DNA from: an uncultured Bacilli bacterium
GTDB lineage: Bacteria; Bacillota_I; Bacilli_A; RF39; UBA660
DNA length: 64,000 bases
NCBI GenBank assembly: GCA_934141245.1
Contig: CAKPCB010000002.1
Span: 43,076 to 107,075, forward strand
Reading direction: 5' to 3'
Numbering within the stretch: position 1 is the stretch's first letter; the number at the start of each line of letters is the position of its first letter. Below, in pieces: positions 1-64,000 of this stretch. The notes below the pieces were generated by a model, which saw nothing but the letters and a program-made list of their open reading frames with translations, was not told the origin of the DNA and searched no databases. The position numbers were made by a program, and so were the translations under genes.

Positions 1-1768
1 CTTATCAGTTCCAAAAAAGAATAGTAATTTTAACTTATTTAATTATAAAAAATATTTATATAATGAAAAAATATATTATATTTTAAATGTTAATGACTTT
101 AAAATAATTAAAAATTCTAGGAACCCTTTAACTATTTTAAAAAATAAAATTTCAAGGTCTTTAAATACTAATGATAAAGCAGATAAATATATAAGGGGAT
201 TTATATTAGGTGATAGTCAATACTTTGATAAAGAAATAATGGAAAAATATAGAAAAATTGGTATCAGTCATTTGTTTTCCATTTCTGGAATGCATATTTC
301 ATCAATAGTTATGTTAGCTGAAAGAATTTTAAGAAAGCTTAAAATAAAAGTAACAAATATATCCATTATTTGTATTATTTTTGTCTTAATTTATATGTAC
401 TTAACTAGTTATACTTCATCTGTTATGAGAAGTGGCATATTTTTTATTGTTTTAAGAGTAGTTAAAATATTAAGATTAAAAATAAGTACTATAAAATGCT
501 GCATATTAAGTCTGTTTATTGCAATCATGATTAATCCATTTATCGTGTATAAAATGGGATTTATTTATTCATTTGTGATTTCATTTTATTTAATTTGTTT
601 TAGAAAAGTTATATCCAATAAAAACAAATATATATTTAAAATACTTATAACTTCATTTATTTCTTGGATTGTAAGCATTCCTATTTCAACTTATTTTTTC
701 TTCAATATAAATATATTAACACCAATATATAATGTTATAGTAATACCTATTGTTACATTTTTAATATTTCCATTATCTTTTCTTACATTTGCTTTTAAAC
801 AATTAAAACCAATTTATTTAGGATGTATAAATCTTTTGGAGTTTTTAACTGATTGCTTTTGTAAATTAAATTCAAATATCATCTTAAAAAAGCCAAATCT
901 ATTTTTAATTATTGTTTACTTTATTATAATCACCTTTATTCTATATAGATTACAATATAATGATAAAAAATATATAGTTTTATTAGTATTAATGCTTTTA
1001 ATACATTATAACTATAATTATATCTTTAAAAGTACCTATTTATTGATGCTTGATGTTAATCAAGCGGATTGCTTTGTTCTTCATAACAACAATATTACTT
1101 TTATGATAGATACTGGTGGTGGAATTGGTTCCGAAAAAAATATAAGTGATGTGTTAAAATCATATGGAATAAGGAAAATAAACTATATCTTTATAACTCA
1201 CGGAGATTATGATCATATGGGTAGTGCAATTAATTTAGTAGAGAGCTTTAAAGTAGAGAATGTAGTTTTTAATTGTGGATTCTACAATGAATTAGAAAAA
1301 GAACTAATTAAAGTACTAAAAAAGAAAAAAATTAAATATTATACATGTATTAAAAGATTAAATATTGATAATAACAGATTATATTTCTTACAAACCAAAG
1401 AATATGATAATGAAAATGATAATAGTAATGTTATTTATACTGAACTTAATGATTATAAATTTTTATTTATGGGAGATGCTGGTATAGATAAAGAAAAGGA
1501 CATATTAAAAAAGTATAATTTAAAAAATATAGATTTTCTTAAGGTTGGTCATCATGGTTCAAATACAAGTAGTAGTGAAGAATTTATAAATAGTATTAAT
1601 CCAAAATACAGTTTGATCAGTGTTGGAAAAAATAATAGATATGGCCATCCTAAAAAGTCTGTATTGGATATATTAAAGAATAGTAAAGTTTATAGAACGG
1701 ATCAGGATGGAAGCATAGAAATAAAGATTAAAAATGGTGGATATAGTATAGAAATGTGTAAACCATAA
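1..1768 (+). CDS. comEC: DNA internalization competence protein ComEC/Rec2, 3' portion (5' end lies upstream of window); competence domain plus C-terminal metallo-beta-lactamase domain
   Basis: Reading frame open from nt 2 through the track ORF 239..1768; motifs GDSQYFD...GISHLFSISGMHI (ComEC competence domain) and MLDVNQADCFVL...ITHGDYDHMG...KVGHHGS (MBL fold). Confidence 0.85.
   Translation, partial: LSVPKKNSNFNLFNYKKYLYNEKIYYILNVNDFKIIKNSRNPLTILKNKISRSLNTNDKADKYIRGFILGDSQYFDKEIMEKYRKIGISHLFSISGMHISSIVMLAERILRKLKIKVTNISIICIIFVLIYMYLTSYTSSVMRSGIFFIVLRVVKILRLKISTIKCCILSLFIAIMINPFIVYKMGFIYSFVISFYLICFRKVISNKNKYIFKILITSFISWIVSIPISTYFFFNINILTPIYNVIVIPIVTFLIFPLSFLTFAFKQLKPIYLGCINLLEFLTDCFCKLNSNIILKKPNLFLIIVYFIIITFILYRLQYNDKKYIVLLVLMLLIHYNYNYIFKSTYLLMLDVNQADCFVLHNNNITFMIDTGGGIGSEKNISDVLKSYGIRKINYIFITHGDYDHMGSAINLVESFKVENVVFNCGFYNELEKELIKVLKKKKIKYYTCIKRLNIDNNRLYFLQTKEYDNENDNSNVIYTELNDYKFLFMGDAGIDKEKDILKKYNLKNIDFLKVGHHGSNTSSSEEFINSINPKYSLISVGKNNRYGHPKKSVLDILKNSKVYRTDQDGSIEIKIKNGGYSIEMCKP
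1518..1713. repeat. Direct repeat copy 1 (comEC 3' coding segment), ~98% identical to 2843..3038
   Basis: Manual alignment: 196 nt identical except about 3 substitutions (ggttc/ggctc, catcctaaaaag/cattctaaaagg). Confidence 0.9.
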
Positions 1769-1783
1769 GAAAGGAGAGAAGAT

Positions 1784-2680
1784 ATGGAAGATAAATATTA
1801 TGAAAATATAAAACAATGCTTAATTGATAATGAAATCTATAAAAAGGTAAAAGACTACTCAAAAGAAAGGAATACTGTTATAACCTATTATGAAATTGGT
1901 AGATTATTAAATGAGGCTGGTGGTAAGTATGGAGATAATATTATAGATGAATATTCTAAAAGGTTAGTTTTAGAAGTTGGCAAAAAGTATAATCGAAGAA
2001 CGTTATTTAGAATGAAACAATTTTATAATGTATTTAGTAATAAAAAAGTGTCAACACTGCTGACACAATTGAGCTGGTCACATTACTTGTTATTAATTTC
2101 TTTAAAAAATTATGATGAAATTATTTATTACATTAATATTGCAAAAAATAACAATTTGTCTCAAAGAGAATTACAAGAAAAAATAAAAAATAATGAATAT
2201 AATAGAATGTCAATAGAAACCAAAAATAAATTAATTTATGAAGAAAAATTGGAAGTAAAAGATTTAGTGCCAAATCCAATATTAATTAGAAATAAAAATA
2301 ATATTGAGATAATTAATGAAAAAGCATTACATAGTTTAATATTAGAAGATATAGAATCTTTTATGCAAGAACTTGGCAATTCATATAGTTTTATAGGTAG
2401 TGAATATAAGATTAAGATTGGTGACAGAAATCATCATATAGATTTGCTATTATTCAATATAAAGTTTAATTGTTATGTAGTAATTGAACTAAAAGTAATA
2501 GAATTTAAAGCTGAATACATATCACAAGTTCAAAAATACATGAATTACATAGATAAAAATGTAAAAGAACAATTTAATAATAATACAATTGGAATATTAA
2601 TATGCAAAAGGGAAAATAAATTTGTAATAGAATATTGTTCGGATGCAAGAATTGCTATAAGAGAATATGAGTTAGTGTGA
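1784..2680 (+). CDS. DUF1016/YhcG-like PDDEXK-fold nuclease family protein
   Basis: 298 aa; C-terminal D..(E)LK PD-(D/E)xK-like motif (IDLLLFN...YVVIELKVIEF) typical of YhcG/DUF1016; RBS GGAGAG upstream. Confidence 0.55.
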   Translation: MEDKYYENIKQCLIDNEIYKKVKDYSKERNTVITYYEIGRLLNEAGGKYGDNIIDEYSKRLVLEVGKKYNRRTLFRMKQFYNVFSNKKVSTLLTQLSWSHYLLLISLKNYDEIIYYINIAKNNNLSQRELQEKIKNNEYNRMSIETKNKLIYEEKLEVKDLVPNPILIRNKNNIEIINEKALHSLILEDIESFMQELGNSYSFIGSEYKIKIGDRNHHIDLLLFNIKFNCYVVIELKVIEFKAEYISQVQKYMNYIDKNVKEQFNNNTIGILICKRENKFVIEYCSDARIAIREYELV

Positions 2681-2842
2681 TATAATATCTATAGGATGTG
2701 ATTATATGACAAAAGAAGAAATTAATAAAATAATATTTAGTCTTGAAGCAGATGAAGATGTCATTGAGTTTGTTAACAAAAGAATAGCAGAGTTAGAAAA
2801 TAATTCAGTTGAAACTACAGTAGGGCATAATTATACTACAAC

Positions 2843-3094
2843 ATTTAAAAAATATAGATTTTCTTAAGGTTGGTCATCATGGCTCAAATACAAGTAGTAG
2901 TGAAGAATTTATAAATAGTATTAATCCAAAATACAGTTTGATCAGTGTTGGAAAAAATAATAGATATGGCCATTCTAAAAGGTCTGTATTGGATATATTA
3001 AAGAATAGTAAAGTTTATAGAACGGATCAGGATGGAAGTGTTATGTTTAAAATTAAAAATAATAAAATAAAAACATGTAGTGATAGTACTTAAA
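2843..3094 (+). pseudogene. Displaced duplicate of the comEC 3' end (repeat copy 2 plus an alternative 19-codon tail ...DGSVMFKIKNNKIKTCSDST*), no start codon, out of frame with the upstream small ORF
   Basis: Translates to KNIDFLKVGHHGSNTSSSEEFINSINPKYSLISVGKNNRYGHSKRSVLDILKNSKVYRTDQDGS..., the same peptide as ComEC residues ~430-495; divergence begins right after RTDQDGS. Confidence 0.8.
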
Positions 3095-3345
3095 GTCGAA
3101 ATATAGCTAAAATTGCTAAGTGAAATTTGACAATATAGCAGTATAATGATAATAAAAAATGTGAGATAAGCATATTATTAAGTGTAGAGGTTTATAATTG
3201 ATGAGAATTAAACTAATAAAATTTAATAAAAATGTAACATTTTATAATTATATTCCATAATATATACTGTAACACTATATAATAGTGTTTGTAATAGATT
3301 GGGGGTTAATTATAACCCTCTTTTATTTGTATAAATCATAGGGAC

Positions 3346-3374
3346 TTGAAAAAATACAAAAAATGTGCTATTAT
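3346..3374 (+). promoter_or_regulatory. Sigma-A type promoter TTGAAA-17-TATTAT upstream of the HD-domain gene
   Basis: TTGAAA 3346-3351, 17-nt spacer, TATTAT 3369-3374; RBS AAGAGGTG at 3397-3404 precedes the ATG at 3415. Confidence 0.5.
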
Positions 3375-3414
3375 GTTACATATCGATTAAAAAAGATATT
3401 AAGAGGTGTAATTA

Positions 3415-3927
3415 ATGGATTACGAAAGTAAGTTTTGTGATAAGCAATATTTAAGTATTGTTCAAGATATATTAAAAGATGATGAAGTTTTAAAACTAAA
3501 AGAAATCACTCATCATGGGCTTGATAGATTAGGGCATTCATTAAGAGTATCATATTATTCATATAAAATTAGTAAACTTTTTGGGTTAGATTATCAGAGT
3601 GCTGCAAGGGCAGGGCTATTACATGACTTCTTCTTTGAAAGCAGTAAAGGTAAAAAACCAACAGAAAGATTAAAAAATTTGGTTAATCATCCAAAATATG
3701 CATTAAAAAATGCAAACGATCGTTTTTACTTAAATAATATTGAGAAAAATATCATTGTATCGCATATGTTTCCTGTTTCCATAACAGTTCCAAGATATAT
3801 TGAGGGCTGGATTGTTAATTTAACAGATGATGTTGTTGCAATAGGTGAAATATGTTACAAGTCAAGAGTTAAATTATCATATGCAATTAATTTTATATTT
3901 ATATTTTTATTTGCAAATTTTAGATAG
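3415..3927 (+). CDS. HD domain (HDIG-type) phosphohydrolase family protein
   Basis: 170 aa; H..HG...H....LLHD motif (ITHHGLDRLGHSLRV...AGLLHDFFF). Confidence 0.6.
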   Translation: MDYESKFCDKQYLSIVQDILKDDEVLKLKEITHHGLDRLGHSLRVSYYSYKISKLFGLDYQSAARAGLLHDFFFESSKGKKPTERLKNLVNHPKYALKNANDRFYLNNIEKNIIVSHMFPVSITVPRYIEGWIVNLTDDVVAIGEICYKSRVKLSYAINFIFIFLFANFR

Positions 3928-3933
3928 AAAATA

Positions 3934-3961
3934 AAACAGTTGAAGCTGTTTTATTTTTTTG
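3934..3961 (+). terminator. Rho-independent terminator after the HD gene
   Basis: Stem aaaacag/ctgtttt with loop ttgaag, followed by a T-run. Confidence 0.6.
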
Positions 3962-4113
3962 TGAATTTTTTGTTTTTACCTAAAGTTATACAGATATTTA
4001 TATCAGTACTTAAATATTATTTTGACAAAGACTTAATGATTTTAAGTTCAGATTGTAAATTCTTTTAAAAAGTAGTACAATTATTATAGTTTATATAAAG
4101 GTGGTGATAACCT

Positions 4114-4734
4114 ATGGCAAATCAAATGCTGCAAACTTTTGATAATACATTTCTTGGTGTGTTAAACATGACGTGGCCTATGATTCTGATTTCTGTTGTG
4201 GTTTTATCTTCACTTAGATTATCCTACTTATTAAAAAGCAAGGAGAATTTTTGTTTATATAAAGAATTACTAAATTTATTTTTTGTGGTATATATATTAT
4301 GTTTGTTTCAAGTGGTTACTTTTCAAGATGTGAGTAGTTTTGGGACAAATAATTTTATTCCATTTAAAGAAATTCTTAGATATAATTTTGGTAGTAGATT
4401 ATTTATTAAGAATATAATTGGAAATGTTGTTATGTTTATACCATATGGTTTTTTTATCTCATATTATGGGAAATCAAATAAATGGAAAGGTGCATTGTTA
4501 CTAGTACTTATCGCTTCTACCGTAATTGAATGCACTCAACTAGCAATCGGTAGAGTATTTGATGTTGATGATATACTATTAAATGTTGTTGGCGGTATGC
4601 TTGGCTATTTAATTTATAAATTATTAAATAAAACTGCTAATATTTTGCCAAAAGTGTTTAAATCAGCAATATTTTTGGATATTGTTACAATTATATTGTT
4701 TATAATTTTTTCTGCTTATATTATATGGAGGTAA
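4114..4734 (+). CDS. VanZ-like family membrane protein
   Basis: 206 aa polytopic membrane protein; FIPFKEIL...NVVMFIPYGFF...DVDDILLNVVGGMLGY pattern typical of the VanZ family. Confidence 0.55.
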   Translation: MANQMLQTFDNTFLGVLNMTWPMILISVVVLSSLRLSYLLKSKENFCLYKELLNLFFVVYILCLFQVVTFQDVSSFGTNNFIPFKEILRYNFGSRLFIKNIIGNVVMFIPYGFFISYYGKSNKWKGALLLVLIASTVIECTQLAIGRVFDVDDILLNVVGGMLGYLIYKLLNKTANILPKVFKSAIFLDIVTIILFIIFSAYIIWR

Positions 4735-4735
4735 T

Positions 4736-5185
4736 ATGGAAATAGGAATTTTTAATGAAACTAATGAAGATTTAGAAAAAGAATTGAATTCTTTACAAGA
4801 ATTACTTGAAGATTTTTGCAAAAGAGAACATTTGGACAACGTCATATTTAACATAATAGTAGTTGATAAAGATACTATTCACAGTATTAATAAACAATAT
4901 AGAGGAATAGATAGAGAAACAGATGTAATAAGCTTTGCATTAGAAGATGACAAGATTGTAAAAGAACCAGATAGCATTAGAGTTTTGGGCGATATATATA
5001 TATGCCTTGATAAAGTAAAAGAACAATCAGTTGAATATTGTCATTCCTTTAAAAGAGAGTTCACTTTTTTAGCTGTTCATGGTTTACTACATTTACTAGG
5101 CTACGATCATATGAAGAAAGAAGAAGAAAAAGTGATGTTTGCTAAGCAGGAGGAGGTATTAAATTATTATGGGATTACTAGGTAA
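4736..5185 (+). CDS. ybeY: rRNA maturation endoribonuclease YbeY
   Basis: 149 aa; HGLLHLLGYDH zinc-binding motif; conserved position ahead of dgkA-cdd-era-recO. Confidence 0.9.
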   Translation: MEIGIFNETNEDLEKELNSLQELLEDFCKREHLDNVIFNIIVVDKDTIHSINKQYRGIDRETDVISFALEDDKIVKEPDSIRVLGDIYICLDKVKEQSVEYCHSFKREFTFLAVHGLLHLLGYDHMKKEEEKVMFAKQEEVLNYYGITR

Positions 5186-5573
5186 TAAAAAGTATAATTC
5201 AAATAAAAACAAAAACATAATTGAAAGCTTCAAACATGCTTACAACGGTGTTGTATATGCTGTGACTAGGGAAAGAAATATGCATATACATATAACTGTT
5301 GCAATCTTGGTTATTTTGTTTGGCATTTTTTTTGAAATTAGTTATGTAGAGTGGTTAGCATGTTTAATCTTGATTGGATTGGTTATTTCATTAGAACTTG
5401 TAAATACAGCTATAGAAGCTACGGTAGATTTAATAACGATTGAAGAAAACCCCCTTGCTAAAGTTGCAAAGGACACATCAGCTGGTGCCGTTTTTGTATT
5501 AGCAATCTTATCTGCATTTATAGGTATAATAATATTTCTACCTAAAGTTTTTGATTTTTTAATAAATTTATAA
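5169..5573 (+). CDS. dgkA: Diacylglycerol kinase / undecaprenol kinase family protein
   Basis: 134 aa, three TM helices, ...VNTAIEATVDL...AKDTSAGAV motif; operon context. Confidence 0.8.
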   Translation: MGLLGNKKYNSNKNKNIIESFKHAYNGVVYAVTRERNMHIHITVAILVILFGIFFEISYVEWLACLILIGLVISLELVNTAIEATVDLITIEENPLAKVAKDTSAGAVFVLAILSAFIGIIIFLPKVFDFLINL

Positions 5574-5583
5574 TGGAGGCGTT

Positions 5584-5970
5584 ATGAAAGATAAATTAAA
5601 AGAATTATTAAATAATAGCTATTGTCCATATTCTAATTTTAGAGTTGCTGCAATTGTTGTTATGAATGATGGATGTGAATTTACTGGTGTAAATGTAGAA
5701 AATGCTGCATATGGTTCTTCAATATGTGCTGAGCGTAGTGCAATACTTGCTGCTATATCAAATGGATATAAAAAAGATGATTTTAAGAAGTTGTATGTAA
5801 TGTGTGATAATAAAAAAATAGGAATGCCATGTTTTGCATGTAGACAGGTAATATCAGAATTTTTTAGTAATGAAGATACTATTATATGTATGAATCCCGA
5901 TGGAGATACTATGAATTTTAAGGTAAGCGATTTATGCCCATACCCATTTAATAGTGAGGATTTAAAATGA
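5584..5970 (+). CDS. cdd: Cytidine deaminase
   Basis: 128 aa; CAERSAI and PCFACRQ zinc-ligand motifs. Confidence 0.85.
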   Translation: MKDKLKELLNNSYCPYSNFRVAAIVVMNDGCEFTGVNVENAAYGSSICAERSAILAAISNGYKKDDFKKLYVMCDNKKIGMPCFACRQVISEFFSNEDTIICMNPDGDTMNFKVSDLCPYPFNSEDLK

Positions 5971-6854
5971 AAAGTGGATTTGTAAGTTTAGTTGGTAGAC
6001 CAAATGTTGGTAAATCAACATTATTGAATAGTATTTTAGAAATGAAGCTTGCAATTACGTCCAACGTAGCAGGAACAACTAGAAATATAATACAGGGAAT
6101 ATACAATGATGATGAAAGCCAAATAGTTTTTATAGATACACCCGGTATTCATAAACCTATAAATAAACTTGGAACTTATTTAAATCGCAAAGCATATGCA
6201 ATGGCTGATGATGTTGATATTAATTTATTTATTATTGATGCTGCTAGTGGCTTTGGTAGAGGAGATAAGTTTATATTAGAAAGGTTAAAGGAAATGAATA
6301 AAACCACTTTTTTACTTATTAATAAAGTGGATCAGATAAAAAAAGATGAATTATTGAAATTAATTGATCAATATAAAGACCTTTATAATTTTAGTGAAAT
6401 TATACCTATATCAGCATTAAAAGGGGATAATGTTGAAGACTTAATTAAAACAATTAAAAAATATTTAAAAAATGATATTAAGTATTATCAAGATGATGTA
6501 ATTACTAATGTTAGTCGTAATTTTATTATTGCTGAAATGGTAAGAGAAAAATTACTTAGATTAACAAAAAAAGAGGTTCCACATTCAATAACATGTTTGG
6601 TTGAAAATTATGATGATGTTGGTGATTATATTAATATCAGTGTATTAATAATTGTAGATAGAGATAATTTAAAAAAGATAATAATTGGTAAACAAGGACA
6701 AATGTTAAAACAAGTAGGAGTTGAAGCAAGAACAGATATTGAAGAATTTTTAGGCAAAAAAGTATTTTTGCAAACATATGTAAAAACAATTGATAATTGG
6801 AGAGATAGAGAAAAATATTTAAAGGAATTTGGATTAAATGAGATAGAATTCTGA
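5967..6854 (+). CDS. era: GTPase Era
   Basis: 295 aa; G1 GRPNVGKST, DTPG, NKVD motifs, C-terminal KH domain. Confidence 0.95.
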   Translation: MKSGFVSLVGRPNVGKSTLLNSILEMKLAITSNVAGTTRNIIQGIYNDDESQIVFIDTPGIHKPINKLGTYLNRKAYAMADDVDINLFIIDAASGFGRGDKFILERLKEMNKTTFLLINKVDQIKKDELLKLIDQYKDLYNFSEIIPISALKGDNVEDLIKTIKKYLKNDIKYYQDDVITNVSRNFIIAEMVREKLLRLTKKEVPHSITCLVENYDDVGDYINISVLIIVDRDNLKKIIIGKQGQMLKQVGVEARTDIEEFLGKKVFLQTYVKTIDNWRDREKYLKEFGLNEIEF

Positions 6855-6970
6855 TTAAACTAAATCAATATATATCATTATATAATAGGTGATATATATG
6901 GAACAGTTGATATGGGAATTATTTAAAAAAACAGGGAATATTAAATACTATCTACTTGCTAAGAAGATAG

Positions 6971-7708
6971 GTGAAGATAATGCAATCAATAAAAGTGATG
7001 GGAATAATAGTAAGTGAAACTAATTATAGCGAATCTAGTAAAATACTTAATATATTGACTAGGGATTTAGGAATAATTAGTGTAATATCTAAAGGATGTA
7101 GAAAGCTAAAAAGCAAGTTAAGAAGTGTAAGTACAAAACTTATATATGGTGAATTTATTATTAGCTACAAAAAAGATGGACTTTCAACATTAATAGATGT
7201 AAATAGCGATTATATATTTAGAAACATAATGAGTGATATTAATACAATCAGCTATGTGTCGTTTATTGTTGAACTTGCAACACAAGTTGCTAAGCAAAAT
7301 AATGATGCTAATATTTTTGATATTTTAATAACTGCTTTAAAAAAAATAGAATTAGGACTTGATCCTTTTGTGATACTTCTTATTGTTGAATTAAAATATT
7401 TAAATTATTTGGGCTTAAGTATTAGCTTAGATTGTTGTAGTAATTGTGGTAATAGTAATAATATAGTAACACTTAGTAGTGATAGGGGAGGCTATATTTG
7501 TAGTAATTGTTATCAAAATGAATTAATAGTAACTAAAAAATCAATTAAAATTATTAATTTGTTGTACCATGTGGAATTAAACAATGTTACAAAAATTACT
7601 TTATCCGATAAAACAAAACAAGAAATAAATTCATTTTTAGATGAATATTATGATAAATATAGCGGATTGTATTTAAAAAGTAAACATTTTATAAAATTAA
7701 TTATTTAA
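6971..7708 (+). CDS. recO: DNA repair protein RecO
   Basis: 245 aa; C-terminal CxxC...CxxC zinc finger (CCSNCG...CSNCY); conserved position after era. Confidence 0.85.
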   Translation: MKIMQSIKVMGIIVSETNYSESSKILNILTRDLGIISVISKGCRKLKSKLRSVSTKLIYGEFIISYKKDGLSTLIDVNSDYIFRNIMSDINTISYVSFIVELATQVAKQNNDANIFDILITALKKIELGLDPFVILLIVELKYLNYLGLSISLDCCSNCGNSNNIVTLSSDRGGYICSNCYQNELIVTKKSIKIINLLYHVELNNVTKITLSDKTKQEINSFLDEYYDKYSGLYLKSKHFIKLII

Positions 7709-7716
7709 GAACAAAA

Positions 7717-7735
7717 GAATAAAAAATTTTTATTC
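7717..7735 (+). terminator. Weak palindromic terminator after recO
   Basis: gaataaaaaatttttattc perfect palindrome. Confidence 0.35.
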
Positions 7736-7744
7736 GAATTGGTC

Positions 7745-8340
7745 GTCGATGATTCCAACATTCCTACTTCATAGAAAAAGTAACCTTTATTCTCCATAGG
7801 CTTAAATCCCAATAGTCGCTACCGTACTTTTTTGCTTTCTATTTTTTTCTATTGCTTTCTTCTTTATTTTTATTTAACTTGCAAAGTGCTTTTTTATCCC
7901 TTCAAACATAATATTTATACTTGCATTTATATCTCTATCATTTGTATTGCGACATTTTTTGCATTCCCACACTCTAATTTTTAAATCATTTGTTATTTCT
8001 GTTTTACTATCACAGTGACTACATATCTTACTACTTGCATAATAGGTATCTACTTGATAATAATATTTCCCAAGAAGTTTTGCCTTTTACTTGCCTACAT
8101 AGTTTTCTTTGCATTCTTTTTAATCTTTTTTCTCTTTTATTTATCTCTTTTGGATTAGGGTATTTTTCTCCATCACTTGTTACTACTAAGTCCTTTATTC
8201 CAAGATCGATTCCAACTATACTTGTTGGTGTTATTTTTTTATGTGTTTCCTCTTCTTTTGTAAAAATTAAAAGATTATTGTTTGCATCTTTTATATCTAT
8301 TTTTATATTACTATATTTTTTGTTTTTATAAATACTCGTT
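7745..8340 (-). mobile_element. Degraded IS200/IS605-family element: internally deleted tnpB (IS605 OrfB-type RNA-guided nuclease) remnant plus right-end / omegaRNA-scaffold-like region
   Basis: Minus-strand translation gives ...SIVGIDLGIKDLVVTSDGEKYPNPKEINKREKRLKRMQRKLCRQVKGKTSWE (RuvC-I) then, after a frameshift with ~100 codons missing, VDTYYASSKICSHCDSKTEITNDLKIRVWECKKCRNTNDRDINASINI (TnpB zinc finger + RuvC-III). The GC-richer structured segment 7745-7880 lies downstream of it. Confidence 0.7.
7874..8245 (-). pseudogene. tnpB: tnpB pseudogene (no start codon, frameshift, RuvC-II region deleted)
   Basis: As above; stop of the zinc-finger frame at 7874-7876; N-terminal frame terminates at 8031-8033. 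Confidence 0.65.
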
Positions 8341-8386
8341 ATACAGTTTGTTCTATAGCTTTGTTTACTGAATTTACTTTTAAAGG

Positions 8387-8412
8387 TAAAAAAATAGGAT
8401 CAAAAATCCTAT
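8387..8412 (-). terminator. Rho-independent terminator of the arginase-family gene
   Basis: ataggat-caaaa-atcctat hairpin followed (on the minus strand) by a 7-nt T-run. Confidence 0.65.
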
Positions 8413-8422
8413 CTTTTACTAA

Positions 8423-9307
8423 TTAAAGCATATTAACTATTTTATTTATTAATTCTAAAACAATTTTAAGAGTTTTGTTATCTTTATCGTTTATGGGATT
8501 ATATTCAACTATATCTATTGATTTAATTAAATCTTTATGTTTTAAAAATTCATCAACAATCTTGAATAAATGTTTAGTATTTATACCGTCTTTATATCCT
8601 ACAGATATTCCAGGTGCAATAATCGGATCAAGAACATCTATATCAATGCTTAAGTGTATTCCATTTGTGTTTTGTGTTGCGATTTGAATTGCGTTATTTA
8701 CATTTGTTTCAATATTTCCTGATATAACATCATTTGTTGAATAGACTTTAATTTTACTATTATCCAAGTTTACCTGTTCTAAGGTATCAATATCTCTTGC
8801 TCCAATTATTACAGTATTGTTATTTCTGAAAAAATTACCATCATGGAATTTTGTAAGTTCATATCCATTATTTTTTGTTACAGTAGCAAGTGGAAGCCCA
8901 TGTATATTCCCCGATGCTGTTGTTTTAAATGTATTAAAATCAGGGTGCGTATCTACCCAAATTATTCCTAGTCTATCATTAGTTTTAATTGAAGCAAGTG
9001 CAGATGCAATTGCGATACTATGATCTCCACCTATCACAATATTTATTGAATCGTCATCGCTATTTTTTAATATTGTTTGATATAGTTCATCGTCAAATTT
9101 ATTAATTCTATCAAAGTTTTTTCTTAAATCATTTTTATCTTGACTTTTGCTAGTGCAATCACAGGTAACATCAATAATTTTATTTATTTTTTTCAAATCT
9201 AATTTCTTTATATATTCTTTAACAATTATAGGCCCTTTACTAGCGCCATCTATATTTACTCCGAGATCTGTACAAGCATTTATAATATTAATTTTTTTTG
9301 TATTCAT
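8423..9307 (-). CDS. Arginase/agmatinase (ureohydrolase) family protein
   Basis: 294 aa; GGDHSIA, DTHPD and SIDIDVLDP manganese-ligand motifs. Confidence 0.7.
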   Translation of the reverse strand: MNTKKINIINACTDLGVNIDGASKGPIIVKEYIKKLDLKKINKIIDVTCDCTSKSQDKNDLRKNFDRINKFDDELYQTILKNSDDDSINIVIGGDHSIAIASALASIKTNDRLGIIWVDTHPDFNTFKTTASGNIHGLPLATVTKNNGYELTKFHDGNFFRNNNTVIIGARDIDTLEQVNLDNSKIKVYSTNDVISGNIETNVNNAIQIATQNTNGIHLSIDIDVLDPIIAPGISVGYKDGINTKHLFKIVDEFLKHKDLIKSIDIVEYNPINDKDNKTLKIVLELINKIVNML

Positions 9308-9415
9308 AAATTACACCTCTAAATTAGATAATAATGTAAAAATTTGTATAATTCAATAATAAATATAACTTTTTTACAAGTTTTATTGTATAATTTAGTA
9401 TAGTGGAGTGATAAA

Positions 9416-10858
9416 ATGAAAAAATTAAGTCAAATAATAGACTGCGATTATGATATAGAAATAAAAGGGATAAAAATAAATTCAAAGGAAATAGAACCAG
9501 GGGATTTATTTGTTTGCACTAAAGGCGTTAATGCAGATAGACATGACTTTATTGATGATGCCATAAAAAATGGTGCTGTTGCTGTTATAGTTAGTAGAGA
9601 TGTTAATTGTTCTGTTCCAATGGTAAAGGTTAGTGACACAAATAAAGTACTTCCTATTATCTGTTCCAAATTTTATGATAATCCTGAAAAAAAACTTAAA
9701 ATAATTGGTGTAACTGGTACTGATGGGAAAACATCTACAGCAACTATTATTCAAACTTTAATAGGCTCAGATAAATGTGGGTACATAGGTACAAATGGAA
9801 GAAGTTGCTCAAAGTTTAATAAGGAAATTAATAATACAACGCCAGATAGTGATAAACTGTTTGAATATTTTAAAGACTTTGTAGATGCAGGATGTGAATA
9901 TGTAGTCATGGAAGCATCAAGTGAGGCATTCTTTAGACATAGACTTGATTTAATAGAATTTACAGGTGGTGTAATAACTAATATAACTAAAGAACACCTT
10001 AACATTCATAAAACATTTGAAAATTACATTGACTGCAAATGCATGTTATTTAGACAAGTGGTGAAAAATGGATTTTCAATATTAAATAGTGATGATAGTC
10101 TATATAGTAAAGTGTTTGAATCTTGTCATGGCACCGTTTTGACATATGGTAAAAGCAAAAATGACACATTATTTATCAAAGATATATTTACTAGAAGTGA
10201 TAGAACAATTATGAATATTGTAATCGATAATAAATTATATAATATAGAAAGCCCACTTCTTGGAGAATTTAATGTGTATAATTTGTCCGGGGCTATATTA
10301 TGTGCTTTAAAACTTGGAATTGATATTGATACAATAATTAATAGAATTTCTAACATAAGAGTTTCTGGTAGATTGGAATTATTACCTAATATGGGTCAAA
10401 AATTTAATATTATGATTGACTATGCCCATACACCAAATGGAATAATCAATTTACTTAATTTTATAAATACATTAAATATTAATAGAAGTATAGTAGTAAT
10501 TGGTTCTGCTGGAGAAAGAGATTATTTAAAACGACCTATTATGGGTAAAACTGTTGTAGATAATGCAAGTTATGCTATATTTACTTATGAGGACCCAAGA
10601 AGTGAAGAACCAATTGATATAATTAATATGATGACTTCAGAAATTAAAGATCATAATAATTATGAAGTGGTTGTTGACAGAAGTTTGGCAATTAAACGTG
10701 CAATTGATATGGCAGTAGATGGTGATATAGTATTAATATTAGGTAAAGGTAACGAGACATATCAAAAGTTGAAAAATAAGACAATATATTTTAATGATTT
10801 TGAAGAAGCTAAAAAGTATTTAAAAGAAAGATTGGAACGAGAAAAAGTAGGAATATAG
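9416..10858 (+). CDS. murE: UDP-N-acetylmuramoyl-L-alanyl-D-glutamate--2,6-diaminopimelate ligase
   Basis: 480 aa; Mur ligase GVTGTDGKTST P-loop; C-terminal EDPR (DNPR-like) motif. Confidence 0.9.
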   Translation: MKKLSQIIDCDYDIEIKGIKINSKEIEPGDLFVCTKGVNADRHDFIDDAIKNGAVAVIVSRDVNCSVPMVKVSDTNKVLPIICSKFYDNPEKKLKIIGVTGTDGKTSTATIIQTLIGSDKCGYIGTNGRSCSKFNKEINNTTPDSDKLFEYFKDFVDAGCEYVVMEASSEAFFRHRLDLIEFTGGVITNITKEHLNIHKTFENYIDCKCMLFRQVVKNGFSILNSDDSLYSKVFESCHGTVLTYGKSKNDTLFIKDIFTRSDRTIMNIVIDNKLYNIESPLLGEFNVYNLSGAILCALKLGIDIDTIINRISNIRVSGRLELLPNMGQKFNIMIDYAHTPNGIINLLNFINTLNINRSIVVIGSAGERDYLKRPIMGKTVVDNASYAIFTYEDPRSEEPIDIINMMTSEIKDHNNYEVVVDRSLAIKRAIDMAVDGDIVLILGKGNETYQKLKNKTIYFNDFEEAKKYLKERLEREKVGI

Positions 10859-10900
10859 GCATATACTATAGTATAATAAAATTAATTAAGGTGTGATCAT

Positions 10901-11989
10901 ATGAGAGTAGTAGTCAGCGCTGGAGGAACCGGCGGACATATTTATCCAGCTTTAGCTATTGTTAATAAGATAAAAGAAATGGAGCCTGGTAGCGAAATTC
11001 TATATATTGGTACAACAGACAGGATGGAATCTGTCATAATTCCAAAAATGAAAATTAATTATGTTGGAATTGAGATGCAAGGATTAAATAGAAAAAATAT
11101 TTTTAAAAATTTTAAAGTTATTTCTTCCTTACAAAAAGCATATAAGGAATGCAAAAAAGTAATTAATGAATTTAATCCAGACATAGTATTAGGTGTTGGT
11201 GGATACATTACCTTTCCTGTTATCAAGGCTGCACATGATTTAGGTTACAAGTGTTTTATTCATGAGCAAAATTCTATTCCTGGTCTTTCAAATAAGATTT
11301 TGAAAAGATATGCTACTGTTATTGGAGTTTCATTAGAATCCAGCTTAAAGTATTTTGATAAGACAAAGACTTTTTTCACTGGAAATCCAAGAAGTGAAGA
11401 GGTTATTAACTCTAGGAAAGTTTTAAAGAGCAAATATGGTTTAAAGAGCGAGAAAAAATTGGTTTTAATAGTAATGGGAAGCCTTGGAAGTCAAACTATA
11501 AATAATATAATGAAAACAATAATACCAAAGTTCAAAGCTAAAGATTATGAAGTATTATTTGTTAGTGGTAAAAATTATTATGATGAATATTCAAAGATGA
11601 ATAATATTCCTAATAATGTTAAAATAGTTGATTTTTTGGACAATATGCCTGGACTACTAAAGAATACAGATATTATCGTTTCTAGAGCTGGGGCATCAAC
11701 AATTGCAGAAATAACAGCTGCTGAACTGCCTAGTATTTTAATACCTTCTCCATATGTAACACATAATCATCAATACAAAAATGCAAAGGTTTTAGAGCAA
11801 GCAGGCGCATCTGTTTTGATTGAAGAAAAGGACTTAAATGCTGAAATATTACTCTCAAAAATAGATGATATACTAAATGATAAAGTAAAATATATAAGTA
11901 TGAAGCAAGAGGCATCAAAACTATGCATAAAAAACAGTGCTACTACAATATATAATATTTTAAGAAAAACTATAGATGGTGATAAGTAA
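10901..11989 (+). CDS. murG: UDP-GlcNAc:undecaprenyl-PP-MurNAc-pentapeptide GlcNAc transferase
   Basis: 362 aa; N-terminal SAGGTGGHIYPALA motif. Confidence 0.9.
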   Translation: MRVVVSAGGTGGHIYPALAIVNKIKEMEPGSEILYIGTTDRMESVIIPKMKINYVGIEMQGLNRKNIFKNFKVISSLQKAYKECKKVINEFNPDIVLGVGGYITFPVIKAAHDLGYKCFIHEQNSIPGLSNKILKRYATVIGVSLESSLKYFDKTKTFFTGNPRSEEVINSRKVLKSKYGLKSEKKLVLIVMGSLGSQTINNIMKTIIPKFKAKDYEVLFVSGKNYYDEYSKMNNIPNNVKIVDFLDNMPGLLKNTDIIVSRAGASTIAEITAAELPSILIPSPYVTHNHQYKNAKVLEQAGASVLIEEKDLNAEILLSKIDDILNDKVKYISMKQEASKLCIKNSATTIYNILRKTIDGDK

Positions 11990-12891
11990 TGGACAAATGG
12001 ATTGAATTTATTAAAGAAAATGATATAGGAAAGTATATAACTAATGCCGATTTGAAAAGATTTAATACATATAAAATAGGTAAAACTGCTTATTTAGTTG
12101 TTTATCCTAAAGATACTCAAAAATTAATAAAATTAATGAAATTTATTAAAAGTAATTCAATTAAATATAAAGTTTTAGGAAATGGTTCTAATGTTATATT
12201 TAATGAAGTATATGATGGTATCTTAATTAAATTAGATTGCTTCAATAAATGCACATTTATAAATAATAAAGTTAAAGTTGGAGCGGGATATAATTTAATA
12301 AAACTATCACGTGAAGTTGCAAAAAAATCACTAGCCGGATTAGAATTTGCAGCAGGTATACCTGGTACAATTGGTGGGGCAGTATACATGAATGCAGGAG
12401 CATACAAAAGTGATATGGGCTATATTGTAGAGAATATTAAAGTGCTTACACCTGACTTTAAAATAATAATTATGACTAATAAAGAAATTAAATTTAAATA
12501 TAGAACTTCATTTTTGAAGAGTCATCCTGATTATATATGCATAGAAGCAACATTAAAATTGACAAAGGGCAACAAAGAAAAAATTTTGGAAGTAATTAAT
12601 GAGAGAAAAAACAGAAGACTTGAATCTCAACCCCTTGAATATCCTTCGGCAGGCAGTGTATTTAGAAATCCTGAAGGTATGTTTGCTGGAAAACTAATAG
12701 AAGATTTAGGATTTAAGGGCTTAACAAAAGGTGGAGCGCAAGTAAGTAATAAACATGCAAATTTTATAATTAATATAGGAAATGCAAAACCAGAAGATGT
12801 AAAAGAATTAATAGAGTTTATAAAAGATGCGGTTAAAGAAAGATATGGAGTAGAATTAAAGGTAGAGCAAGAATTTGTTAATTGGGAGTAG
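11989..12891 (+). CDS. murB: UDP-N-acetylenolpyruvoylglucosamine reductase
   Basis: 300 aa; FAD-binding domain, GGAVYMNAGAY and SAGSVF(R)NP motifs. Confidence 0.9.
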   Translation: MDKWIEFIKENDIGKYITNADLKRFNTYKIGKTAYLVVYPKDTQKLIKLMKFIKSNSIKYKVLGNGSNVIFNEVYDGILIKLDCFNKCTFINNKVKVGAGYNLIKLSREVAKKSLAGLEFAAGIPGTIGGAVYMNAGAYKSDMGYIVENIKVLTPDFKIIIMTNKEIKFKYRTSFLKSHPDYICIEATLKLTKGNKEKILEVINERKNRRLESQPLEYPSAGSVFRNPEGMFAGKLIEDLGFKGLTKGGAQVSNKHANFIINIGNAKPEDVKELIEFIKDAVKERYGVELKVEQEFVNWE

Positions 12892-12894
12892 AAT

Positions 12895-13563
12895 ATGCCA
12901 AAAAGAGTAAAGAAGAAAATAAAATTTAAATTAATTCCTATTTTAATATTCTTAATTGTATTAATTATATTGTATTTTGGAGGTTCATACCTAATTAATA
13001 CTAAAATTAAGAATATATATGTGATAGGGAATGATATTTTATCAGACCAAGAAGTCATTAGACTTGCAAATATTGAAGATTATCCAAGCTTTTATAAAAC
13101 TTTTTCTTACACATTGAAAAAAAGAATTAAAAAAAGTGAATTAGTAAAGGATGTAAAGATTAAAAAAAGGTTTTTTAATGTATTAAAAATATATATAGAA
13201 GAATACACTCCTGTACTTATTAAAGAAGGTAAAACAGTATTAGAAAATGGTGTTGCAATTGATAAAAAAGTTGCAAATCTTCCAACTCTTTCTGACTTAG
13301 AAGATAAAGGGGTTTATACTAAATTAATAGATAAGTTAAGTAAATTAAATGCAACTGAAAAAAATCAAATATCTGAAATAATATATACACCTAGTGAATA
13401 TGATAATACAAGATTTTTACTATATATGAATGATGGTAATCATATTTATATTAATATCAGTAAACTTGACAACTTAAATTATTACAGTGAAATATATCCA
13501 ACTTTAAATGGTAAAAAGGGAACTTTGTACTTAGATTCTGGTAATCACTTTGAGCCATTTTAA
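12895..13563 (+). CDS. ftsQ: Cell division protein FtsQ/DivIB (POTRA domain)
   Basis: 222 aa; N-terminal basic tail + single TM, POTRA-like KNIYVIGNDILSDQEV...; position after murB. Confidence 0.7.
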   Translation: MPKRVKKKIKFKLIPILIFLIVLIILYFGGSYLINTKIKNIYVIGNDILSDQEVIRLANIEDYPSFYKTFSYTLKKRIKKSELVKDVKIKKRFFNVLKIYIEEYTPVLIKEGKTVLENGVAIDKKVANLPTLSDLEDKGVYTKLIDKLSKLNATEKNQISEIIYTPSEYDNTRFLLYMNDGNHIYINISKLDNLNYYSEIYPTLNGKKGTLYLDSGNHFEPF

Positions 13564-13564
13564 A

Positions 13565-13591
13565 AAATAAAAACACACTCTTATGAGTGTG
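13565..13591 (-). terminator. Terminator hairpin serving the minus-strand small gene 13601..13858
   Basis: cacactc-ttat-gagtgtg stem-loop followed on the minus strand by tttttatttttt. Confidence 0.55.
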
Positions 13592-13600
13592 ATTGATCAA

Positions 13601-13858
13601 TTAATAATATGGATAGTAATAGTTATTATAATAAATAGGCATTGGTTGAGGGTAAGGCGCTGGGTAATAATTAGGTCTATTATTTCCTATTGCATAGCCT
13701 GCAACTCCGCCAAGTAATAATGGGGCAATAAATCCTCCACCTACAAACCTATCTGAGTTTTGATTAATATATTTTGGATTGCTATTTATTGGTCTATATG
13801 TGGCATTATTACTATACATATTTTGACTGTACTGTGGTATTCCATTATAAGTATACAT
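13601..13858 (-). CDS. Small Tyr/Pro/Gly-rich protein (possible spore coat-like or glycine-zipper membrane peptide)
   Basis: 85 aa; GGGFIAPLLLGGVAGYAIG core and C-terminal YYPAPYPQPMPIYYNNYYYPYY; own terminator. Confidence 0.3.
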   Translation of the reverse strand: MYTYNGIPQYSQNMYSNNATYRPINSNPKYINQNSDRFVGGGFIAPLLLGGVAGYAIGNNRPNYYPAPYPQPMPIYYNNYYYPYY

Positions 13859-13922
13859 AAAATTCCTCCCTACAGTAGTTTATGAATTATTAATATTAAT
13901 GTGAGACAAATATAAAAGCAGA

Positions 13923-14807
13923 TTAGTTATCTGCTTTTTGTAATCTTACAAAATTTATACTTGGATGATTGAATAGTCTAACTGGATAATTATTTGTTCC
14001 CAAACCTCCAGTTATTAATAATTTTGTATTAGAAATTGTATATTCTTTTTCATTATATTTCATGTATCCATTTTTTTTAATTAATCCTTTTAAATAAGGA
14101 AGTCTAAATTGACCATTAATTGATTTTGACGCAAAAATTAATTCTGGATTATTGTATTCTAATATACTGTCAGTTAAATCGGGTTCATAAACTAAATTTA
14201 TTTTAAATATATTTGAATCGTTTTCATAATTTATATTTGGTATTGATGAGATTCCCCTTAATATAATTGGATTGGAATCCTGAAAATAAATTTTTTCTGT
14301 TTTATCAATTACAGATACAAAACCGGAATCATTTAATATTTTGATTGAATTATCATCATCATTATTTCCAATAACATAGTATTTTCCTACAGTTGAATCA
14401 ATTTTTTTGAGAGTTTTTATTAGATATTCCTTGCTTGCATCATCTAAATTATAGTCCTTATGCTTTAATCCACCTGAGAATAATACTAAGTCTGGCTTTA
14501 GCTCGTTTATTTTTTCCACATAATAATTAATGTCGTTTGAATATGGATTATAATAAATATCTCCAAACTGAACTATTTTAAAACCGTCAAATGAGCTTGG
14601 TAAATTATTATATTTTAATGAATATTCTCTAACTACGATTCCAAGATTTGCTATGTAACGTAGTGAAATAAATATTGCTAATAACACAATAAATGTGGTT
14701 ATAAACACCTTAAATATTTTTACTAATATAGACTTTGTTTTTTCCTTTTTTTCTGTACTTTCAATCTTTTTTCTTTCTTTTTTGTTTTTTTCTACACGAC
14801 TTAACAT
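13923..14807 (-). CDS. Membrane-anchored calcineurin-like metallophosphoesterase-family protein (tentative)
   Basis: 294 aa; N-terminal TM; FGDIYY...DLVLFSGG...VIGNNDD resemble degenerate metallophosphoesterase motifs. Confidence 0.35.
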   Translation of the reverse strand: MLSRVEKNKKERKKIESTEKKEKTKSILVKIFKVFITTFIVLLAIFISLRYIANLGIVVREYSLKYNNLPSSFDGFKIVQFGDIYYNPYSNDINYYVEKINELKPDLVLFSGGLKHKDYNLDDASKEYLIKTLKKIDSTVGKYYVIGNNDDDNSIKILNDSGFVSVIDKTEKIYFQDSNPIILRGISSIPNINYENDSNIFKINLVYEPDLTDSILEYNNPELIFASKSINGQFRLPYLKGLIKKNGYMKYNEKEYTISNTKLLITGGLGTNNYPVRLFNHPSINFVRLQKADN

Positions 14808-15502
14808 AATATCATACCTACTAAAAATATATTCATTAATGTCATAATGGCATTATGTATTGAGTGCATAATGATAGGACAACAAATATTATCTGTTTTA
14901 TAATACATATATGCTAATGCAATTCCTAAACTAGAGTAAGGCAAAATGTATAAATAGTCATACACGTTATCTATAGAAAATATCACATGTAATGCTCCAA
15001 ACACTATTCCGGAAACAAGAACAAAAATATATTTATTTTTAAAAATACATCTAAATGATTTTCTAAATACCAGTTCCTCTAATAATGGGGCCATTATTGC
15101 TGTGTTGATAATCATAATTATAGGAGAAGCAGATATGTAACTTCTTATAGCCTCTTCGTTATTAGCAATTTCATTAGGTGAAAAAAGATTTATCGTTAAA
15201 TTAAATAGTGCCATTACTATTAAACCGACACACCATATTTTAAATGATTCATCAAACAATTTATTCCTGTTTTTTATAAAATCTTTAACATCTTTTTTTA
15301 TATCGTTTCTAAATAGTATTAATAATATTGAAATAGTTATAATAGATGAAAACAAGCCTAAAATAAGTTTGCCATTTATATCTAAATTTTTTGTATTTAT
15401 ATTTAATATAGAAATTGGAATAAGTTGAAATAAATCACTAAAGAAAAATAATGTGATTGCTACAAAAAATATAAAGTGTTTATTATTTAATAATTTTTTC
15501 AT
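14801..15502 (-). CDS. CPBP family intramembrane glutamic endopeptidase (CAAX protease / Abi family)
   Basis: 233 aa polytopic; EELVFR and FGALH...H motifs. Confidence 0.7.
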   Translation of the reverse strand: MKKLLNNKHFIFFVAITLFFFSDLFQLIPISILNINTKNLDINGKLILGLFSSIITISILLILFRNDIKKDVKDFIKNRNKLFDESFKIWCVGLIVMALFNLTINLFSPNEIANNEEAIRSYISASPIIMIINTAIMAPLLEELVFRKSFRCIFKNKYIFVLVSGIVFGALHVIFSIDNVYDYLYILPYSSLGIALAYMYYKTDNICCPIIMHSIHNAIMTLMNIFLVGMILC

Positions 15503-15646
15503 TTAAATCCTCCTATATTAATTTTAAGATTAAGTAATAAAACTGTCAATAAATATAAAACAAACTTTACATAAATAGATTAACAATTGTTAACTTCATA
15601 TGATATACTATAATAGGTTATTTAATTATTAAAAGAGGTGTTATTT

Positions 15647-16948
15647 ATGAAATATTATTGTATAGGTATTAAGGGTGCTGGTATGAGTACACTTGCAAAT
15701 ATATTGAGTGACTTAGGTAATGAGGTTAGTGGATATGATGATACAGTTAAATATAAGTTTACTGAAGAGGGATTAAAAAGTAGGGGTATTAAGATTTATC
15801 ATGAACCACATTCAATAGATAGCGATACTATTGTTACTTATTCTAAAGCCTTTTCTGATAATCATCCAGAGATAAAGAGAGTTAAAGAGCTTGGACTTAC
15901 CATAAGAGATTATAATCAGGTTGTAGGTGATGTAACATCGATGTTTGAAACAATTGGGGTTTGTGGAACACATGGTAAAACTACAACTAGTCTTTTGATT
16001 AGCGATATATTAAACAACACATTGGGGTGCAATTATTTTGTTGGTGATGGAACCGGTCATGCAAATAAAAGTAATAAATTGTTTGTAATAGAATCGGATG
16101 AATTTAATAAACATTTTTTAGCATATCATCCAACCGTTGCGGTTATAACAAATATTGAACTTGATCATACTGAGTGCTATCCTGGTGGTATTGAAGAAAT
16201 TAAACAGGCATTTAGAGAATTTGGAAATAAGTCAGAACTAATAGTTGCTTGTGGAGATGATGCAAATATTAGGGACATTACATTTGATAAAAAAGTTATA
16301 TATTATGGATTTAATGATAATAATGATGTTGTTGCCAAAAACGTTAAATTAACTGATAAAGGGGCTTTATTTGATGTTTATATTAATGGTGATTTATTTG
16401 ATAGTTATGAATTACCATTGTTTGGTAAACATATGATTTTAAATGCATTATCAAGTATCATTATTGCTAATAAATATAATATAGATAAAGACTCTATAAA
16501 AAAGTATATTAAAGAATTTAAAGGTGCTAAAAGACGTTTTAAAGAAGAAGATATTAATGGATATATTATAATTGATGACTATGCACATCATCCTACTGAG
16601 ATAGAAGTGACAATTGATGCCGCTAGACAAAAATATCCAAATAAGGAAATCGTTGCTATATTTTTACCTAATACTTATTCTAGGACTGAGGTATTGTTAA
16701 ATGATTTTGTTAAGGCCTTATCCAAAGCTGATAAATCATACATCATGGATATATATTGTGATAGAGAATTGCAAAGTGATTATCCAAATGTTAATTCTGA
16801 CTTACTTATAGAGAAAATAAAAAATGCTGAAAAGATTAGTATTAATACAGTTGATAAGCTATTAAAACATAAGGGTTCTGTGTTATGCTTTATGAGTTGC
16901 ACTAATATATATTTAATATTAGATGAATTTAAGAAAATAATAAGCTAA
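15647..16948 (+). CDS. murC: UDP-N-acetylmuramate--L-alanine ligase
   Basis: Start moved to the ATG at 15647 (RBS AAGAGGTG 7 nt upstream; the track start is an in-frame GTG); GIKGAGMS and GTHGKTTT motifs. Confidence 0.9.
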   Translation: MKYYCIGIKGAGMSTLANILSDLGNEVSGYDDTVKYKFTEEGLKSRGIKIYHEPHSIDSDTIVTYSKAFSDNHPEIKRVKELGLTIRDYNQVVGDVTSMFETIGVCGTHGKTTTSLLISDILNNTLGCNYFVGDGTGHANKSNKLFVIESDEFNKHFLAYHPTVAVITNIELDHTECYPGGIEEIKQAFREFGNKSELIVACGDDANIRDITFDKKVIYYGFNDNNDVVAKNVKLTDKGALFDVYINGDLFDSYELPLFGKHMILNALSSIIIANKYNIDKDSIKKYIKEFKGAKRRFKEEDINGYIIIDDYAHHPTEIEVTIDAARQKYPNKEIVAIFLPNTYSRTEVLLNDFVKALSKADKSYIMDIYCDRELQSDYPNVNSDLLIEKIKNAEKISINTVDKLLKHKGSVLCFMSCTNIYLILDEFKKIIS

Positions 16949-16981
16949 TTATGAATGATTATATTTTATAGTTATTTATTT

Positions 16982-17009
16982 CCTTTGCTTTTGCAAAGGT
17001 CTTTTTTTT
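16982..17009 (+). terminator. Rho-independent terminator after murC
   Basis: cctttgc-tttt-gcaaagg hairpin followed by tcttttttt. Confidence 0.7.
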
Positions 17010-17052
17010 ATTTTAACCTTATGATACAATAAAAACAATTAGTGGTGATATT

Positions 17053-17928
17053 ATGAAAAATATTATAGTAATCGTAGGGCCTACTGGTGTAGGTAAGACA
17101 AAATTAAGTATTGATTTAGCAAAAAAGTTAAATGCGGAAATAATAAATGCTGATTCTATGCAAGTCTACAAGGAACTTAATATAGGTACTGCAAAGATAA
17201 CAGACGAAGAAAAAGAAAAAATACCACATTATCTTTTTGACATAGTAAAGCCTGCCGATATGTATACAGTATATGACTATCAAAAAGACGCTAGGAAAGT
17301 TATTGATAATATATTATCACGTGGAAAAAGAGTTATAATAGTAGGTGGTACTGGTCTATATATTAAAGCTTTATTATATGATTATGAATTTCAAGCAGAA
17401 AATAAAACTTATGACTTTTCAAATATGAGTAATACAGAGCTTTTAGATAAAATTAATAGTTATAATTTAGATATAAATATACATATAAATAATAGGAAGC
17501 GACTTGAAAGAACTTTAACTAGGTTACTTAATAATAATATAAATGCAAATAAATCAAACACAAAATTATATGATTTTTTAGCTGTAGGTTTAACTGTTTC
17601 CAGGGAAAAATTATATAAAATAATTGATGATAGGGTAGATAGGATGATTGATAATGGTTTAGTTGATGAAGTAAAATCATTTTATGATCGTGGAATTCGT
17701 TCTAAAGCCATTAATACTGGTATAGGTTATAAAGAACTATATTTATATTTTGATGGGAAATTAGAACTGGAAGATGCTATTAACCTAATAAAAAAGAACT
17801 CAAGACATTATGCTAAAAGGCAATATACATTTTTCAATAATCAAATGAATATAAAGTGGTTTAATACTAATTATGATGATTTTTCTAAAACTGTACATGA
17901 AATTTATAATTATATAAAAGGTGAGTAA
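17053..17928 (+). CDS. miaA: tRNA dimethylallyltransferase
   Basis: 291 aa; GPTGVGKT P-loop, DSMQVY motif. Confidence 0.9.
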   Translation: MKNIIVIVGPTGVGKTKLSIDLAKKLNAEIINADSMQVYKELNIGTAKITDEEKEKIPHYLFDIVKPADMYTVYDYQKDARKVIDNILSRGKRVIIVGGTGLYIKALLYDYEFQAENKTYDFSNMSNTELLDKINSYNLDINIHINNRKRLERTLTRLLNNNINANKSNTKLYDFLAVGLTVSREKLYKIIDDRVDRMIDNGLVDEVKSFYDRGIRSKAINTGIGYKELYLYFDGKLELEDAINLIKKNSRHYAKRQYTFFNNQMNIKWFNTNYDDFSKTVHEIYNYIKGE

Positions 17929-18649
17929 TATGCAAAGATATTTTGTTAAAGATTTTGATAAAGAATATTCTAATACTTTTACATTAAGCGAAGATGATAG
18001 TTATCATATAATTAAAGTTATGAGATATAAAATTAATGATCTAATAGAGGTTGTATCCAAAGATAATATGTATATTTGTAAAATAACAAAACTTGGGAAA
18101 AATGTTAAATGTGAAGTTAATGAAAAAGTGTTATCAAAAATTACAAATATTCCTAATGTTACAATAGCTCAAAGTCTAGTTAAAGAGCAAAAGATGGATT
18201 ATATTCTTCAAAAGAGTACGGAACTTGGTGTTAATAAAATAATTCCAATTAAGACAATACGAAGCATTATTAAAATTGAAAATGATAATAAAAAAGTAGA
18301 TAGATGGAAAAAAATTGTAAAGGAAGCAAGTGAACAATCAAAAAGATTGGACATACCAATCGTTGAAAAACCTATAAATATCAATGAATTATCAGCATTA
18401 CAGTATGATTATAAAATTTTATGCAGTGTAAATGAAACATCAATTAATATAAAAAAGGCATTACAAAATGTTAAATATAGTGATACAATATTAATTGTGA
18501 TAGGTCCAGAAGGTGGATTTGATAAAAAAGAAGAACAAGTACTAATTGATAGTGGATTTATTTCAACTTCACTTGGAACTAGAGTTTTAAGAACTGAGAC
18601 AGCACCTTTGTTTGTACTTAGTGTAATTAATTATATATTTGAGGAGTGA
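17921..18649 (+). CDS. rsmE: 16S rRNA (uracil1498-N3)-methyltransferase
   Basis: 242 aa; MQRYFV start, PUA-like N-terminus, C-terminal GPEGGF SPOUT motif. Confidence 0.85.
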   Translation: MSNMQRYFVKDFDKEYSNTFTLSEDDSYHIIKVMRYKINDLIEVVSKDNMYICKITKLGKNVKCEVNEKVLSKITNIPNVTIAQSLVKEQKMDYILQKSTELGVNKIIPIKTIRSIIKIENDNKKVDRWKKIVKEASEQSKRLDIPIVEKPININELSALQYDYKILCSVNETSINIKKALQNVKYSDTILIVIGPEGGFDKKEEQVLIDSGFISTSLGTRVLRTETAPLFVLSVINYIFEE

Positions 18650-19524
18650 TAAATGTGAAGTTTATTATAGATTTTATATTGAATAATGACACCATAATAA
18701 TGGCTTCTCTGTTTTTACTAATAATTGTACTATTACTTATTGTTGTAATAATGGATGCTGTTAATAGAAGAAAAAATTCAAAAAATGCAAAGTTAGTTTT
18801 AAAAAATGAAAATAATAATATTACGGATGTATTTAAAGAAAATTTATCTGAAGAAGTCGATTTATCAAAAACCAAAGACTTAGGTGAATATACAACGAGT
18901 TTAAATAATGACTCAAAAAACTCTGACATTGCAGAGATTAAATATGTTGATGAAGATGATGAAGAGTTGGAAAAAACTAAAGCACAACTTGAATTAAAAA
19001 ATTTGAAAGAAGAATTATTAAAAGCTGAACTTAAAGAAAAAACTGCTGCTGAAAAGGCAGTAATGATTGGGGATGAAGAAGAACAAATCCCTACAATAGA
19101 AAATTCTATTGACCAATTTGAATTAAGCCAAGAAGAAAATGCAATAATTAGTTTAGATCAATTTAATAAAGTAAGTGATAAGATATATAACGATAATGAA
19201 ATAACTCAGTATAAAGATGAAGGTAATGAACCAATAAGTATACAAGAGCTTGAGAAACTTTATAATTCTAATGAAACAGTAATTAAAGATGATATTAATA
19301 CTGATGTTAAAGAAGAAAAAATTGCAACAGCTGAAGCAATTCAGTCTAAATTTAAAAGTAGCCCTATAATATCTCCAGTTTTTGGAATAGATGATGGTGG
19401 CGATGAAAACATAAATAATATGGCACTTGAAAATACTGCAAATTTAGATAAGCTAAATGAAGAAATACGAAAAACAAATGAATTTTTAAATACTTTAAGA
19501 GAGTTAAGAAAAAATCTACAATAG
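18646..19524 (+). CDS. Hypothetical membrane-anchored acidic coiled-coil protein (true start probably the internal Met near 18703)
   Basis: Single N-terminal TM (MASLFLLIIVLLLIVVIM) then a Glu/Lys-rich helical region; no recognisable catalytic motif. Confidence 0.35.
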   Translation: MINVKFIIDFILNNDTIIMASLFLLIIVLLLIVVIMDAVNRRKNSKNAKLVLKNENNNITDVFKENLSEEVDLSKTKDLGEYTTSLNNDSKNSDIAEIKYVDEDDEELEKTKAQLELKNLKEELLKAELKEKTAAEKAVMIGDEEEQIPTIENSIDQFELSQEENAIISLDQFNKVSDKIYNDNEITQYKDEGNEPISIQELEKLYNSNETVIKDDINTDVKEEKIATAEAIQSKFKSSPIISPVFGIDDGGDENINNMALENTANLDKLNEEIRKTNEFLNTLRELRKNLQ

Positions 19525-19650
19525 ATATATTCTTAACTTTTTTAAATTTTACTACTAAAATATGTTTGACATATTAATAAATATATAATAATATTTATTG
19601 GTGTTTTAAATAGAATTATTGTTAGTATAACATTATAGGAAGTGTGAAAT

Positions 19651-20919
19651 ATGAAAGTTGGTATTTATACATTAGGATGTAAAGTTAATTCATATGAAAG
19701 TGAGTTTGTTAGAAACTTACTTGAGAATCATGGATATGAAATATGCGATTTTACGGATATTTGTGATATATATATAATTAATACATGTACTGTTACCAAT
19801 ACAAGTGATATAAAATCAAGAAAAATTATTAGACAAGCTAAAAAAAGAAATAAGGATGCATGTGTTATTGCAATGGGTTGTTTTATTCAGGCATCTAAAA
19901 ATAATATTATTGATGAAGTTGATATTGCAATAGGTAATAAGGATAAAAGTAGAATATTAGAATTAATAGATAAATATTATAAAGACAAACAAAAAATTAA
20001 TGATTTAAATAAAAACTTTGATGATAAGTTTGAAGATATGTTTATAGAAAATTATAAAAGTAAAACAAGAGCTTTCGTTAAAATTCAAGATGGTTGCGAG
20101 AATTTTTGCAGTTATTGCATTATTCCTTATGTTAGAGGAAAGTGTAGATCCAAAGATTTTGATAAAGTTATAAATGAAATTAGGCTATTAGCTGATAATG
20201 GTTTTAAAGAAGTTGTATTGACAGGTATTCATACTGGTAATTATGGTGTAGATATAAATAGAACTTTTGCAGAATTGTTAAGAGAACTTGTTAAGATAAA
20301 GAAATTAAAGAGACTTAGAATTTCTTCAATAGAAATAAACGAACTAAATGATGAAGTTTTAGAAATTATTAGAAATAATAAAATTATTGTTAATCATTTG
20401 CACATACCTATACAGGCAGCATCTGATAATGTGCTAAAATTAATGAATAGAAAATATACTTTGGGTGAATTTCAAAATAGAATTAAAAAAATAAAATCTA
20501 TTAGAGATGATATGAATATAACAACTGATATAATTGTTGGATTTCCACAAGAAACAGATGAAGATTTTGAAAAAGGATTAGATGTAATTAAAAATATTGG
20601 TTTTAGTAAGCTTCATGTTTTTCCATACTCAAAAAGAGATAAAACCGTTGCAAGTAAAATGCCACAAATTGATGATAAAATAAAAAAAGAAAGGGCAAGA
20701 ACATTATTAAAGTTATCGTCCTATTTAGAAACAGAATATATGAAAAAGCATTTAGGAAGTGAGGTAGAGGTCCTTGTTGAAACTAACAATGGAAAATATG
20801 CTTTAGGACATACTACTAATTACTTAAATGTTAAAATATATAATTCAAATGCAAAAAGCGAAGATTTAATAAACGTTAAACTAACTAAAATTGAATATCC
20901 ATTTATAATAGGGGAGTAA
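19651..20919 (+). CDS. mtaB: Radical-SAM tRNA methylthiotransferase, MtaB/YqeV-like (MiaB family)
   Basis: 422 aa; N-terminal MTTase domain (TLGCKVN), CxxxCxxC radical SAM motif (CENFCSYCIIPYVRG), C-terminal TRAM; adjacent to rsmE as in yqeU-yqeV. Confidence 0.75.
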   Translation: MKVGIYTLGCKVNSYESEFVRNLLENHGYEICDFTDICDIYIINTCTVTNTSDIKSRKIIRQAKKRNKDACVIAMGCFIQASKNNIIDEVDIAIGNKDKSRILELIDKYYKDKQKINDLNKNFDDKFEDMFIENYKSKTRAFVKIQDGCENFCSYCIIPYVRGKCRSKDFDKVINEIRLLADNGFKEVVLTGIHTGNYGVDINRTFAELLRELVKIKKLKRLRISSIEINELNDEVLEIIRNNKIIVNHLHIPIQAASDNVLKLMNRKYTLGEFQNRIKKIKSIRDDMNITTDIIVGFPQETDEDFEKGLDVIKNIGFSKLHVFPYSKRDKTVASKMPQIDDKIKKERARTLLKLSSYLETEYMKKHLGSEVEVLVETNNGKYALGHTTNYLNVKIYNSNAKSEDLINVKLTKIEYPFIIGE

Positions 20920-20926
20920 TTATCCC

Positions 20927-22225
20927 TTATTTTAATGCGTTTTTAACGCGATTTAGGTGGCATAATGTTACAATCAGTATATTTATACTAATTGAAGCTA
21001 AAAAGCCATATATGCCCATAAAATAAGCTCCTATAAATATTATTAAGCACTTTAATAATATACTAATAGTATTATCAATCACTATATATTTTGCTCTATT
21101 TATAGATTGAAGTGTAGAAGCAAGTGGTGCTTGTATATAATATAGTATAAATATTGGTGCTAGGAATCTAATATAAGTTGCACCTTCTTTTGTTTTATAT
21201 ATTAATTGTAGAAAATATTCTGGAAATATAAATATAATTATTGTAATTGGTATTCCAATAACTAAAGAAAAGAATATAGCTTGTTTTAGTTTTTTCTTTA
21301 CATATTCATTTTTCTTGTTAAAATATGCATTTGAAATGACTGGTAATAATGCACTACTAATAGCATTTGTAAAAAAACTAGGAAGTAATAATAGAGGCAT
21401 TACATATCCTTCAATTATTCCATATTCTTTTGTAATACCAAGTATTGAAATATTACTTAATGTTGCTGCTGCAGTTAATATTATTGGTTCAAAAAAATAT
21501 CCTATTGATCCAATTAACCTACCACCTGTTGTAGGTATTGCTATTCTTAGTATTTCTTTAATATTAAAAACGTTTGGCTTTATATCACTTTTAGTAATTT
21601 TAAATGATTTTGGAATAAATAAAAATAAAATAAAAATTGAAGTAAATTCACTTATTGCATTAATGGCCACTAAACAACTAACAGCATATATTAAATTTTT
21701 ATTAAATAATGTTGGTATTATTGTAACAATTAAAATCAATCTGATAATTTGTTCAAATATATTTGAAAGAACATGTGGTAACATTTTCTGCTTTCCAAAA
21801 AAATAGCCTCTTAGTATGCTTGATAAACTGTCAAATGGTAATACTATTGCAATAGCAAGTATTGGGTAATAACAGCGAGGATCTTTTAATAATTTGAAAG
21901 ATAATATAGGTGCAATAATAAATATTATTATCATTAAGATTATGTTAAGAATTAATGAAAATGGAATTATTGAAAACACTATATTTTTATTATTATGATT
22001 GTCTTCTGCAACCAATTTACTAATTGCAACAGGAAATCCTAACTGTGAAATAGTCATAAATAATGCAAATGTCGGAAAAATTAACATGTATAGACTTATA
22101 CCTTCTGTTCCGACAATTCTTGTCATTATTATTCTAATAACCATTCCAAGAATCTTTGTTATTGCTCCCCCTATAATTAATATTATTGTTGATATTAAAA
22201 ATTTTTCTTTTTTCATATTCACCAA
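20927..22225 (-). CDS. MOP-superfamily polysaccharide/lipid-II flippase (SpoVB/MurJ/Wzx-like)
   Basis: 432 aa, ~12 TM; N-terminus LISTIILIIGGAITKILGMVIRIIMTRIVGTEGISLYMLIFP typical of the SpoVB/polysaccharide biosynthesis family. Confidence 0.55.
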   Translation of the reverse strand: MVNMKKEKFLISTIILIIGGAITKILGMVIRIIMTRIVGTEGISLYMLIFPTFALFMTISQLGFPVAISKLVAEDNHNNKNIVFSIIPFSLILNIILMIIIFIIAPILSFKLLKDPRCYYPILAIAIVLPFDSLSSILRGYFFGKQKMLPHVLSNIFEQIIRLILIVTIIPTLFNKNLIYAVSCLVAINAISEFTSIFILFLFIPKSFKITKSDIKPNVFNIKEILRIAIPTTGGRLIGSIGYFFEPIILTAAATLSNISILGITKEYGIIEGYVMPLLLLPSFFTNAISSALLPVISNAYFNKKNEYVKKKLKQAIFFSLVIGIPITIIIFIFPEYFLQLIYKTKEGATYIRFLAPIFILYYIQAPLASTLQSINRAKYIVIDNTISILLKCLIIFIGAYFMGIYGFLASISINILIVTLCHLNRVKNALK

Positions 22226-22290
22226 ATAATATGTAAATTACATTAATGTAGAACATAAAAAAAATACCATTTAGGTAAATTTTATTTTTT

Positions 22291-22383
22291 TTATAAAAAA
22301 TAAGCTAGTATAGCAGCGGCAGAAGATAATACCATTGCAAGTAACAAGACAATTGTCACTATCTTTACTACAGTTTTATTCAT
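22291..22383 (-). CDS. Unannotated 30-aa hydrophobic peptide (MNKTVVKIVTIVLLLAMVLSSAAAILAYFL)
   Basis: Not in the ORF track (too short); ATG preceded by GAGGTG at ~9 nt spacing; single predicted TM helix. Confidence 0.25.
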   Translation of the reverse strand: MNKTVVKIVTIVLLLAMVLSSAAAILAYFL

Positions 22384-22485
22384 TTATTAACACCTCATAT
22401 AAATTATAACTAAATTATATGAAAAAGTAAATCTTTATTCATATTTAAAATCAAATCTTAATATCATTAACTGGGTGATATAGTA

Positions 22486-23118
22486 ATGAATAAAAAAATA
22501 TATGCAGCAAAGAAATCAATTATAATGCAGAAAAAATTCTATTTATTTTTAATTACATTAATGACTACAGGAATTATTGCAGGGATAATTTTTATTTTTT
22601 TCTTAAATAAAAATGATAAGAGTAATGTAACGCAAGAAGTTCAAAACTTTTTTAACTTGGTTAAAGTCAGTGAAGGAGTAAATTATAGTAAATCCTTATT
22701 AAATACTCTATTAATTAATATTGGATATGTATTATTAATATGGTTACTTGGTATATCAGTCATTGGATTCCCAATAATACTAGCTATATTATTTATGAAA
22801 AGTTTTATATTTGGTTTTTCCGTTTCGTCCATTATATCTACATATGGTTTTAAAGGAATCTTAGCAGCTATTTTATATAATTTTCCTCATAATATAATAT
22901 TAATGTTACTGTATTTATTACTAGGATTTTACTCGCTTTCATTTTGTTATAAATTATTTTGTCATCTATTTTTGAAAAAAAGCATTAATTTTAGTAGTGG
23001 AATGAATAAATACTTGAAAATTCTAGTTATTTCTATTATTGTTACAATTTTGGTTTCTTTATATGAGGTATTTTTATCTACTTATTTCATTAAACTTTTT
23101 ACAATACTTATAAAATAG
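22486..23118 (+). CDS. spoIIM: Stage II sporulation protein M-like (DUF95) membrane protein
   Basis: 210 aa, 4-5 TM helices with topology and size matching SpoIIM/DUF95. Confidence 0.45.
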   Translation: MNKKIYAAKKSIIMQKKFYLFLITLMTTGIIAGIIFIFFLNKNDKSNVTQEVQNFFNLVKVSEGVNYSKSLLNTLLINIGYVLLIWLLGISVIGFPIILAILFMKSFIFGFSVSSIISTYGFKGILAAILYNFPHNIILMLLYLLLGFYSLSFCYKLFCHLFLKKSINFSSGMNKYLKILVISIIVTILVSLYEVFLSTYFIKLFTILIK

Positions 23119-23144
23119 TGTATAATTAATCTTGGTGAATTTTA

Positions 23145-24251
23145 ATGAAAAAAGTAGTAATTGGTATGAGTGGTGGAGTAGATAGCAGTGTTGCAGCTAT
23201 ATTATTAAAAAAAGCGGGTTATGATGTTGTTGGGCTTTTTATGAGAAATTGGGATAGTTCAATAAATAATGATTTTTTAGGCAATCCAAATTTAAATAAT
23301 AATATATGTCCACAAGAACAGGACTATAATGATGCAATAGAGGTATGTAAAAAGTTGGGGATTGAATTACATAGAGTTGATTTTGTAAAAGAATATTGGG
23401 ATAATGTTTTCAATTATTTTTTAGAAGAGTTAAAAGTAGGCAGAACACCTAACCCAGATATTATGTGTAATAAATATATAAAATTTGATGCCTTTGTTAA
23501 AAAAGCAAAGGAACTTGGTGCGGATTATATTGCAACAGGCCACTATGCAAAGATGGAAAATGGTAAGTTATATAAAAGCTTTGACAAAAATAAAGATCAA
23601 ACTTACTTTTTATCTCAACTATCTGAAGAACAATTAAAAAATGTGCTATTTCCACTTGGTGATATTGATAAAACTGAAGTGAGAAAAATTGCTTCTAAAT
23701 ACGGATTAATAACCGCTAATAAAAAAGATTCCACTGGCATCTGCTTTATTGGTGAAAGGAATTTTAAAGAATTTCTTAAAAATTATCTGCCAAATATTCC
23801 TGGTGCCATTATAAATATTGAAAATGGTGAAAAATTAGGTACTCATATTGGCCTTATGTATTATACAATAGGTCAAAGAAAAGGGCTTGATATTGGTGGA
23901 AATGATGAACGATTATTTGTTGTTGGTAAAGATCTTAATAAAAATGTACTATATGTAGCTTTAGGAGATGATAATGAATATTTATATTCTGACAGCTGTA
24001 TAGTTGATAATATTAATTTTAATTGTTCAATCAGGCCATCAAAATGCAGTGCAAAATTTAGATATAGAGCACCAGATTATCCAGTTGAAATTGAATATTT
24101 GGATAATAATCAACTATTAGTTAAATATGATTCCATTAAAGCAGTAACACCTGGGCAAGCTTGTGTATTTTATTTAAATGATCAATGCTTAGGTGGAGGA
24201 ATAATAAAAGAGGTTAGAAAAAATAATGAAAAATTATGGTATTTGTTATAA
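23145..24251 (+). CDS. mnmA: tRNA-specific 2-thiouridylase MnmA
   Basis: 368 aa; PP-loop [15 protein letters not shown], catalytic Cys motifs. Confidence 0.9.
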
Positions 24252-24376
24252 CATTTTAATATAACAAATATTTTTTTGTTTGTCTTTATTTTACCAAAAA
24301 TATAATTGTCAATTTACACTTGATTTTTGTAAATTAAAATGTTAAACTGTTTATAGTTAGAAGGGTAGGTATTAAG

Positions 24377-25144
24377 ATGCAGGAACTAAAGAAAATAATT
24401 GATGATATTGGTATTTCAAAAGTTAGACTAGCAAAATATTTAGGCGTTTCAAGGCAAATGCTTTATAATTATTTAGCATTATCTAAAATTGAAGAGTTAC
24501 CCAAAGAAAAAGCAACTCGACTTTTTGGCCTTTTAGGAATAGAAAATGAAAAAGACTTGGATAGCATTAAAATTGATGGAAATTATATTATTGAAGTTGA
24601 AGGCCGTTTAAATGAAGGCGTTAGAGATTCATCAGAAAGAGAAGTCCTAACAGATTTAAGAAATTTTAATAAAAAAGAACAAGAATTATTGACTGATATA
24701 ATAAACTTATTAAAAGAAAAATTGATGGATGACAATACAAAAACGACTTTTAATGCATACACATATTTATATCATTATTTGCAATCTATGGATAACAACA
24801 AAGAATTAAAATATATTTTAGCATATATGTCTAAATCCATGGGATTCACCGATCCAAATGAATTTGTATTTAATCCAGATCAGCAATTTATATTTGAAAG
24901 CATTATGTTTTCAGGAATGATTTTATATACAAATGGTAATGCATCTAAGTTGAAATTAGCAGAATCGCATAATAGATTTGAAAAATATATAGAGCAGAAA
25001 AAAGAAGAAAAGTTAAGTAGAACTCAAGAATTAAATACAGCTAAAGTACAAGCTTTAAAAGAGCTTGGATATACCGAAATAAATGAATCAAATGCAAAGG
25101 AAGTACTTGAAAAGATTGCTGAAATACAGTCAAGAAAAGTATAA
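24377..25144 (+). CDS. XRE-type helix-turn-helix domain protein of unknown function
   Basis: 255 aa; N-terminal HTH (ISKVRLAKYLGVSRQMLYNYL), remainder helical. Confidence 0.45.
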   Translation: MQELKKIIDDIGISKVRLAKYLGVSRQMLYNYLALSKIEELPKEKATRLFGLLGIENEKDLDSIKIDGNYIIEVEGRLNEGVRDSSEREVLTDLRNFNKKEQELLTDIINLLKEKLMDDNTKTTFNAYTYLYHYLQSMDNNKELKYILAYMSKSMGFTDPNEFVFNPDQQFIFESIMFSGMILYTNGNASKLKLAESHNRFEKYIEQKKEEKLSRTQELNTAKVQALKELGYTEINESNAKEVLEKIAEIQSRKV

Positions 25145-25160
25145 ATTATAACATTAATAG

Positions 25161-25201
25161 AGTAGTGTAGTAGTAAACAGTAAAAATACTACTACTTTTT
25201 G
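25161..25201 (+). terminator. Rho-independent terminator after the HTH gene
   Basis: gtagtagta...tactactac 9-bp stem followed by ttttt. Confidence 0.7.
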
Positions 25202-25810
25202 TTTGGGTGAATAAATTTAAAAATAACAGGAAATTTAATGTAGATGAAAAAAATAATAACAAGATTATTAATATAAATATTATTTAATTCTTTTAAAATT
25301 AAATAATATAATTATAAAATTATTTGTTCATATTGTAAAAACTAATAATACGATTCATAATATGAAAAATTTACATACTTTTATAAAAAATTAGAAATAA
25401 ATAACAAATATAAACTTAATATTAATATTTATTCTCCAAAATTATGTTACCTTTCAAACTTCCGATAATTGATATTATGTTGCCTTTGATATTTCTGATT
25501 TGATTTTTTAATCCTAAATTTAATAATAAATAATTTTAAAAAAATTACTATAATATTTATTTTTATATCCTTCTTCCCTAATTAAAATAGTTTAAATAAA
25601 TTATATATTAATTCTTTTTATATTTGCTTATTTATTTTTAACTTATAATTTATTAAAATTAAATTTTTCTACCTAATATTATAGGATCATCATATTTTGC
25701 ATTGAGATGAATAACTATGCATCTTTTTATATTTCAATACAAAATATTTATTAATATTTTATACATATTTCTTCCCTTTTGATTAAGACTAATTAATAGG
25801 AGGGAAGTTT

Positions 25811-26011
25811 ATGACAAAGAAAAACACTAGTAATCAGAAAATACATTGCGATGTTAATAGTTGTATTCATAACGATACAGATAAATGTTGTTGTGAGCTT
25901 GATGAAATAAAAGTTAGCTGTAATTGTTCTGAAGATAATGTAACTGAAAAAAAAGAAACTATATGTGAGAGTTTCGAATGTAATTGTGGATGTAATAACA
26001 AAGCAGAGTAG
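25811..26011 (+). CDS. DUF1540-like small cysteine-rich protein
   Basis: 66 aa with spaced Cys pattern CxVxxCxHN....CCC.....V.C...... repeated; RBS TAGGAGGGAAG. Confidence 0.5.
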   Translation: MTKKNTSNQKIHCDVNSCIHNDTDKCCCELDEIKVSCNCSEDNVTEKKETICESFECNCGCNNKAE

Positions 26012-26030
26012 GCCTCTTCCCTATTCTGCT

Positions 26031-27203
26031 TTATTTTAATTTATCTAAGAAACTCTTCCCTATTCCAGGGTTAATTACATCAAAATTATCTGCAATGGTT
26101 GCACCAATATCTGCCATAGTATCTAATATGTCCATTTTACCAGGCTCTTTAAAATATCTGTTATAAATTATAACTGGTACATTTTCCCTTGTATGTGCAT
26201 TTGAAATAGTTGGATCATTACCATGATCTGCAGTTATAATCAATAAATCATCATCTTCTAATTTATTTAATATTAATGGTATTTCAACATCTAATTCCTC
26301 AATACTATGTGCATAGCCCTCTACATCTTTGTTGTGTCCATACATACTATCAAAATCATTTAAGTTAATCATACATAATCCAGTAAAGTGTTTTTCCATT
26401 ATATCCATTAATTTACTGATTCCTTCGCTATTTCCTTTGTTAGATTTAACTACTTTAGTGATGCCTTCACCATTGAATATATCATTAATTTTACCTATAG
26501 ATATAACACTATAGCCCTTATCTTTTAATGAATTTAAAACACTTCTAGAAGGTGGCATAACGGCATATTCACATTTTTCACTTGTAAATCTATATTTACC
26601 ACTCTTACCAGTAAATGGCTTTGCAATAATTCTAGCTATCTTCCAATCTTCATTAATTGTAAGTCTTCTTATTTTTTGACAATATTCATTAAGCTTTTGA
26701 ATTGGAATAACATCCTCATGTGCGGCAACTTGTAGTGTAGAATTATATGATGTAAATAATATGACTGAGCCATAATCAATATGTCTATCGCCTAATTCAT
26801 TTATTATATCGGTACCATCACCTGATGTAACCTTATTTCCAATAACTCTTCTTTTAATAAGTAATTCGATTTTATCAATCAATTCAGTTGGGAAACCTTT
26901 ATCTGTAAAAGAGTGAAACGGAGTAAAGTTTTCAATTCCAACTATTTCATAGTGTCCTACAATACTATCTTTTCCTGCATTTTTGGGTTTAGCAATAGTA
27001 TAATATGCATCTACATCATTATTTTCACTCATATTAATGGTATTCATTATACCAAGTCTTTGCAAATTTGGAATAAATAGCGGATATTGTTCATTAATAT
27101 TTTTTAAAGTGTTTGCACCTATATCACCATATTCTTTTGCATCGCTTGCTTCCCCTACTCCAAGAGAATCTAATATCATTAAAAAAATTCTTTTATATTT
27201 CAT
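26031..27203 (-). CDS. deoB: Phosphopentomutase
   Basis: Start moved to MKYKRIFLMILDSLGVGEA (track start is an upstream in-frame Met); alkaline-phosphatase-like metalloenzyme motifs (DSLG, TADHGNDPT). Confidence 0.85.
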   Translation of the reverse strand: MKYKRIFLMILDSLGVGEASDAKEYGDIGANTLKNINEQYPLFIPNLQRLGIMNTINMSENNDVDAYYTIAKPKNAGKDSIVGHYEIVGIENFTPFHSFTDKGFPTELIDKIELLIKRRVIGNKVTSGDGTDIINELGDRHIDYGSVILFTSYNSTLQVAAHEDVIPIQKLNEYCQKIRRLTINEDWKIARIIAKPFTGKSGKYRFTSEKCEYAVMPPSRSVLNSLKDKGYSVISIGKINDIFNGEGITKVVKSNKGNSEGISKLMDIMEKHFTGLCMINLNDFDSMYGHNKDVEGYAHSIEELDVEIPLILNKLEDDDLLIITADHGNDPTISNAHTRENVPVIIYNRYFKEPGKMDILDTMADIGATIADNFDVINPGIGKSFLDKLK

Positions 27204-27204
27204 T

Positions 27205-28116
27205 TTAATTATCTCCTTTTTTGCTTCTAGGATGGTACAACTCATAGTCTTCTTTTATTTTATTATTTGATATATGAGTATATATTTTAGTAGTAGCAAT
27301 ATCGCTATGTCCTAGTAACTCTTGTATCACTCTTAAATCTGCTCCTCTTTCAAGCATATGCGTTGCAAAAGAATGTCTAAGAGTATGTGGTGAAATTTCT
27401 TTCTTTATTCCTTTTTCAATCAATAGTTTCTTTAATATTTTAAAAAAACTAAATCTACTAAGCTTAGTACCAAACCTATTAAGAAACAAATAATCATTTT
27501 TTTTATCTTTCAATAAAATATATCTATTATCAAGATATTTATTAATATAAAATATAACATATTCACCGATAGGTACAATTCTTTCTTTGCTACCTTTTCC
27601 CATGCATCTAACAACACAGTTTTCTAAATCTAAATCACCTAATTTTAAATTTAATAATTCACTGATTCTAAGACCAGTTGCATATAACAATTCTAACATA
27701 GCTTTATTACGATAGTCAAATACAGTATTGCATTCAATATTTAAGAGCTTATCCACTTCTTCAACTGTCATAGTTTTAGGTAGTGTTTTTTTTAATTTTG
27801 GTCTTTCTATTGTTTCAGCAACATTTGTTTTTATATAACCTCTTTGATATAGATAGTTATGAAAGTTTTTAATAGTTGTTAATTTTCTTGCAATACTTGT
27901 TATTTCATATTTTTCATTACTTAATTTTTCTAGGTAAAGCTCAATATCTCTAGTTTTAATATTAGCTGTGTTGTTAATACCTCTTTCATTTAAAAAATTC
28001 ATGTACTTTATCAAATCCTCTAAATATGATTCGACTGTATTTTTAGATAATCTTTTTTCAAACGTAACAAATCCAATATAATTGTTTATATCGTTTTTCA
28101 TATTATTGTAAACCAC
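27205..28116 (-). CDS. xerD: Tyrosine site-specific recombinase XerD-like
   Basis: 303 aa; R...HxxR...Y catalytic residues (HTLRHSFATHML...LGHSDIATTKIYTH); immediately upstream of deoB as in the Bacillus ripX-drm arrangement. Confidence 0.75.
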   Translation of the reverse strand: MVYNNMKNDINNYIGFVTFEKRLSKNTVESYLEDLIKYMNFLNERGINNTANIKTRDIELYLEKLSNEKYEITSIARKLTTIKNFHNYLYQRGYIKTNVAETIERPKLKKTLPKTMTVEEVDKLLNIECNTVFDYRNKAMLELLYATGLRISELLNLKLGDLDLENCVVRCMGKGSKERIVPIGEYVIFYINKYLDNRYILLKDKKNDYLFLNRFGTKLSRFSFFKILKKLLIEKGIKKEISPHTLRHSFATHMLERGADLRVIQELLGHSDIATTKIYTHISNNKIKEDYELYHPRSKKGDN

Positions 28117-28209
28117 CTAACTCACAACTTATATTATATCACAATTTAGTTTTCTTTAATAGACAGATAATTTTGTATATGATAAAATACATATGAAAAA
28201 GGTGATATT

Positions 28210-29439
28210 ATGGATAAACCACTTGCACTCAAATTGGCACCTAAATCATTAAAAGATGTATATGGTCAGTCACATTTGATTGGTGATAATAAAATAATTT
28301 CTAATATGGTTAAAAATAAAAAAATATTTTCTATGATTTTATACGGTAAACCAGGTATTGGTAAGACGTCAATTGCGAATGCAATAGTAAATGAATTAGG
28401 TCTTAGATATAGATTTTTAAATGCTACAATTAATAATAAAAAAGATTTAGATATAGTTATTGAGGAAGCAAAAATGTATGATGGAGTTATTCTTATTATG
28501 GATGAAATTCATAGGTTAAATAAAGACAAGCAGGATATATTGCTACCGCAATTAGAAAGTGGACTTATTACATTAATTGGTTTAACTACTTCTAATCCAT
28601 ATCATAGTATTAATCCGGCAATTAGAAGCAGATGTCAATTATTTGAACTTAAAGACTTAGAATCAAAAGATATTGTAAAAGCACTAAATATGGCCGTTAA
28701 AAGCGAATATTTGGAAGGAATAAAGATAGATGAAGCTGCTATAAATTATATTGCTAGCCTTTCTGGAAATGATTTAAGATTTGCATACAACCTACTTGAA
28801 GTTGCGTATTCCACATCAAGTAATAAAACAATTAATATAGATCAGATAAAGGAGATTAATAATAAGCCAGTATTTATACATGACAAAAATGAAGATGGTT
28901 ATTACGATGTTCTAAGTGCATTTCAAAAGTCTATAAGGGGAAGTGATGTAGATGCTAGTCTTCACTATTTAGCTAGGCTTATTGCTGCAGGTGATTTAGA
29001 TAGTATTTATAGAAGAATGAGTGTTATTGCCTATGAAGACATTGGACTTGCTAATCCATCTATTGGCCCAAAAGTAATGGCTGCAATTCAAGCTGCAGAA
29101 TTAGTAGGATTGCCAGAAGCTAGAATTCCTCTTGGAACAATGGTTACTGAAATGGCTTTATCTCCAAAATCTAATACTGCACACATTGCTCTTGACAAGG
29201 CATTAGAGGATGTTGAAACAGGTAGAGCTGGTGCAGTACCAAGTCATATAAAAACTAATTCAAATGATTATAAATATCCACATGATTATCCAAATGCATA
29301 TGTAGTACAACAATATCTACCAGATAATTTAAAAAACAAAAAATATTATGTTCCTAAAGATAAAGGTTATGAACAAAACATCAAATATGTTTATGATAAA
29401 TTAGAAAACATTAAAAAAAACACCTCAAATTCAAATTGA
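28210..29439 (+). CDS. rarA: Replication-associated recombination protein A (AAA+ ATPase RarA/MgsA)
   Basis: 409 aa; Walker A GKPGIGKTS, Walker B ILIMDEIH, MgsA C-terminal domain. Confidence 0.9.
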   Translation: MDKPLALKLAPKSLKDVYGQSHLIGDNKIISNMVKNKKIFSMILYGKPGIGKTSIANAIVNELGLRYRFLNATINNKKDLDIVIEEAKMYDGVILIMDEIHRLNKDKQDILLPQLESGLITLIGLTTSNPYHSINPAIRSRCQLFELKDLESKDIVKALNMAVKSEYLEGIKIDEAAINYIASLSGNDLRFAYNLLEVAYSTSSNKTINIDQIKEINNKPVFIHDKNEDGYYDVLSAFQKSIRGSDVDASLHYLARLIAAGDLDSIYRRMSVIAYEDIGLANPSIGPKVMAAIQAAELVGLPEARIPLGTMVTEMALSPKSNTAHIALDKALEDVETGRAGAVPSHIKTNSNDYKYPHDYPNAYVVQQYLPDNLKNKKYYVPKDKGYEQNIKYVYDKLENIKKNTSNSN

Positions 29440-29450
29440 AGTGTTTTTTA
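29419..29450. terminator. Bidirectional terminator between rarA (+) and the adhesin gene (-)
   Basis: aacacctcaa...ttgaagtgtt hairpin flanked by A-run and T-run. Confidence 0.5.
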
Positions 29451-29451
29451 A

Positions 29452-32052
29452 TTAATCTTCTTGTTTTTTCTTACTTAATATTAATGCTATTGTACCAATT
29501 ATGCTAGTATTTGATAAATAATAAGTAGTATAAATACCTGTTTTTGGAGGAGTTATATCCCCTTTTGGTTCAGATACATAATATACTTTAATAACATTAT
29601 CTTCTGTATCATCTATTATTAATGGTGCAGTATCACTAACAAATCTGTAACCAGCTGGAAGCTTCTCTTTATAATTAGTTATAACATCACCATAAGTAAG
29701 ATTTTCAAAATATTCAGTCTTACTACTATCAATGTTACCATCATAATAGTATTCAACACGATAGGTTAAATTATCTTTCTTAGTGTAAATAACATTAATT
29801 ATATTTTCACCATCGATTATAATGTATGGCATGTCAGTAGCAATTACACCACTATTGTAACCTTTTAGAGGTTTATATAAATCTACGTTGATGTCTTCTT
29901 TATTGATAATAGACTCAAATGTTTGATTATTAACTACTTTTTCACCAATAGCTTCAGTATTTAAACTATCCTTGTAGTAAACTACTCTATAAGATAAATC
30001 CGCTTTTTTAGTATAATAGAATATTATTTCCGTATTTTCTTCTTTTAATATAAATTCTTGTGTATCTTCACCTACTACATTATATCCAGAAATATTCTTA
30101 GCTTTTTCAGAGTAAGATTCTAAATATGATTTATTATCTCTATATTCAGTATCAGCTAACTCTTTATCAGTGCCTTCTTCTAAATATTTAACACTGTATT
30201 TAAAGTCATTTCTCTTTTCATAGTAGAATATAACAACTTTATCTTCAGCATCAACTTTAATTTCTTGAGTTTTATTACTTACAAGTTTATATCCATATGG
30301 TGCATCTTTTGCTGTTTCAGTATAAACTTCTTCAAAAGTTTTATCATTTCTAACTTCAGAAGCTAATAACTCTTCATTATTTGCTTTGTCTAAATACTTA
30401 ACTGTATAAGACATATCATCTCTTTTAACATAACATACTTTTATTATGTTATCTTCTTCTTTAATTTCATATGGCATATCAGTTTCAATAGTACCATTTC
30501 TATAACCAATTGAAGGTTTATATTTATTTATATCAATATCAGCAGATTGTATTTTATCTCTGAATGTTTGATTACCTTTAGTGTTATCTGCATCATTTGA
30601 AATTTTTTCTCCATCTTTGTAATACTCAACTGTATATGATAAATCTGTTTTCTTTGTATAAACAACATTTATTATGTCATTTTCACCAGTTACAGTGTAT
30701 GGCATATCAGTAATTATTTCACCATCTTTATATCCATTAGGCTTATATGCATTAATATCTATATCAGATGTCTTAATTTGAGAATTTTTAGACGCTTGTT
30801 TATTCTTAGTTCCTAACAATGTTCCATTTATACTGTCTTTATAATAATTAACTATATATTCATAATCATTTATCCAATATACTTCTGGACTTGTAGGTAT
30901 TTTTTTCTCATCTTTTTGATTTTTTGAATTTTTATATTCTATATTTGCAAAATCATTTGTTCTGTTCCATCCATCTGGCAAATCATCATCTGCTTTAATT
31001 TTGAAGCTTACACTAGTTCCTTGTTCTGTTATTTTATCTATTTTAAACGTAATATTTTTACCTTGTTGTGTGGTTGGAACTGGTGTTGCACTACCATCTA
31101 CGTATGTAAATCCATCAGCTATAACATCTTTAATAACTGCATCTGTACCAGCTGGAACTTCAACTTCAATACTTGAAGTTATATTATCAAGACTTGTAGT
31201 TAATTGCATATAGTTTCTAGCATCAAATTGATGTTTTTTATCTGTTGCTATTTGATTAATTGTATCAACATCATCATCAGAAACGTCAAAAGCAACTGTA
31301 TAGATTTCTATACCATTTTGTTTTGCTAGATTAGCTGCATTAATTGCATCAGCTTTTGGTTTATCGTAGCTTCCATTAATTTCAGGTCTTCCATCACTTA
31401 ACAACACTATAATCATTTTTGTTGCCTTTGATTTATTTTCTAATAATTTTTGTGTTGCCATATTTAGTGCTGCTGCTGTATTTGTATCACCACTGGCATC
31501 TTGCTTAAAATCATCTGGTCTCCAAGTTGAAAATTTCTTACTTTCAAATTTTCTATTTAGTGTTGCTTCATCCGAGAATGTAACTAATCCTAATTGAGCT
31601 TTGTTATATTTTTCCAATATTTTTTCAGAGAAACTTATAGTTGCTTTTTTTGCTAGCTCATACTTTGATTTCATATAATCATCTGGACAATTATACCAAT
31701 CTTTTTCGCACATTAATTCACCAAAATCAGGACCCATTGTACCAGATCTATCCAATACAAACATGATGTATGGAATAGCTTCACTCGATTGTGTTATTTT
31801 CGTGTTTTTTCCTTTTGCAGTTAAAGTAACTTTATAAATTCCATCTTCATCTGTTTTTTCTACTGTTTTTTTAAGTTTTACATCACCCGGATTAGTGGTA
31901 GAACCAACTGTTTTTTCTCCATTTCTTACATCGCCCTTTTTGTATGTTTCTGCAAAAACTGAAGTGGTATAACCGAAGCTAGTAAATAAAACTGTTACTG
32001 CTAGTATTATTCTTATTATTGCTTCAAACTTTTGGCTTATTATTTTTTTCAT
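29452..32052 (-). CDS. Sortase-anchored surface protein: signal peptide, von Willebrand factor A domain, six ~75-aa repeats, C-terminal PPKTG sorting signal
   Basis: 866 aa; MIDAS-like FVLDRSGTMG; repeats beginning Y(T/S/R)V(E/K/V)YY; C-terminus PPKTG + hydrophobic stretch + KKKQED. Confidence 0.75.
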   Translation of the reverse strand: MKKIISQKFEAIIRIILAVTVLFTSFGYTTSVFAETYKKGDVRNGEKTVGSTTNPGDVKLKKTVEKTDEDGIYKVTLTAKGKNTKITQSSEAIPYIMFVLDRSGTMGPDFGELMCEKDWYNCPDDYMKSKYELAKKATISFSEKILEKYNKAQLGLVTFSDEATLNRKFESKKFSTWRPDDFKQDASGDTNTAAALNMATQKLLENKSKATKMIIVLLSDGRPEINGSYDKPKADAINAANLAKQNGIEIYTVAFDVSDDDVDTINQIATDKKHQFDARNYMQLTTSLDNITSSIEVEVPAGTDAVIKDVIADGFTYVDGSATPVPTTQQGKNITFKIDKITEQGTSVSFKIKADDDLPDGWNRTNDFANIEYKNSKNQKDEKKIPTSPEVYWINDYEYIVNYYKDSINGTLLGTKNKQASKNSQIKTSDIDINAYKPNGYKDGEIITDMPYTVTGENDIINVVYTKKTDLSYTVEYYKDGEKISNDADNTKGNQTFRDKIQSADIDINKYKPSIGYRNGTIETDMPYEIKEEDNIIKVCYVKRDDMSYTVKYLDKANNEELLASEVRNDKTFEEVYTETAKDAPYGYKLVSNKTQEIKVDAEDKVVIFYYEKRNDFKYSVKYLEEGTDKELADTEYRDNKSYLESYSEKAKNISGYNVVGEDTQEFILKEENTEIIFYYTKKADLSYRVVYYKDSLNTEAIGEKVVNNQTFESIINKEDINVDLYKPLKGYNSGVIATDMPYIIIDGENIINVIYTKKDNLTYRVEYYYDGNIDSSKTEYFENLTYGDVITNYKEKLPAGYRFVSDTAPLIIDDTEDNVIKVYYVSEPKGDITPPKTGIYTTYYLSNTSIIGTIALILSKKKQED

Positions 32053-32061
32053 AATTTCCTC

Positions 32062-32766
32062 CTATTTGATTTTTTTAGCATTTATAATTAGATAAGAATT
32101 AGCTGGTTTATAATAGCAAGTTTGAAGTGTAATGATTCTATCATCTAATCCAACTTTTATGCCAGTATCATAAATAGCGTTTTTCATCATCCAATCAATA
32201 TGCTCTAACCACTCTTTGTCATTAAAAGTAATCTTCATGTGATAATTGCTTCCTTCTTTTACAATCATTACAGAAAAAATTTCCCATGTTGTTTCTTCGT
32301 TATTTAAAATTAATTTTATATTTTTATTAGATAAATAAAAATCTTTATTTAAATATTTTTCTAACTCATGAAATGGTATATCTTTTAATGTCTTAGAGTT
32401 ATGCCCATAAATTAATAGTTTTCTGTCATAAAGTGTATTCCTATAGTCCATAAAGATACTTCCTTTATAGTCACTTTTTCCATCCGCTGAGTGATCTAGG
32501 TAATACTCATTATTAGTAGATTGTACTAAATCATTATCTATATTTGTCCCAGGTATTTTGATTTTTCCAATAATATCTTTGTTTTTTGTACTTTGCTTTA
32601 CTTCATTAGTATCGTTGGTATTATTAATAATTCTTTTAATTGTATCATAGTTTTTGTTTTCTTTAATTATGCTAGTATGTTCATCAGATATATGTAAATC
32701 AATTATCATCATAACTGCTACAAATATAGATACAAATATACTTAAATTTTTTTTAACTTTATTCAT
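32062..32766 (-). CDS. srtB: Class B sortase
   Basis: 234 aa; N-terminal membrane anchor, LLIYGHN His motif, TLQTC active-site Cys motif; adjacent to an (S/P)PxTG substrate. Confidence 0.75.
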   Translation of the reverse strand: MNKVKKNLSIFVSIFVAVMMIIDLHISDEHTSIIKENKNYDTIKRIINNTNDTNEVKQSTKNKDIIGKIKIPGTNIDNDLVQSTNNEYYLDHSADGKSDYKGSIFMDYRNTLYDRKLLIYGHNSKTLKDIPFHELEKYLNKDFYLSNKNIKLILNNEETTWEIFSVMIVKEGSNYHMKITFNDKEWLEHIDWMMKNAIYDTGIKVGLDDRIITLQTCYYKPANSYLIINAKKIK

Positions 32767-32981
32767 AATATCAACCCCTTAAATAACTATGAATATTTTT
32801 TATGCATGCGTTATTATAATATGATAAAGTAAACTGTTTGCCAATTAAATTCAAAAATTATTATTGCCATTATACTGCAATATTAATTTTTCATATATAC
32901 ATTTTTTAAATTTGTATATTATATGGGCATTATATTATACTATTTTTATTTATTTTTTATTCAAAAAAAGTAATAATAGTT

Positions 32982-34109
32982 TTATCTATCATTACTTTTA
33001 ACAAATTTATCAAATTCTATAGATTCTGGGCTATCTAGCATTGTTTCATTAAGCTGTTCTAGTAATTTTTTCTGTTCTTTACTTAGCTTTTTTGGATTTT
33101 TGACTTCTAGTATTACGTACATATCACCGGTTCTTCTTGTTGACTCATTTTTAATTCCTTTTGCTTTTAATCTATGTTTATCACCAGTATTACTTGCTGC
33201 TGGAATTGTTAATGTTACATTTCCATATAGTGTTGGTATTTCCTTTTTACATCCAAGAATTGCTTCAGTAATAGAAAGAGGAACAGATAAATATATATCA
33301 TCATTATCTCTTTGATAAAATTTATGATCATCTACTATAAATTCTAGATATAAATCTCCTGTTGGACCTCCATTGGCACCAGCTTCACCTTTTCCACTTA
33401 AACGTAATCTGTTTCCATTATCTACTCCAGCAGGTATAGAAACTGTGATAGTCTTTTTTTCTTTTGTATATCCTCTGCCAGAACATTTTGAGCAAGTTTC
33501 TTTATAACTTTTACCTAGTCCACCACATTCAGGGCATGTTGTTTTAGTCATAAAAGAGCCAAAGATTGTCCTCTGCTCTGAAGTAATAGTTCCACTACCA
33601 TGACATTTACTACATACATCTTCATTAAAGCCACCTTTTCCATCACAGTTACTACATGTATCATATACTTCTAGATTCAAATCCTTTTTGCATCCGTAAA
33701 CTGCTTCCTCAAAGGAAAGTCTAACTCTTAATAATCTATCATTACCACGTGTAGCTCTAGAAGAAGAACCACGTCTTGATGAACCAAATCCAAAACTGCT
33801 TCCAAAAATATTATCAAATATATCACCAAAATCAAAGTCAGAAAAGTCAAAACCTCCAAAGCCACCAGCACCTTGACCACCATTTTGATCAAATGCTGCA
33901 TGCCCAAATTGATCATATTGTTTTCTTCTTTGTTCATCTGATAAAACTGCATATGCCTCTTGTGCCTCTTTAAACTTAGCCTCAGCATCTGGTTCCTTTG
34001 AAACATCAGGATGATACTTCTTTGCTAATTTTCTAAATGCACTTTTTATTTCTGCTTCAGTTGCATCTTTTGATACACCTAAAACTTCATAATAATCTCT
34101 TTTTTCCAT
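32982..34109 (-). CDS. dnaJ: Molecular chaperone DnaJ
   Basis: Start moved to [12 protein letters not shown] (RBS AAGGTGAG 7 nt upstream); J domain HPD motif, G/F region, four CxxCxGxG zinc-finger repeats. Confidence 0.95.
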
Positions 34110-34124
34110 AATACATCTCACCTT

Positions 34125-35939
34125 TTATTTTTTATAAGTTAAATAATATAGTTCCTTAAACTGAAGTAATAAATCTTTAAAGGTTTCTATTGAATCTTCA
34201 ATTACCTTTTTATCGTTCATATCAACACCTGCTATTTTTAATTCGTTAACAGGGTAATCTCTGCCTCCAGTTTTTAAGAATTCAATATAGTCTTTTACTG
34301 CATCTTTTTCATTGTTTAATATTTTATTTACAATTGCAGTAGCTGCTGATAATCCTGTAGCATACTTATAAACATAAAAATTGTAATAGAAATGTGGAAC
34401 TTTTTCCCATTCGTATTTAATTAATTCATCAACTACAGTGTCATTACCAAAATATTTTTGATTTAACTTATAATACTCATTATTTATAATATCAGGAGTT
34501 AATATTTCACCATTTGCTTCTAAAGCATATATTTTTTTCTCAAATGATGCAAACATCGTCTGTCTATATATAGTTGTTCTATATAATTCAATAAGTCTAT
34601 TTAATATATTTAATTTTTCAAAATTATCATTACTGTTATTAAGTAAATATTTAGATAATAAAAGCTCATTTACAGTTGATGCAACTTCAGCTACAAATAT
34701 TTTATACTGAGAATATTGATATGGGTTATTATGTCTAGAATAATAACTATGTACAGAATGTCCTAATTCATGTGCTAAAGTTGATACGTCGTTTAACTCA
34801 CCTTGAAAATTTAATAAAATAAATGGATTTGTTGTATAACTACCACTTGAATAAGCTCCACTTGCCTTGGCAATATTAGGATATTTATCTATCCATCTTT
34901 TTGAGAAGGCTTCATTTATTATTGAAAGATAATCATCTCCTAAAACCTTTAGTGAGGAAACGACAAGTTTTTCTGCCTCATCAAATGTATATTTTTTACT
35001 ATCATAATCATCTAAAAGAGATGCATATACATCATACATGTGTATCTTATCCAAATTTAATATTTCTCTTTTTAATTCTAAATAATCATGTAATGGTTTT
35101 AAATTTGATTCTACTGTAGAAACCAAATTATTATAAATGCTTATATCAACATTATCGGCAAATAATGAGGCTTCCAAAGCAGAATTATATTTCCTTAATT
35201 TTGCTAGTGTATTATTAACTTTGATATCATTAGACAACATTAATGATATTGTGTTTTCATATTTTTTATATCCATTATACAAAGTGTCAAAAGCTGCTTT
35301 TCTTACATTCCTATCTTTACTCTTAATATATAATGAAAAATTAGAATCAGTAATTTCAACTAAATCACCATGTTCATCTTTGATTGAACCAAATTTTAAA
35401 TCTGCATTAGAAAATGTATCATAAATGTTTTCTGGAAAAGATAAAGTTTGCTCAAAGCTTGACAATATTTTTTCTTCAGATTTAGTTAATGTATGTATTT
35501 TTTTTCTAAAAATATTTACAAATACAAATTCATATTCTTTAAGCTCTGGTTTTTCAAGATAAAAATTTTCAATTACTGAATAATCATACTCCAACAATGT
35601 TGGAATTATAAATGATGATACTTCACTATATGTATTTATAATGTTATTTATTTTACCAAACATTTTTTGGTATGCTGGATTATTAGTTTCACTATCTTTG
35701 TTTAAATGCGCATACATATACAAATGATTAATTAATATATCGATTTCTTCATCTTTTTTAATTACTTGATATAAATTATCAGCACTTTCCATCATATCAT
35801 TTTTAAACTTGTCAAAGCCATCAATTAACTTAATACATTTATCACAGTCACTATAAAATGCATCATCATTGTTGTATATAGTAGTTAAATCCCATTTATC
35901 AAAATTGTTTATCTCACTTCTAGACTTTATTTTATTCAT
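34125..35939 (-). CDS. pepF: Oligoendopeptidase F (M3B family zinc metallopeptidase)
   Basis: 604 aa; HELGHSVH zincin motif; size/architecture of PepF. Confidence 0.85.
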   Translation of the reverse strand: MNKIKSRSEINNFDKWDLTTIYNNDDAFYSDCDKCIKLIDGFDKFKNDMMESADNLYQVIKKDEEIDILINHLYMYAHLNKDSETNNPAYQKMFGKINNIINTYSEVSSFIIPTLLEYDYSVIENFYLEKPELKEYEFVFVNIFRKKIHTLTKSEEKILSSFEQTLSFPENIYDTFSNADLKFGSIKDEHGDLVEITDSNFSLYIKSKDRNVRKAAFDTLYNGYKKYENTISLMLSNDIKVNNTLAKLRKYNSALEASLFADNVDISIYNNLVSTVESNLKPLHDYLELKREILNLDKIHMYDVYASLLDDYDSKKYTFDEAEKLVVSSLKVLGDDYLSIINEAFSKRWIDKYPNIAKASGAYSSGSYTTNPFILLNFQGELNDVSTLAHELGHSVHSYYSRHNNPYQYSQYKIFVAEVASTVNELLLSKYLLNNSNDNFEKLNILNRLIELYRTTIYRQTMFASFEKKIYALEANGEILTPDIINNEYYKLNQKYFGNDTVVDELIKYEWEKVPHFYYNFYVYKYATGLSAATAIVNKILNNEKDAVKDYIEFLKTGGRDYPVNELKIAGVDMNDKKVIEDSIETFKDLLLQFKELYYLTYKK

Positions 35940-35954
35940 ATTATCTCCTATTTT

Positions 35955-35989
35955 TGAAGAAAGTCCTAGTCATCCTAGAACTTTCTTCA
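35955..35989 (-). promoter_or_regulatory. Intercistronic stem-loop between the dnaK stop and the pepF RBS (attenuator / mRNA processing or stabilising element)
   Basis: tgaagaaagt...actttcttca 10-bp inverted repeat; no T-run on the coding (minus) strand, so not a full terminator. Confidence 0.4.
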
Positions 35990-36002
35990 TTATATTTATT
36001 TA

Positions 36003-37847
<1,845 letters not shown>

Positions 37848-37852
37848 TTATA

Positions 37853-38578
37853 TTAATCTAACTTATTTACTTTTACTTTTGCAGGTCTTATAACTCTGCC
37901 TTTTAATGTATATCCTTTGTTAAAGACTTCCAAGATAACATCATTTCCTTTTTCACTATCCTGAGAAATCATAACAGCTTCATGAATATTAGGATCAAAC
38001 TCTAATCCTAATGATGGTATTTCTTCAACACCAAATTTCTTAAGAACATCTATCAAATGACTATATATTAATTCATAACCTTCATTATATTTGTCGAATT
38101 CTAATGACTGTCCTTTCATATTTAATGCTCTCTCAAAGTTATCAAGAACAGGAAGAATTTCTAATATTAAATCCATATTTGCAAATTTAAGCATATTAGA
38201 TGTTTCTTCATCTTTTCTTTTTCTATAGTTAATTAGTTCAGCTTTTGAAAGCATTACTTTTTCTTCTAATTGTTTAATGCTATTCTTTAATTCTGATATC
38301 TCTTGTTCATGACATTTGCAATTATCCTCAGATTTACAACCACATTCTTTATTACAGTTACAATCATCTATGCAGCCACACTCACAATTATCACCACAAT
38401 TGCAGTTTTCATCACACTTACAATTACATTTATCTGTGCATTCACATTCTTCATGGCATTCGCAATTATCTTCGGATTTACAACTACATTCTTTATTACA
38501 GTTACAATCATCATTGCAATTGCACTCACAATTAGTTTTTTTAACTTCTTTAATTTCCTCTTTTTTGTTTTTCTTCAT
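37853..38578 (-). CDS. grpE: Nucleotide exchange factor GrpE with an atypical N-terminal Cys-rich (CxC-repeat, metallothionein-like) domain
   Basis: 241 aa; residues ~100-241 are canonical GrpE (coiled coil + ...PVLDNFERAL...FDPNIHEAV...); residues 17-93 contain 25 Cys in CxCxC/CxxxC repeats. Confidence 0.85.
   Translation of the reverse strand: MKKNKKEEIKEVKKTNCECNCNDDCNCNKECSCKSEDNCECHEECECTDKCNCKCDENCNCGDNCECGCIDDCNCNKECGCKSEDNCKCHEQEISELKNSIKQLEEKVMLSKAELINYRKRKDEETSNMLKFANMDLILEILPVLDNFERALNMKGQSLEFDKYNEGYELIYSHLIDVLKKFGVEEIPSLGLEFDPNIHEAVMISQDSEKGNDVILEVFNKGYTLKGRVIRPAKVKVNKLD
38299..38530 (-). repeat. Cys-rich coding low-complexity region of grpE with an internal ~72-bp direct repeat (38317-38389 vs 38461-38532, period 144 bp)
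   Basis: Manual alignment of the two units, ~85% identical; encode CECNCNDDCNCNKECSCKSEDNCECHEE / CECGCIDDCNCNKECGCKSEDNCKCHEQ. Confidence 0.85.
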
Positions 38579-38585
38579 ATAATCC

Positions 38586-39569
38586 CTAACTTTCTATATT
38601 TTCTTTTATAAATTCCAGTAATCTAACAACACGATCATATTCCATTCTCTTAGGTCCAACAATTGCAATAGTACCTTCCTCTAAAGGAGTTTTATATTTG
38701 GTCTTAATAACTGTCATATCATCATCTATGTTATTTTCTTTACCTATATAGACCTTAATATCACTATCATTAGTTTCAACCGCATCAATCAAATTATCAT
38801 CATCAAATTTATCAAACAATTCACTTATCTTATTAACATCATTAAATTCTGGTTGCTTTAACATGTTTTTTCTTCCAACAATATCTACATTTTTATTTGT
38901 AAAGCTTGTAAACACATTATAAAATGCATTATAAAGTCTTTCATGTTCTTTAACATACTTACCAATAATTGGTTTAATTTCATATTCAAGTTTTGATGAA
39001 ACCTCATCGATTGGTGTACCAACAATCATATTGTTAATCAAGTCAACTGTTTTTTTAATTTCTTCAGGATTTATATTAGAAACATTTATATTTTTATGTT
39101 CAACGAATCCTTTATCAGTTATCACTATAACTAGCATTTTTTCACTATTTAATGGAACAACTTGTATTTCTTTTAAATTATTTTCGCAAGATGTTTTTCC
39201 AAGTTTTATTGATGTACAATTTGTCATTTCAGATATTATTTCCAAACTTTTCTTAATGCAATCATCTAACTCTAGTTGATTGTTTTTAAAAATAATTTGA
39301 AGCTTAAGCATATCCTCTGCATTCATCTCTTTTAATTCCATTAAATTATCAACATAATATCTATAGCCTTTTTCTGATGGAACTCTACCTGAAGAAGTAT
39401 GAGTTTTTTCCAGAAGTCCTGCTTCCTCTAATAATGCCATTTCACTTCTTACTGTCGCACTAGAACAATTAAGCTCATCACATATTAGATTTGAACTAAC
39501 TGGTTTAGCTAACTTTATATATTCCAAAACAATTATTTTTAATATTTCATCTTGTCTTTTAGTTAGCAC
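38586..39569 (-). CDS. hrcA: Heat-inducible transcription repressor HrcA
   Basis: Start moved to GTG (MLTKRQDEILKIIV..., RBS GGAGGTG 5 nt upstream; the track start is an upstream GTG); HrcA winged-helix N-terminus; followed by grpE-dnaK. Confidence 0.9.
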   Translation of the reverse strand: MLTKRQDEILKIIVLEYIKLAKPVSSNLICDELNCSSATVRSEMALLEEAGLLEKTHTSSGRVPSEKGYRYYVDNLMELKEMNAEDMLKLQIIFKNNQLELDDCIKKSLEIISEMTNCTSIKLGKTSCENNLKEIQVVPLNSEKMLVIVITDKGFVEHKNINVSNINPEEIKKTVDLINNMIVGTPIDEVSSKLEYEIKPIIGKYVKEHERLYNAFYNVFTSFTNKNVDIVGRKNMLKQPEFNDVNKISELFDKFDDDNLIDAVETNDSDIKVYIGKENNIDDDMTVIKTKYKTPLEEGTIAIVGPKRMEYDRVVRLLEFIKENIES

Positions 39570-39580
39570 TTTCTCACCTC

Positions 39581-39607
39581 CTAGCACTCTTTCTTTTCAA
39601 ATGCTAA
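39581..39607 (-). promoter_or_regulatory. CIRCE operator 2 (TTAGCATTT-N9-GAGTGCTAG) between -10 and the hrcA RBS
   Basis: 27-nt inverted repeat, 3 mismatches to TTAGCACTC-N9-GAGTGCTAA. Confidence 0.7.
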
Positions 39608-39611
39608 TACC

Positions 39612-39640
39612 ATTATAATATTATGCTTAGCACTTGTCAA
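39612..39640 (-). promoter_or_regulatory. Sigma-A promoter of the hrcA operon, TTGACA-17-TATAAT (minus strand)
   Basis: -35 TTGACA (revcomp of 39635-39640), 17-nt spacer, -10 TATAAT (revcomp of 39612-39617). Confidence 0.7.
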
Positions 39641-39654
39641 TATATGAGTGCTAA
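39627..39654 (-). promoter_or_regulatory. CIRCE operator 1 (TTAGCACTT-N10-GAGTGCTAA) overlapping the -35 box
   Basis: Perfect 8-9-nt half-sites with a 10-nt spacer. Confidence 0.7.
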
Positions 39655-39756
39655 TTTTTTAAAATTTTTATTTAACTTGTAAATTTACATATACAAATAC
39701 TTGATAATTAGGAATTTATTAATATATTTGCTATAATATTTCTTAGAGGTGAAATA

Positions 39757-40665
39757 ATGAATAAAGTAATATTAAAATGTGAAAAATTAAATAAACATTT
39801 TGGTAAGAGAAAAATACTTAATGATGTATCATTTGAGCTTTACGAAGGTGATATACTTGGATTTATTGGTCCAAATGGCAGTGGAAAAACAACAACAATT
39901 AAACTAATTTTAGGACTTAATAGTATTGACAGTGGTAAAGTTGAAATAGATGGTTTTGATATAGAAAAACAATTTAATAGTGCTATTGAAAAAGTTGGTA
40001 CAATTGTTGAAAATCCTGATATGTATATGTATTTAAGTGGTTATGAAAATCTAAAATTAATAGCTAACCTTTATAAAGATGTTACAAAAGAAAAAATTGA
40101 TGAAGTTGTTAGGCTTGTTAAGTTAGAGGAAAGAATTAAAGATAAGGTTTCAAAGTATTCATTAGGAATGAGACAAAGACTTGGAATTGCGCAAGCATTA
40201 CTTAACTCACCCAAGTTATTAATATTAGATGAACCTACAAATGGCTTAGATCCAGAGGGCATTAAGGATCTAAGAAATTTACTTAAAGATTTAGCTAAAA
40301 ATCATAATATGGCAATACTAATATCTAGTCATAACCTATCTGAACTAGAAAGCTTTTGTAATAAAGTTTGCATAATTCAAAATGGTAGTGTTATAGAAAC
40401 AGCAGATGTAAAAAAACTAAAAAAGGAAGTTGTTCAATCAAGTTACGTATTTGAAGTTGATTCAACTAGTGAAATAAATAAAGTTATTAATGATGCTTAT
40501 ATATTAGATAATCACAAATTTAAAGTAAGTGTTTCAAGAGAACAGGTACCAAATATTGTTACTAATTTAGTAAATAAAAATATATCAATTTATGAAATAA
40601 AAGAAAATATAATTTCTCTTGAAGAAGCTTTCTTAAACAAGACAGGAGGTAATAAAATTGATTAA
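39757..40665 (+). CDS. ABC transporter ATP-binding protein
   Basis: 302 aa; Walker A GPNGSGKTT, signature LSLGMRQR, Walker B LLILDEP. Confidence 0.85.
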   Translation: MNKVILKCEKLNKHFGKRKILNDVSFELYEGDILGFIGPNGSGKTTTIKLILGLNSIDSGKVEIDGFDIEKQFNSAIEKVGTIVENPDMYMYLSGYENLKLIANLYKDVTKEKIDEVVRLVKLEERIKDKVSKYSLGMRQRLGIAQALLNSPKLLILDEPTNGLDPEGIKDLRNLLKDLAKNHNMAILISSHNLSELESFCNKVCIIQNGSVIETADVKKLKKEVVQSSYVFEVDSTSEINKVINDAYILDNHKFKVSVSREQVPNIVTNLVNKNISIYEIKENIISLEEAFLNKTGGNKID

Positions 40666-42136
40666 TCTTATTAGAAATGAGTTTATAAAACTATTTAAGA
40701 AAAAAAGTATATATATACTTCTTGTGGTAATGTTTGGTTTTATTGTTTTAAATAATTTTTTAACAAAAGAATTTAGTACAGCAATAATTGATGGTTCACT
40801 AGAAGAAGCCAACATTTCATATCTTAAAGAAGAAATGAAAACACTTGATAAAAGTAATCCAGATGAAAAAGCACAATACTATACAGACCTATCCGAAATA
40901 GAAACATATGAATTAACAAAGAAATACAAAGAAGAATGGAAAGTATCTCTTATAAATTTAAAACTAAGAGACATAATATATAATATGAATTTTGCTAAAT
41001 ATATAAATAATGATAAAGAAACATATAATAAAGCAAAAAAAGAATATGATGAATTTTTAAGTGATATAGAAAAAAATGATTGGAAGTTTTTTGCTAACAA
41101 TGATAAAAAGCAACTAGAAAATGAAATAAAAAATTTGAATGCTTACAAAAAAGAAGCTGATAAAGAAGAACAAAAGTCTATAGATGAACAAATTAAGGAA
41201 AATAAGGAAGAAATTCAAAAGATAGAACTAAGACTTGAAAAAAATATTCCTTATTCAGAATCTTATTTAGAGGAAGCTTTAACTAACTACAAAAAAGAGT
41301 TTCCATCATATGAAGAGTATAAAAAATCATTAATAAAAGAAGAAAAAAAAGAAATATCTAAAAAGGATGAGTATAAAACTAAAAACAAATATATTGAGGA
41401 AGCTACTACAAATGCTAAATCAAAATACATGCTTGATAATAAAATTAATTTAGATGATGCTAAAACACTAAGGAATACGTTAATAAACACAATAAATGAT
41501 AATTTTATATTTATAATTATAATTATTGCATCCGTTGCTGGTGTCATTGTTTCTTCAGAATTTGACAAAGGAACAATTAAACTATTACTAGTTAGACCTT
41601 ATAGTAGAAAAAAGATACTTTTATCAAAATACATTGTATCATTATTAACAATCTTAATTGCTATTGTATCTGCTATAATAATGCAATTAATAGTTGGTGG
41701 AATATTCTTTGGATTTGAAAGTTTATCAGTTCCTGTTATTGTATATAATTTCACTCAAAATAAAATAATGAATATTAATGTATTTAAATATATTTTAGAT
41801 AACATTATTGCAATACTACCACAATTTATATTACTTGCAACGCTTGGATTTACTATATCTGTTATAACAAATGTTTCTACTCTTGGAGTTGCTATACCAA
41901 TAGTAGGATGTGGTGCAGCTGATATAATTAATTCAATAGCTATTTTAAAGAATGTTGAGCCACTTAAATACTTTGTTACATTAAACTGGAATTTTAGTAA
42001 TTATTTATATGGTGGAGTTAAATCATTCAGAGGGTTATCTCTACCCTTCTCATTATTAATTTGCATTATATATTTATTAATAATGTTAATTGTATCATTC
42101 GTTGTATTTAAAAAAAGAAATATTAAAAACATATAA
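40658..42136 (+). CDS. ABC-2 family transporter permease with a long charged coiled-coil domain after TM1
   Basis: 492 aa; TM1, ~230-aa Lys/Glu-rich helical domain, then 5 TM helices; translationally coupled to the upstream ATPase. Confidence 0.55.
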   Translation: MINLIRNEFIKLFKKKSIYILLVVMFGFIVLNNFLTKEFSTAIIDGSLEEANISYLKEEMKTLDKSNPDEKAQYYTDLSEIETYELTKKYKEEWKVSLINLKLRDIIYNMNFAKYINNDKETYNKAKKEYDEFLSDIEKNDWKFFANNDKKQLENEIKNLNAYKKEADKEEQKSIDEQIKENKEEIQKIELRLEKNIPYSESYLEEALTNYKKEFPSYEEYKKSLIKEEKKEISKKDEYKTKNKYIEEATTNAKSKYMLDNKINLDDAKTLRNTLINTINDNFIFIIIIIASVAGVIVSSEFDKGTIKLLLVRPYSRKKILLSKYIVSLLTILIAIVSAIIMQLIVGGIFFGFESLSVPVIVYNFTQNKIMNINVFKYILDNIIAILPQFILLATLGFTISVITNVSTLGVAIPIVGCGAADIINSIAILKNVEPLKYFVTLNWNFSNYLYGGVKSFRGLSLPFSLLICIIYLLIMLIVSFVVFKKRNIKNI

Positions 42137-42159
42137 AAAGTTGCATTTTGCAACTTTTT

Positions 42160-43164
42160 TTAATTATCTTTTTTTAATGTAACAAAATTATATGAATCTC
42201 TACACATATCTTCAATATTTTTTGTAGCCTTCCATCCAAGTTCGTTTAATGCCTTTGAAGTATCAGCATAGCATGCATCAATATCACCGGCTCTTCTACC
42301 AACAATTTTATAATTAACTGAGACATCATTAACTCTACTAAAAGTTTCTACTAATTCTAGAACACTATATCCTTGACCGGTACCAAGATTATATGTAAAT
42401 ATTCCTGTATCTTTATTAAGCTTTTCAATAGCACAAATATGACCTAATGCCAAATCAACAACATGGATATAGTCTCTAACACCTGTTCCATCCTTGGTAT
42501 TATAATCATCTCCAAATACACTTAAACATTCTAGTTTGCCTGTTGCAACCTTGACAATGTATGGCATCAAATTATTTGGAATACCATTTGGATCTTCTCC
42601 TAATAACCCTGAGGAATGTGCACCAATTGGATTAAAATATCTAAGTATTGCAATATGCCAAGTATTATCTGATACATATAAGTCTCTTAGTATATTTTCT
42701 ATCATCAATTTAGTACTTCCATAAGGATTAGTAGTAGATAATGGGAAATCCTCCTTTATTGGTAATTTTTTAGGTAATCCATATACTGTAGCAGATGATG
42801 AAAATACCAACTTTTTACAGTTAAATTCATTCATTACCTCGCATAGAGATAGAGTTGAATCTATATTATTCCTGTAATATTTTAATGGGTATTTAACACT
42901 TTCACCTACCGCTTTGTAACCAGCAAAGTGTATAACTGAATTTATTTCATTTTCTGTAAATATTTTTCGTAACAATTCCTTGTTTGCAACATCGCCTTCA
43001 TAAAATACAACTTCTTTTTTGGTAATACTTTCAATATGATTAATAACTTCTTTTTTTGAATTAGATAAATTATCAATTATTATAACTTTATATCCTTTAT
43101 TTAGTAGCTCACAGCACGTATGACTTCCTATATATCCACAACCACCAGTAACTAATATATTCAT
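42160..43164 (-). CDS. galE: UDP-glucose 4-epimerase
   Basis: 334 aa; TGGCGYIGSH Rossmann motif, YxxxK, SSSATVYG. Confidence 0.9.
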   Translation of the reverse strand: MNILVTGGCGYIGSHTCCELLNKGYKVIIIDNLSNSKKEVINHIESITKKEVVFYEGDVANKELLRKIFTENEINSVIHFAGYKAVGESVKYPLKYYRNNIDSTLSLCEVMNEFNCKKLVFSSSATVYGLPKKLPIKEDFPLSTTNPYGSTKLMIENILRDLYVSDNTWHIAILRYFNPIGAHSSGLLGEDPNGIPNNLMPYIVKVATGKLECLSVFGDDYNTKDGTGVRDYIHVVDLALGHICAIEKLNKDTGIFTYNLGTGQGYSVLELVETFSRVNDVSVNYKIVGRRAGDIDACYADTSKALNELGWKATKNIEDMCRDSYNFVTLKKDN

Positions 43165-43215
43165 AAAACTCCTCCTATATTAAGTATATATCAAAACCAA
43201 AAGAAAAGAAAGATA

Positions 43216-43518
43216 TTATCTTTCTTCTTTTATATCACCAAGAGATTTTAATACTTTGTTTTCTAAAAGTTTATATATAAAGTCTGCTCCTAAAAAGCTT
43301 ATTAAACTACTCCATAATGAACTTATAAAATTTAAATTCGAAAAGCATAGAGAAAACATTGTACCAATAACTATAGATGTTATGAGTGAAATAAATATAC
43401 AAACATTACTACATTTAATTGAGAATGCTTCCTTTATTTTCTGAACTAAGCTAGTAATTATTAAACTATTTATAACTGCCATAGTTAAAACCTCTTTAAT
43501 TAAGACATAATTAATCAA
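43216..43518 (-). CDS. Small two/three-TM membrane protein (holin-like, tentative)
   Basis: 100 aa; hydrophobic helices then charged C-terminus (KSLGDIKEER). Confidence 0.25.
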   Translation of the reverse strand: MINYVLIKEVLTMAVINSLIITSLVQKIKEAFSIKCSNVCIFISLITSIVIGTMFSLCFSNLNFISSLWSSLISFLGADFIYKLLENKVLKSLGDIKEER

Positions 43519-43589
43519 AATATATCACCTCATGATAATATATTTATGAGCAAAAAAAAGATATGTATTTTAAGACCATATCTTTTAAA

Positions 43590-46500
43590 TTATTCTACAC
43601 TTTTTAAAGATTCAATCATATCAACTTTCTTTAAAGCAAAATATGTTGTGATATTTACCAATAATGTAAATATAGTTGTGATAAGAAGTGAATATATATA
43701 ACTCTGAATTTTAATAGTTGTATTAAACATAATCAAATCCAATTCACATGTTTTTAATATAAATATTGTTAGAGCTTTTCCTATAAGTATTCCAAATATC
43801 ATACCAATTATAGTAAGTATAGTAGTTTCTCTACCAATATAACTATAAACTTCTCTATCATAGAATCCAAGTACTTTAATAGTAGCCAGTTCTCTTTTTC
43901 TCTCGCTAATATTGACATTAGCTAGGTTATACAATACAACAAAGGCAAGCATACCAGCAGAAACAATTAAGACAATTGCAACAAATCCAAAATTTTTCAT
44001 TGTTGAATCGAACATATTCCTAGTAGAAGATGTAAAACTTATATTAGCTACTGTATCATTTTGTTTAATTATATTTGATAAATCCTTTTCTTCTTGTTCT
44101 GTTAATTCATTAGTCTTTAAAAATAACGTATTGTAATATTCACTATTATATACTTTCTTATCCATATATATGTAGTGTAAAAAATAGTTTTCCGTTATAG
44201 CACCTATTTTTGCAGAATACTCTTTATCGGTTTTTAACTTAATAGTATCTCCTACTTTTAAATCAAGCAATTTAGATATTTTTTCAGAAACAATAACATT
44301 ATTGTTTAATTTATATTTATTGCCTTTTGTCCTGCTTTTAAGGCTTATAAAGCCATCAGGATCTGAAAAAGGTACAATTAATTGAATTGACTGATTTGTA
44401 TCCTTATTCTCTATTTCTACAGCCTCTTTATCAACAATTAATAAATCATTAACTTCATCTAATTTTTTGATTCTTTCAACTTCTGATTTTTTCTTATCTA
44501 AAGGAATATCTGACTTAAATGTAACCTCAACTTGATAATTAAAGACATCTCCATATTGACCTGGGACCATTCCAGTAATACAATCTCTAAGTCCAAATCC
44601 TGCAATTATAAGTCCAGTACAACCTGCAATACCTATAATAGTCATCAAGAATCTTTTTTTATATCTAAACACATTTCTAACTGTTACCTTTCTTGTGAAA
44701 GTTAATCTTTTCCATATAAATCCAATTCTCTCCAACAATACTCTTTTACCTGCTTTTGGTGATTTTGGTCTCATTAAAGTTGCTGGAGCTTCTTTTAATT
44801 CCCTATAACAAGCAAATAAAGTTGCAATTGCTGTACATAATATTGCAATTATTGTACCAGTCAAAGCATAAAACCAATTAAAATCAGTTGCTATTGAACC
44901 AACATTGTACATCATACGATACATATTAAATATTACTGATGGTAAAATTTTAAATCCTATGCAGACTCCAACTATTGAGCCAACAATAGTAGCTAAAAGC
45001 GCATAAATTATATATTTCGAAACAATTTGAATATTATTGTATCCCAATGCTTTTAATGTACCAATCTGATTTCTTTCTTCTTCAACCATACGAGTCATAG
45101 AGGTAAGGCATATTAGTATTGCAACTACAAAGAAAACTAATGGGAATAATTTACCAACATTTTTTATCCTTTGCGTATCCTGATCATATTGATAAAACCC
45201 TAAATTACTATTTCTATCTAATACATACCAAGTTGGTTGCTCAAGACCTTCTAATTCCTTTTTAGCATTCTTAATTTGAATTTCAGCATCTTCAAATTTA
45301 GCTTCTGCTTCTTTTTTCTTTTCTTTTAATAATTTCTCACTTGATATTATTTTATTATATCCTTCTCTTAATTTTTTGTATGATGTTTCTATACTGTTTA
45401 TTGTAGAAGCCTTAGTTTGCTTTAATTTAGCTTCATTTTTATTTAATTCTAATTCTTTTAGATTTATAGTTTGATAAGCCTTCAAAATAGTTTCATTAGT
45501 TGAATTAAGACTTGAAATTGCAGTATTAATTTGTACTAAATTTTTATCTAATAATTGTCTTTGAGTCTTTATAGAATTTATATTTTCATTAACTTGATTT
45601 AGAACTATTGTATTTTTTTCTACTTCTATGTTATTAGATATTAATTCTTCTAATGATGATTTGGTTTCATTCAATTCAAGTAATTTTTTATCTAAGGTAT
45701 CTATTGAATCAGTGATTTGTTTTTTACTTTTTAATAATTCATTTAACTTTTTATCCAATTCATTTTTTGAAGTATTTAATTTGTTTTTTTCTACTTCTAA
45801 TGTTTCTTTGGCATTAGATATTTCTTTTTCAGATTGTGCAAACGACTCATAAGCCGATTTTTTCTTATTATTCAGAAGTTTTACATTAGAATAATAGTCA
45901 TTTTTAGCCTTATTAATATTTCTTTCAGATGAAGCTATTTCACTATTATATTTTTCTTTTTCTGTTTTTAATTTGTTTTCACTATCTTTAATTTTATTAT
46001 TTGCTTTTAAAATTTCTTCATCATATCTCTTAGTAGATATATCTTTAGTTAGTTTTTCAAAGTAACTTGTTTTATCTTTAATTAAATCATTATAGCTATC
46101 TGAAAATGTATTTAGATTTGTATTTAATTTTACATAAGCGTTAGTGTAATAATCTATATTAAAATTATCAATTGGAACATACATATAAAAATTAATTTTA
46201 CCAGATAAAAGCTTTGTAGTTCCACGTTCTAAAGATGTATATATAGGGCTTTTAATTATTCCAACTATGGTAAGTGTTTTTTCTTTTAACTTATCATCTT
46301 CTACTATAATTTTATCTCCAATTTTATGAGACTTTGTATATTGATTTTGTTCTATAACACATTCATTATTATTGGTTGGTAATTTTCCCCTAAGTAAAAC
46401 AATATTGTTTATGTTGCTCTTTTTATCATATGACAATATTTTGATTACTTCCTCGGTTTCACCCTTAACGATTGCATCAAATTCATATCCGGCCTCAACG

Positions 46501-46748
46501 GTATAATCATCGCCATTTAACTTTTCAACATCTTGTTTTGTTATCCCCCATGTTGAAATTAATGTAAAATCCATAAAATTATTATCTTTATAATATTTAT
46601 CTATAGTATTCTTCATATCTGGACTAGTTGCTTTTATACCAGCGAAGAATCCAACACCTAATAGTACAATTAATATTATAGATAGAAATCTTTTGAAGTT
46701 TCTTTTTATTGATACAATACTTTCCTTAAATAATGACTTCATTACCAT
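43590..46748 (-). CDS. FtsX/MacB-type ABC transporter permease with duplicated FtsX 4-TM modules and a ~300-aa extracellular coiled-coil domain
   Basis: 1052 aa; TM1, large extracytoplasmic domain incl. coiled coil (aa ~230-500), TM cluster (~530-690), second extracytoplasmic domain, C-terminal TM cluster; downstream of its ATPase. Confidence 0.7.
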   Translation of the reverse strand: MVMKSLFKESIVSIKRNFKRFLSIILIVLLGVGFFAGIKATSPDMKNTIDKYYKDNNFMDFTLISTWGITKQDVEKLNGDDYTVEAGYEFDAIVKGETEEVIKILSYDKKSNINNIVLLRGKLPTNNNECVIEQNQYTKSHKIGDKIIVEDDKLKEKTLTIVGIIKSPIYTSLERGTTKLLSGKINFYMYVPIDNFNIDYYTNAYVKLNTNLNTFSDSYNDLIKDKTSYFEKLTKDISTKRYDEEILKANNKIKDSENKLKTEKEKYNSEIASSERNINKAKNDYYSNVKLLNNKKKSAYESFAQSEKEISNAKETLEVEKNKLNTSKNELDKKLNELLKSKKQITDSIDTLDKKLLELNETKSSLEELISNNIEVEKNTIVLNQVNENINSIKTQRQLLDKNLVQINTAISSLNSTNETILKAYQTINLKELELNKNEAKLKQTKASTINSIETSYKKLREGYNKIISSEKLLKEKKKEAEAKFEDAEIQIKNAKKELEGLEQPTWYVLDRNSNLGFYQYDQDTQRIKNVGKLFPLVFFVVAILICLTSMTRMVEEERNQIGTLKALGYNNIQIVSKYIIYALLATIVGSIVGVCIGFKILPSVIFNMYRMMYNVGSIATDFNWFYALTGTIIAILCTAIATLFACYRELKEAPATLMRPKSPKAGKRVLLERIGFIWKRLTFTRKVTVRNVFRYKKRFLMTIIGIAGCTGLIIAGFGLRDCITGMVPGQYGDVFNYQVEVTFKSDIPLDKKKSEVERIKKLDEVNDLLIVDKEAVEIENKDTNQSIQLIVPFSDPDGFISLKSRTKGNKYKLNNNVIVSEKISKLLDLKVGDTIKLKTDKEYSAKIGAITENYFLHYIYMDKKVYNSEYYNTLFLKTNELTEQEEKDLSNIIKQNDTVANISFTSSTRNMFDSTMKNFGFVAIVLIVSAGMLAFVVLYNLANVNISERKRELATIKVLGFYDREVYSYIGRETTILTIIGMIFGILIGKALTIFILKTCELDLIMFNTTIKIQSYIYSLLITTIFTLLVNITTYFALKKVDMIESLKSVE

Positions 46749-47455
46749 TCTATCCTTTCAATTGGAGTAGGATTTTTGTTTATTTCTATTCCTTCTACAG
46801 AACCATTTTTAAACTTTATTACTTTATCTGCCATAGGTGCTATTGCTGCATTATGAGTAATAATAATAACTGTCATTTTATCTTTATGAGCTGTATCTTG
46901 AAGTAATTTTAATATTTGTTTACCAGTATTATAGTCCAATGCACCAGTTGGCTCATCACATAAAAGTATTTTTGGATTTTTTGCTATAGCTCTAGCAATT
47001 GCAACACGTTGTTGTTCTCCTCCAGATAATTGAGAAGGAAAATTATTCATTCTATCTTTAAGTCCAACTTTTTCTAAAATTTCTATAGGAGGCAATGGCT
47101 TTTTACAAATTTCTGTTGCAAGCTCAACATTTTCTAGTGTTGTAAGATTTTGTATTAGGTTATAAAATTGAAAAACAAAGCCAATATCATTTCTTCTATA
47201 TTTTATTAATTGTTTTTTTGTATATTTTGTTATATCTTTATTAGCAACTATAACCCTACCACTAGTTGCACTATCCATTCCACCCAAAATATTTAATGCT
47301 GTTGTTTTTCCAGCACCACTAGGCCCAAGTATAGTTACTAATTCTCCTTTTTCTATTTCAAAGTTAGTATTATTAAGTGCTAGAACACTCACCTCACCAC
47401 TTTTATATTCTTTTTTTACATCTTTAAACTCAATATATGCCAATATAATCACCAT
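46742..47455 (-). CDS. ABC transporter ATP-binding protein (MacB/LolD-type)
   Basis: 237 aa; Walker [10 protein letters not shown], signature [14 protein letters not shown], Walker [12 protein letters not shown]. Confidence 0.9.
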
Positions 47456-47556
47456 TTTCCTTTTTTAACAGTACAGTATTTTATCACTATTAATATCAAA
47501 AATCAACACCAACAAAAGCTAGTGTTGATTAACCATCAAAATAATTTAAAAACATT

Positions 47557-48168
47557 TTATTTTTTATTTAATACTTTATATTTTACATTTAACGAATTAT
47601 TAGAATAATAATTATCATGTATTTGCTTAATAAGTTCTGTAATTTCATCAGCAGTATAAAATGACTTAGGATAAAGCATTTCCTTTATATAATAAGTAAT
47701 ATTTTTATGATCTAAAACTCTATATCCATACTCATTATTTAATATACATTCACTAATATCTTCAATATACTGTTTTTCTTCTAATGATTCAGGATTCCTG
47801 TACCATTCTGGAAGAATAATAACTTCATCCACTAATAATTCACCATTTTCAACATTTAACATTTGAAAATGTATATTTTGTGATTTGTCTTTATATATAT
47901 TATTTCTTAATAACAATATCTCATTAGTACCTGATTTATCTATTAAGTATATATTTACATGTTGTAAATTAGAAATATCAACAACACTAGTTAAATGATA
48001 AGAACTTTCGCTTAAAGTATATGAAAACCCTAATACTTTTTTATCAATATTTTCATTATTACTACAACCTGAAAATAAAACTGTAGTAGCAATTGAAAGA
48101 GCTAATACACTCTTAAGAACCTTTAAGTTTATAGTTCCTTTATATTTATTCTCTCTATTTAATTTCAA
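47557..48168 (-). CDS. Putative lipoprotein (first gene of the lipoprotein-ABC-FtsX cluster)
   Basis: 203 aa; signal peptide with lipobox LFSGC. Confidence 0.45.
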   Translation of the reverse strand: MKLNRENKYKGTINLKVLKSVLALSIATTVLFSGCSNNENIDKKVLGFSYTLSESSYHLTSVVDISNLQHVNIYLIDKSGTNEILLLRNNIYKDKSQNIHFQMLNVENGELLVDEVIILPEWYRNPESLEEKQYIEDISECILNNEYGYRVLDHKNITYYIKEMLYPKSFYTADEITELIKQIHDNYYSNNSLNVKYKVLNKK

Positions 48169-48186
48169 TCAAATCCCCACCTACAT

Positions 48187-51135
48187 TTATTTATTTACGC
48201 TATCAAGCTTTACACTAACTAACTTACTTACACCAGATTCTTGCATTGTTATTCCATATAACATATCAGCATATTCCATAGTTTTTGTTTTATGTGTAAT
48301 AATTAAAAATTGCGTTTTATCTTTATAATTATTTAAATATTGTCCAAAATTATCAACATTTGCTTCATCTAATGCAGCTTCTACCTCATCAAATAAGCAA
48401 AAAGGAATAGTTTTTATATTTAATATTGCAAAAATCAAACATATCGCCGTAAGTGTTTTCTCACCCCCAGATAGCAAATTTATTGATGTTAATTTTTTAC
48501 CTGGTGGACTAGCAATAATATCAATCCCAGTCTCTAATAAATTTTTTGGATCAGTTAGTTTTAATTCTGCACTACCACCTTTGAAAAGTTGTTTAAATAC
48601 TTTGTTAAATTCTATTTTTATATTATTAAATGTATTTAAAAACTCTTCTTTCATAACGGAATCCATTTCTTCTATTATTTCTAATAACGTTTCTTTTGCA
48701 TTTAACAAATCATTTCTTTGAGAAGACAAAAATTCATATCTTTCTGAAACTTTTCTATAGTCTTCAATAGCTTGAATATTTACCATTCCAATTCTTTTTA
48801 ATGCATCTTTATATGAAATAACCATTTTTCTTGCATCATCTTTATTAATTTCAAGAACATAATTTGCCTTAGCTTTTTCATAAGTCATTTCATAATCAGT
48901 ACTTAGAATAGATAAATAATTGTCAAGTTTAATATTCATACGATTTTGTGAAATTTCATGTTCTTTTAGTTCTTTCTCAAATTGATATAACGAACTATTA
49001 TTAACTTTAATTTTTGCTTGCTCCTCATCCAATTTAGAATTTATATCATCCTTTTGTTTCGTTAATAATTTTAGTTGCCTTAACATATCTTCTTTTTTTC
49101 TATTTGTATCATAAAATAAATTTAATATTCTTTCTTCTTCTTTATCTAGGGATGAGTCAATAATATTTTCTAATGACTTTAATTCTGATATAACCGCATC
49201 ATATCTTTCATTTAAATCATTATTAATATTATTTTTAATATTTATTTTTTCCTGCAATTGAACTATTAATATTTCATCATTTTTTATAGCAGTATTATTA
49301 GTATTTATTTTATTATCAATTTCTTCTAAACTACTTGGATATGTAGCTAACAACTCGTTTAATTCTTGTTCTTCATTTTTTAATTTGACTAATTCTTGTT
49401 TTTCAGAAAATATACTCTTTGTAACATTAATACTACCACCACTCATTGTTCCACCAACATGAACAACATCACCATCTAATGTAACAATTTTATATCTTTG
49501 ACCAATTTTTTTACTGATTCTATTAGCTGTATCAATATTATCTACTAATATTACATTTCCAAGTTGATTAGACACTATATTATAATATTTTTTATCATAC
49601 TGAACTATATCTGACATAATTGATAAATATCCATTATCATCACTTAATACATCCATAGTATCAAGATCTATTCCTCTTGGTTTTATAACACTAATAGGGA
49701 AAAAAGTAGCCCTTCCAAGTCTATTCTCCTTTAGATAATTAATAGCATTTTTAGCTGATACTTCATCATCTACAACAATAAATTGTTTTACTGATGCAAG
49801 TGAAACATCTAAAGCCTTAATATACTTTTCATCAGTATCTATCAAACTACCTAATGTATTATGAATACCATTTAATCTGGGATTAGATAAAACAGCTTTA
49901 ATACTAGAACTATATGTACCTCCACTTTCTAAAAAATCATTAATCATATTAATTTTATGTTTTACTTCGTTAAGTGACATTTTTTTATTATTAAATTCTT
50001 GCTCTAATGATTTTCTTTTTAAATATATATTGTTTATTTCTAACTGTAATTTATTAATTTTAATATTTAAATCCTCAAACTCTTTAGTTAATTCTTGAAT
50101 ATCTTTTTCTGTTTTATATTTATCGTTGTCAAGTTTTAACTTTATCTCTTTAAGGTTAATAATATTGTTATGAACTTTATCATCTGTTGCACTATATTTT
50201 TTTCTTTCATTAAATATTTTCTTTTCACCATTTAATCTTTCCTCTTCTTTTGTAAGAATTAAAAGATTATTGTTTGCATCTTTTATATCTGTTTCTAATT
50301 TCAACAGTTTAGATTTAAGTTCAATTATATTAGTGTCAAAATTAGTACCTTTCAAATTTAAATTCATTAGGGAATTATTTAACTCTTCAATTTTCTTTTG
50401 ATGTTTTTTTATGTCCTCATTTAATACTGTAATTTCATCTGCAAGCAATGAAACCTCAACATTTTTTAATTTTTCTTTTATATCCAAATATTCAGTTGCT
50501 TTTTCAGATTGCTCTTTTAATGGTTCAACTTGTATTTGTAGCTCACCAACAATGTCATCAACTCTCTCTAAGTTATTGTTAGTTTTGTCAAGTTTTTTTA
50601 AGGCTTCTTCTTTCCTCTTTTTATATTTTAATACGCCAGCTGCACTTTCAAAAATAAACCTTCTATCATATTCTGAATTTGATAATATTTTTTGTACTTC
50701 ACCTTGTGAAATTATATTAAATGAATTCTTACCAATTCCACTGTCTAAAAACATGTCTGTAATATCTTTTAATCTGCATTTTTCATTGTTTATGAAATAT
50801 TCATTTTCACCGCTTCTATACACTCTTCTTTTAACGGTTACTTCATTATAAGGTAAATTTATATAATTATCACTATTATCAAAAGTAAGTGAAACAGTTG
50901 CAACATTAAGTGGTTTTCTGCTTTTTGAACCAGAAAAAATAACATCACTCATATTAGTATCACCACGTAGTGATTTAACAGATTGCTCACCTAAAACCCA
51001 TCTTACTGCATCTACAATGTTACTTTTTCCACTTCCATTTGGTCCAACTATACATGTTGTTTTGCCGTTTAATTCAATTGTTAATTTATCAGCAAAAGAC
51101 TTAAAACCAGTTGCACTTATTTCTTTTAAATACAT
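48187..51135 (-). CDS. smc: Chromosome segregation protein SMC (short, 982 aa)
   Basis: N-terminal Walker A GPNGSGKSNI, hinge region, C-terminal LSGGEKTLTAI...LFDEVEAALD. Confidence 0.9.
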   Translation of the reverse strand: MYLKEISATGFKSFADKLTIELNGKTTCIVGPNGSGKSNIVDAVRWVLGEQSVKSLRGDTNMSDVIFSGSKSRKPLNVATVSLTFDNSDNYINLPYNEVTVKRRVYRSGENEYFINNEKCRLKDITDMFLDSGIGKNSFNIISQGEVQKILSNSEYDRRFIFESAAGVLKYKKRKEEALKKLDKTNNNLERVDDIVGELQIQVEPLKEQSEKATEYLDIKEKLKNVEVSLLADEITVLNEDIKKHQKKIEELNNSLMNLNLKGTNFDTNIIELKSKLLKLETDIKDANNNLLILTKEEERLNGEKKIFNERKKYSATDDKVHNNIINLKEIKLKLDNDKYKTEKDIQELTKEFEDLNIKINKLQLEINNIYLKRKSLEQEFNNKKMSLNEVKHKINMINDFLESGGTYSSSIKAVLSNPRLNGIHNTLGSLIDTDEKYIKALDVSLASVKQFIVVDDEVSAKNAINYLKENRLGRATFFPISVIKPRGIDLDTMDVLSDDNGYLSIMSDIVQYDKKYYNIVSNQLGNVILVDNIDTANRISKKIGQRYKIVTLDGDVVHVGGTMSGGSINVTKSIFSEKQELVKLKNEEQELNELLATYPSSLEEIDNKINTNNTAIKNDEILIVQLQEKINIKNNINNDLNERYDAVISELKSLENIIDSSLDKEEERILNLFYDTNRKKEDMLRQLKLLTKQKDDINSKLDEEQAKIKVNNSSLYQFEKELKEHEISQNRMNIKLDNYLSILSTDYEMTYEKAKANYVLEINKDDARKMVISYKDALKRIGMVNIQAIEDYRKVSERYEFLSSQRNDLLNAKETLLEIIEEMDSVMKEEFLNTFNNIKIEFNKVFKQLFKGGSAELKLTDPKNLLETGIDIIASPPGKKLTSINLLSGGEKTLTAICLIFAILNIKTIPFCLFDEVEAALDEANVDNFGQYLNNYKDKTQFLIITHKTKTMEYADMLYGITMQESGVSKLVSVKLDSVNK

Positions 51136-51218
51136 TTAAATCACCCTATCTACATAAATAAGATTATACTATATAACAAAAAAAATCACAATAAAAAAGG
51201 ACTTATAAGTCCAATAAT

Positions 51219-52061
51219 TTAAAATTTTAATTGCTCACCACTGTATTGATTAAATTCAATTTTTTTAACTTTTTTTACTTCCTGATGTTCAACTTCTTTT
51301 GGGTTAGAAGATTGAGGCATATTTTTATAATCCTGATATGTTAGAAATAGTCCTCTATATAAATGATATTTATTAAATTCATCTAATAAATAATCTTTAT
51401 TATGCTCTAATATGCATGTAGCCTCACTATCTAAGCCAGTTGACTTATATATCTTATTTATATTAATCATTTCTCTTACACTATTTATAATAGATTTTGT
51501 TTTGAAATGAGAAGAATTTAAATAAAATGATGAGAATGATGTATCAAATGTAGATAGTTTTTGTACCAACATATCTTTTTGCCTCAAGATCTTATAATCT
51601 TTTAATTTATCATTTTCAATATACTGCAATAATTCAATTAATTCATAATTATTATAAACTAGCTCAATAAATCTATTTGATCCATTAGTAGAATAAGTAG
51701 CAGACAAATCATATACGTCCTTAATTATTGATAATCTTTTTAACAAATCCTCTTCACTAGAAAATTGTGAAGTAAACCTATCTATTTCACTTAATTGATG
51801 TTTTACAGACTTATTAACTTTAGACATAGAAATATTTCTATCTATATTTATCATTCTATATAAGTATTTATTTTCTTTTGACAATTTAAAGTCAATTACT
51901 TGATCACTAGCTGCATATTTTATTCTACATAATATAACAAACCTGTTAATAGCTTTATTTTTCATATAATCCCCCGCTGTTGAGGAGATTATATCATATT
52001 TTAAGTAATAAGTCAAAAAAAAAGAATGCTTTTTGCATTCTACCTGTTTACTAATAAGCAA
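51219..52061 (-). CDS. Hypothetical protein (start possibly at the internal Met MKNKAINRF...)
   Basis: 280 aa, no recognisable motif. Confidence 0.3.
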   Translation of the reverse strand: MLISKQVECKKHSFFLTYYLKYDIISSTAGDYMKNKAINRFVILCRIKYAASDQVIDFKLSKENKYLYRMINIDRNISMSKVNKSVKHQLSEIDRFTSQFSSEEDLLKRLSIIKDVYDLSATYSTNGSNRFIELVYNNYELIELLQYIENDKLKDYKILRQKDMLVQKLSTFDTSFSSFYLNSSHFKTKSIINSVREMININKIYKSTGLDSEATCILEHNKDYLLDEFNKYHLYRGLFLTYQDYKNMPQSSNPKEVEHQEVKKVKKIEFNQYSGEQLKF

Positions 52062-52944
52062 TACTCTTCATATTTATAAATCCAGATACTCTATCTAAAT
52101 TAATTAATTCTACTTTATTATTTGAATTTCCAATAATACTATTCCATTCATTATTTACTGATACTGCTATTCCAATATGCTGATTTTGATCTATTATAAC
52201 TAAATCACCATTGTGTAGTGAAGACTTATCGGTGTACCAACGATTATTATTTTTAGCCCAATTTATATATTCAGAAACATCGTCTACATCACTAATTCCC
52301 TTATCTTTTAATGAAACTTTTGTAACATTAAATACCCAATTGATAAATGTTGCATCCCAAACGTTTCCATTATTACCAAATTTTTGATAATTATTATCGC
52401 CTTTATTTGCCGTACAATCACTTAAATTCTCATCAGTTGCTTTTTCTACATAACCAACTTGTGAGCAAGCAACATCAACAACATCAATACCAACTTTACA
52501 CTTTATAGTTTCATTACAATAATTATCAATATTTAAGTTTTTTAAATTATCAGTATTGTTATCCTTTTCTTTTATTATTGCATATAAAGTTGTATTTTCA
52601 GTGATTTCGATTTGCTCATTTACTTTAAAAACTTCACCTTTGCCATTCTTATTTTTAGACCATCCAATAACGACATAACCATTTTCAACACTAATATTAG
52701 GAGTGGTAACAGTACAACCTCTTCCGTAGTCTAAACACTTAGCACTTAAACTTGTTATACTACTTGCATTTTGTTTATCATACGTAACAGTGTGTATACT
52801 AGCAAAAGCTGCGTTTTTATCATCACCTTTTATTTCATTATTATCATCATTTTTAAAAATAAATGAACAGCTTGCTAATCCAATACATATAAATCCAAAT
52901 GCTGCTAAAATCACAATAGCAAAAGTTCTCTTTGTATTTCTCAT
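52051..52944 (-). CDS. Putative secreted/lipoprotein cell-wall hydrolase with C-terminal CHAP/NlpC-like domain (tentative)
   Basis: 297 aa; signal peptide + LASCSF lipobox-like; C-terminal Cys...His pattern (SDCTANKG...WDATFINWV...GDLVIIDQNQHIGIAV). Confidence 0.4.
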   Translation of the reverse strand: MRNTKRTFAIVILAAFGFICIGLASCSFIFKNDDNNEIKGDDKNAAFASIHTVTYDKQNASSITSLSAKCLDYGRGCTVTTPNISVENGYVVIGWSKNKNGKGEVFKVNEQIEITENTTLYAIIKEKDNNTDNLKNLNIDNYCNETIKCKVGIDVVDVACSQVGYVEKATDENLSDCTANKGDNNYQKFGNNGNVWDATFINWVFNVTKVSLKDKGISDVDDVSEYINWAKNNNRWYTDKSSLHNGDLVIIDQNQHIGIAVSVNNEWNSIIGNSNNKVELINLDRVSGFINMKSIAY

Positions 52945-53044
52945 ACTTTAAATATCCTCTCAATTATATTCTAACTAATCTAATATTAGAGCATATTTAG
53001 TTGTTTGTCAATGTTATCAAATTGTTTTTATATATATTTTACAT

Positions 53045-55210
53045 TTAAAAATTAACAGGGTTTATATCTATATCTATTTTTATATTATTATTTCCTTTGT
53101 AATGGTTTATAAGAGATTTTAATACAAAATTAAGTTTTTCTGATTTTTTATATTTAATAATTATACCAAATCTATATTGATTATTAAGTTTAAATACATT
53201 ACATATTGTGGGACCAAGTATTATCAAATCAGGTAGTTCTTTCCTTAAGTAACCACCCACTTTTTTACTTTCATCACTCAAATATTCATAGTTTTTACCA
53301 ATTATTTTTACATATGCTAAATAATAATATGGCGGGTATGATAACTTCTTTCTTATAGACATCTCCGTATTAAAAAAGCCTATATAATCATGATTTTTTG
53401 ATAGTGAAATTGCATAATGATTTGGATTATACGTTTGTATAATAACACTACCTTCTTTTGTTGATCTACCACTTCTTCCTGCCGTTTGAGTTAACAACTG
53501 AAATGTATATTCACTACTTCTATAGTTTGGCATCAAAAGCGAAGTATCTGCATTTATAACCCCAACCAAAGTAACATTACTAAAGTCATGTCCTTTTGCA
53601 ATCATTTGAGTTCCTAGTAATATATCATATTTGTTATTTTTAAAATCTTTTATTATTTTTTCATATGATCCCTTTTTAGATGTTGTATCCAAATCCATTC
53701 TTACTATTCTTGCATTAAAAAGCTTATTAAGTTCCTCTTCAACTTTTTCTGTACCAACACCTAAATTTTTCATACTTTTCTCACCACATGATGGACAAAT
53801 TTCTGAATTTTTAGTTGCATAACCGCAATAGTGACATCTAAGTACATTTGAAGACTTATGATATGTAAGTGTAATATCGCAGTGTGGGCATTTAACTGAG
53901 TAACCACAATTACTGCAAGTCACAAAAGAAGAATATCCCCTTCTATTTAATAAAAGTATTATTTGTTCTTTTTTTAAAAGAGTTGTATTTATTGCATCTA
54001 TTAAACTCTTAGAAAATATAGAACCCTTATTTTTTTCTTTATTCATATCAACAATATCAACATGTGGTAATTTATTATTATTTATTCTATTAGGTAATTC
54101 AACCTTTCTATATATGCCCTTAAGTGCTCTCGCATAATCATCAATTGTAGGAGTTGCACTTCCTAATACAACCTTTGCATTATTAAACTCTGCACGCTTT
54201 TTTGCTATATCAATAGTGTTATATTTTGGATTATTTTCTTGCTTATAAGTACTAGTATGTTCTTCATCTATAACAATAAGCCCTAAATTTTTAAATGGTG
54301 CAAACACAGCACTTCTTGCACCAACAACTATGTGTGACTCACCAGACATTATTTTTCTATATTCATCATACTTTTCACCTTCGCTAAGCTTACTATGTAA
54401 AACAGTAACCATATTACCAAAACGTGAACTAAATTTTTCTATTATTTGCGGAGTTAAAGATATTTCAGGTACTAAAAAAATACTATCTTTGCCAAGTTTC
54501 AACATCTCATCAATTAATTCCATATATACTTGAGTTTTTCCACTTCCTGTTACACCATGCAATAAAAAAACAGAATTTTTATCATCATTTAAAATGTCAT
54601 CCTTTACTTGCTGTTGCTGAGGAGTTAATTTAAACTTTTCTTTTAATTCAGTTGTAGACTGTTTTAACCTATATTCCTCAACTTCTTCTACGTTCAATAT
54701 ATTATTTTTTATAAGTGTATTGGTTATTGATGCTGATATTTTTCTAAGTTCAACAATACTACAAGAACCCTTAGATTTTACTACCTCTATAATTCTTTTT
54801 TGGTTATCGCTAAGTTTATTTAAATTAGTATTATTATTTAAACTAACTATCTTTACTATTTTTTTATTTACTTTTGAATTACTTTTAGCTTTCAATGCCT
54901 TAGGTAACATTATTTGATAACAAGATATTAAAGTTGAATAGTATTCATTACTCATCCACTTACCAAGATTTAATAGTTCATTATTTAATATTGGAAATTC
55001 GTCAATAACTTCTAAAATTTTCTTTAACTCATATTCACTATCATTGAAATCTGCAATTCCTACTACAAAACCTTCAATTATTCTATTAACAAATTCAACC
55101 TTTACTCTTATACCAATCTGTACTTTTTCTCTTAATTCATCAGGTATTAAATAATTAAAAGTCTTATCAACATTTATGTTTGATATTTCAACTAAAACTT
55201 TAGCGATCAT
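53045..55210 (-). CDS. priA: Primosomal protein N' (replication restart helicase PriA)
   Basis: 721 aa; DEAH-box helicase GVTGSGKT / DEEH, double CxxC zinc-binding region (CSNCGYSVKCPHCD...CHYCGY...CPSCG). Confidence 0.9.
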   Translation of the reverse strand: MIAKVLVEISNINVDKTFNYLIPDELREKVQIGIRVKVEFVNRIIEGFVVGIADFNDSEYELKKILEVIDEFPILNNELLNLGKWMSNEYYSTLISCYQIMLPKALKAKSNSKVNKKIVKIVSLNNNTNLNKLSDNQKRIIEVVKSKGSCSIVELRKISASITNTLIKNNILNVEEVEEYRLKQSTTELKEKFKLTPQQQQVKDDILNDDKNSVFLLHGVTGSGKTQVYMELIDEMLKLGKDSIFLVPEISLTPQIIEKFSSRFGNMVTVLHSKLSEGEKYDEYRKIMSGESHIVVGARSAVFAPFKNLGLIVIDEEHTSTYKQENNPKYNTIDIAKKRAEFNNAKVVLGSATPTIDDYARALKGIYRKVELPNRINNNKLPHVDIVDMNKEKNKGSIFSKSLIDAINTTLLKKEQIILLLNRRGYSSFVTCSNCGYSVKCPHCDITLTYHKSSNVLRCHYCGYATKNSEICPSCGEKSMKNLGVGTEKVEEELNKLFNARIVRMDLDTTSKKGSYEKIIKDFKNNKYDILLGTQMIAKGHDFSNVTLVGVINADTSLLMPNYRSSEYTFQLLTQTAGRSGRSTKEGSVIIQTYNPNHYAISLSKNHDYIGFFNTEMSIRKKLSYPPYYYLAYVKIIGKNYEYLSDESKKVGGYLRKELPDLIILGPTICNVFKLNNQYRFGIIIKYKKSEKLNFVLKSLINHYKGNNNIKIDIDINPVNF

Positions 55211-55386
55211 ATATAATACCTCCCTAATACCATGTTACAAATTGATTATATAATTTAAACATACGTTTGTAAAGAACAAAGAATAAATTAAGTCTTGCTA
55301 TTTTAACCATATTTTCACTTTACAGATGAAATATTTTTTATTCCATATGGATTTAAATTACGTAACGAACAAAAAAGCAAAGAATT

Positions 55387-56373
55387 TTAATTCTTTGCAA
55401 ATAGTTTCCTTTTTATTCTTGGTTCCGCAGCTTTAAAAACTGTCTCAAACATTTTCTGTTTATTTTCTGCTTCATTAAATTCTACAAATGAAAAAATTAT
55501 ATCATCTAAAATTGGCCCTACACAATATTTATCTAATAAATTATTAAAGCTATTTGTTTCTATTATTTTCAATATGATTTGACAATTCTTAGCTATTGAA
55601 TTATTTAATTCCCGATATTTTTCAATAATATAAAAATCTTTAATCATATATAGAATTAGTAAATCATAATTATATCTATCATTTTCACGAAGTATTTCAA
55701 TAAAATCTCTTACAAATGATCTTGCATAGTATTCTGATATATAATCTTCAAAATTATATTCTTTTTTAAAATCTTCTAGATAATTCAAATACATACAATA
55801 TATATCATCTTTTTCATATAACTGCGAATATAATATTTTATCAAAAATATATAAAGGATTAATCCTTTCAAGATATTTATCAGTTTTTACATCATACATT
55901 GATTTGTGATGTTTTTCAAAATTCGTATAGCTTATAAAATCTAGTGATGAAAGCAACATAGATTGTAATAATTCGGGATATTCATTAATATAATCAATAA
56001 CATCATCTACAGATTTAAATTTTGACATTTCCTCATATGAATAGTCATAATCAATAGTAACATAATTTTCATCTGAATCGGATAATAAATCAGGATTGTT
56101 TAGTAGCCAAAAATCTGTCCAAATAACACCAATAACTTTTTTATATAATTCATAATTTGTGTTAGCCATTCTATTAAAAATTGTGGTAAAATCAAATATT
56201 TCTTTTTCATCCTCACCATATTCATAGTATTCAGCATCAATATCATCATCAATATCACCATCAACATCAAAGAAATTTAAAGATTGTTTAAAAATTTCAT
56301 TTAAATGTTCATTATATAAATCTTTAACAAAATTTCTTATAATATCATTTGGATTATTAACATCTATTCTCAT
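55387..56373 (-). CDS. Hypothetical acidic cytoplasmic protein
   Basis: 328 aa; Asp/Glu/Tyr-rich N-terminal region, no known motif. Confidence 0.3.
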   Translation of the reverse strand: MRIDVNNPNDIIRNFVKDLYNEHLNEIFKQSLNFFDVDGDIDDDIDAEYYEYGEDEKEIFDFTTIFNRMANTNYELYKKVIGVIWTDFWLLNNPDLLSDSDENYVTIDYDYSYEEMSKFKSVDDVIDYINEYPELLQSMLLSSLDFISYTNFEKHHKSMYDVKTDKYLERINPLYIFDKILYSQLYEKDDIYCMYLNYLEDFKKEYNFEDYISEYYARSFVRDFIEILRENDRYNYDLLILYMIKDFYIIEKYRELNNSIAKNCQIILKIIETNSFNNLLDKYCVGPILDDIIFSFVEFNEAENKQKMFETVFKAAEPRIKRKLFAKN

Positions 56374-56500
56374 ATAAATTCACCATGTTCCCCTGTTATT
56401 TAAACTAATTTTAAAGTATCAAAATATATCTTAATATGATAACAATCAAGAAAGCAATTGTCAATAGAAAAAGAAATGATAACAAATCATTTCTTATAAA

Positions 56501-57382
56501 TTAAACATTTCCATTAATTTGACTCATAACTTCGCTAGCAAAATCATCTACTCTTTTTTCCATTCCTTCACCAACTTCGAAACGAACAAATTTTACAACT
56601 TCTGAATTGTTAGCTTTAGCATAACCTGCTACATCTAAGTCTGGATCTTTAATAAATGCTTGTTCAAGTAAACAAACTTCCTTATAAAATTTATTTATTC
56701 TTCCGTTAACCATTTTTTCAGCTATTTCTGCAGGTTTTCCCTCCTCAACAGCTTGTTTTTTAATAACTTCTTTTTCATGATCAACTACATCTGCAGGAAC
56801 ATCATTTCTTGATAAATATCCAGGATTCATTGCTGCAACATGCATAGCTACATCCCTTGCTACATCTTCATTATTTCCATTCAAAACAGTAACAACATTT
56901 ATTTTACCAAGATTTTGATGATTATAAACACCAAATACTTGATTATCATTTTTTTCTATAATTTCAAATCTTCTAAAACTAATCTTTTCACCAATTTTTG
57001 CAATCAAAGCAATTAAACTAGTGTTAACAGTTCCATCTCTCATAGGAAGTTCTAAAGCTTCTTCAATACTATTTGGTTTATTAGTTAAAACAGTTTTAGC
57101 AAGTTCTGATACAAAACTAGTAAATTCTGAATTCTTTGCAACAAAGTCAGTTTCAGAATTAACTTCCAATATAACAGCTTTATTTCCATCAACTAATATT
57201 TGACTTAAACCTTCAGCAGCAATTCTAGATTCTTTTTTAGCTGCCTTTGAAATTCCTTTTTCTCTTAACCAGTCAATAGCTTTATCCATATCACCATTTG
57301 ATTCTTGTAAAGCTTTTTTACAATCTAGCATTCCTGCGCCAGTTTTTTCTCTTAAATTTTTTACATCACTCGCACTAAACAT
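56501..57382 (-). CDS. tsf: Translation elongation factor Ts
   Basis: Start moved to MFSASDVKNLREKTGAGMLDCKKAL (RBS AGGTGA 6 nt upstream); UBA-like N-terminus and EF-Ts dimerisation domains. Confidence 0.9.
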   Translation of the reverse strand: MFSASDVKNLREKTGAGMLDCKKALQESNGDMDKAIDWLREKGISKAAKKESRIAAEGLSQILVDGNKAVILEVNSETDFVAKNSEFTSFVSELAKTVLTNKPNSIEEALELPMRDGTVNTSLIALIAKIGEKISFRRFEIIEKNDNQVFGVYNHQNLGKINVVTVLNGNNEDVARDVAMHVAAMNPGYLSRNDVPADVVDHEKEVIKKQAVEEGKPAEIAEKMVNGRINKFYKEVCLLEQAFIKDPDLDVAGYAKANNSEVVKFVRFEVGEGMEKRVDDFASEVMSQINGNV

Positions 57383-57391
57383 AATAATCAC

Positions 57392-58396
57392 CTATTTTAA
57401 AACTTCAAGAAGTTCGTCTTTCTTTAATTTTGAATATCCTTTAATGCCTTTTATTTTAGCCATTTCTTTTAGTTCAGTTAAAGTCATATCTTTAATATCT
57501 TTCATAACATCTTTTAAGTCTTCAACAACTTCTTTTTTTGCTTCTTTTATGTCTTTTTTTGTAGACTTGATATTTTCTTTAATAGTTTCCTTAATTTCTT
57601 CTTTTTTATCCTTTACAGATTCTTTAATATCTTCAATTTCTTCTTTAATTTCTTGCTTCTTTGCTTTCTTATCTAATTTATTTTTATCTTCTTCTGTTAA
57701 ATAATCAATTACTTCATTTCCATTAACTTCTGCAATTGCATTAGTTAAAGCACCAAGCATTAATTTAACACTTCTAACTGCATCATCATTTCCTGGAATA
57801 ACATAATCTACCATATCTGGATCACAGTTAGTATCTACTATACCAAATACTGGAATATTTAATATTCTAGCTTCTTTAATAGCATTTTCTTCTTTACGTG
57901 GATCAACTATAACTATTGCATTAGGCAATTTTTTCATTTCTCTAATACCACGTAAGTTCTTATTTAATTTATCATACTCTTTTTTAATTTTAATTACTTC
58001 TTTTTTTGGTAAAAGATCAAAAGTTCCATCATTTTCCATTGTTTCGATTTCTTCTAATCTTTTAATTCTAGAACGAATTGTTTTAAAGTTAGTTAAAGTA
58101 CCACCAAGCCATCTTTCATTAACAAAATACATATTTGTTCTTGTAGCACATTCCTCTGCTGCTTCTTGAGCTTGCTTTTTAGTACCTACAAACAAAACTT
58201 TTCCCTCTGCTTCTGCAATCTCTTTCATTGCATTATAAGCTTCATCAATTTTTTGAGATGTTTTTTGTAAATCAATTATATATATATCATCACGTGAAGT
58301 GAAAATATATTCTCTCATTTTTGGATTCCATCTTCTTTTTTGGTGTCCAAAGTGAACACCTGCTTCTAATAAATAATTCATTGAAACTACTGTCAT
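57392..58396 (-). CDS. rpsB: 30S ribosomal protein S2 with ~85-aa C-terminal Lys/Glu-rich extension ending in a Rho_N/SAP-like motif
   Basis: 334 aa (canonical S2 is ~240-260); core S2 motifs ([11 protein letters not shown]...); tail ...[32 protein letters not shown]. Confidence 0.9.
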
Positions 58397-58483
58397 TTTT
58401 TTCTTTCTCCTTTTCGTTATACACTTATTAATTTCTAAAATTTATCACCCTAAGGCACTAGATAAATCAATTCATTAATATGA

Positions 58484-59044
58484 CTATTTTAATAAATCTA
58501 CTATATCAGCTTTTTTAGAACCAGCTGGTATAGCAATGTTTTTTGATGCTGCTAATTCTTTTAATTCTGCAACTGTCATTTTTGATAAGTCTTTTTCTTC
58601 TTTAACTGTTTCTTTTTTTGCAGTTTTAGTATCAGCTTTTACATTTACAGATTCTTTTTTTACTGCAACGGGTTTACCTTCTTTTTTTGCCTTTAATGCT
58701 TCTTTTGCAACATTTACCATTTCAGTAAATGCCTTTGGATCATTAATTGCAATTTCTGAAGCCATTTTTCTATTTATTTCAACACCTGCATAATTTAAGC
58801 CTTCAATAAATCTAGAATAACTAATTTCATTTTCACGACATGCAGCATTGATTCTAGTAATCCATAATTTTCTAAAATCTCTTTTCTTTTGTCTTCTATC
58901 ACGGAACGCATATTGTCCTGAATGCATTAATTGTTCTTTGGCAGTTTTATATAATCTGTGTTTGCTTCCAAAATAACCTTTAGCTGCTTTTAAAACTTTT
59001 TTATGGCGAGCTTTTGTAGTAACTCCATTTTTTACTCTTGTCAT
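58484..59044 (-). CDS. rplT: 50S ribosomal protein L20 with ~68-aa C-terminal extension ending in a Rho_N/SAP-like motif
   Basis: 186 aa (canonical L20 is ~118); core [19 protein letters not shown]...; tail ...[31 protein letters not shown]. Confidence 0.9.
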
Positions 59045-59067
59045 ATTTTCCTCCTATTTAATTACAT

Positions 59068-59253
59068 TTAGATTAAATCCTTTAATCTATTAAAGTCAGC
59101 TTTACTTAACTGAGAACCTTTTCTATTTTTTCTGTTAACATTTGTTGATTTATAACCAGTATTATGTCTACTTCCTGGTTTTCCAATTTTGTAATCATTT
59201 TTTCTTTTGTTAAAAACCTTTTTACTTCCTTTATGAGTTTTTAATTTTGGCAT
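59068..59253 (-). CDS. rpmI: 50S ribosomal protein L35
   Basis: 61 aa, MPKLKTHKGSKK... basic; position between infC and rplT. Confidence 0.8.
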   Translation of the reverse strand: MPKLKTHKGSKKVFNKRKNDYKIGKPGSRHNTGYKSTNVNRKNRKGSQLSKADFNRLKDLI

Positions 59254-59269
59254 AATTTTCCTCCTATAA

Positions 59270-59794
59270 TTATTTTTTTGGTGTTAATAACATTATCATA
59301 CTTCTACCATCAAGTTTAGGTTGTTGTTCAACAACTGATAAGTCTTCAAGTCTAGCTGCAAATTTTAATAATACATCCTTACCAATTTCAGTATGTGCCA
59401 TTTGTCTTCCTTTAAATCTTATTGTTACTTTTATTCTATCACCTTTTTTAAGATATTTAGTAACCTGTTTTATTTTAGTTTCAAAATCACCAACATCTAT
59501 TACTGGCGATAGTCTAAACTCCTTCAATTCAGACATATTAGCTCTTTGCTTCTTTAAAGCTTCTTTTTCTTTTTTTGCTCTTTCATACTTGTATTTGTTG
59601 TAATCCATCACCTTACAAACTGGTGGATTTGCATTTGGACTTAATAATACCAAATCTAATCCAGCATAATTTGCTAGTGTTAATGCATCTGCAATTGGTT
59701 TTACTCCAACTTGCTCTCCATTTGGTCCAATAACTAAAACTTGACTTACTTTAATTTGCTCATTAATAAGCAGATTATTTTTAGTATTTGCTAT
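59270..59794 (-). CDS. infC: Translation initiation factor IF-3, probable non-AUG (AUA) start
   Basis: IF-3 N- and C-domain sequence (INEQIKVSQVLVIGPNGEQVGV...); GGAGGTG RBS (revcomp of 59801-59807) 6 nt upstream of an ATA codon; the track's upstream Met extension lacks an RBS and adds non-IF3 sequence. Confidence 0.8.
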   Translation of the reverse strand: MANTKNNLLINEQIKVSQVLVIGPNGEQVGVKPIADALTLANYAGLDLVLLSPNANPPVCKVMDYNKYKYERAKKEKEALKKQRANMSELKEFRLSPVIDVGDFETKIKQVTKYLKKGDRIKVTIRFKGRQMAHTEIGKDVLLKFAARLEDLSVVEQQPKLDGRSMIMLLTPKK

Positions 59795-59799
59795 ATAAA

Positions 59800-59945
59800 A
59801 CACCTCCATTAAATATAAAAAGTGGACACAATGTATCCACTTAAAGCACAATCAAATTTAATAAATTAAAATCAATCAGGCATAAACCCACTGCTATACG
59901 CTAAGTCGGGTGGATGTGGATGCATCTCTTTCCTCTTTAAATTTA
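59800..59945 (-). ncRNA. Structured 5' leader of the infC-rpmI-rplT operon (L20-leader-type autoregulatory RNA)
   Basis: ~150-nt leader between the promoter and the infC RBS containing an unusually GC-rich, self-complementary block (gatgcatccacatccacccgacttagcgtatagcagtgggtttatgc) in a 25% GC genome. Confidence 0.5.
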
Positions 59946-59952
59946 CGTTAAT

Positions 59953-59981
59953 ATTGTAATATAATTACTTCTATTTGTCAA
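59953..59981 (-). promoter_or_regulatory. Sigma-A promoter of the infC operon, TTGACA-17-TACAAT (minus strand)
   Basis: Revcomp of 59976-59981 = TTGACA; 17-nt spacer; revcomp of 59953-59958 = TACAAT. Confidence 0.65.
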
Positions 59982-60441
59982 TTGTTTTTTTCTTTTCTAG
60001 CATTTTAATATATGAATCTTTAAACATTTCGGAAAAACTAAAATCATTTTCAAGTAAACCAAATTCATTTAAAATCTCCATAAATTCAAAATATTCTTGA
60101 TTGCATAGACCAGCAGAGTTTAACAAAATAAATTTGTTATAAATTTCCAAAAGCTTAATTGCATACTCTTTTGATATTATTTTCTCATCAACTAATATTT
60201 TAACTTTATAATTTATTAAAACTATATCAATTCTTGTATCATCATCAGAATTATAAAAACTATTTGTTTGATTTGAATTAATTATTTCACCCATTGTTCT
60301 TGTTTTAAATAATTTTTCTAATGATCTATTTAACATCAAATCAATTTCTCTTAGAAAATTTACTGTTTTAACCGGATTCATTATTTTAATACCTTTAACA
60401 CTATTACTCATACTTATTCCTTTCTCTACAGCAATTAACAC
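59971..60441 (-). CDS. Hypothetical protein
   Basis: 156 aa ORF, no recognisable motif. Confidence 0.3.
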   Translation of the reverse strand: MLIAVEKGISMSNSVKGIKIMNPVKTVNFLREIDLMLNRSLEKLFKTRTMGEIINSNQTNSFYNSDDDTRIDIVLINYKVKILVDEKIISKEYAIKLLEIYNKFILLNSAGLCNQEYFEFMEILNEFGLLENDFSFSEMFKDSYIKMLEKKKTIDK

Positions 60442-60498
60442 TTATACATCAAATAATTAAATTTGTCAACATAAAAAGAAAAAAGGAAGAAAAACTTC

Positions 60499-61485
60499 CT
60501 AATTTTCTCCTTCTTCTAACATTGTTGTAATAAATATTCCATATCCTTTTGTATTATCATTAACTATAGCATGAGTAACTGCCCCTATTATTTTATTATT
60601 TTGTATAATTGGACTACCACTCATACCTTTTATTACGCCATTTGTTTTATTTTTTAATCTTTCATCTGTTATTTCAAATAATATGTTTTTTGTCAAACCA
60701 TCTCGATTTACTTTAAGAACATTAATATCAAATTCTTCAATATTATTTTCATTTAAAACAGTTAATATTTTAGCACTACCGATCTCTATTTCATCTGGCT
60801 GTGCAACTTTTTTTAATCTAGTCCTATCAAATTTATTAGTATATTTACCAAAAATACCACTAATTGTGTTTTCATTTATTGTTCCATATGTTATATCATC
60901 ATTAAACCTTGCATTTTTTTCACCTGTCGTTGTATCAGTACTTTTAGTTATACCTACTATACTGGCACCAAATATTTTTCCATCTTTTACTTCAATTTTT
61001 ATATTTGAGTTTGATTCAATAATCTCGTGGCCTAAGGCACCATAAATTTTTGTATTAGGATCTATATATGTTAGAGTTCCAATTCCAGTTATTTGATCTT
61101 TTACATATAAGCCCGTTTTATATACATTATTGCTATCCTTAACTAGGCTTAATTTAATATTAGTTTCACTGTTATTTCTTAATACAGTAAACTCTACAGG
61201 ATTATCATTTATATTTTCATTTATTTTTTTAATCATATCATTTATAGAGGTTACTTCTTTATTCGAAACTTTTATGATTTTATCCCCATTAATAAATCCT
61301 GCATCTTTTCCAATATCTTTCCCATTTACTTTATAAAAGCCAACTACCATTATCCTTTTTGAATTGATTTCTATACCAACATTATTTCCTCCAACAACAA
61401 CATAATCAGAATAAGCTAGCACATTAAATGGCATAATAAGTAATAGAAGAAGAATTATTTTTTGTAGTTTTATTTTAAAATTCAT
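60499..61485 (-). CDS. spoIVB: SpoIVB-type sporulation serine peptidase (PDZ + S55 peptidase domains)
   Basis: 328 aa; signal anchor, PDZ (GDKIIKVSNKEVTSINDMIK), catalytic YGALGHEI and GMSGSPII motifs. Confidence 0.7.
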   Translation of the reverse strand: MNFKIKLQKIILLLLLIMPFNVLAYSDYVVVGGNNVGIEINSKRIMVVGFYKVNGKDIGKDAGFINGDKIIKVSNKEVTSINDMIKKINENINDNPVEFTVLRNNSETNIKLSLVKDSNNVYKTGLYVKDQITGIGTLTYIDPNTKIYGALGHEIIESNSNIKIEVKDGKIFGASIVGITKSTDTTTGEKNARFNDDITYGTINENTISGIFGKYTNKFDRTRLKKVAQPDEIEIGSAKILTVLNENNIEEFDINVLKVNRDGLTKNILFEITDERLKNKTNGVIKGMSGSPIIQNNKIIGAVTHAIVNDNTKGYGIFITTMLEEGEN

Positions 61486-61559
61486 GATATCATCTCCTTT
61501 TAAATATAACTACATTATTATTATGTAACATATAAAAAAAATTATAATAAAAGAATTAG

Positions 61560-61787
61560 TTATTCTTCTATTTTAAAGTCTTCTAATTCTCCTTTTTTAT
61601 TTAAAATTTTATTAATACTTTCTTCTGCATTTTTTAATTTTTCATTACATGAAGATGCAAGTTTCATTGCAGTATTAAACTTTTCAATCGCATCATCTAA
61701 TGGAACATCTCCATTTTCCAAATCTTTTACTATTTTCTCTAATTGATTTAACGATTCTTCAAAACTAATTTCTTTCTTTTCCATCAT
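61560..61787 (-). CDS. xseB: Exodeoxyribonuclease VII small subunit
   Basis: 75 aa; SFEESLNQLEKIVKDLENGDVPLDDAIEKF. Confidence 0.85.
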   Translation of the reverse strand: MMEKKEISFEESLNQLEKIVKDLENGDVPLDDAIEKFNTAMKLASSCNEKLKNAEESINKILNKKGELEDFKIEE

Positions 61788-61798
61788 AAAATCTCCTT

Positions 61799-63049
61799 CT
61801 ATATAATTTCTGCTTTTATATTACCATCTTGCAACTCAATATCTATTTTATTTCCCTTTGATAATTTATTTATACTATCTATAACTTTATTATCTTTTTT
61901 TACAATTGAATATCCTCTTTTTAAAGTTAAAAGTGGATTTAAAACTTCAAGTTTTGATAATATTTTTATATAAGAATGTTTATTAGCAATTAAAACATTA
62001 TTTATAGAAACATTAAGTGATGTTTTTATAGTATCAAGTGTATATTTATTCTTTTCAATTATGTTAGAATACCCATTAATTAATCTTTCATAAGTATTAT
62101 CAAACTTTTGTTCCTTTACTTCATATATACTAATTGGATTTCTAATAATAGGGCTATCACAGATTGAGTTTAATGATTTACTTTTTGATTTTAATATATT
62201 ATTAATACTAGTATTAATTCTAATATTAATTTGATTCAAATAATTTAATACATCATTTATATTAGGGACTGCCATTTCTGCAGCTCCAGTTGGTGTTGGT
62301 GCTCTTAAATCAGCAACAAAATCAGATATTGTAAAATCAATTTCGTGTCCAACTGCTGAAATTACTGGCACATCAAGTTTATATATTGCACGTGCTACTC
62401 CTTCATCATTAAAACACCATAAATCTTCAATTGAACCACCACCGCGGCCAATTATTAATACATCCAAATCATAATTTTTTGTAAGTTCTATATTTCTAAT
62501 TATATCATCACTTGCTTCTGCTCCTTGTACTAAACTAGGAAATAATATTGTTTTTGCAAGTGGCCATCTTCTTTTTATAGTAGATAATATATCTTTTATT
62601 GCAGCACCTGTTGGAGCGGTTATTATTCCGATAGTATTTGGAATTTTTGGTATCTTTTTCTTCTTTGATTGATCAAATAAACCTTCAACTTCCAATTTCT
62701 TTTTCAATTTTTCATATGCTATATAAAGATTACCAACACCATCTTCAATCATTTCATTTACATAGATTTGATAACTTCCACTTGCTTCATACACACTAAC
62801 TTTCCCTACTACCATTACTTTCATACCATCTTCTGGCATAAATTTTAGCTTTGATGCACTTGATGCAAACATAATCGCATTAATTCTAGTATTTTCATCT
62901 TTTATTGTAAAATACAAATGGCCTCTTGTGTGTGCTTTAAAATTTGATATTTCACCCTTTAAATAAATAGTATTTAAATTAATATCATTATCAACAATAT
63001 ATTTAATATACTTAGTAAGTTGAGTAACTGTAACATATTTATCATTCAT
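61799..63049 (-). CDS. xseA: Exodeoxyribonuclease VII large subunit
   Basis: 416 aa; N-terminal OB fold, catalytic core (GIITAPTGAAIKD..., IIGRGGGSIEDLW). Confidence 0.9.
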   Translation of the reverse strand: MNDKYVTVTQLTKYIKYIVDNDINLNTIYLKGEISNFKAHTRGHLYFTIKDENTRINAIMFASSASKLKFMPEDGMKVMVVGKVSVYEASGSYQIYVNEMIEDGVGNLYIAYEKLKKKLEVEGLFDQSKKKKIPKIPNTIGIITAPTGAAIKDILSTIKRRWPLAKTILFPSLVQGAEASDDIIRNIELTKNYDLDVLIIGRGGGSIEDLWCFNDEGVARAIYKLDVPVISAVGHEIDFTISDFVADLRAPTPTGAAEMAVPNINDVLNYLNQINIRINTSINNILKSKSKSLNSICDSPIIRNPISIYEVKEQKFDNTYERLINGYSNIIEKNKYTLDTIKTSLNVSINNVLIANKHSYIKILSKLEVLNPLLTLKRGYSIVKKDNKVIDSINKLSKGNKIDIELQDGNIKAEII

Positions 63050-63087
63050 ACTATGCCTCTCAAAAGAAAAGATTAAATAATGAATTA

Positions 63088-63489
63088 TTAATCTATTTCC
63101 TCATGATATATTTTATCTAAAGTTGCGTTAATCATTTTTGTAACTTTTTCATCACTATACTTCTTTGATAATTCTACTGCTTCATTAATCGCAACAATGC
63201 TTGGTACATCTGTGTATTTTAATTCATAAATACCTAAACTTAATATAGCTTTATCTACTTTACTTAATCTATCGATATTCCAATCAACTAAGTATTTATT
63301 TGCTAAGGAAGAAATTTCATCTTGATTCTTAATTATTCCTAATACAGTATTATTAATAAAATCATTTTCAACCTCAATTTGCTCTTTTATTAATTCAGTT
63401 ATGTCATATTTTATATTGGCAGATGACATTATATATACTTGATATAAAACCTTTATTATTATTTCTCTTGATTCACTTCTGTTCTTCAT
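63088..63489 (-). CDS. nusB: Transcription antitermination factor NusB
   Basis: 133 aa; NusB helical fold signature; upstream of xseA as in Bacillus. Confidence 0.9.
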   Translation of the reverse strand: MKNRSESREIIIKVLYQVYIMSSANIKYDITELIKEQIEVENDFINNTVLGIIKNQDEISSLANKYLVDWNIDRLSKVDKAILSLGIYELKYTDVPSIVAINEAVELSKKYSDEKVTKMINATLDKIYHEEID

Positions 63490-63574
63490 AACACTTCACC
63501 TAGAAATGATTTTATCATAAATAAAAAATAAAGTCATTAATAAACTTTATTTTTTATAATTTATAAACTAAGTA

Positions 63575-64000
63575 TTAATTATTACAACTATAATTAGTGT
63601 TAACATAATCTTTAAATTCTTTTATAAATTCAAGTGTTGTGTGGTTCAAGTACTTTTCACGATAACAAATGCTAAATTTTGTGGTTGGTGTTTTAAAATC
63701 AATTGGAATTTCAAATAGTTCACCATTTTTAAATTCTTTTTCTAGGCATTTTTTTAATCCCCATCCAATTCCAACTCCTTCTTTTGCTAATTCTTTTGCT
63801 AGGGAAATATTATAAATTCTATAATTTTTGGACAGAATCATATTTTTTCTCTTAAACATTTCCTCTAATGCATTTATATCATCATACCCTCTTTTAGGTA
63901 GTAATATTGGATACTCAATTAATTTATTATTTTTAGAAACATATTTGTTATAGCATTCCTTATTACCAAAAAAGCAATTATCTAATTCACATAATATTTC
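63575..64000 (-). CDS. LysR-family transcriptional regulator, C-terminal substrate-binding portion (N-terminus beyond window end)
   Basis: Reading frame stays open from 63859 to the window edge (checked codon by codon); LysR effector-domain-like sequence. Confidence 0.5.
   Translation of the reverse strand, partial: EILCELDNCFFGNKECYNKYVSKNNKLIEYPILLPKRGYDDINALEEMFKRKNMILSKNYRIYNISLAKELAKEGVGIGWGLKKCLEKEFKNGELFEIPIDFKTPTTKFSICYREKYLNHTTLEFIKEFKDYVNTNYSCNN

Follow-up and report, generated by a model that had tools for sequence, protein, structure and literature searches.

A Rho_N/SAP/HeH-type module at the C-termini of ribosomal proteins S2 and L20 from an uncultured Bacilli bacterium

Introduction

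Extensions of ribosomal proteins (r-proteins) are usually taken as lineage noise. The trait analysed here is already in the databases, both as precomputed Pfam architectures and as NCBIfam NF011109 (PRK14537), the '50S ribosomal protein L20/unknown domain fusion protein', in which a charged linker joins an L20 core to a terminal domain of ~35 residues. The domain is named 'unknown' in that family, which covers L20 only, and fusions of S2, L21 and L27 lie outside the model. For exactly the two r-proteins S2 (NF051451) and L20 (NF051450), NCBIfam curates 'sunset domain variants', a precedent for one extra C-terminal domain on both, and long forms of bL21 (Flavobacterium johnsoniae, PDB 7jil chain R; NF008915 and NF008916) carry a Lys/Ala-rich C-terminal extension. 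The F. johnsoniae bL21 chain (147 aa) stops in a linker-like segment and lacks a terminal module, and the L21 tail is not discussed in the F. johnsoniae ribosome paper. In the literature searched, no paper was found on fusions of r-proteins to Rho_N, SAP or HeH domains or on the 'sunset domain', and the module described below appears to be unstudied so far as a ribosome accessory.

The small fold class to which this module is compared is best described from other proteins. SAP and LEM-like (HeH) domains bind DNA, and Ku70, Tho1 and FAN1, in which motifs of the class occur, are eukaryotic chromatin or DNA-repair proteins. The N-terminal region of the termination factor Rho binds RNA polymerase or NusA in pre-termination complexes, and the primary RNA site of Rho lies mainly in the adjoining OB fold. 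In Arabidopsis, the chloroplast RNase E partner RHON1 has a Rho-N motif of ~40 residues at its extreme C-terminus, after a highly charged stretch, and the isolated C-terminal 40-aa motif binds fragments of 16S and 23S rRNA in gel shifts (EMSA) (PMC3458557). RHON1 is not an r-protein, and its likeness to the proteins studied here is drawn from its described architecture.

Here we analyse a 64-kb stretch of DNA (the window) from an uncultured Bacilli bacterium of the gut with a low GC content, in which the tails of S2 and L20 are almost certainly a module of the Rho_N/SAP/HeH superfamily placed after a spacer.

Results

The two genes, rpsB (S2; 57392-58396, 334 aa) and rplT (L20; 58484-59044, 186 aa), are adjacent on the minus strand, and each ORF ends in a TAG stop. 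ORF read-out confirmed both lengths and the tail sequences quoted in the earlier note, which had marked the span 57395-58690, bounded by the final codon of S2 and the codon that begins the L20 extension. Also on the minus strand are rpmI (bL35; 59068..59253), which encodes 61 aa without an extension and was assigned by Ribosomal_L35p and the gene call in identical public contigs; infC (IF3; 59270..59809), 179 aa by the public gene call, with IF3_N and IF3_C matches and an ORF present in the window; and tsf (EF-Ts; 56501..57382), 293 aa with EF-Ts_N and EF_TS matches. Read from the sequence, the tsf Shine-Dalgarno motif AGGTGA (57388-57393) overlaps the TAG stop of rpsB. Comparison of the relatives' loci showed that the placement of rplT directly upstream of rpsB is confined to the closest clade.

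S2 can be divided into three segments. The core (residues 1-225; 57722..58396, minus strand) matches Pfam Ribosomal_S2 at residues 9-223 (E 2.6e-99) and meets the uS2 equivalog TIGR01011 rpsB_bact with 343 bits against a cut-off of 76.3. It is followed by a linker of 75 aa (residues 226-300; 57497..57721, minus strand), K/E/D/I-rich in composition (K21, E15, D9, I8), the DNA of which contains weak tandem repeats with a period of 9-21 nt at 57533-57670. In-frame indels of 4 aa and 14 aa in this linker separate near-identical strains. The terminal module (residues 301-334; 57395..57496, minus strand), of Rho_N/HeH type, was assigned by Pfam Rho_N (PF07498), which matches residues 300-331 above its gathering cut-off (E 2.3e-7, 31.1 bits versus 24.9) and covers model positions 1-32 of 43 only. 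The isolated S2 tail scored 37.7 bits against Rho_N and 14.4 bits against SAP (PF02037), the latter under the cut-off of 23.9.

L20 is built in the same order. Its core (residues 1-118; 58691..59044, minus strand) matches Pfam Ribosomal_L20 at residues 3-108 (E 1.3e-46) and the bL20 equivalog TIGR01032 with 166 bits against a cut-off of 65.65, and its 34-aa linker (residues 119-152; 58589..58690, minus strand) is K/E/V/A-rich with a single Pro. The terminal module (residues 153-186; 58487..58588, minus strand) has its best Pfam match in the HeH/LEM model (PF12949), whose cut-off it exceeds marginally, at residues 153-185 (E 8.3e-7, 29.1 bits versus 28.9; 32.6 bits for the isolated tail). It falls below the cut-off of 24.9 for Rho_N, with 19.3 bits (E 1.1e-3) in the full protein and 22.9 bits in isolation, and below that of 23.9 for SAP, with 17.7 bits (E 2.8e-3) and 22.5 bits. 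The HMM check suggested in the earlier note thus supports its reading: S2 exceeds the Rho_N cut-off, and L20 barely exceeds that of HeH and falls just short of that of Rho_N. Close L20 orthologues have precomputed Rho_N matches. The window L20 module has lost the G-Y-S loop motif, which, together with its dN of 0.33-0.63 versus relatives, points to weaker constraint on this copy. We therefore describe the L20 tail as a diverged copy of the module that reaches significance only just, through the related HeH model.

When a tail HMM was run, unfiltered, against all 915 stop-to-stop segments of the window, the S2 and L20 copies were found with E values of 1e-16 and 1e-13 (1.3e-13 for the L20 module), and a third copy in the 64-kb window was found neither by this HMM (next best E 0.8) nor by a regex scan. 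Both window tails, as well as the Flavobacteriia L21 and L27 tails, align to positions ~187-224 of 232 in NF011109, the L20 tail with an E value of 3.6e-5 against this C-terminus (positions 187-224). Like that family, the window L20 has a core, a charged linker and a terminal domain; at 170.8 bits it is a near miss of the 187-bit cut-off, which an Izemoplasmatales L20 passes with 198.9. The sunset models align to the window proteins by the core only (positions 1-224 of 382 for S2 and 1-163 of 219 for L20), their cut-offs are missed by a wide margin (288.8 versus 710 for S2 and 145.4 versus 375 for L20), and the window tails gave no match to the sunset part of NF051451 or NF051450.

The extensions lie outside the canonical proteins, as the earlier note had held. 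Alignments to ribosome chains in the PDB stop at about residue 223-263 of S2 and residue 127 of L20, and among the PDB chains of solved ribosome structures none contains the module. Nor are these proteins forms of Rho: only an r-protein core and a tail were detected, with no OB/CSD or RecA-type ATPase domain, and the matches to the Rho models TIGR00767 and NF006886 span no more than ~35 residues and score 15-17 bits, where the cut-offs are 315-509. The likeness to Rho lies in the sequence motif and the predicted helix/extended loop/helix fold. The window module differs in its position, C-terminal rather than N-terminal, and in lacking the RNA-binding OB fold and the ATPase domain.

The AlphaFold2 (AF2) model of the S2 tail (pLDDT 77.5) predicts one helix at 19-29 and another at 39-46, separated by an extended loop of 9 residues, an arrangement that would satisfy the HeH/SAP/Rho_N fold class (two helices, an extended loop, ~35 residues). 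The top Foldseek matches of this model were to the Rho N-terminal domain (1a8v, rmsd 1.0 Å over 36 residues, query-normalised TM-score 0.68), with E-values that, for a domain of this small size, do not reach significance. The AF2 model of full-length S2 is poor (mean pLDDT 56.8) because the alignment is shallow; it was used solely for a tentative helical linker, a helix being predicted at residues 250-302 with low confidence (pLDDT 33-44).

To establish the distribution of the module, a profile scan was performed with one genome per species, and the 80 best-matching loci were kept. The module formed the C-terminus of S2, L20, L21 or L27 in 78 of these best 80 loci. In uncultured Bacilli and Mycoplasmatota-like lineages the hosts were S2 and L20, in Flavobacteriia the host was L21, and L27 occurred once; the Flavobacteriia with an L21 tail include strains of Tenacibaculum and Polaribacter. 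Among 79 tail-bearing r-proteins collected from other genomes, Rho_N was matched at E ≤ 1e-3 by 78 and was the best-fitting model for 78, ahead of SAP; the SAP and HeH Pfam models matched 35 and 31 of the 79 tails, respectively. An alignment of 79 proteins has 4 invariant and 8 nearly invariant columns in the terminal 33 residues, and Flavobacteriia L21 tails are visibly like Bacilli L20 tails when aligned. With a conserved terminal 33 residues behind variable linkers, a simple basic tail without a conserved end motif is excluded. The modular acquisition suggested by the earlier note is supported, because one module sits on S2, L20, L21 and L27 across different lineages, and we read this distribution as independent attachment to four r-proteins, of both subunits, in at least two phyla. 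A search of a representative library with the tail profile returned 7808 matches at E ≤ 1e-3, headed by multi-repeat proteins and fragments, which marks the module as promiscuous and carries little information on r-proteins.

Standalone 'Rho termination factor N-terminal domain-containing proteins' of 38-88 aa from Bacilli MAGs, which were among the top matches of the tail profile, were considered as free copies or donors and rejected. The two that were checked (L085 and L086) are in-frame pieces nested in intact rplT or rpsB ORFs, and others are fragments or chimeras.

The linkers of S2, L20 and L21 are all of low complexity, with lengths of 55-111 aa in S2 (median 75), 25-46 aa in L20 (median 33.5; 14 homologues) and 23-55 aa in L21 (median 31), so that, by the medians, the linker of S2 consistently has about double the length of those of L20 and L21. 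Rates of change differ along S2, where dN versus relatives was 0.06-0.21 for the core, 0.10-0.37 for the terminal module and 0.40-0.78 for the linker; dN was 0.40-1.0 for the L20 linker, and dN/dS is rough throughout, since dS is saturated and each tail has 33 codons. By these values, amino-acid change in the S2 terminal module is about as slow as in the S2 core.

All 19 related genomes in which both genes were visible encode the two tails, and the reading frame is unbroken in the window and in 18 of the 19 relatives. In one relative (locus L004), an in-frame TAA lies just before the L20 tail. Within a genome, the S2 and L20 tails share an identity of 0.55, versus 0.53 between genomes (permutation p 0.03), while orthologous tails share 0.63 and 0.62. 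Orthologous tails thus resemble each other more closely than do the S2 and L20 tails within a genome, which marks the trait as ancient and passed on vertically in a broad clade rather than as a peculiarity of one genome.

Two simpler origins of the shared tails were rejected. Recent duplication or gene conversion between rpsB and rplT does not agree with the window tails, which have 55% DNA identity and 15 of 33 matching third positions, nor with the closer likeness of orthologues. The adjacency of rplT and rpsB is not the cause either, as UMGS1613 (L048 and L069) and Izemoplasmatales (L010 and L024) carry both tails without it.

Discussion

The explanation that we favour overall, and consider probable, is a nucleic-acid-binding appendage tethered at the ribosome surface. 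The uS2 and bL20 of this organism are long forms particular to its lineage, each consisting of a canonical core, a fast-evolving, Lys/Glu-rich spacer of variable length and a conserved 33-residue module. The module would act as a small nucleic-acid-binding head, held by a flexible or semi-rigid tether on the solvent side of either subunit; the lack of conservation in the spacer makes it improbable that the head docks beside its host protein. From there it might reach out to RNA, either an rRNA surface element or mRNA near the ribosome, DNA being less probable, and the ribosome would in effect possess built-in tethered RNA-binding arms. That the module binds nucleic acid is, by analogy, reasonably likely. 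The choice of RNA as the ligand, over DNA or a protein, is more tentative, and we would give it somewhat less than an even chance. Because the primary RNA site of Rho is mainly the OB fold, which the tails lack, the helical part need not bind RNA by itself.

The alternative that survives best, although we regard it as unlikely, is a tether to DNA or the nucleoid, in which the module would bind AT-rich double-stranded DNA in the manner of eukaryotic SAP and LEM-like HeH domains and thereby attach ribosomes, or unbound S2 and L20, to a chromosome of 25% GC. The window is indeed AT-rich (22-33% GC), the best match of the tail profile among PDB sequences is the Ku70 SAP domain (6.8e-8; the M. tuberculosis Rho N-terminus is matched at 5.7e-6), the FAN1 SAP domain is also found among the Foldseek matches, and SAP and HeH each match a part of the 79 tails. 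Rho_N, however, fits 78 of the 79 copies better than SAP. The module is also found on L21 in Flavobacteriia, a group without extreme AT content. Moreover, the single isolated C-terminal Rho-N motif that has been assayed, that of RHON1, bound RNA (PMC3458557).

We consider it rather improbable that the head docks onto a protein, whether RNA polymerase or NusA or a hibernation or dimerisation partner, and so couples ribosomes to transcription or to each other. The Foldseek matches of the tail model include Rho in the RNA polymerase pre-termination complexes 6xas and 6xav, and a specific partner that is itself conserved would account for the unusual degree of sequence conservation between host proteins and between phyla. 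This high cross-host similarity is partly a selection effect, however, because the loci kept were the best 80 profile matches, and the gene neighbourhoods of tail loci gave no signal beyond r-protein operons.

A wider proposal, to which we likewise give little credence, is that one convergent system unites the Rho-N-type heads of S2 and L20 (uncultured Bacilli, Mycoplasmatota-like lineages) with those of L21 or L27 (Flavobacteriia), so that ribosomes of several phyla would present this head on long tethers and catch one conserved ligand. That ligand may be nascent mRNA leaving RNA polymerase or the polymerase/NusA complex, or the heads may serve S1-like mRNA capture near the S2 site. The S2 linkers, at about twice the length of those of L20 and L21, would be in keeping with arms that extend from the two subunits to a common target. 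If true, this proposal would amount to a built-in form of transcription-translation coupling or mRNA recruitment that is so far undescribed.

Unlikely too, in our judgement, is an ordinary cis extension, in which the tail would pack on its own rRNA beside S2 or L20 and stabilise the ribosome with no ligand in trans. R-proteins often carry lineage-specific extensions on the solvent side, chloroplast ribosomes being one case (PMC5071890), and the RHON1 Rho-N motif does bind rRNA fragments (PMC3458557), but low-complexity, fast-evolving linkers with a roughly 2-fold length range per host protein are atypical of a fixed path on rRNA, and the same head has four different attachment points. Finally, a non-functional appendage or artefact, produced by fusion of a downstream ORF through a missing stop, by misassembly or by neutral low-complexity growth, can be invoked for some tail-bearing database entries that are clearly chimeric (P0020, P0122 and P0129, with internal duplications), for the many short matches that are fragments and for the one L20 gene with an in-frame TAA, but is already effectively refuted by conservation, as database records place the identical S2 on 42 contigs with lengths of up to 495 kb (23 contigs that carry it were read back), the frame is continuous in the window and 18 of 19 relatives, and the protein sequence of the module is conserved while synonymous sites are saturated.

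The immediate gain is a well-supported refinement of annotation rather than the discovery of a mechanism: what the L20 fusion family lists as an 'unknown domain' is a Rho_N/HeH module, which S2, L21 and L27 have in common with it. One defined 33-residue module, long retained on four r-proteins, would mark a functional ribosome accessory. Should the tethered head bind nucleic acid, as we favour, or the transcription machinery, it would constitute a new bacterial link between ribosomes and RNA, DNA or that machinery. The bacteria concerned include abundant uncultured gut Bacilli and marine Flavobacteriia; the Flavobacteriia matches include named strains, which suggests that experiments would be feasible there.

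Related C-terminal modules on S2 and L20

The S2 gene rpsB (57392..58396, minus strand; stop TAG) adjoins the L20 gene rplT (58484..59044, minus strand; stop TAG) in a co-oriented infC-rpmI-rplT-rpsB-tsf block, an order matched by public gene calls on identical contigs. The tsf Shine-Dalgarno sequence (AGGTGA) overlaps the stop codon of rpsB. Reading of both ORFs confirmed the lengths given in the earlier note (S2, 334 aa; L20, 186 aa) and the presence of a C-terminal extension on each. S2 matched Pfam Ribosomal_S2 at residues 9–223 and Rho_N at residues 300–331 (E = 2.3e-7), and its tail reads as a clear Rho_N domain because the score of 31.1 bits exceeds the gathering cut-off of 24.9 bits. 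L20 matched Ribosomal_L20 at residues 3–108 and HeH at residues 153–185 (E = 8.3e-7, 29.1 bits). The L20 tail of the source genome is best classed by its profile matches as a divergent copy within the same class of small folds, since HeH just passes its cut-off of 28.9 bits, with Rho_N at 19.3 bits and SAP at 17.7 bits under theirs. These results bear out the earlier note's observation and support its interpretation, with Rho_N passing for S2 and the related HeH for L20.

Only these two copies of the module were found in the window when a tail-built HMM was run unfiltered over all 915 stop-to-stop segments, and a regex scan concurred. Solved-ribosome chains (60 or more distinct ones for S2, 60 for L20) align to the cores alone; both extensions are therefore non-canonical, as had been proposed. 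Searched against PDB sequences, the tail profile matched the SAP domain of Ku70 (6.8e-8) and Mycobacterium tuberculosis Rho at its N-terminus (5.7e-6). The S2 tail was modeled (pLDDT 77.5) as two helices joined by an extended loop of 9 residues. The closest folds were the Rho N-terminal domain (1a8v and others, rmsd ~1.0 Å over 36 residues), followed by the FAN1 SAP domain, with E-values that are non-significant because the domain is so small. The full-length S2 model was poor (mean pLDDT 56.8) and placed residues 250–302 in a single long helix at low confidence.

The trait extends across the clade and is already recorded in databases as an 'unknown domain' fusion. C-terminal positions 187–224 of NCBIfam NF011109 ('50S ribosomal protein L20/unknown domain fusion protein') match both window tails as well as the L21 and L27 tails described below; the window L20 scores 170.8, just short of the cut-off of 187, while an Izemoplasmatales L20 passes. 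NCBIfam 'sunset domain variants' exist for exactly S2 and L20, and the window proteins match these through their cores alone, with scores far below cut-off. Among the S2, L20 and L21 chains of solved ribosomes compared, none contained the module. Flavobacterium johnsoniae bL21 (7jil_R, 147 aa) has a linker-like segment only, without the terminal module, and the 7jil structure paper does not discuss this segment. A literature search for ribosomal protein fusions of this type returned nothing.

Conservation and origin of the tails

Forty-two contigs, the longest 495 kb, carry an identical S2 protein, and precomputed Rho_N, HeH or SAP matches are present on all top S2 and L20 homologues. Both full-length tailed proteins were recovered in 16 genomes and confirmed by hand in two more; in a third hand-checked genome (L004) the L20 tail is still encoded in frame behind a TAA codon. 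Both tail-coding sequences are therefore kept in 19/19 genomes examined. In L004:1405-1970 (Bacilli MAG JAVWBB010000022.1), the in-frame TAA ends the L20 ORF directly before the fully intact tail-coding sequence; it may stem from a sequencing error, from a recent loss or from stop-codon read-through. Three metagenome entries with internal core duplications, a 524-aa 'S2' (P0020) and 'L20' proteins of 293 and 239 aa (P0122 and P0129), look like assembly chimeras rather than real long forms.

Window genes were compared with those of 11–13 relatives by dN and amino-acid identity instead of ratios, because dS was saturated and the tails are short (33 codons each). For S2, dN was 0.10–0.37 in the tail, near that of the core (0.06–0.21), and 0.40–0.78 in the linker. 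The L20 tail was intermediate (0.33–0.63) between its core (0.07–0.19) and linker (0.40–1.0).

Each extension consists of a linker and a terminal stretch of 33 residues. The S2 linker comprises 75 aa (residues 226–300; K21, E15, D9, I8) with Ile or Val every 3–7 residues, and the L20 linker comprises 34 aa rich in K, E, V and A. The DNA of the S2 linker (57533-57670) contains weak tandem repeats with a period of 9–21 nt, and in-frame indels of 4 aa (IKET) and 14 aa separate strains whose S2 proteins are ≥86% identical; the linker thus lengthens and shortens by slippage. Across genomes, linker length depends on the host protein, at 55–111 aa for S2 (median 75), 25–46 aa for L20 (median 33.5) and 23–55 aa for L21 (median 31). 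Bacilli linkers are rich in K and E, those of Flavobacteriia in K, A and P.

The window S2 and L20 tails share 55% DNA identity, with 15/33 third positions matching. Tail identity was 0.63 between S2 orthologues and 0.62 between L20 orthologues, compared to 0.55 for S2–L20 pairs within a genome and 0.53 between genomes (permutation p 0.03). Since the tails of orthologues resemble each other more closely than do the S2 and L20 tails of a single genome, and the within-genome value barely exceeds the between-genome value, both fusions are old and vertically inherited, and recent duplication or gene conversion was rejected. Adjacency of rplT and rpsB, conserved in the closest clade only, does not explain the sharing, because more distant lineages carry both tails without it.

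Distribution across host proteins

A tail-profile scan of one genome per GTDB species confirmed at least 399 matches, of which the best 80 loci were kept. Of the host ORFs extracted from these, 77 were searched with Pfam together with the two window proteins (n = 79). Rho_N was matched by 78/79 members, Ribosomal_S2 by 36/79, Ribosomal_L21p by 27/79, Ribosomal_L20 by 14/79, and Ribosomal_L27 and ParB_N by 1/79 each. Among the best 80 of at least 399 matches, S2 and L20 hosts were from Bacilli and Mycoplasmatota-like MAGs, and L21 hosts were from Flavobacteriaceae and, in one case, Balneolaceae. L27 of a Crocinitomix MAG (L063:2198-3111) bears the linker and Rho_N-type tail and its upstream neighbor L21 has no tail, the reverse of the arrangement in the 27 other Bacteroidota-type loci. 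The cross-phylum likeness of the tails is striking, though partly a selection effect, since the best matches were kept. Recurrence of one module on S2, L20, L21 and L27 supports the modular acquisition suggested in the earlier note. It also makes experiments on the module reasonable, and these could become feasible in the named Flavobacteriia strains that were among the matches.

The module as such is promiscuous, with matches in 7808 cluster representatives at E ≤ 1e-3. A 231-aa ParB_N-like protein of Cyanobacteria bacterium UBA2566 (L011:2416-3108) ends in the same tail and is the only identifiable non-ribosomal host in the best 80 of at least 399 matches, a set in which one other locus (L042) was masked. 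The module also exists as a genuine standalone phage protein, because a 61-aa Rho_N protein of Salinicoccus albus (L087:2501-2686, ARQJ01000012.1) directly follows a major capsid gene (Phage_capsid_4) in a prophage structural module. Small 'Rho termination factor N-terminal domain-containing' proteins of NCBI Bacilli MAGs (L085:2085-2645 and L086:2040-3670) were discarded because they lie in frame inside intact rplT or rpsB ORFs; the full ribosomal protein genes are uncalled in both gene lists.

Proposed function

The functional reading draws on a conserved HeH head, a non-conserved spacer of variable length, a C-terminal site on four ribosomal proteins and long retention. SAP, HeH/LEM-like and Rho_N domains form a nucleic-acid-binding class. 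Gel shifts showed that the C-terminal 40-aa Rho-N motif of Arabidopsis RHON1, taken in isolation, binds fragments of 16S and 23S rRNA (PMC3458557). Because of this family class and the RHON1 precedent, the head of each tail would bind nucleic acid, and the spacer, being variable and of low complexity, fits a tether more readily than a stretch lying against rRNA. We therefore favor a tethered RNA-binding arm on each ribosomal subunit. Rival readings are that the head binds DNA, that it docks on a protein such as RNA polymerase, NusA or a hibernation partner, or that the tail serves plain cis-stabilization. On the 50S, bL20 and bL21 are neighbors. In the chloroplast ribosome, bL21c and the bL27c C-terminal extension share a solvent-side neighborhood (PMC5071890). 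The 50S-borne tails may thus leave from one region.

Genomic setting

The closest named relative of S2 is from 'Clostridium sp. CAG:710' (89% identity). Uncultured gut Bacilli supplied related loci among the best 80 of at least 399 matches, as did MAGs of 'Tenericutes', Izemoplasmatales and Acholeplasmataceae; NCBI places the named relatives in Bacilli incertae sedis or Mycoplasmatota incertae sedis. At 60499-61485 (minus strand), the window encodes a PDZ-bearing S55 peptidase of SpoIVB type (E = 2e-66), a hint of sporulation genes in this lineage, whose relatives are often labeled Tenericutes or Mycoplasmatota; the genome has ~25% GC, with 22–33% across the window. Four minus-strand ORFs around the ribosomal protein block (55387-56373, 59971-60441, 51219-52061 and 47557-48168) gave no Pfam match at E ≤ 1e-4, and the ORF immediately downstream of tsf encodes a 328-aa protein in which Asp, Glu, Tyr and Asn are very abundant. 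The cumulative GC skew has its peak near 26 kb, where the orientation of ORFs also switches, from mostly plus at 1–25 kb to mostly minus at 26–64 kb (except at 39.7–42.1 kb). A replication terminus or another strand-switch point would be expected to give this pattern.
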